Shown in pieces: positions 1 to 64,000 of a stretch of 64,000 nucleotides of DNA (the stretch's first letter is position 1; every line of letters starts with the position of its first letter). This DNA comes from Pavona decussata (taxonomy: Eukaryota), in NCBI GenBank assembly GCA_977016875.1, contig CDRNST010000007.1, positions 2,232,001-2,296,000 of the forward strand. The letters run 5' to 3'. The position numbers and the translations under genes were made by a program. The notes under the pieces were generated by a model. That model saw only the letters and a list, made by a program, of their open reading frames with translations, made no database searches and was not told where the DNA came from.

Positions 1-23783: not shown

Positions 23784-26700
23784 GTTATGTTGTTGATTTT
23801 TTCTTTAATAGTAAACGATTAAGAACTCGTTGAAACTTTTGAGAATACTGAATAAGGGGAATAAGTCGAGCGGTATATGGCGAGGGGGGAAAAATATATA
23901 TATCTCCCCCCCCCCCCCCTCGTCATAATCCCCTCGTCCGTTGTTATCAGGCCCGCTCTCACCTTTTACAACCAAAGCCACACCCAGCTTTTCAGACGAG
24001 TTAGTAATTGACAGGGGCTATTGAATATATTCAACCGAAAAGAACAAAAGAAACCAAGCCAACCGAAAAATAAGCAGCTTAAACATGCCGACCCAACTCG
24101 TGAGTCTATTTCTCTTATATATTAGTGTCTTCTTGTTAAATTTAATTTTGTTTATTCATACAATTTTGTGTGATAGCTGTAATAATTTGAGTCCTTATGT
24201 TTCTCTTTGTATTTTCGGTTTTGCGAAATGTATTGTTCCATGTCCCGCTCATTTAAATATTGTTCGTTAATTTCGAAATTTAAATCAAATCAACAATGAT
24301 TTAGATAAACACATTTCAAAATTTGTTACGTTATTGCTAGCGTAAATTCGAATCACAACTGTAAACGAACTCACAACCGATGATGATCGTTGAATGATCG
24401 AAGCATGTCTTGTTACAAACTCAAAGTGGTTGTCCATTTTTTTTAAAAGTTTATTAAACAATTATTATATCCCTTTGGCTCTAAATTCCTCGTCAATTCA
24501 TGGCCATGAGTGAACCACTTGACAGGCCGCAATACAAGCACATACGCACATACGCGTATGTTCTCCTCGTATGTGCCTTTGTTATTGATTGCTGCAAAAC
24601 AAAAGAAACGGTAAAGTAAACGCGGCAGCCCGCAAGCACGAAATTCGCATAATATGAAAAAATCAATGACGGCCGGCCAGTATAATCGTACGTATTTAGA
24701 ACCTCGCTTCGCAAATTGCTACCGTCTGTAATTCTTTTTCCTTAAATTAAGAAAAAAGAAAAGCTCGTGAACATACATTACTTCATGGAACAGTGCAGCA
24801 CGTGTTTAAAAACAACGAACTCGCGCTCGCTTCTCTTGTAATGACAAACTCGAATGAGAACATGCATGAAAACAGCATGAAAACATGCTGTCGTATTTCA
24901 AACCTTGCTCGCTTCGCAAATTCAGCGATAGAAAAAAAAACTTTATTACCGCTTGCTCTTTTTTTCAAACTGATTCTTTAACAAAAAAAGTAATGATGAA
25001 AAAAAATTTTGAAAGGCCGTTCTCTGGTTAACAATTGAAAAGATATGAGCTTTCGACAACCGTCCTGTTGTTTTCAACGGATAAAATATGAAGAGAATGT
25101 AAAATGAGGACTAATAAATACAAAAAAAATGTACAATACAGGTAATAAGTGTGAAAAACATTTGTTGATTAGGGAGTGGGCATGAGTTATTGTCAGCGTC
25201 AACAGTTTTCGTGGTTTGCCAGGACTCAAGGGTCTTAAGGTGGCGATAATTGCACTTGTCAATGATTGAGGCCATGATAAGCCACATTAGAACCTTTGGC
25301 GCAGATTTTCACGTTTCTAACATGTTCTTCTTCTTCTTCTTCTTCTTCTTCTTCTTCTTGTTGTCGCAAATAACCATTAAAGTCTAACATTTTAGGTTCT
25401 GTTCTGTTATTATTAAACTGGAAGTTACCCTCCCTTAGTGTTTATTCAAATCCGATCATAATTTAAGGCGTATTTTAAAAAGAGCAATGTTATTCCTGTC
25501 AAACGACAAACGACAGTCAGGTTGCATTGCCGGAACTTCCTAGTTTCTTTCTTCATACACTAACAGTAATTATTGTACTTATTCCTGCGGACCTTCAGTT
25601 GTGGTTGAAACTTTCTTCTAATGTCTGATTAAAAAGAAAACATTATTCAAAAGCGAGCATTTCGGTTTTTCCCAAGGGGCAAAATGTATTAATCTTGGCT
25701 TAAAATAGTCCCACTTTTGGCGGCCCGCAAAACAGTTCTAGCTCAGCTGATTTTGGGGGGAAGATAATACAGAGATTTTGAATCGCGTTTACGGCAAACA
25801 CACCATTTCAATGCTCAATAGTTAATTAAAACTTAGAAATGTTTCAGACGGTTTGGTTTTTGTAAGAACTTTACTAGCTGCAAATAAAGGATGCGACGTG
25901 CGGGATGGGAGGATTAGAATTAAAAAATGAGGCGGAAAGCTAACCATTTAATAAGGAGGCGGTTGACTTGTGCAACAAAAAACATAGCAAGGGACTGGGT
26001 GGAATTACTAATGATATCACTGAGCTTGTCAATCTTCTAAATGGACGCCTACCTTGTGTTTTCCTCGTTGATGGCCAATCGTGAACTCACCAGGTCACCA
26101 GTATCCAATGAAAGTGCTTCCTTTCTCAAACGTTTCTCCTCTTAAGTCTCCTCGCCTGTTGACGTAAAGGACATTTCCTTCAGGAGCTTGCAGCATCAGC
26201 CTTAGTCCAGGTGGGTTGAGAGTAAGTTATGAATTGAAACTTTCTTAGATCAAGGTAACTAACTGTCTGCATATTGATCTCTTGAAGGTTTCGAAGTTTC
26301 ACACCAAAGGAATCAAGCTCGTGATCCTTATTCCGTTTACGATATCCAAGGTAGGCGTAATGAATTTGTGTCAAACGCAAAACACTCGCATAATGGTCCT
26401 CTGTTATATATTAGTTACGGCTGAATAGGGTATCTTAGTAGATCACAAATGAATAGAAAATAAAAGGGTCACCCATAGTTCAGAGATAAAGATGAAGGTT
26501 AGGTGTTTTAGACTCAGGACGTATGCCCTGTCTTGTTTGACTTCGTCTCTACACGCGACATTTCGGACAATCAGTCTCGATCTGTCTCCATGATTAAATG
26601 ATGAAAAGGACATTGGATTAAAAGATCGGGATTCGAGAATCACCGGTGTCTGTCTGTCAAATACTGTTGTGTGATTGCTTTCCTACAATTCTCGTCATTG

Positions 26701-27834
26701 TTTTTAGGAAGGCTGCCATGTTTTACCTTGCCTTCGCTTCCCTCCCCTTGCCCTTCTTCATTGCTGTGTAAATTTCAGCGGTTAGTATTTGTGCATTACT
26801 GATTGTCCGTGGAGGATCCAACATTGAACCTGGGAGTGGGGATCAGACGGCAAACAAAGACGGAAAATAAGTAACTCGGCAAAATTGCTTGGCCATCAGT
26901 AGGTGGGATTTATGGTCGAGCCTTCCCAAGAGGGATTGAAGGCCATTGTAGAAATGACGCCTTTCGCTTAATTCACATTAATTTCACGAAACACTGAATT
27001 ATTCAGAAAAGTCACAGAGCACCGCTACTGATACTACTAGTACTGATTCATGAGCAAACAACGGCCAGCTCACATTATAAGGGAGATTTGGATCACTTTT
27101 AGAAAAATTAATGTGACTAAAGAGAGAAAAAAACATGTTTACTACGTAGGCCACGTCACCACCACGCGAGTAAGCCCGTCGTGTTGATGGAAACACGTTT
27201 TTCAGCCCATATGTTGTCTCCATGTATTACCGTAATTTTTGACTGTAGATTTGTAGTGTAGAATTCCGTTTAGAGTAAATATGGTTCATTACAACAACGG
27301 TGCAATATTGTGATTTCGTCGTATTAACAGGGTGTCACTCCTATTAATAATATTCCTGCAGCCAAGTATTTTAGGTTTCTGTAGGAAATGACGTTTTATT
27401 CTAATGCGAAAGTGAGCTTTTATGACTGAATTTTGTATTTTGAAAAAACTCATTTTAGTTTGGAACGCGTTAGCTGTATAGTAAGTCAGTGTCTAACCGT
27501 TTATTGATCGTTCACAGGTTTTGAAGTTTTATAACCCAAGGAATCAAGGTCGAGGTCATCGTGAGCAAGTGACGTTAAGAGTCCGATATTCGAGGTGGGC
27601 ACAACTGATTAATTTGTATCCAACATATAACGGTCATGTTTTGTTTAAGGGCCGCGGTGCCTATTGATTACGGTGCTAAAATTAAGACGGGCAACATCCA
27701 GATCACGTTTAACGGAAACAATCTATCTATTTCACATTTGGCGAACAATAAATTGGGCATTTAACGCATTACAAGAGACTGACTGGGCATCTTTTTTTTT
27801 TTTTTGGGGGGGGGGGGGGCGGGGGGGGGTTAAA

Positions 27835-28132
27835 CCCCGGGGTGTACTCCCTTATATGGGCTATATAGGTATGTGCGGCGCCAAAGGGTATGGTTTTTCG
27901 GCTGTTTTGGTCATAAATAGGGTATTGCTTTTAGCCATTTTGGTAATAAATAGGGTATAGATTTTTGCACTCTAGTCCTGGGTTCGATTTTTTTTAGAAG
28001 AAGCTACTTCAGGTCATAAATAGGGTAGGGAAAATCGCAGATTTTGGTCATAAATAGGGTAAGGGTTTTGGGAAGCGGGCCGCACACTCCTAACCAATTT
28101 TTTTTGGAGTACCCCCCCCCCCCCCCCTGGGG
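27835..28132. mobile_element. MITE (ggggtactccc family)
   Basis: ccccggggtgtactccc ... ggagtacccccc..gggg, with internal ggtcataaatagggta repeats; gggggttaaac occurs at both ends. Confidence 0.7.
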
Positions 28133-29254
28133 GTTAAACTTAAGTTTCTGGAGCAATTTCACAATACAGAGGCCCTCTTAAAGGGTTAGATACACAAGTG
28201 ACGTTGCACTTGGTGACATGGTGGACGGTAATAGTAAAATTAAGTATGAACAACCACGATCCGCGATCCCCAATACCAAAGTGGATGGATGATCATCAAG
28301 TAAAATTTGTGTGCCACCGTTGTCCGCGGCCTCATATATAGTAGATGAATGACAATGAAGAAAAATTTTCCCACTGCCGTGGTCGGTGATGGCATAGTGA
28401 AAGTGTAACAATAAAACAATATTAATTTGCCACTGGGGTATGAATTACATTAGGGACGAACAAAATTACTTTGTAACCTGCTTGTTTGTAAATGTCTGTT
28501 TAATTGAAAAGAAAATAAACTGAGTAAAAAAAAAAGAGAGAAAACAACTCAACAAGGAACGAACAATGACAAAGAATAAATTTCCCTCTCTTCACGATGC
28601 CATAGTAAATAACTAATAATCAAGGAAATTTGCCTACCACGCGGTCCGCAGTACCAAAGTAGGTGAAAAAAAAAACAAAACAGAAGATAACCAAAAAATT
28701 TAAACTAAAATACAGTTCTAAAATTTTTTTGCTCCATCAGGCTGGACTTTCAAAAGGTTCTGGTTTTCCGTTTTTAAAGAGAAAATAAAAGGGGCATTGA
28801 TCCAAATTAATCGCAAACTAAATTGATCCCTCAAAACGTTTTCGAATACTAACAATTTGGCGGGGCAAAATGACAGAAGTTTCTTGGATTTATTTTCGAA
28901 TAGGTAGGCCTGTGCGAACGTGTGTAGCGGTTTGCATGTCGGCAATAATTTTGTGTGTTTAAAGACTGCCTCATTGGTGTTCAGACTCGATCAGTTACCG
29001 CCTCGCTGCTTTAATTATCGGCTGATAATGATAATGAGGGTAGGCTACACAAACACCTACATACACAAACTTTGCCAAAAGATGGAAGATTCCAGAAAGG
29101 AAAAAAAATCGTCCAAACAAATGGTAACAACCATTGCAGAAACAGGAATACTGTGCTCTGTGACTTCGCCTAGACGACATTAAAAAAAAATGAAATAAAA
29201 TTTAAAAAAGAGCGAGTCGTCTAGCGTCTAATCAAACGGCGACCTGGCGTTAAA

Positions 29255-29453
29255 NNNNNNNNNNNNNNNNNNNNNNNNNNNNNNNNNNNNNNNNNNNNNN
29301 NNNNNNNNNNNNNNNNNNNNNNNNNNNNNNNNNNNNNNNNNNNNNNNNNNNNNNNNNNNNNNNNNNNNNNNNNNNNNNNNNNNNNNNNNNNNNNNNNNNN
29401 NNNNNNNNNNNNNNNNNNNNNNNNNNNNNNNNNNNNNNNNNNNNNNNNNNNNN
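29255..29453. other. Assembly gap (N run)
   Basis: Run of n. Confidence 1.
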
Positions 29454-29745
29454 ATCACCGCTGTGTACTCGTTCCCAGATTCCCGTTCCGACTTCCCCGT
29501 TCCCCGTTTTAGTAACATCCATATAATTATACAATACAATATAGGAAAATAGTAAAGTGATTTACTATAACAGTGTTATTCTAGTGTTACATGTTTTTGG
29601 CTCTACTCTGGCTCATTTTAGCACGAGAAACAATCAACGTATGAGTACGTTACTTGTAATAGTTATGTCTTGGTGCTGAAGAATAAGTGTTGCTTGCTTA
29701 CCATTCCATTCGAAATCCGTTTTCTTCTCCTTACCAGATTCACAG

Positions 29746-32700
29746 ATGGCTATCAGAGAAACAGCGTTTGTTCTTTGTTTTATTTTGTCACCACTGTTAT
29801 TGGAGGCAACGCAGCTAAACCCTAGAGGTAAACTTATATAACACTCTGATGCACCGCATGCAGAGTTTCTAATTAGTTATTTTCAAATATTATATTAATT
29901 AAATAAATTAATTCACCCAGATGAGTAACTGTGGGTGTGGCCTGCTTCCATGCCAAAATATCAATGTACGTTGTAAATTCAGTATCTCGCATTTAGCCTA
30001 AGTTTAAGTATTGGAATGTTTTTCTTTTCTTTTCTTTTTCTAAATTTTGCGGCGCACAACGTTATCCAACCAATTGCGCAGGCCATTTCGTGAGACTACA
30101 GTACATTCAAGTCGTAATTTCAATGCATAGTCCCAATTCTTTTTTTTTTTTTTTTTTTTTTTTTAATTGCTACTTTGTGTCTCTACTGGTAAATATAACC
30201 GTAACGTGAACAGTACATTTTCAGGTGTAAAAAATTAAACACTGAAAGCCAAGCGCTAGCAATGTTTTTTGTAAATGACTTTACGGAGAAAACTAAGCTC
30301 TGATAAACATTACTTGCTTTTTCCGTCTACATCTGATAAACAGAAACTGAAGCTGCTAACGATTGTCAAAAGCCCCTCGTCTCTGGTGCTAAATTAACTG
30401 CCTCTTCAAGATATGATGATGGTTTAGCTGCCAGCAAAGCCATATTAGGTCAAACATCAGGATCCTGGGCAGCTGGCAAACCCGATGAAAACCAATGGCT
30501 TCAGGTTGATCTACAAGAGGACAACTTCAAAGTAACACGTGTAGAAACCCAAGGAAGAAGCCAAACCGCACAGTGGGTGAAAAAGTACAAATTGCAGTAC
30601 AGCGATGATGGAGAGAACTTCAAGTACTACAAGGAACAAGGACAAACAACTGACAAGGTGATATACTTGTCTATTTGACGTTAATACATATAGATAGGTT
30701 AGCCTGACAGAAGAACTTCTAAGGCCCCATGCAAGGATTTATTGATTTAGACACCCACTGATTTCTCTCGTGTTCAGTTCAGCTCAGTTCAGTTCAGTTT
30801 ATTGTTTTGCCATAAGTTGCATTGTGCAGAAGCATATCTCATTATTTAAACGCTAAATGGCGAGGAAGCCCAAGGGAAGCCACCGGGCTTATAACGAATC
30901 AGCTCCCTCAGTTAAATAATTACGTATAGCTTGTCAAAAGCCCCTCGAGTTAGGGAGAGCCTAATCAAAGAACTTGAATTTCATTGTCATTATTGTTATT
31001 AAATGGAATTTTGTTATTTAGTAATTTAGAGAGTTGGGTTATTTTGTCTGCATGACTAATTAACTTGTCGGGACTGTCATGTTAATCTTATGATTGAAGT
31101 TCTAGCTTATCCTACAGGGGCGGGTTGTTGGGAAGCCGACTAACGCTAATCCACGGTTATATTTTAATCGAGGTTTTTAGCTCGATCATTAAAAATGGTT
31201 TTAAAAGCTAATTTCGAGCTAAAGGTAAAGAAAGGTCTCAGTAAAAACTGAGAACCAAAAATCTTTTGGAAGAATCTTTATCGATTAGCAATTAAACTCC
31301 AGTCAAAGTTTGCGTTAATCCAGTATTAGCTTAATGGAGCTTTGAACAACTGGGCCCAGAATGTCAATCTTATGATTCACGATCTAGGTTATCCGACACA
31401 AATGTTTAGTAGTTCAATAGTAGTTGATGAATTTTGGTATTTTGGTATGTTAACAATTTCTGTGAAACATTTATGCTTGATAATTCTTGCTGACCTTAGC
31501 TTGGAACACCGTTAAAATTTCGTTCCTTAGTGTGTTGTTTTTGAACTGCCGTTCTCTGTAATATTTTCATTGGATACCTGTTATTTTAACGTGTGGTCGT
31601 TAGGTTTATTTGGGTTTTCTTAGTTGAGTGGTAAAGAGGATTATGGAAGTCCTCAAGGTCAGTTTACCCAAACATGTTTACACGTAGGGTATATAATTGT
31701 GAACCTTTGTTCAGTAATAAAGTTTGTTGCTTAGTTGGAGTCGTTGTTGCTTAGTCTGTTGGTTCCTCATAAAGCTTAGAAAAAAGAGCTAAGAAGACTC
31801 TCGGTACCTGTCCGGAAGCAAGTCGCTTATTGAGCATCCAACAATCTAGGAATTACGGGTTCCTCGACTAAAATTAAAAATAACTTGATAATTTTGGAGA
31901 ACTGGAATTTCTAAATAAACTTAATTTGTATGTAAAATAATCTCTAGAATGTTCCTATCTTTCTTCTTCAGGAGTTTGAAGGAAACGCAGACAAGAACAC
32001 CATTGTCTATCATGACCTCAATCCACCAATTTGGGCACGTTACATTCGTTTTCGGCCAACAGAATGGAATTACTGGATAGCAATGAGGGTGGAGCTGTAT
32101 GGTTGCCAAGGTAATACTGAATGCCATAGTTAGAAGGTTCGCTTATTTATTGGGCGTTTCTAAACACTCCTCGGTTTTGAAAAGTCATTTTATGTGCACA
32201 ATGTTTATTACAAGAATTTCGATTTTCAAACCGTTGCAATTTCTTGATTTTCTTCAAAATCTCAAGATCGTCCAAGTTGTCCTAAATATAATCAAAAGAA
32301 ACAAATAAGTACTTTAGTGATACATCATCAAAGGAAAAAAATGAAATGTTGAGCGGTGTTTATTGCAACTTTAAAAAGTTATGAACGCGTTCAAAGACGA
32401 CAGCATGGGCATTTTGTATCACCCCTCCTTTCGGTGTCTTTTAATACTTGGCCGTTTAAACAATAAAATCCGAGAGCTAACATCGAAAAAGTTATGCCTC
32501 GAAGACAGAGTGTGACTTTTCTAGGCAAAGACAGGACTCGAACTTTTTTTTAAACATTTTTTTATTTTTTTGTAAGTGTTTGAGCCCTTCTGGAAATTTG
32601 TACTGAAATGCTTTTACAATCGACCGATTCTTTGTATTCCTAACAGTTTTCGCGAACTTTTGTTTAAAAAAGTTCTTCGCACGGTTCAATAAATTTGCTT

Positions 32701-35700
32701 CAAAATTGACTCTCAATTTTTTCAAATCGCTTCACACGTTTTGCTCACCTTGACGCGTTCGCTTTTCAGATGTTAACAAAGGTTTATCTGAGTGACTTTG
32801 AAATCAATAGCATGAGAGAACACTTTTAAACGTGTTTCGGCCTAAACAAGGCAGCACGCTACCTTGGTGATCAAAGAAGTGGGCGTACCTCTGTTGACTT
32901 TGTTGAAAATTCTGTCGATTCCACAGAATCCTTATCAAGGAGTGTAAATATGCGTAATTCTGTGGTGGTTATCATAGTTTATTAGTTTTCGATTCATTTC
33001 CGTCACATAAAATGGAAAGAGCTAAGAAGATCTGTCGTTTTTTACTCGTGAATGCGTGCATGCGCAATGAACGAGTTATCGTGATCTGGACTTGAATTTC
33101 ACTCGCTCGCTAGCTCGCTCGATCAGATGTAAACTTTTTATTAACTTAATTGGAATTTAATCAAAAACATAAATTATTCATGAGTTACGTATAGTGCATG
33201 AATTCACCATCAAAACCCTCAACAACTTATAAATACAAATCAGAATAACCTTATTTAATGTATAGGGAACAATTTGGCGATCATTTCAGTGTAACAATAG
33301 AGATTTTTCTTTAAATCTCAGCAGGAGCAATAAGGTTTTTCAGTTTTGAAAGAACTGCAGTGTTTCAAATTCAATTAGTGGCAAATTTACCAGCAATTTT
33401 TTTTCACGGCGCATCAGAATAATCTTATTCAATCTGTAGAGAATAATTTGACAATTATTTTAGTACAAGAATGAAGATTTTTCGTTAAATCTGTGCAAAG
33501 TTGTAAGTTTTTTTTTTTTCGTTTTTCCACAAAGTGCGGTTTCCTAAATTCAATTAATGAAGTGTTGGCATGAACTTTTTAGAAAAGAAAACACGCGAAA
33601 ATTTTTTACTCGGCGCATCAAAATAACCTTATTCTGAATCAATATATGGGGAATAAGTTTACAATCATTTTAGTACAAGAACGGTTATTTTTCGTCAAAA
33701 TCGGGGAAAAATATAATTTCTTTTAATTTTCAAGGCAGAGTAGTGTCTTAATTTCAATTACTGAGGTGCCATCTGCGTTCACGAGTTGGCTCACAGGAGC
33801 CCTTGATAGTAGTTGTAGCAGTTTTTATTGGTTATTGGTATAAATTCTGTAGCAAATCATATGCAACGCTGTTGATTTTAATCGATCCTAAATTACGTAT
33901 AGATTTTCAGAAGCCCCTCGTCTCTGGTGCTAAATTAACTGCCTCTTCAAGATATGATGATGGTTTAGCTGCCAGCAAAGCCATATTAGGTCAAACATCA
34001 GGATCCTGGGCAGCTGGCAAACCCGATGAAAACCAATGGCTTCAGGTTGATCTACAAGAGAACAACTTCAAAGTAACACGTGTGGCAACCCAGGGAAGAA
34101 GCCAAACCGTTCAGTGGGTGAAAAAGTACAAATTGCAGTACAGCGATGATGGAGAGAACTTCAAGTACTACAAGGAACAAGGACAAACAACTGACAAGGT
34201 GATATACTTGTCTATTTGACGTTAATACATATAGATAGGTTAGCCGGACAGAAGAACTTCTAAGGCCCCATGCAAGGGTTTATTGATTTAGACACCCACT
34301 GATTTCTCTCGTGTTCAGTTCAGCTCAGTTCAGTTCAGTTTATTGTTTTGCCATAAGTTGCATTGTGCAGAAGCATATCTCATTATTTAAACGCTAAATG
34401 GCGAGGAAGCCCAAGGGAAGCCACCGGGCTTATAACGAATCAGCTCCCTCAGTTAAATAATTACCTATAGATTGTCAAAAGCCCCTCGTGTTAGGGAGAG
34501 CCTAATCAAAGAACTTGAATTTCATTGTCATTATTGTTATTAAATGGAATTTTGTTATTTAGTAATTTAGAGAGTTGGGTTATTTTGTCTGCATGACTAA
34601 TTAACTTGTCGGGACTGTCATGTTAATCTTATGATTGAAGTTCTAGGTTATCCTACAGGGGCGGGTTGTTGAGAACCCGACTAACGCTAATCCACGGTTA
34701 CATTTTAATCGAGGTTTTTAGCTCGATCATTAAAAATGGTTTTAAAAGCTAATTTCGAGCTAAAGGTAAAGAAAGGTCTCAGTAAAAACTGAGAACCAAA
34801 AATCTTTTGGAAGAATCTTTATCGATTAGCAATTAAACTCCAGTCAAAGTTTGCGTTAATCCAGTATTAGCTTAATAGAGCTTTGAACAACTGGGCCCAG
34901 AATGTCAATCTTATGATTCACGATCTAGGTTATCCGACACAAATGTTTAGTAGTTCAATAGTAGTTGATGGATTTTGGTATTTTGGCAGTGTTAACAATT
35001 TCTTTGAAACATTTATGCTTGATAATTCTTGCTGACCTTAGCTTGGAACACCGTTAAAATTCCGTACCTTAGTGTGTTGTTTTTGAACTGCCGTTCTCTG
35101 TAATATTTTCATTGGATACCTGTTATTTTAATGTGTGGTCGTTAGGTTTATTTGGGTTTTCTTAGTTGAGTGGTAAAGAGGATTCTGAAAGTCTCGAGGT
35201 CAATTAACCCAAACATGTTTACACGTAGGGTATATAATTGTGAACCTTTGTTCAGTAATAAAGTTTGTTGCTTAGTTGGAGTCGTTGTTGCTTAGTCTGT
35301 TGGTTCCTCATTAAGCTTAGAAAAAAGAGCTAAGAAGACTCGCGGTACCTGTCCGGAAGCGAGTCGCTTATTGGGCATCCAACAATCTAGGAATTACGGG
35401 TTCCTCGACTAAAATTAAAAATAACTCAATAATTCTGGAGAACTGGAATTTCTAAATAAACTTAATTTGTATGTAAAATAATCTCTAGAATGTTCCTATC
35501 TTTCTTCTTCAGGAGTTTGAAGGAAACGCAGACAAGAACACCATTGTCTATCATGACCTCAACCCACCAATTTGGGCACGTTACATTCGTTTTCGGCCAA
35601 CAGAATGGAATTACTGGATAGCAATGAGGGTGGAGCTGTATGGCTGCCAAGGTAATACTGAATGCCATAGTTAGAAGGTTCGCTTATTTATTGGGCGTTT

Positions 35701-38700
35701 CTAAACACTCCTCGGTTTTGAAAAGTCATTTTATGTGCACAATGTTTATTACAAGAATTTCGATTTTCAAACCGTTGCAATTTCTTGATTTTCTTCAAAA
35801 TCTCAAGATCGTCCAAGTTGTCTTAAATATAATCAAAAGAAACAAATAAGTACTTTAGTGATACATCATCAAAGGAAAAAAATGAAATGTTGAGCGGTAT
35901 TTATTGTAACTTTAAAAAGTTATGAACGCGTTCAAAGACGACAGCATGGGCATTTTGTATCACCCCTCCTTTCGGTGTCTTTTAATACTTGGCCGTTCAA
36001 ACAATAAAATCCGAGAGCTAAAATCGAAAACCTCATGCCTCGAAGACAGAGTGTGACTTTTCTAGGCAAAGACGGGACTCGGACTTTTTTTTTTTTAATT
36101 TTTTTTTTTTTTTGTAAGTGTTTGAGCGCTTCTGGGAAGTTGTACTGAAATGCTTTTCCAATTGACCGATTCTTTGTATTCCTAACAGTTTTCGCGAACT
36201 TTTGTTTAAAAAAGTTCTTCGCACGGGTCAATAAATTTGCTTCAAAATTGACTCTCAATTCTTTCAAATCGCTTCACACGTTTTGCTCACCTTGACGCGT
36301 TCGCTTTTCAGATGTTACCAAAGGTTTATTGAATGACTTTGAAATCAATAGCATGAGAGGACACTTTTTTACGTGTTTCGGCCTAAACAAGGCAGCACGC
36401 TACCTTGGTGATCAAAGAAGTGGGTGTACCTCTGTTGACTTTGTTGAAAATTCTGTCGATTCCACAGAATCCTTATCAAGGAGTGTAAATATGCGTAATT
36501 CTGTGGTGGTTATCATAGTTTATTATTTTTCGGTTCATTTCCGTCACATAACATGGAAAGAGCTAAGAAGCTCTGTCGTTTTTTACTAGTGAATGCGTGC
36601 ATGCGCGATGAACGAGTTATCGTGATCTGGACTTGAATTTCACTCGCTCGCTAGCTCGCTCGATCAGATGTAAACTTTTTATTAACTTAATTGGAGTTTA
36701 ATCAAAAACATAAATTATTCATGAGTTACGTATAGTGCATGAATTCACCGTCAAAACCCTCAACAACTTATAAATACCAATCAGAATAACCTTATTCAAT
36801 GTATAGGGAACAATTTGGCGATCATTTCAGTGTAAGAATAAAGATTTTTCTTTAAATCACAGCAGGAGTAATAAGGTTTTTCAGTTTTGAAAGAACGGCA
36901 GTGTTACAAATTCAATTAGTGGAAAATTGACCAGAAATTTTTTTTTCACTGCGCATCAGAATAATCTTATTCAATCTGTAGAGAATAATTCGACAATTAC
37001 TTTAGTGCAAGAATGGAGATTTTTCGTTAAATTTGTGCAAAGTTGTAAGGTTTTTTTTCGTTTTTTCACAAAGTGCGGTTTCCTCAATTCAATTAGTGAA
37101 GTGTTGGCATGAACTTTAAAAAAAAAAAGACACGCGAAAATTTTTTACTCGGCGCATCAAAATAATCTTATTCTGAATCAATCAGTATAGGGAATAAGTT
37201 TACAATAATTTTAGTACAAGAATGGTTATTTTTCGTCAAAATCGGGCAAAGATATAATTTCTTTTAATTTTCAAGGTAGAGTAGTGTCTTAATTTCAATT
37301 ACTGAGGTGCCATCTACGTTCACGAGTTGGCTCACAGGAGCCCTTGATAGTAGTTGTAGCAGTTTTCATTGGTTATTGGTATAAATTCTTTAGCATCCCA
37401 TATGCAACGTTGTTGATTTTAATCGATCCTAAATTACGTATAGATTGTCAGAAGCCCCTCGTCTCTGATGCTGAATTAACTGCCTCTTCAAGATATGATG
37501 ATGGTTTAGCTGCCAGCAAAGCCATATTAGGTCAAACATCAGGATCCTGGGCAGCTGGCAAACCCGATGAAAACCAATGGCTTCAGGTTGATCTACAAGA
37601 GAACAACTTCAAAGTAACACGTGTGGCAACCCAGGGAAGAAGCCAAACCGCTCAGTGGGTGAAAAAGTACAAATTGCAGTACAGCGATGATGGAGAGAAC
37701 TTCAAGTACTACAAGGAACAAGGACAAACAACTGACAAGGTGATATACTTGTCTATTTGACGTTAATACATATAGATAGGTTAGCCTGACAGAAGAACTT
37801 CTAAGGCCCCGTGCAAGGATTTATTGATTTAGACACCCACTGATTTCTCTCGTGTTCAGTTCAGCTCAGTTCAGTTCAGTTTATTGTTTTGCCATAAGTT
37901 GCATTGTACAGAAGCATGTCTCATTATTTAAACGCTAAATGGCGAGGAAGCCCAAGGGAAGCCACCGGGCTTATAACGAATCAGCTCCCTCAGTTAAATA
38001 ATTACCTATAGATTGTCAAAAGCCCCTCGTGTTAGGGAGAGCCTAATCAAAGAACTTGAATTTCATTGTCATTATTGTTATTAAATGGAATTTTGTTATT
38101 TAGTAATTTAGAGAGTTGGGTTATTTTGTCTGCATGACTAATTAACTTGTCGGGACTGTCATGTTAATCTTATGATTGAAGTTCTAGGTTATCCTACAGG
38201 GGCAGGTTGTTGAGAAGCCGACTAACGCTAATCCACGGTTACATTTTAATCGAGGTTTTTAGCTCGATCATTAAAAATGGTTTTAAAAGCTAATTTCGAG
38301 CTAAAGGTAAAGAAAGGTCTCAGTAAAAGCTGAGAACCAAAAATCTTTTGGAAGAATCTTTATCGATTAGCAATTAAACTCCAGTCAAAGTTTGCGTTAA
38401 TCCAGGATTAGCTTAATGGAGCTTTGAACAACTGGGCCCAGAATGTCAATCTTATGATTCAAGATCTAGGTTATCCGACACAAATGTTTAGTAGTTCAAT
38501 AGTAGTTGATAGATTTTGGTATTTTGTCATGTTAACAATTTCTGTGAAACATTTATGCTTGATAATTCTTGCTGACCTTAGCTTGGAACACCGTTAAAAT
38601 TCCGTACCTTAGTGTGTTGTTTTTGAACTGCCGTTCTCTGCAATATTTTCATTGGATACCTGTTATTTTAACGTGTGGTCGTTAGGTTCATTTGGGTTTT

Positions 38701-41700
38701 CTTAGTTGAGTGGGAAAGAGGATTCTGAAAGTCTCGAGGTCAATTAACCCAAACATGTTTACACGTAGGGTATATAATTGTGAACCTTTGTTCAGTAATA
38801 AAGTTTGTTGCTTAGTTGGAGTCGTTGTTGCTTAGTCTGTTGGTTCCTCATACAGCTTAGAAAAAAGAGCTAAGAAGACTCTCGGTACCTGTCCGGAAGC
38901 GAGTCGCTTATTGGGCATCCAACATTATTCTAGGAATTACGGGTTCCTCCACCAAAATTAAAAATAATTCGATAATTTTGGAGAACTGGAATTTCTAAAT
39001 AAACTTAATTTGTATGTAAAATAATCTCTAGAATGTTCCTATCTTTCTTATTCAGGAGTTTGAAGGAAACGCAGACAAGAACACCATTGTATATCATGAC
39101 CTCCACCTACCAATTTGGGCACGTTACATTCGTTTTCGGCCAACAGAATGGAATTACTGGATAGCAATGAGGGTGGAGCTGTATGGCTGCCAAGGTAATA
39201 CTGAATGCCATAGTTAGAAGGTTCGCTTATTTATTGGGCGTTTCTAAACACTCCTCGGTTTTGAAAAGTCATTTTATGTGCACAATGTTTATTACAAGAA
39301 TTTCGATTCTCAAACCATTGCAATTTCTTGATTTTCTTCAAAATCTCAAGATCGTCCAAGTTGTCTTAAATATAATCAAAAGAAACAAATAAGTACTTTA
39401 GTGATAAATCATCAAACGAAAAAAAATGAAATGTTAAGCGGTATTTATTGTAACTTTAAAAAGTTATGAACGCGTTCAAAGACGACAGCATGGGCATTTT
39501 GTATCACCCCTCCTTTCGGTGTCTTTTAATACTTGGCCGTTTAAACAATAAAATCGGAGACCTAACATCGAAAACCTTATGCCTCAAGACAGAGTGTGAC
39601 TTTTCTAGGCAAAGACGGGACTCGGAATTATTATTATTATTTTTTTAAATTTATTTTCTTGTAAGTGTTTGAGCCCTTCTGGGAAGTTGTACTGAAATGC
39701 TTTTCCAATTGACCGTTTCTTTGTATTCCTAACAGTTTTCGCGAACTCTTGTTTTAAAAAAAAGTGCTTCGGATGGGTCAATAAATTGGCTTCTTAAACT
39801 CATTAATAATTCATCAAGAGAAAACACAGAAAATCACTACCGTGACCGTCGTTTGGATATGTGATCCTAATTACCATAAAATTTTGCCAACTTTAGGCTT
39901 GATTTTTTCCAAGAGTTATTGATCATTTGAGAAGCCATATCCAACATTCGAAAGTGTGTTTTATCAGATATCCAAATACCTCGAAGTGGTTTAAAAAAAC
40001 TCGGCTGCGCCTCGTTTTTTCAACCTACTTCTTAGTGTTTGGATATCTGATGAAACACTCTTCCTCGTGTTTGATATATTACTTCAAAATTGACTCCCAA
40101 TTCTTTCAAATCGCTTTATACGTTTTGCTCAACTTGAAGCGTTCGCTTTTAAGACGTTAACAAAGTTTATCTGAATGACTTTGAAATCACTAGCATGAGA
40201 GGACATTTTTTTTACGTGTTTCGGCCTAAACAAGGCAGCACGCTACCTTGGTGATCAAAGAAGTGGGCGTACCCTTGTTGACTGTGTTGAAAATTCATTC
40301 GATTCCACAGAACCCTTATCAAGGAGTGTAAATATGCGTAATTCTGTGGTGGTTATCATAGTTTATTATTTTTCGATTCATTTCCGTCACATAACATGGA
40401 AAGAGCTAAGAAGATCTGTCGTTTTTTACTCGTGAATGCGCGCATGCGCAATGAACGAGTTATCGTGATCTAGACTTGAATTTCACTCGCTCGCTAGCTC
40501 GCTCGATCAGATGTAAACTATATATTAATTTCATCGGAATTTAATCAAAAACATAAATTATTCATGAGTTACGTGTAGTACATGAATTCACCATCAAAAC
40601 CCTCAACAACTTATAAATACAAATCAGAATAACCTTATTCAATGTATAGGGAACAATTTGGCGATCATTTCAATGTAAGAATAGAGATTTTTCTTTAAAT
40701 CTCAGCAGGAGTAATAAGGTTTTTCAGTTTTGAAAGAACTGCAGTGTTTCATATTCAATTAGTGGCAAATTTACCAGAAATTTTTTTCGCGTCGCATCAG
40801 AATAATCTTATTCAATCTGTAGAGAATAATTTGACAATTATTTTAGTGCAAGAATGGAGATTTACCGTTAAATCTGTGCAAAGTTGTGAGTTTTTTTTTT
40901 TTTTTTTCGTTTTTCCACAAAGTGCGGTTTCCTAAAATAAATTAGTGAAGTGTTGGCATGAACTTTAAAAAAAAAAGCACGCGAAAATTTTTTACTCTGC
41001 GCATCAAAATAACTTTATTCTAAATCAATATATAGAGAATAAGTTTACAATCATTTTAGTACAAGAATGGTTATTTTTCGTCAAAATCGACCAAAGATAT
41101 AATTTCTTTTAATTTTCAAGGCAGAGTAGTGTCTTAATTTCAATTACTGAGGTGCCATCTGCGTTCACGAGTTGGCTCACAGGAGCCCTTGATAGTAGTT
41201 GTAGCAGTTTTTATTGGTTATTGGTATAAATTCTGTAGCATCCCATATGCAACGCTGTTGATTTTAATCGATCCTAAATTACGTATAGATTGTCAGAAGC
41301 CCCTTGTCTCTGGTGCTAAATTAACTGCCTCTTCAAGATATGATGATGGTTTAGCTGCCAGCAAAGCCACATTAGGTCAAACATCAGGATCCTGGGCAGC
41401 TGGCAAACCCGATGAAAACCAATGGCTTCAGGTTGATCTACAAGAGAACAACTTCAAAGTAACACGTGTGGCAACCCAGGGAAGAAGCCAAACCGCTCAG
41501 TGGGTGAAAAAGTACAAATTGCAGTACAGCGATGATGGAGAGAACTTCAAGTACTACAAGGAACAAGGACAGACAACTGACAAGGTGATATACTTGTCTA
41601 TTTGACGTTAATACATATAGATAGGTTAGCCTGACAGAAGAACTTCTAAGGCCCCGTGCAAGGATTTATTGATTTAGACACCCACTGATTTCTCTCGTGT

Positions 41701-44700
41701 TAGGAAGAGCCTAATCGGAGAACTTGAATTTCATCGTCATTATTCTTATCAAATGGAATTTTGTTATTTAGAATTTAGAGAGTTGGGTATTTTTGCCTGC
41801 ATGACTTAATGACTTGTGACTGTCATGTTAATCTTATGATTCAAGGACTAGGTTATGCGACACAAATGTTAGTATGTTAATGGTAGTTGATGGATTATTT
41901 TGGTATGTTAACAATTTCTGTGAAACAGCCATGCTTGATAATTGTTGCTGACCTTAGCTTGGAACACCGTTAAAATTCTGTTCCTTAGTGTGTTGTTTTT
42001 GAACTGCCGTTCTCTGCATTTTTTTCATTGGATACCTGTTATTTTAATGTGTGGTCCTTAGGTTCATTTGGGTTTTCTTAGTTGAGTGGTAAAGAGGATT
42101 CTGAAAGTCCTCAAGGTCAGTTTACCCAAACATGTTTACACGTACGGTATATAATTGTGAACCTTTGTTCAGTAATAAAGTTTGTTGCTTAGTTGGAGTC
42201 GTTGTTGTTTAGCCTGTTGGTTCCTCATAAAGCTTAGAAAAAAGAGCTAAGAAGACTCTCGGTACCTGTCCGGAAGCGAGTCCCTTATTGGGCATCCAAC
42301 ATTATTTTAAGAATTACGGGTTCATCGACTAAAATTAAAAATAACTCGATAATTTTGGAGAACTGGAATTTCTGAATAAACTTAATTTGTATGTAAAATA
42401 GTCTCTAGAAGAGGATGACAGAAGTTACTGCCGAAACATGTTTTATAGACTCAAAAGCTTTTTCGCTTTCCTTAAAATCAGTATAATGTTCCTATCTTTC
42501 TTATTCAGGAGTTTGAAGGAAACGCAGACAAGAACACCATTGTCTATCATGACCTCAATCCACCAATTTGGGCACGTTACATTCGTTTTCGGCCAACAGA
42601 ATGGAATTACTGGATAGCAATGAGGGTGGAGTTGTATGGTTGCCAAGGTAATACTGAATGCCATAGTTAGAAGGTTTGCTTATTTATTGGGCGTTTCTAA
42701 ACACTCCTCGTTTTGAAAAGTCATTTTGTTTGCACAATTTCTATTTTTCAAACCGTTGCAGTTTCTTGATTTTCTTCAAAACCTCATAAGACCATCCAAA
42801 TTGTCCTAAATGTAATCAAAACAAGCAAATAAGTACTTAAGTAATACATCATCAAACAAAACGTCATATGTTTAGTGGTGTTTATTGTAACTTTGAGAAG
42901 TTATGAACGCGTTCAAAGACGACAGCATGGACATTTTGTATCACCCCTCCCTTCCGTGTCTTTTAATACTTGGCCCTTTAAACAATAAAATCCGAGAACT
43001 AACATCGAAAAAGTTATGCCTCGAAGACAGAGTGTGACTTTTCTAGGCAAAGACGGGACTCGGGCTTTTATTATTTTTATTTTTTTTGTAAGTGTTTGAG
43101 CCCTTCTCGGAATTTGTACTGAAATGCTTTTCCAATTGACCGATTCTTTGTATTCCTAACAGTTTTCGCGAACTTTTGTTTAAAAAAATTCTTCGCACGG
43201 GTCAATAACTTCGCTTCAAATTGACTCCCAATTCTTTCAAATCGCTTTATACCTGTTTCTCACCTTGAAGCGTTCGCTTTTCAGGCGTGAAAAAATGTTT
43301 ATCTGAATGAATTTTTCATTTAGGAAAGCGTTTTTGTTTGTTTTCCTCCATGTTTTTTTAACTCAGCAATCGTACTCAAACAAACACATGTCCTCGCGAG
43401 CGGATCAATTTCGCAGCCCATCTGACGCGAGGATCAAATTTCAGCGTAGTTGTTCAAGTTTGTTTTTTGGGCAATTCTTAGTCCGCAACTAGTGTACTTT
43501 ATTTTGTACTTAAAATTCGAACTATTCTTTCCCAAAGGAGTGTTTTTGTTGTTGTTGTAGTTGTTGTTGTTGCGGTCGCCATCCGTCGGAGGAAATTGCT
43601 TGTCCCTAAGCTCAGTGTATGGCTTAGTTACGTTTAGAATGTAGGGCGTACTAAAGCCCTTTTCCACTACATACCTATAGACCTTGTAAGGGACTACCTC
43701 TCCCGAGATCAAAAGTAACGATCAAACACTCACCACTCGGAGCCTTTAACCAACCATTGTCTTCACCGGAGTCTTACGAAATAATAAATGGAAGACTAAT
43801 GAACATTGACCTTTCAGTTAAAGAATTATTAATAAAAAGAATTGCCTCATTAAACAGTCCTTGTACCTACAGCTATCAACCGTGACTCTATTTGCATCAT
43901 TTATTAACACTCACCTCATAAAAAAAAATCCATGACTTCTCACAATTATCATTTTCTGTACAGAAATCCTTTTTGCAACAGAAAAAAAATGCAGAATAAG
44001 AGACCCAAATGCAACGGCAAAATTTATATAATATATCCTCTGCATTCACGAGTTGCTCATAAGAGCCTTTGGTTATCAGTTAAGTTTAAGTATTTGAAAA
44101 ATGCAGGCAGTGCTGCTTACTTAATCGTTGTTTTTTCATTTTATCACTACAGAATCCACCAAAAAGCCACCACCAGACTACAAAGGTATGAGAAACACCT
44201 AAAGGCAAATAAAATTATGTAAATGAATTTTTTTCTTATACATAGGCAAGTAAAAACTAACGATATAAGGTTCCGACGTTTCGGCGACGTCATGACGCCA
44301 TTCTCAAGGAATGAATAATATAAGCGAGTTCAACAGAGTAAGATCTTAGATTAACATAATGAGTAATTTAAATAAATACTTTGGCGCGGATCGAATCTGA
44401 TTATACATTCAAGCGTGGTCTTAATTGTTTGATGTACAGCATTTCGTGAATTAAACAATCAAATTTGTTCCTGCATTTTTTCAGTACTTTGAAACAGCTA
44501 AGGAGGTCTTCAGGGACTGCGCTCGCGTGATCGTTATCATAATGTTTCCGCACAGAGGATGAAGTGCTGTTGTGGCCAATGACGCGCGCATGCAGATGAC
44601 CACGAGTATAACCAACATAGCTACCTCCCTCGCACAGGTTACATTGCAAACAATAAACTACACATTGTTGGTTAACTAGCTGTGGTTTTGGGCTCCAATT

Positions 44701-47700
44701 CTTGGAGGTCTTGGCCAATTTTGCGACTGACAAATACGGGTTGGATTGTAGTTTGGAGCTTAAGACTAAGGTCTTTCAACTGAGTCTTAACAATGTCAGC
44801 GGAAACTTGATCCTTAAAAGGAATGATCACACGGGCCACGTCACTTTCCATTACTGGCGAGGCCTGCGGTGTCTGCTGGTCAGCAACTCTCGAGTTGATA
44901 AAGGTGTTAATGGTGGAGTTGATGAGGTGTAGAGGGTACTTTAGGCGCGAAAACACAGACTTCAAGCGTTCACACTCGTCCGAAAAATAACTCCATGACG
45001 AGGATAACCGGTCCAGCATAGTTGTTAACAAGATGCCTGCTATACTGGCATTACGCGTGATGCTGGGGCTGATTCATTTATTCCAACTGTATGCTTCGCC
45101 GATTGATAAAACTATCCTTGCTAATGGAATAGTTTGAGTCACGACGATCGCGTTACGTTGTTTCCCTTGTGTTACGCTACTCAGGGTTTCAAGGGAAATT
45201 GCGGGAATTCCATTGCGATAACGTAAGCTTCTCAATGACCTCTTTTCAGTCTCGCGTCGTGGTCTAAGACTGTCAAACAAAGCACGATTCCTTCGCCAGG
45301 AATTTACCAATTTCCACCGTTTTAAATGTTGGGTGCTTCTTAGAAGTTATTCTTTCGATTTGCCCCTTCAAAATGGTGAAATTTCCGTTTGAAAACGGCA
45401 CACTTGAGTCCAGAACATGTTAACAATATGGCGCCAAATTTAATCTGTTTTTAATAAATAGATCAAATGATGCGTTGACGTCACACAGATAGGGGTGAGT
45501 GGGTCCCCTCCCTCGCGATGTAAGTGACAAGAATGGATTTTGCTTGGCCTGCTTCTGTTGAAGACAATCAGAACAATACACCCCGAGTAGGAGAGGGGTG
45601 AGTTTAATGAATAAATTAATGTACAGATTTGTAGCTACGAGGAAGAAAAAAAAAAAAAAAAAAGAAATCGACCCGTTTTTAGACACGGTATGCCCCTTCA
45701 GGGCATCCCGCGTAATAAGCTTTGTTTGTACCGGTTGTCTACGTGACTTTGGTAATGGAGAAGTAAGCCGGTATTAGCAGGTTTCACGTAAACCCTGGTC
45801 CCGATTTGAGGCGCTCGATTTAAGAGCTGGGTTCCGAGAAAGGGGAGCATCCCATCCTTTTCGATTTCCATGGTAAACTTGACAGCAGGGTGGGCGTGGT
45901 TGAGGGTATCAAGGAAATCCGTAGCTGCGGTGATATCGGGCATAACTGTGAGGGTATCATCGACAAATCTGCGGTAATAAGGAGGCAACTTGCCAACCAT
46001 CTTTAGTTCTTCTTCCAACGATGACATAAACACGTTAGCTAGTAACGGACCAAGGGGGGAACCCATAGCCACTCCATCGATTTGCTCATAGAGGTAGCCA
46101 TTACATTGGAACAGCTGGTCCTTCGTAGCCACACTCAGGAGATCAACGAGGTCCTCCTTTGATATGTTCAAGTCATATGTAGAGTTAAACCAGTTGTCCT
46201 TGAAGGCTTTCTCAGCGAGGATCTCGATGGTTCCATTCAATGGCACGTTGGTAAACAAAGACGACACATCATATGATACCATCTAAGATCTTACTCTGTT
46301 GAACTCGCTTATTGAACTCATTCCTTGAGAATGGCGTCATGACGTCGCCGAAACGTCGGAACCTTACATCGTTAGTTTTTACTTGCCTATGTATATCGAA
46401 AGCACTATTAATTATAATTTTTTTCTTGAATTGGAAATTTGCTGATCTATTAATAAATGTGATTCCGTCGCATTAGTTTGGGCAATTTAACTTTACAGCT
46501 GAGAAGCGAAATGCTAAACAAACTCATGATATCATGATATCCATATCTACGATACTAGATCACTAGATCGGTGCTCTACCAAGTGAGCTGAGCATTTTGT
46601 GAGTTTGTAATTTATATTAGCCTATCACAAAGCAGAGATGGGAGTTGCAATACCATATATATGAACTTCAGATGAAAGAATTAATAAATGAGCTAGACAC
46701 CTTCGTTGTTAATATGTATCAGTTAAAGATGATGGCGTATGGAACGATTTTTTAAAGCAACATTGTTAGTATTGTGTTACTGAACATAGCGCGCGGACAC
46801 CTTTTAACGAAGAAATTCCTTTCCGGCAAAACATTTCAAATTTTATCTGTCTTCTTAAAAGTTAAAACATGTTGTCCGCGCGTTATGTTGCGATCAAATG
46901 TGCCGTGTAAAATCATCTAAATATTTCATGCCTTGTACGGTTTACCGATACAAAGGTGGGGATACACAGCTAACATAACAACATCCTGGGCTTCAACAGT
47001 ATGCGTAGTATGGGTGGAAAATGTAAAAGAATTTAGCAGTTAGATACGCAATTGGGTTTTGAAAATCCATTCTTTGATTCCACCAAGGGTTATGTAAAGA
47101 GTCAAGAGATTTGTGGAGTTTGAATGGACCAATAATAAAGAGCCTTGACAAATTGGAAAACACATGATTGGGCCACAAGGTGTCTTTTTCATTTGTATCG
47201 TTAAAATGTTTCACGAGAGTGGCATGGATGCAATTGAGTAAGGAAAAACAAGCCGCGGTTATCAATAATGGCCGAAAACTCCCATTTTTCTTTGTCCCAT
47301 CGAAAGTTCAACCCCCCCCCCCCCCCCCCCAACACTACCAACAACCATGGTCCCATGGTCGTGACATTTTATCCTAAGTGTCAAGTTATTTGTATCGATT
47401 CCATAAATTGTCAAAATGCTCTCGGACGCTCTCTTGGTTATCACTCTGGACCAGGTTGCTCGAAAGCTGATTAACGCTAATCTACGATTAAAAGTTAACC
47501 GAGGTTTTCATCTCGCTCATTATTGTGGTTTTTGAAAGCTCGTTTTAAGCTAATGTTAAAGACAAGTCTAAATCAAAAATTGAGGACAAAAAACTTTGGA
47601 AGAATCTTTAATGATTAGTCATTAAATTGGAATCAACGTTCACGTTAAAATAATCCAGGATTACGGTTTAATCGGGCTTTGAACAATTGAGCCCTGATCA

Positions 47701-49587
47701 GTAGTTGGCAGATCTACTGATTACTTTTATTCTCGACTTTCCAACCATCAGATTTTCTCAGATTATTACAGTCGAACCAGGTCAAGCGTACCCCCCTAGA
47801 TTCTATTAATGAAACTATTATTTGAAAATTGAACCCGTTAGTCGTTTCAAGTATTCAAATCAAAATTAGATTTCTGATTGGATTATACGAACAATACATG
47901 AAACCAGAAAACCAGAAAGCCCGCGGGAAAAACCCTTCTTAATATATTCAGAGCGGCAATTCTTGACTTATATAGCAATGGATTTTCCAAAAAGCAGATT
48001 TCTCTTCATTTACAGCAGTCAACGCGTACTGTCAGAAAAAAAATTCGCCATTTTAAACCGGGCACGGTGGTCCTGTCGTGTAAGTTTAAACTCACTAATG
48101 ATCACTAAATGGACATTTTACGTTTGTACACTTGCGTTTTTCTTCCGTTAATTATTCAAAAACAAAAATGAAAAAGGACTGGAAGCGTTTTATCATAATA
48201 AACGATTCTCTTTTTGAGGTATATGCTAATTTATTTGGCGAAAAGTATGCGAACTCACAGTGAAAGATGTTCATTTCAGTTGACCTTCGACAATGGCAGC
48301 ACATGTGTTGCGCTATTCGTCGCGGTATAATGGACAGTCTGGTGAAATAATAATACATACCAAACTTTTTCATGCTACAAGGTGGGTAATGCTAGCTATA
48401 CATGAAAGATAAATTGGAATTTTTCAACCCGACTCATTTGCAAGCGCTTGACTTTGTGCTCTTGCCATGACCAAATTTGCATAACGAATTATGTGAATGT
48501 GTCAACAACACGCAGGAACAGTTTTAACGATCGAGCTGTTTCAATTATGTACTGTCGTTTGAATTTTACAGGCTACTGCTTTTACTGTTAGCGCGGATCT
48601 ATGTTATACGAATTTTAATTTGAACATCGATCCGCGCTAACAATGAATAAATGAATGCATTCTTTGAAACGACTAATCGGTTCAATTTTCAAATAATCGA
48701 CCCATTAATAGAGTCTAGGGGGGTACGCTTGACCTGGTTCGACTGTAACAGATTATTTAACGCGCGAGTTTTTGCACTTGTTAATTTCACAGTAATACCA
48801 TCAAATTACATGGCTCACATCAAAGCTTTCGACAAGAACAATGATGGATATATCACGGCTGAAGAGATGCAACAACGACTAAAAGAACTTAGAAAAGACG
48901 TCCCACTGAGAAGTTTGGAGCTTACTGTTGAACAGAAAGACGAAAACGGTGACAACAAGCTTGATTACGGAGGTAAGAGGAAAACTTGTTAAAAATTCAA
49001 CCTTAACTCTTTGCCATGAATTATAATTCTGTAATTATAGACTGAAAAATTGCAGAATTAGACCCCAAAATAGTCCGTTGGTCATTCGTACAAACACAAG
49101 CAGTCTTCAAATGATGAACAGTCTGGGGCAAGGGAGAAAATAAAGAGAGAGTAACACTGGGGAGAGAAGAGGGAGGAAGAGGCTCCCGTCCGCGAAAATC
49201 CGGCATTTTCCCTTTTTGTGCCCCGCATGTTTAAGCTTTTGGCGATTCGAATCAACCTCAGTGAATTTCAAGAGAAAAAGACAAAACGATTGTTTGGCAA
49301 TCTATTAAAGGATTGTCTTCAACTACAGTTCAGCAAAATTGTATTGCCTTTGTACCTTTTGAACTCTTTGAAATGTCCTAAGTTTTGTTGACTTGTATCA
49401 ACAGCAGCAAACAATTTTGTCTAAAATTGTGGGAGTACCGCACTTGTTCGTAAAAACCAATTGCCCCATCGTTTCCACTTACTTTAGGTATTACATAAAA
49501 CTGAATGCTTAAGTTTGTAACAGCTGATCATATCTAATTAAGATCTCGTATTTCGTTTCAGAATTCTACCAGTTTTTGAAAGGCTGA
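29746..49587 (+). CDS. Secreted protein: signal peptide + 4x F5/8 type C (discoidin) domains + Pro-rich linker + C-terminal EF-hand pair, predicted 692 aa
   Basis: Exons 29746-29827 ([21 protein letters not shown]..), 30344-30657, 31972-32110, 33903-34198, 35513-35651, 37444-37739, 39056-39194, 41289-41584, 42509-42647, 44153-44185 ([11 protein letters not shown]), 48793-48972, 49562-49587. All GT-AG, phases match, 2079 nt with no stop seen. Discoidin motifs [42 protein letters not shown] loops [12 protein letters not shown] and [18 protein letters not shown] at ~49761. Confidence 0.75.
30361..43310 (+). repeat. Four intragenic tandem duplications of a ~3.54-kb two-exon discoidin module
   Basis: Equivalent donors at 30657, 34198, 37739, 41584 (spacing 3541, 3541, 3845); introns are nearly identical. 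Confidence 0.95.
31115..31358. mobile_element. MITE (gggcccagttgttc family); copies at 7817-8053, 14240-14990, 34657-34899, 38197-38440, 47447-47695, 63556-63800
   Basis: caggggcgggttgttg..aagccgactaacgctaatcc ... gctttgaacaactgggcccag; absent from discoidin unit 4. Confidence 0.8.
44238..46415 (-). mobile_element. 5'-truncated Penelope-like retroelement (RT + GIY-YIG) with inverted pseudo-LTRs and 12-bp TSD, intronic
   Basis: RT 45698-46282 ([31 protein letters not shown]); GIY-YIG 44401-44733 ([16 protein letters not shown]). Inverted repeats 44238-44352 / 46281-46394; TSD aatttttttctt at 44226-44237 and 46416-46427. Interrupted by an unrelated ~680-bp insert (45031-45713). Confidence 0.92.
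46321..46361 (+). ncRNA. Minimal/atypical type I hammerhead-like motif in the PLE pseudo-LTR (second copy 44271-44311, - strand)
   Basis: ttcc-UUGAGAAU-ggcg(tcatgacgt)cgcc-GAAACGUC-ggaa: stem I ttcc/ggaa, stem II, vestigial helix III with palindromic ACGU. Confidence 0.55.
47769..48745. mobile_element. Non-autonomous Tc1/mariner-pogo-type DNA transposon, ~85-bp TIRs, TA TSD
   Basis: ta|cagtcgaaccaggtcaagcgtacccccctaga ... tctaggggggtacgcttgacctggttcgactg|ta; no transposase ORF. Confidence 0.9.
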
Positions 49588-51085
49588 ATCATACCACAGC
49601 TTAAACAAGACTGTAAACAAATTCAGTGAGGGTAATTTGCATTGCGCGGTTGACGTGAATTACTAGTGATATAACCGCCGATGTGGTTATTTGCTCATTT
49701 TTAGTTTTTAGCCAAAGGGTCTCTGGAGCTAGGGTAACTATCTTTACTTACGGTCGTGGAAATAAAGCTACTTGCTGCATTGCATTGTCGTTGTATAAAT
49801 ATACTGTCAATCCATTATATCCTCCATTTTGTATTCACTCCACAAATTGAGAAGTGGAGGCCCACGCGTGCCGTATGACTTGTTAGCGCTCTCTATCTCT
49901 TGTCTCCTTGAATTCCTTATATACTTGTTAACTGACCTTAGCCGGGTGCATTGAGTCTCACATCAGATTATCGTTCGGTGTCCGTACGAATGAGCACCGC
50001 CATTTTGAATAATCATCAAGTGGCCGTGAGATTTTGGGAGAGCTGGAGACGCGAAGTCCAGTCTCTAGTTATTCGGAGATTCGTAGACTCTTCCTCTTGT
50101 ATGTGGGGTACATTTCACTAGAGTTACCAATGGGTTCCTAACGTCCCTTAGTTCAGACCTCTTGCCGTTGAATATGCATAACCTGTATGCCATAATGACC
50201 GTCTCACAAAGCAATGTACCTTGTTTGAAGATTTCTAATTGTTGAGTTTAGGGTTCCCTGCGTGAGCCCTCTGCGAAAGTGCGCTAAGAAATTCCCAGGC
50301 GTGAGGTAAATGCTAAGAAAAACAAAAAAAAAAACGCGACCCTATGAAAATCAGTCTGAATAATTCAATAGCTTAAAATTATTAGTTATTTCAACTCAAG
50401 GGGTCATCTTGTTTGTTTCTGTTTTATGCCTTAACATGGTAAGCTAAATCGAAATAAATTGTGCAAAACCGTACTGCTCGCTGCAGTTAAACTTACAGCA
50501 AAGTTCTTTGTACACATAGCATAGCAAACAGAAGCCATTGAATAGATTCTCTCGTTTAATGTTACGAAATGATAGTTAAGATTAATATGAAGTGGACTGA
50601 AAAAATACTAAAAATGCCCCTCTTCCGTTTGAAAATCGTTATTTCAACTTAACAACAACAATGACTAGTCTGCCAACAGCAATTTTGCATCTTTAATTGT
50701 CAGTTATGTTCTGCATTTTCCTATTCATCATAAAATGCCTAAATAAAAGGGGTTTTTTATGGGATGATTTAATTGCAGTGGGAAACGACAAAAATATTAT
50801 TGTATATTAAACTCGGGAGTTAGGACGTTCGTTAGGCTGAGAGGTTTGAAAGCTGCAATGAATACAACTATCAAGAGAAAACAAAGCAGTTTAAGCCCCC
50901 ATTGAAACGAAAACATAAAACACTGTTACAAGTTTGCACAAAAACATCATTATGGATGAATTATTAGCATAATAAGACAACAGACACAAGGCTTCCAAAA
51001 CGTATAATTAAAAAATTAAAATTTTAGAGAACTGGGCGCTATTAAACCCCAGGTCGCCAAAACACAGATGTGACCGTAGGCTGAA

Positions 51086-51294
51086 CACGTGACCAGACTT
51101 CTTGGGCGCGAACAATACAAACGTATTACACATGCGTAGACCTCTTACACGCTGCTTAACTATCCAAAGGCCCAATTCATTGGCCGTTTTTGCAGCAAAT
51201 TGCAGTCTTCACAAAGCATATGGTGCCAAGCGAGTTCCCATAACACTATGATGATTGTCAGGGTATAAAAGCCCGAGCAAAGCGCGCATTTTTC
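51086..51294 (+). promoter_or_regulatory. Promoter of variant U1 copy 1: CACGTG box (-209), attacacatgcgtag (-170), CCAAT (-116), PSE-like block (-80 to -48), TATA (-31)
   Basis: Each motif is conserved at the same distance (within 1 nt) upstream of the inverted copy at 61748-61957, while the distal spacers diverge. Confidence 0.75.
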
Positions 51295-51461
51295 ATACTT
51301 ACAGGGCACTGGAGCTACTGTGATCACGAAGGCAGTGCTCCCTGGTTTTCGGCCTTCACTGCACTCTAAGAAGGCTGATTCCTGCGTGTTCCCCAGACCT
51401 TGGGTGCACGGTGTGAAATTTTTGTTAGTCGGGCTGACCTGCGTACGCGCTCGTTGGCCCC
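51295..51461 (+). ncRNA. U1: Variant U1 snRNA, copy 1 (5' AUACUUACAGG)
   Basis: ~166 nt. SL1 ggagctactgt-GATCACGAAG-gcagtgctcc; SL2 loop acTGCACtc; SL3; helix H gcac/gtgt; Sm site aaatttttg; SL4 with gcg-tacg-cgc. Confidence 0.9.
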
Positions 51462-51559
51462 CAATACAATATAAGACAGCTTACTTGAGTACGGGACAAA
51501 ACAAGAACAAGCACTCACCGACGGTACTTGATGAGTGCTTACGCAATCTAAGTCTAACT

Positions 51560-51760
51560 TTTCCCTCTTATCAACTCTTGCGTGCTCTCATAAACTCTAA
51601 TGTGCTCTCATCTACGACGTATATGCTTTCATCAACATTGATCAACTCTCAAACGTCTTCAACAACTCTCATGCGCTCTCATCAACTCCCATACGCTCTC
51701 ATAAATTCTCATCTTCTTTAGACAACTATACATCAAAGGATTTGATAGCGTTCAAACTTT
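51560..51760. repeat. tcaactctca-type low-complexity repeat / degenerate MITE
   Basis: Repeated (t)caactctc(a) and gctctca units. Confidence 0.6.
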
Positions 51761-54700
51761 AGACACTTAACAGATAATATTTTAGACCTGCGATCGTAGT
51801 TAGGTGTTAATATCGTCTCTTGTTAGCCATAGTTCATGTTTAACCACGCCGTCAATATGAAATATTAATTTAATAGAGCATACAATGGATAACGGAAGAT
51901 AACTAAATTTATACAAGATAAAGCAAGCTGTCTCTAAACCGCCACAAAACGGGCAAAATTGTTGCTAAGGAAATTATTTTATAGCTCTCTGATATAGCCA
52001 TCTACATCACAAGTAAAACTCCTATCTCTTTCATCTTTCGTGTCAGGGTTTAGCTCTTTATTAAAATTATAATTGCAAAAGCTTTAGGCTCTCGACACCA
52101 TCAGCAACGAAGGTCTGTGCACAAATGAAAATAATGAAACTTAAGCAGTGAAAGTATCCACTTGTCAAAGCTACAGCAAAATCTTTTTTGTTTCTTAATC
52201 GACTTACCGATACAGTACGATCCAATTGTCAAAACTCTTTTGTTTACGAATAACGTTTTCAAAGCTTTGATAAACTGAACTTTCATTTCTAATTTGATCT
52301 TTGAGCTCGCAAACGTTCGGGCGCTTTTAAAGTAAATAATTAAGTCATAAATCGAGGAAAGACCGGTCGACGATAACGAACGTTTTTAAGAAATAGCTTT
52401 CAAATCGAGCTTAACTACCAGGACCTTAATTTGTGTTTTTCAGCTGTGTTTTGAAACAGCCTTGAACATATGTTTATTATTCTGACACACGTAAGTCTTT
52501 TGGAAAATGCGTGGTCATTTAATCCGACTTTTTCTAGTTTGTCCTTCAGTAAAACTAAACAAAAAAGGATTGACAGTTTGCGGCCTAAGCCCGAAGAAAA
52601 CTTTTTTTTCCAAGAAAAATACGACGATTGTTTGGAAAATAATAACCCCTGGGTTTTTGGAAAATTGGAAGACGAAAATAGTCAGTCAGACTAACTAGAT
52701 AGCACATTTGGGGTCAGCTGTACGTATTTATTAACACTGAAAACGCCGAATATGATGAAGTTGGCCGTTTTGAATGCTAACAACAATTTCAGATAATTGG
52801 CTTCATATCTAATCGCTCAGTTGTATATATTTTTAAACAAAACGTGTTTAATTAATACAGAGCAACAAAGGAAAACAGAAATGGAATTTTAGTGTAAATC
52901 AAGGCTTACAGAAAACTCACGATATGATTAAGCGTAAGTTTTTAACCCCCCCCCCCCCCCCTTTTTATTTTATTTTATTTTTTTTTCAGAATGAAACGCT
53001 TTAGAAAAAAGTCTTAAAGCTAAATCACCTGCACTTTAATATACATCTACCATCTCCCTATCTAATCGATATGGCGCCCAGAAAATGAAAAAAAGGCTTT
53101 AATTAGTGGCCGTTTGTGTTCGGCTTGCAGTGCACTTGAATTAATAGAGTTGTTTCAGTGTTGCATTTCACTGTCGGTTTCATCTTTCACGTTTCGCTTA
53201 TAACTAGTACATGCAAACTTCGAACCAATGTCCTTACAAGCTGGAGAGCATAAAATGAAAACGAATTTGTATTCTTTGTGAATTAACTGAATCGATCTGT
53301 TTTATTCTTGTAGGAGTTACTGATTTTACTGAAGAAAAAACTTCCATAATCGCTTTCAGTCGAGACATACAAAAACAAATGAATTTAACTGATACGTCGG
53401 AGAAGCGTACTGAGTAAAGAAGGACCTCGCCGTTAGAGAGAACCGCGTTGTGTCTTGTTAAAACACAAGCTCTAATCGGTCTGGGCCGTTTGCCATTCCG
53501 AAGTGGTCGGTTTAATACAAACTGACACAGCTAGGAGAAACCTCGAATGATACACCGGCCGAAAATACTATTAAAATGAGCAAATTAGAATAGGAATTTG
53601 ACTGTTTTGAGGTAAAGCTGGCCTTAGGCGGCGTGTTTTATCTTTTATTCCACTGGGTTTGTTTGCGGACCTCCTGCCATTAAACATGTAAAATGAAACA
53701 ATACAAAAAGCATGGATAGCTATCCTTGGGAGTTTTAGTTGACGTTCTCACTGGCGCACTAAGTTATCCGGCTGATTGTCACTGACAAAGGTTTTTCTTT
53801 GAGACCTGCTGTACACAAAGGTAAAACTTTTGCTCTAAACTGTTCCATGCAAAAAAAAAAAAAAATCCGTGCCATGTGTAAAATTCTGGAGACAGCTACA
53901 AGTCGATCCTACAAGATGTAAAATAAGTTTAGTTGAAACCGATTTATAGTTTGCTAACACTCTTACAGGAGTATACGAACGTGGGACTTTACGACCTTGC
54001 ATAGCCAGTGATAGCGTCAGAAAATAATCAGTGTATTTTTTATCTCACTTTTCTCCGTCTTCTGCGGTTGCTGCACATCAAAATAAATTTGTCAAGTCTT
54101 TACGTTATTTTTGAAATATGCAAAGTTAAAGTGAAATCGTTAGTTCTAATTGCAGAAGGTCCATTATTGGGCGTCTTTACTATTCCAATGAGCCAATGAG
54201 CTAGCAGTTCATAAAGAGGTCGGTCAACTTTCTCGGCAAAAACCAATCAATTTCAAGAATTTTTTTTCTGAAAACATTATTAAAGTCGATAATTAGTCTT
54301 TTCTTGTCTCAAAATTGGCATATTGTTTAACTAAGATGTTTTCGTTTTATTATGGAAGACGGCCTGCAGTAACTTTCTTTGAAGTTAGCTCCTTTGATCT
54401 GTAAAGAACAAATCAAGTTGCTGCAAAATCCACCATACGGAAAAAATTGGCGGCTTAATTTGTATTTTACCATACAGCCAACAGGCACGTACGAAGACAT
54501 TTCTTTTGCGAAATTCAAATTCGTCTCTCTGCTAACAAAAGGTAAATGTTTGGTTTGAAGTTTTTGACAACTTTTCTGTCCGTTTCTATGAGCGTTTTTA
54601 GGGATTTCGTACACTAAGAATTATGGTTAAATATACCAGTACAATACGGTGCGTTGAAAATGGCACTGACTGTGGCCAAGCGAACTCTCTTGTGATTAAA

Positions 54701-55025
54701 AGCGAGTTATAATTACACGCAATTTGCAAAACGTCATGTCGATATAGCGCCTTGGTCGCCAAACCAAAATAGATAACATAAAGAGGAACTTGTTCAACTG
54801 GTCGCCTCCAGATCTTTGAGTTCACCTTTGCAGGGTCCTGGGACCAACCTTGCTGACTTCCGGTTTCATTAGCATTTCCAGGCCTCCGCGGTCTTACCGA
54901 CTTCGTGCTTTTCCGAATAAAAAGATCGGAGATTCGGAGTTTAGAAGTTTATATTAAATTTATCAATCTTTTATTGCTAGCTTTTGAACTCATCCACGTA
55001 ACTGGCTGGTCGATGCAAGTTGCCT

Positions 55026-55026
<1 letters not shown>

Positions 55027-55063
<37 letters not shown>
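55027..55063. repeat. (GTT)n microsatellite; also (CTT)n ~25326-25358 and (GAAA)n ~15398-15434
   Basis: Direct inspection. Confidence 0.95.
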
Positions 55064-58000
55064 ATGCGTATCGCTTTTTGTCTCTGGGTAATTTCATTTA
55101 GTTTTTTACTTTCAGTTATCATTTTTGTATTATTATTTTCTCGCAACTGAGATTTCACCGAATTACACGGATCATGAATAAATGCTGTCAGCCTGTTAAA
55201 ACATCATTCTTGGAAGTTGTGGTTTTGTTTGATTTCTTTTCATTTGTTTGTTGTATTTTTCGGGGGAGGGGTGGGGAGAAGATGTCCACCTCACCGCAAA
55301 CGCGACAGTGCCGACTTGTGTTGGACGACCTATGGGCTGTGAGCCTTGTTAGCTGCAGAGGGCTCTATTTGCTGAGACCTCGGCTAACGTCGGCCGTTTG
55401 ATAAACACACCGAAGATCAACTTCTTCGAACAATTGGGTTCTCTTTCAGTAAAACTTTGTGTATTTGAATCGGCGGTTATGTATGTAATTTTGTAGTTCT
55501 GTTAATATTTAGCACTAAAGTAACGGAAGACCCCCAACCAATACATTTTTATCCGCTGGATAGCGAGTTATCCGCTCTTTGAACAACTGGGATCAAAACT
55601 CCATCCCCGAATTTAGGATCGCGAGCTGCTGTCAACTTTCCGAAAATCATCGTTAGGTGACTCAGTATTCAGAATATTTCGTCCTCCAAACGACATCCTT
55701 TGTCCTTTCGAAACAAAAAGAATTAATTTTCGAAAGTCAAATACCAGCTAGAGAAAACGCCAGTTTTTTATCATTGACAATTTCAGATCTTTCAAACAGA
55801 TGTTCTACCCTTGACTCTTGTTTTTACAGAAGGACAAAGCACTGATTTTCTAGTTTTCACATATCACTGATTTCCTTACCATCTCGACATATATTACTTA
55901 CAGTATTAGTTTCATTTAATTGCAGTTGCTGCCGGATAATGATTCAAGGTTGTCTCACCCCATACCTGAGTGTAAATTGCATTCAGTGTCAACTCTGCTG
56001 GAGTTCAATGAAATGAATTAAACAAAAAGTGTAAACATGATTAATATGTTAAGTGCAAAGCCTCGGAAGAATACTGTTAAAGAAATTGTTATCCACATTA
56101 AATTTAAACCTATGAAGGTGACAGCAGAAGCGTATACAGTATATATAGCCAAAGATTTAAAAAAATATATAGTTACTGAAGTTATTTGCCTTCAGGAAAT
56201 TAAAGGAGTCTTCTAGGCCGTTGCTCCATCTTCAGTCGAATATCACAAAAGTGTGATAAGCAACAACTGAAAGACGCCAAATTGCTTTGCTTGAGTGAAA
56301 TCATTAAAAATTTACCTCGAAACCAAATTTTTCACCCGAGAGAAGAACTTTGTTTTGGTGAAGTAAACGCCTCGCTTTTGAGACATTTCTATCAAATGGA
56401 GATTCTAAGTGAATTTGTTTTATCTTTTCATTAAAATGCTCACTATTCAAACCCTTCTTCATAGGCAAGCCCGACTTCTTAGGCAAAAATATCAGGAATT
56501 ATGTTTAGCTTTCATACATTTATGAACGCTTTTCAGTCGGATCCGGTTCTAGCTTAAAACCATAAATTCACAGCACATTAATCTGCCATAACTATATACA
56601 GACATTAATATGACAATATTTCGTAAAATATTTTGTGATGGCTCAATAGTGACTAAAAGTAGTGAAAAAATGAGATTGAGGTGAAACATGTATCGCTAGG
56701 TTTTCGAGGAATCTCTTGTTCCTCTATTAAAAAATATTGTCCATAATTATAGAAAGTAATTGTATTCGAACTAAATAAGTGGTAAATACGTTGGCTTACA
56801 GGTACAAAAATGTTCATGTTAGGTTCGTGAAGCCAGGAATCGATGACAGAAAAGTTTTAGTTCGTCGTCCGTGGACTGGGTGTGTCTGGTAAGTTCAAAG
56901 TTTCCTCGCGCGAAATATAAGTTGAACTCAACAATATGTTGCTGTCCCTCGTTGTCACGAGAACAGTGTATAGCAATACAATTGGCTCACAGTGAACTGT
57001 GACGTTACCGGCTGGCACGTGCAGTGCCGTATCCATGGCAGCCAAGCGTGTTATTATACCAGACCGAGGCAACATGGCGAAGGTGTTTCATTTATGGCTT
57101 TTGCGCTACAGTGCGCAAAATACCCTGAGAATGGACAATTTATTGGATGTCGTATTCACCACAATATCAGTTCTTCCATGAAATAACATGTTACCCACCT
57201 GTAAGCTTGCAGTAGCTTTATCTACCGGAGTTTATGGTCCAAAATTAGGTAGCTGAACACAGCTGTTGCATAAACAACACAGTATTTAGTTATAGACGGT
57301 TCTCCTCTCGAATCCAAGCTGATTCAATCCTCCAAGAGAGTTCGTTATCGCAAAAATTTAAACATTCTCTGCAGCATTTATTTTTTAGGAGGGAAGAGTT
57401 ATTTCCGGAAGTAACAAGCTGTTGTTTTGCAGTATGCCTACGCCACAAAATTATAATTGCGTCCCCTAGTCGAAAAGCGAAATTCATTTGAGTTTTATTT
57501 TTTAAAATTTATAATCATGGCCGGAGAGAACGTAAAGAAAGAACACTTCCTCTAAGAAAAATTATATTCCAGGACAGTATGCTTTTAAAACCAAATATTT
57601 CATTTTAAATGCTTTGCTCAAAGATAGGAAACTTTAACTTCCTCCAATAGTCGAGAAGCCTGAAGCAAAGAAGTTTGAATTAGTGATTGTGTCATTTTGA
57701 GCCAAAATTTCAAGTTAAGTTACGGGTAAACCTAAGATCTCCTGGTAAGGCAGTAAACTGGGGTACTATGAGAGCCATATGTTTTGATTCCAAATAGTTT
57801 ACTAAATCAAGGTGGGCACACCTTTATCATAGATCAACAAATGTTTTCGCTTTAAATTAGTGCGAAGTCTTTAAGGAGACAAAAAACAAGCTCACTGGCT
57901 GACTTGGCGCACCATTAGAAACAGATCAGCTGAGTCAGTACAGCTAAACTGTTTTGATGTCAAATACATTACTTTTGTAGACGGTCTGGCGGTTATGAAA

Positions 58001-59848
58001 CTGTTAAGTCTAGGATTTTTTTATAGGAAATTCGCTCTTTAATCATTTTCAAATGTCGCATACCTTTGAAAAGCTAAAAATTACCCCAGTAATTAGGCGG
58101 CAAACGTCGATATCTCTAGAAACTAGAAAACGTTTGTTTACCTTCTGGGGAAAATGCGAAATTATTCATAGTAAAATTTTTCAATTGAAAATTTTAATTA
58201 ACCACACCTGCAAAACCCCGACAGCCCAAGAAGGAAAAACTGTTTACATCTGTTCTCCTTAAAGGCAATTTTGTCTACCTTTTTTTTCTAATGATTATTC
58301 GTATTTTCGCTCTCCTCGATCTTTCACGGTTTGTTAAGCCAACCTTTTGCCTTAATAGATGCATGACATATCGCTGACGGTGTAAGGAATCATTATTACT
58401 ATATTTTTTAGCACGTTCTGACAGCAATCACGAAACACCAAGCCCCGTTCACGAAAAGGAACTTTTTCCCGTCTAGTTTGGCCATCCGCAGTCACACTAA
58501 AACCGTGTTTTCGACCACACTGTGAATTTAGTATTTCTGGGGACTGGATAGCATTTCAGTGAGTAGATGTTATAAACGGCCAGAAAACGATAGTATGGAC
58601 GGAAAACACTTCAATTGGTGCGTTCTTGGGCGAAATGCCGTTTTCAAATTTATTCGGATTATTGAGGGCCTAAAAGGGTGGTTGTATTTCGCTGTCAACA
58701 AAAAGAAACTAATGGCACCGAATACCGAATACAAGCCCCTCCAAAAGTATTGAGCCTTTGACATGGGCTCCTGTATGAGGGAATTTGATTTTGTTGGGTT
58801 ATTATCAACAAGGGCGAGTGAAAAGGGAGGATAGAGAGGGCTGCCGTTGGCCCCTTTGAGTAGTTCAAAATGCAGGAAGTACCTTTAGTTACCTTTGAAG
58901 TCTGCACTTCACTACTTTTCTGTTGTATGTTTTATTCCCTCGTGCACCCTATGTACACGTCTTGGTAACAAAACCATCAACTTAACCTCAAGCAAAAATA
59001 CAAACCTAACGTTTGTAATATTAGTAAGGATTTTCAAGTTTCTTTGGTTAACAATTTAACCTCAGGCAAACATTTAGTTCTTGTCCGGTCTAAACAGTTA
59101 TTTCTTGATCATTTTCAGTTAATAATTGAAGATTCATTTTTAAGTTTAGTAGAATTCATCACCAAAAAGATCATTAACATAACCTTTATTGAACAAAACC
59201 AATTCAAATTATCATACGTTTGTGGAGCTTTCAAGGGAATAAATAATATGTTTTGTAGTTCAAGAGATTTCCACATTCTTCACCAAAGTTTGATCGATAA
59301 AAACCTTCATTTCTATCGAAATAATATGCCTCTTGCATAACATGAAAATAAATTACATTTCAAATATTGTTTTAGTGGATCTGATAATCTAATTTACCAG
59401 TTTCCGCTGAGTTTAACACTAAAGATGCATTCTGAATAGGGATATAGTAACCATTGTATTTTTAGACAAAAAGTAACAGAAATTACTGAGCAACACATCG
59501 ACCCTGCTAACAGCGAAGGTCGATTTTCAATAAACATAATAAATATTGTACAGTACAAATTTTGGACGTGAAAGAAAGTTTAAACGAGTTGAAAGAATCA
59601 ATTTTCAGTCCCATGCTGATATATAATTGGTTGTATATAAGATTGCATTGAAAATGCTCTCAGCTTCCTTAATGACAAATATAACAAAATAACTAATTTC
59701 CTGAAAGCCCTATGTTGAAAACGCAGACTCGAATTGCTACAATTTCATTGGCTGATTAACCGTTTTTAGTGAATTATTATAACAGCACACCGTAAGGGAG
59801 GCCATATCGCCGACATATAAAAGCCGTGTTCGTTCTTCGATTCTCGTC

Positions 59849-60017
59849 AAACTTACAGTGCACAGGAGCCTCGTGATCAAGAAGGCAAGGCTCCCAAGGT
59901 GAGGTGGCGCATTGCACTCCGGGCCACTGACCCTTGCGTTCACTCCAGGCCGAGTGAGTCGGGTGCTAAATTTTTGTTTGATGTCGGGGTGACATGCGTA
60001 CTCGCTTGTAAACCCCT
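59849..60017 (+). ncRNA. U1: Variant U1 snRNA, divergent copy (5' AAACUUACAGU)
   Basis: ~168 nt. SL1 ggagcctcgt-GATCAAGAAG-gcaaggctcc; SL2 caagg..gtggc-ATTGCACTCC-gccac..ccttg; SL3 tcactc/gagtga; helix H gcac/gtgc; Sm aaatttttg; SL4 gggg..cccc. TATAAAA at -33. Confidence 0.88.
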
Positions 60018-61581
60018 TCTAAAATAGTGGAAGTTATTTGATGGGGGGATTCACGTGCTAAAAGATTCATTGCAGATTTTGGGGTGACAAAGGAAAAAAT
60101 CATTATTAAACAGGATGTCTTCGAATTCTGGCCCTGGCTGTTTCTGAGTGGATGCCATTAAATTTTAAGTAAGATAACCGAATAAAGCAGCTGCTATACC
60201 CCTTCTATTATCAGATGATAAGCAAACGATAAAATTGATGTGCACTTCTACGGCGGACAGGGGGTATCCCGGTTTAGCAAATTGTTTGCAAAGGACAATG
60301 GATTCTTCAAACAGTAGCCTAACTGCTGGTTGACATGTTGTCGGAAAATGGACGAGAGAGCGAAGCCGTCACTCACAACTAGCATATAGCCTGACATTTT
60401 AGACACACTTGGAACAATGTTTCCGCACCTTGACTGCCATCCAAACTCATGAAATTCTAAATCAAGCGACGAATCGTTTTCGCGTCAGTATAGCAGACAA
60501 ATAGTCGAATTTGAAATGACATCTGACGTGACTCTTTCTCTTTTCTTTCAGAAATATAAACCACCTTTCTACCTTCCATCTTTAAACAATGAAAACTCTG
60601 TAATCTTAAATGCCGATTACAGAATTTCTTTGACGAAACGAATTAATTTGTTCGAGTTCATTTGTTGGAAACTGTTCCTTAGCAAGTTGAAAATTGTGAC
60701 ATTTATGAACGAAGATTCAAATTCAAATGCTGCTTTTTCGCCAACAAATGCACCAGTTTAACTACATGTAAATAATGATTTAATTATGCTATGGTGTAAA
60801 TATTCGACTTCCTGCGCTCAATATTTTACTCATTCTCACTCCCTCACTCCATTGTCAGTACAAATCGTTAGCAAGAAGAAACAGGCTTGTTAACAAGTAG
60901 TCTTTTATAGAAAATTCCAGCATTTCAGAATAACGTGACATTTCATATTCAAGTTTCCATATTTCTAGTGACTTCAGCTGGCTGTTTGTCTGCTAAAGTA
61001 AAACTCCAAAAAAACCTTCTTTCTCTACAACTCACAAGTGGTTGTTTTTAAACTGCGGCTTTGACAACAGAAATATACAGCATCTAGAGACTACAGGAAT
61101 GAGGCATTTTCTAAAGTAAACGGCGAAGTGTCGGATGGTGCAGGAAACTATAAATTTTATACAACCGGTATACTATCTTGAAAAGTTCCCGGTCATTCAA
61201 TTTTTTAGTTTCCCCGAAGAGACGAGTAATATTTTTTAGAGGATTTTGAAGAGAATAACGTTTTGCATACAAATCTGCTAAAGAGCATTGAGAGCATTGA
61301 GTGTTGATATTGAGACCTATTGTAGTAAACATTAAGGCTGGTAGTTAAGGCTTCTCAGCAGTAAACTTGGTTCACATTCTGTTCACAATAGTATAATGTC
61401 TTGAAGATAGGTAAAAGTTAATTTTTATCCTACCGGCCCCTGTTATTATTTAGTAGCTTGCATGATCTCGAGGTACCCTAAGTTGTACCGCTTTATCCTG
61501 TGTTATCGATTGTGTTTCTGTGTGTAGTGAGTAAACATTTCATTAGGAAGAAGTCAATGAAGCTGTTCTATTATGCATTGT

Positions 61582-61747
61582 AGGGCCAAACAGCGCGTAC
61601 GCAGTCCAGCCCAACTAACAAAAATTTCACACCGTGCACCCAAGGTCTGGGGAACACGCAGGATTCAGCCTTCTTAGAGTGCAATGAAGGCCGAAACCAG
61701 GGAGCACTGCCTTCGTGATCACAGTGACTCCAGTGCTCTGTAAGTAT
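61582..61747 (-). ncRNA. U1: Variant U1 snRNA, copy 2 (5' AUACUUACAGA), inverted paralog of copy 1
   Basis: Reverse complement of 51295-51461 with few changes; canonical U1A loop ATTGCACTC; Sm site; TATA at -31 (61778). Confidence 0.9.
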
Positions 61748-61957
61748 AAGAAATGCGCGCTTTGTTCAGGCTTTTATACCCTGACAATCACCACAGTGTT
61801 ATGGGAACTCGCTTGGCACCATATGCTCTATAAACAGCCATCTATCTGCTGTTAAATGGCCAATAAAAAGAGGTACTGAGCGTTTACGCTGCAACTAGCT
61901 GAACTACGCATGTGTAATGTTGACACTAAAGTGTGGTGTGGGATATGAGGTCACGTG
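61748..61957 (-). promoter_or_regulatory. Promoter of variant U1 copy 2
   Basis: TATA 61772-61778, PSE-like 61795-61826, CCAAT 61860-61864, 15-bp exact motif 61904-61918, CACGTG 61952-61957. Confidence 0.75.
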
Positions 61958-62248
61958 ATTAGTGAAGGTTTTTTTTTTTTTCATGTTAAAATTGTAACTT
62001 TTAACCTTTTAAAATTCGCCAACCAAAGGTACTACCTTGATTTATCACACAATTTTCTGAAATTAAAAGAAAACCCCATTTTCGGAAATTATTGAGCGCT
62101 CATAGTGCCATAGGGGAATTAATATTTTGTGCATCCGGATATTTAGTTTATATAGACTATAATTAAGAATTTTGTAAAGGATGAGATTTTTGTTTACTTT
62201 TTCCTTTGTTAACTTTGTCAAAAAGTGTCTTAGGTTAAGTCGTGGATA

Positions 62249-62292
62249 GCACTACCCTCGTGATCACAGTGGCTCCAGTACATTGTAAGTAT
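62249..62292 (-). pseudogene. 3'-truncated variant U1 fragment (5' arm + SL1 only)
   Basis: Minus strand reads ATACTTACAATGTACTGGAGCCACTGTGATCACGAGGGTAGTGC; no SL2-SL4, no TATA. Confidence 0.75.
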
Positions 62293-62524
62293 GACAAATC
62301 AGGATTTAATTAAGCAACTTATATACCATTCAACCATCTAGGATGATATGGGATTTATTTTATGCAATGTAGAAAGATCACGCAAATTTTTCATCCATTC
62401 ATTTTGAAAAGGGAAGGAGATCCTTTTCGCTTTTTTCCTGTCCTTCTAGTCGTTGACTTAATATTAATAATACTTAATACTTGTAACGCGCATTTTAACA
62501 TGACGTGATGATCAATTTATTTAA

Positions 62525-62880
62525 TTGAATTCAATTTCTTTAATTCAATTTATTTCACAACTACAACGACAATTTATATGTGCCAAAATCCAAAAGCCTC
62601 TAAGGCGCTTTGCGAAAGTTAGAAAAATTCATCACAAGTGCTAAAAATGTGTACAAAAAATTGTTCAAACATGCGGAAATTAACTAGATATTAAGTAAAT
62701 TTTCGTTTAAAAATAAACGTTTTTAACTCATTTTTTAAAAATATTAACTGAAGAACAGTTCCTTAATTCAATGGGTAAAGAGTTCCTTAATTTAGGAGCA
62801 CAGACAAAGAACACTCTGTTTCCATAACTCTTCAAATCAGGGAAAGGAGTAACTAATAGTTTTAAAGAAGACCTCTCTCT
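62525..62880 (-). mobile_element. 3' end of an L2-type LINE
   Basis: Minus strand translates LKSYGNRVFFVCAPKLRNSLPIELRNCSSVNIFKK*VKTFIF, then aataaa and a short (ttgaa) tail. Confidence 0.7.
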
Positions 62881-63382
62881 GGGTTTCATTTTCGCCGCTT
62901 TTAACTACTCCGTGGCTTGATCATCTATCCACTTCTTGGACTTACTTTCAGCATTTTTTTTTTTTCATTATTTTGCCTAACTCGCTGTATCTAATCTTTG
63001 TTTCCTCTGCACCCAAATGGTCTCTGACTATTTTAGCGCCTCTTCTCTGTGGTCTGGAAGGCTTTCTGTCACTTTCTGGGCTTTTCCACTTCCAATGCTA
63101 GGTCTTTCTTCTCATGTCCTACAGTGTCTTTTGCTGCTTTATTTACCTTTTTTCTTTACCTAAAACCACCCTGACAGAACGCTTTAGACATCATTGATCC
63201 CAGTGGTATGGAGGAGGCGTGTCATATGAACCAAGCAAACAATTTCTAGTCTGAAAGACAAGGATTGAAATCCTCTTATCAACAACAGCCTAAGAGAGGA
63301 TCGAAACGCACCAATCAACACAAACCAAGGTGCTACTTATACTGTTACGCAATCAGTTGACACCATCGCCTGATGAAGACCA

Positions 63383-63800
63383 GGGGGCCGTTTCTCGAAA
63401 GTCCCGGTAACTTACCGGGCCCGGTAAGTTTATTTTTAAATGTTTTTTCGCCGGTTACACAATGATTAAAGACATGGTACTCGGCCAATGTTTTCACAGA
63501 ATTATAAGATTTTAAAATTTAATTAAAGTTACCGGGACTTTCGAGAAATGGGCCCCAGGGCCGGGTTGTTCGAAAGCCGATTACCGCTAATCCACGATTA
63601 AAAGTTAATCGAGGTTTTCAACTCGTTCATTAAAGATGATGTTAAAGTTTCATTTTAATCTGATGGTAAAGAATAGTCTAAGGCAAAACTGAGCGACAAA
63701 AATCTTTTGGATAAATCCTTACGGATTAGTAAATATACTCGAATCAATATTCATGTAACCCAAGATTTGCTTTATCGGGCTTTGAACCATTCGGCCCAGC
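63383..63800. mobile_element. Two abutting MITEs (63383-63556 and 63556-63800)
   Basis: ggggccgtttctcgaaagtcccggtaact/agttaccgggactttcgagaaatgggcccc, then cagggccgggttgttcgaaagccg/gctttgaaccattcggcccag. Confidence 0.8.
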
Positions 63801-64000
63801 AGTATTCTCGGTTTTCACTGCCACGCCATTGAAAAAAAGAATCGAAACCATTCCATGAATGAAGTCAAGAAATTGACATGGTATAGAGGATAAATAAATA
63901 AGGCATCTGTTCAAGTGTCAGGTCTCTGCGGCATTCCGTACTCGAGTTATTTGACAAAATGTTCCACATAAATTTATAGAGCTTAGTATGGAGACGCCAT

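Follow-up and report, generated by a model that had tools for sequence, protein, structure and literature searches.

The locus described here raises the question of whether four discoidin (F5/8C) domains and a pair of EF-hands are encoded by a single gene for a secreted protein and, if so, how this combination came about. It lies in a 64,000-nucleotide stretch of the Pavona decussata genome (contig CDRNST010000007.1, positions 2,232,001 to 2,296,000), hereafter the window, to which all coordinates refer. The original prediction, made from the sequence alone, viewed the locus as a local chimera assembled by exon shuffling inside an EF-hand gene cluster. Our analysis makes it probable that a single gene is present here, belonging to a family of secreted coral proteins that combine discoidin and EF-hand domains and built of phase 1-1 modules.

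The gene comprises 12 exons at 29746-49587 on the forward strand. All of them are open, the AG/GT splice sites are canonical and the phases are consistent. The predicted product of 692 codons consists of a signal peptide, four F5/8C discoidin domains, a Pro-rich linker and a C-terminal EF-hand pair:

29746-29827, + strand: exon 1, start codon and signal peptide (27 residues), donor in phase 1
30344-30657 (exon A) and 31972-32110 (exon B), + strand: discoidin unit 1, defined by Pfam PF00754 and splice sites
33903-34198 (exon A) and 35513-35651 (exon B), + strand: discoidin unit 2, first conserved Cys replaced by Phe
37444-37739 (exon A) and 39056-39194 (exon B), + strand: discoidin unit 3
41289-41584 (exon A) and 42509-42647 (exon B), + strand: discoidin unit 4, donor in phase 1
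44153-44185, + strand: Pro-rich mini-exon, 33 nt, 11-residue linker, phase 1-1, canonical sites
48793-48972, + strand: EF exon, 180 nt, phase 1-1, one full EF loop and most of a second
49562-49587, + strand: last exon, 26 nt, completing Glu12 of the second EF loop, then FYQFLKG and TGA

All exons named in the original prediction were found where it had placed them, with canonical splice sites and matching phases. The phase-1 chain that it had traced from the last discoidin exon through the Pro-rich exon to the EF exons likewise agrees with both phases and splice sites, and the reading frame joining the discoidin and EF-hand parts is real and internally consistent. Within each discoidin unit, exon A runs from phase 1 to phase 0 and exon B from phase 0 to phase 1. 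In this family the introns separating modules are all of phase 1, which makes the modules phase 1-1; the sole exception is the phase-0 intron inside the discoidin unit. Exon 1 is kept in relatives (93% identity in L026, 89% in S4 and 74% in S2-b; the assemblies are introduced below). An AATAAA motif is present at 49761, past the last exon. A run of N is located at 29255-29453, ~290 bp upstream of the start codon. All searches were performed exon by exon, with the spliced 692-aa model neither joined for searching nor folded.

Exon A matches PF00754 with an E-value of 1.1e-21 (77.7 bits) and exon B with 2.1e-9 (38 bits), the cut-off being 28.2, and the two exons jointly span profile positions 2-127. 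The units are tandem 3.5-kb repeats that are 94-98% identical to each other. In F5/8C domains, a Cys near the N-terminus and another at the C-terminus form a disulfide that closes the barrel. This pair (DCQ...YGC) is conserved in units 1, 3 and 4, while unit 2 reads DFQ, so that the pair is broken. The discoidin exons are under purifying selection, as judged by their dN/dS values of 0.11-0.30 in comparisons with S4 and S2. Every exon B stays open past its donor and has a read-through end, GNTECHS*. In unit 4 the read-through stop is at 42665-42667 and is followed by AATAAA at 42984. The discoidin part, for which the original prediction had found no terminal exon, could end in this way.

The EF exon is recognized by two Pfam profiles, EF-hand_1 (PF00036; 4.8e-8, 32.5 bits against a cut-off of 25.4) and EF-hand_7 (PF13499; 3.9e-7, 30.8 bits against a cut-off of 30). 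A canonical EF loop is 12 residues long: positions 1, 3 and 5 are acidic or polar, position 8 is hydrophobic and position 12 is Glu. Both loops of the tail fit this pattern, position 6 of loop 2 being Asn rather than Gly; the Glu of loop 2 arises only through splicing to the last exon. By alignment, the EF exon is closest to the C-lobe of calmodulin and troponin C. Within the window it is homologous to EF-hand genes Z (52% identity) and B (43-44%, E-value 3e-11). Z, B and the gene studied here agree in the position at which the last intron interrupts the final EF loop, and all three have a 26-nt last exon (250-275 in Z, 18143-18168 in B). The likeness of the EF exons to a neighbour, noticed in the original prediction, is thus borne out by homology, intron position and last exon (Z, B), and the E-values put it beyond chance. 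The EF exon begins ~19 codons later than the EF3-EF4 exon of the neighbours, at a new acceptor. Taken together, the sequence comparisons support the interpretation of the tail as a shortened version of the EF3-EF4 exon typical of the family, together with its 26-nt last exon.

To place the combination in time, we compared the locus with related coral assemblies: L026 (the closest, ~95.5% identical), S4 (L031), S2 (L027/L028/L030) and S3. In L026, S4 and S2, discoidin exons are followed on the same strand by the same truncated EF exon. The gene in S4 is intact within 11 kb and consists of signal exon, units D1, D2 and D3, EF exon and last exon, with all splice sites canonical. D3 is a third, divergent discoidin unit, and its exon B is ~740 bp upstream of the EF exon. 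S2 has the module order of S4 plus the linker exon, with an apparent 1-nt frameshift in D3 exon A. As the linkage is common to L026, S4 and S2, the gene is not a chimera that arose recently at this locus; the combination of discoidin and EF-hand parts is older than the linkage itself. EF genes A and B, which have signal exons of their own, appear to be family members without discoidin domains, not donors.

In the Pavona decussata gene, the long intron preceding the EF exon has reached 4.6 kb, with two transposons inside it. The features of this intron are as follows:

44237-46416, - strand: truncated Penelope-like retroelement with RT and GIY-YIG ORFs (Pfam RVT_1 1.6e-8, GIY-YIG 0.0035)
47389-47435, + strand: D3 deletion scar, with the first 18 nt of D3 exon A (CQNALG) kept and the acceptor AG mutated
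47768-48746, + strand: dispersed repeat ending 47 bp 5' of the EF exon acceptor, with dozens of ORF matches at 77-94% identity

S4 positions 6946-9628 (the D3 region) are missing from the window, with the breakpoint at 47426/47435, and L026 has the same scar. The 18-nt remnant of exon A at a clean deletion scar indicates that D3 formerly stood between the linker and the EF exon in the window lineage. The Penelope-like element is missing from L026, and the dispersed repeat from L026, S3 and S4. Copies of the other discoidin unit type number four in the window and two in a close relative; set against S4 and S2, too, the window gene lacks D3 and has more copies of that type. A plausible history would start from an ancestral gene with a signal exon, two to three discoidin units, an optional Ser/Thr/Pro linker, D3 and an EF-hand pair with the 26-nt last exon. 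D3 would then have been deleted in frame in the window lineage, the other unit type tandemly amplified to four copies, and two transposons inserted into the last-but-one intron. Tandem duplication in coral genomes is the topic of a published study (PMC10236652).

The linker mini-exon deserves separate consideration. On its own it is not beyond chance, as the 44185-48793 interval has 230 stop-free phase 1-1 AG..GT segments of 15-120 nt, only two of them with a good polypyrimidine tract and donor. We nevertheless accept the exon as real because it is conserved in relatives. It is single-copy in the Pavona decussata genome and identical in L026. Its homologue in S2 retains both splice sites and has an in-frame length change from 33 to 21 nt; the alignment scores 86, compared with a mean of 48.6 and a maximum of 58 for shuffled sequences. 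In S4 the exon was not found, the alignment score being at noise level. The interval from the linker (44185) to the EF exon (48793) is devoid of any counterpart of the first EF exon seen elsewhere in the family. Candidate signal exons downstream of the discoidin units and ahead of the EF exon are not conserved and have poor donors. This agrees with the original prediction, in which no separate signal exon was found for the EF exons, as no convincing candidate came to light. An ORF at 48651-48794, considered as an own start of the EF exon, was rejected because it is part of the dispersed repeat missing from relatives. The split codon at the EF acceptor, G+T(A/A/T/T/G), encodes Val in all five genomes. 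This fits a coding junction in which the upstream exon has G as its last base, as do every exon B and the linker exon. We infer the splicing order 42647>44153>48793 in Pavona decussata.

That discoidin and EF-hand parts are joined in one spliced mRNA can be seen in a more distant cnidarian. P0185, a 317-aa protein (JGI sample 3300008030, contig Ga0099821_1429824, locus L043), is encoded by one spliced 1317-nt contig with signal, F5/8C domain, Ser/Thr/Pro linker and full EF module. Its best matches in the Pavona decussata genome are the four discoidin units (65-68% and 67-71%, at most 55% elsewhere) and EF genes B and Z. Its discoidin domain groups with the window's units, and its exon junctions coincide with those predicted here, including the exon A|B junction. 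The family order (signal, F5/8C, linker and EF module on one strand in compatible phases) is also that of the window gene, with the C-terminal EF pair only. A single-sequence AlphaFold model of P0185 had a mean pLDDT of 38 and was set aside.

For the gene itself, transcripts were sought in several ways. The runs guessed to be RNA shared 8-13% of the sampled words, and contigs of four of them were compared with 43650-49649. Only transposons were matched (the Penelope-like element at 95-99%); no contigs fell on the linker, EF or last exon. Protein word searches, for which exon A and the EF exon served as queries (the latter at 32-103 aa and 62-197 aa), returned unspliced genomic ORFs only. Neither the 32-197 aa range nor a set of 1.84 billion representatives yielded a spliced ORF with the EF exon. 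For the discoidin exons, the 55-175 aa range likewise gave unspliced genomic ORFs exclusively and none derived from a transcript. Logan contigs of S3 (~1 kb), considered as a possible transcript, are colinear with the genome including the intron and end in repeats; for these reasons they are most likely DNA.

These results have to be weighed against other explanations, the first of which concerns the present state of the tail. The EF exon is intact in S2, S3 and S4. It is 91.7% identical to that of S2, compared with 75.9% for its intron, and the last exon is 100% identical in L026 and matches S2 at 23 of 26 positions. Being open in four of the five genomes at 52% identity to its nearest paralogue, the EF exon stayed coding long past the duplication. 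It might nonetheless be a relic here, the gene now making a discoidin-only protein that ends by read-through after a unit or the linker, with the tail drifting since the D3 deletion. In L026, the sister genome sharing that deletion, a 4-nt insertion in the first EF loop ends the frame early (ORF on two contigs). The branch common to the window and L026 has five replacement versus one to two silent changes in this exon, compared with about five replaced codons and six to seven silent changes on the other branches together. Its dN/dS is 0.55-0.58 in comparisons with the window and 0.24 between S4 and S2. Both transposon insertions, the read-through stop of unit 4 with its AATAAA, and the four RNA-like runs without contigs on the EF exons also fit a relic. 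However, the branch counts are too small for a statistical test and cannot tell relaxed from maintained constraint. Moreover, the five changes are conservative and spare the calcium-coordinating positions, the window shows no damage to the splice sites, the two EF loops or the last exon, and read-through with AATAAA belongs to the repeat unit and is hence not peculiar to the last one. The substitution patterns suggest that constraint on the EF exon was relaxed after the loss of D3, and the tail may be decaying on the window branch; that it is already a relic seems to us rather unlikely.

The remaining explanations find less favour. The EF exons could form a small gene of their own, starting just upstream of 48793 and translated from Met (MAHIKAFD...) into a ~62-aa cytosolic protein with two EF-hands. 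All five genomes have an in-frame Met at a distance of five codons from the exon start, ~100 nt 5' and ~85-110 nt 3' of the coding part align across species, and the S3 contigs span exactly the EF block. But these contigs look like DNA, the acceptor AG and its pyrimidine tract have been preserved, and the few substitutions in the stretch from the acceptor to the Met leave the phase-1 reading unchanged or alter it conservatively. In addition, every family member whose mRNA or gene structure is known has a signal peptide, and the protein collection is without such a short spliced ORF, making a separate gene very improbable. Hardly more credible is a silent locus or pseudogene, with the four near-identical units as neutral tandem duplications. 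The searches for discoidin ORFs described above, the lost Cys of unit 2 and the difference in copy number between close relatives could be read in this way, but none of the 12 exons has a broken reading frame or splice site, the dN/dS values of the discoidin exons are low, and the comparison with sequencing runs was confined to 43650-49649, downstream of these exons. We therefore retain the single discoidin-EF-hand gene as the preferred reading.

Its product is predicted to be a multivalent F5/8C protein (four beta-sandwiches, lectin-like or membrane-/matrix-binding) with a Pro-rich hinge and an EF pair resembling the calmodulin C-lobe. As its binding partners we infer repeated ligands such as glycan, phospholipid or collagen-like matrix, for which the discoidin domains would provide avidity. 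The EF pair would be calcium-loaded at extracellular calcium levels and would serve as a structural or pairing module, like the EF pairs of SPARC, rather than as a switch. Discoidin ESTs have been considered candidate recognition receptors in corals (PMC2291459). The roles in mucus, immunity, symbiosis or skeleton proposed in the original prediction are speculation. More broadly, and only tentatively, corals might hold an undescribed secreted discoidin-EF family that evolves fast through gain and loss of phase 1-1 modules: one to at least four discoidin units (a number differing even between sister taxa), D3 loss, reduction of the EF module to one half and adjacent copies that have no discoidin domain. 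Its tail might make ligand binding or oligomerisation calcium-dependent at the tissue-skeleton or host-symbiont interface. If made, the protein would be a candidate for a multivalent lectin linked to calcium, in a species relying on calcium handling, mucus and microbe or symbiont recognition. Irrespective of function, the locus clearly illustrates how genes evolve at the level of modules, with an in-frame deletion of a whole domain that left a visible scar, tandem amplification differing between close relatives (four units versus two), and a tail intact in some genomes and frameshifted in another.

Both domain types are well known; for their combination neither a name nor a paper was found in the literature searched, and the nearest large ESM Atlas clusters are discoidin-only. 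In its F5/8C part the gene belongs to the fold family of lactadherin/MFG-E8, EDIL3, retinoschisin and the C domains of factors V and VIII, which are secreted and often have tandem C domains binding membranes or glycans. The P0185 discoidin domain matches factor V/VIII C2, neuropilin b1/b2, lactadherin, CASPR2 and retinoschisin with E-values of 1e-37 to 1e-17. Unlike the gene described here, lactadherin/MFG-E8, EDIL3, retinoschisin and factors V/VIII are without EF-hands, their partners being EGF, A or RS1 domains. In its tail the gene resembles the EC domain of SPARC/BM-40 and the CREC proteins (calumenin, reticulocalbin), where EF-hands act in the secretory pathway or matrix, at high calcium, as a structural pair. 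Unlike SPARC/BM-40, it has no follistatin or Kazal part, and PF10591 (SPARC_Ca_bdg, cut-off 22) does not match its EF exon, the neighbours' exons scoring 15.1 and 13.7 bits and P0185 19. CREC proteins have six EF-hands and a C-terminal HDEL-like retention signal, whereas this gene has two EF-hands, no six-EF array and no HDEL-type end (...EFYQFLKG).

The closest comparisons are with the neighbours and P0185. Z, A and B share homology in the EF3-EF4 exon (52%, 40% in a partial match, and 43%, respectively), phase-1 introns and the intron inside the last loop, with the 26-nt last exon present in Z and B and none found for A. They differ in having no discoidin exons within reach and in the extra first EF exon, present in all three; A and B also have their own signal exons. 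P0185 has the same succession of signal peptide, F5/8C domain split at the same intron position, Ser/Thr/Pro-rich linker and EF module, with a short last exon completing the final EF loop; its identity to the window gene is ~65-70% for the discoidin sequence and ~41% for the EF sequence. Unlike the window gene, it has one discoidin domain instead of four, a full EF module (two EF exons and the last exon) instead of the second half only, and a signal peptide that resembles those of genes A and B.

We consider the window locus most likely to be a single gene, a derived form within a so far undescribed family of secreted coral proteins that combine discoidin and EF-hand domains. The predicted gene spans 29746-49587 on the + strand and comprises 12 exons with canonical AG/GT borders and mutually consistent phases. 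It was searched exon by exon, and the spliced product, 692 codons plus a stop by summed exon length, is a predicted model. Both domain types, F5/8C and EF-hand, score above the curated Pfam cut-offs.

Features of the predicted gene and of the neighbouring EF-hand genes (window positions)
29746-29827, + strand: signal-peptide exon
Four tandem units of ~3.54-3.85 kb each, + strand: discoidin units, each with one F5/8C domain in two exons
44153-44185, + strand: Pro-rich linker exon, 33 nt
48793-48972, + strand: EF-hand exon, 180 nt
49562-49587, + strand: last exon, 26 nt
Last exon 250-275, with two EF exons immediately preceding the window, + strand: gene Z
6972, 8141-8380 and 9281-9480, + strand: gene A
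13876, 16114-16344, 17175-17411 and 18143-18168, + strand: gene B

In every discoidin unit, exon A begins in phase 1 and ends in phase 0, with the reverse for exon B. The four units are 94-98% identical across most of their length, introns included, and are therefore recent duplicates. In unit 2, Phe (TTT, 33905-33907) replaces the first conserved Cys found in units 1, 3 and 4 and in all relatives; judging from this substitution, the closing disulfide of that domain would be lost. Discoidin-like exons are also abundant elsewhere in the genome. On contig C250, sequences resembling F5/8C exon A recur in tandem every ~1.1-1.23 kb over very long arrays (~450-503, 573-585, 693-711 and 808-830 kb). 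Genome-wide, at least 150 of 630 candidates scored as discoidin exons.

The three related EF-hand genes (Z, A and B) lie on the same strand as the window gene, and A and B have signal exons of their own. A whole-genome search with the EF exon of the window gene matched only this gene, Z (52% identical) and B (43%). In all three, the last intron splits the final EF loop at the identical point, only splicing creates the Glu at loop position 12, and a 26-nt last exon ends the gene. The original prediction that the EF exons resemble those of the neighbour in sequence, in the intron inside the last loop and in last-exon length is thus borne out. The acceptor of the window EF exon differs, its start being ~19 codons later than that of the homologous Z/B exon, and no counterpart of the family's first EF exon was found between 44185 and 48793. 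Gene A has an in-frame TAA at the third codon of its second EF exon, its sequence diverges past ...GHHYERF, and the 26-nt last exon, looked for in this gene, was not found; on this basis gene A probably represents a pseudogene copy of the secreted EF-hand gene.

The joining of the two domain types in one mRNA is documented by P0185, a protein of 317 aa from a more distant cnidarian, which shares a 90% cluster with a fragment matched by the EF exon. Its coding sequence lies between untranslated ends on a JGI contig of 1317 nt. A signal peptide is followed by a single F5/8C domain (2.5e-29), the linker LEVSTTGETPQKTTPST and then an EF module that is complete and closes with the spliced last exon. 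Its exon junctions coincide with those predicted in the window. The best matches of its discoidin part in the Pavona decussata genome are the four window units (exon A, 65-68%; exon B, 67-71%; versus at most 55% elsewhere), while its EF part best matches genes B (58%) and Z (56%). In a tree of exon A, the P0185 domain joins the window-type units, separately from a divergent unit, D3, with moderate support from only 99 columns. Since this spliced mRNA contains discoidin, linker and EF parts, the layout is real for this gene family. The signal peptide of P0185 is similar to those of genes A and B, and this similarity suggests that the two neighbours are discoidin-less relatives. Another JGI contig encodes P0050 (132 aa), in which EF exons are joined by splicing but the last intron has stayed in (...NYYGKRYKLTQNPL) and a discoidin part is absent; P0050 appears to come from the P0185 gene, or from a close paralogue, in an incompletely processed state.

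Relatives of the locus were traced via unspliced ORF fragments; the EF exon served as query in an exhaustive protein search, whose hits were then followed up. The coral loci and assemblies recovered were L026 (~95.5% identity with the window), S3 (~89%, comprising 1-kb Logan contigs), S4 (L031, ~85-89%) and S2 (L027, L028 and L030, ~76-79% within the EF intron). S4 holds a complete gene inside 11 kb, with all splice sites canonical, in the order signal exon, two window-type units, D3 (divergent, beginning CQNALGMENGG...), EF exon and last exon; the EF exon lies ~740 bp past exon B of D3. S2 repeats this order with extra units and a linker-exon homologue of 21 nt that retains both splice sites. 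Its D3 exon A shows an apparent 1-nt frameshift, which counts against a coding tail but may reflect an error in the assembly. S2 also has the locus a second time, as a partial copy (L042, ~39-60 kb) located ~105 kb upstream of the full gene; there a gene-B orthologue is followed by a signal exon and a single discoidin unit whose exon B is degenerate.

D3 is absent from both the window and L026, which has two discoidin units versus four in the window. Positions 6946-9628 of S4 have no equivalent between 47426 and 47435 of the window, where the remnant keeps the first 18 nt of exon A with the acceptor AG mutated. As a phase 1-1 module, D3 could be lost without disturbing the frame that joins the linker exon and the EF exon. 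Apart from the linker exon, the stretch leading to the EF exon has only one phase 1-1 mini-exon candidate whose splice signals are good (47307-47360); it sits on a poly-C tract a little upstream of this scar.

Two insertions account for much of the intron before the EF exon, which is ~1.4 kb long once both are subtracted. One is a truncated Penelope-like retroelement on the minus strand (44237-46416, RT and GIY-YIG), with no copy at this site in L026. The other is a dispersed repeat (47768-48746), missing from all relatives compared; it has a conserved short ORF, and dozens of near-identical ORF starts occur across coral assemblies. An ORF that immediately precedes the EF exon (48651-48794) is part of this repeat, is not present in relatives and was rejected as a possible separate start for the EF exons. 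Contigs of four runs guessed to be RNA, placed on 43650-49649, matched only two repeated elements and left the linker, EF and last exons without any contig, a result that neither shows nor excludes expression. These contigs are rich in copies related to the Penelope-like element (95-99% identity).

The main rival explanation is that in the window species the EF tail is a relic, no longer spliced into the mRNA. It draws on L026, where a 4-nt insertion within the first EF loop terminates the frame (the frameshifted ORF is seen on two contigs), and on the branch common to the window and L026, along which the EF exon accumulated five replacement versus one or two silent changes. In favour of a coding tail, the EF exon is 91.7% identical to S2 versus 75.9% for its intron, its dN/dS between S4 and S2 is 0.24 (discoidin exons, 0.11-0.30), and it is open in four of five genomes despite wide divergence from its paralogues. 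The codon split at its acceptor likewise varies only at the third base and always encodes Val if the upstream exon ends in G, as do all exon Bs and the linker exon. A conserved alternative first exon for the EF exon was sought and none was found.

For a single gene with a coding EF tail, the predicted product would be a multivalent binder, and its EF pair would be calcium-loaded and might act as a structural or pairing module. We found no name or paper for the discoidin and EF-hand combination in the literature, the protein collection or the nearest large ESM Atlas clusters. The novelty lies in this combination, as each domain is already known. The discoidin part has fold relatives in the factor V/VIII C domains, neuropilin b1/b2, lactadherin and retinoschisin, and the EF tail of the window gene is alignable to calmodulin and troponin C over their C-lobes.
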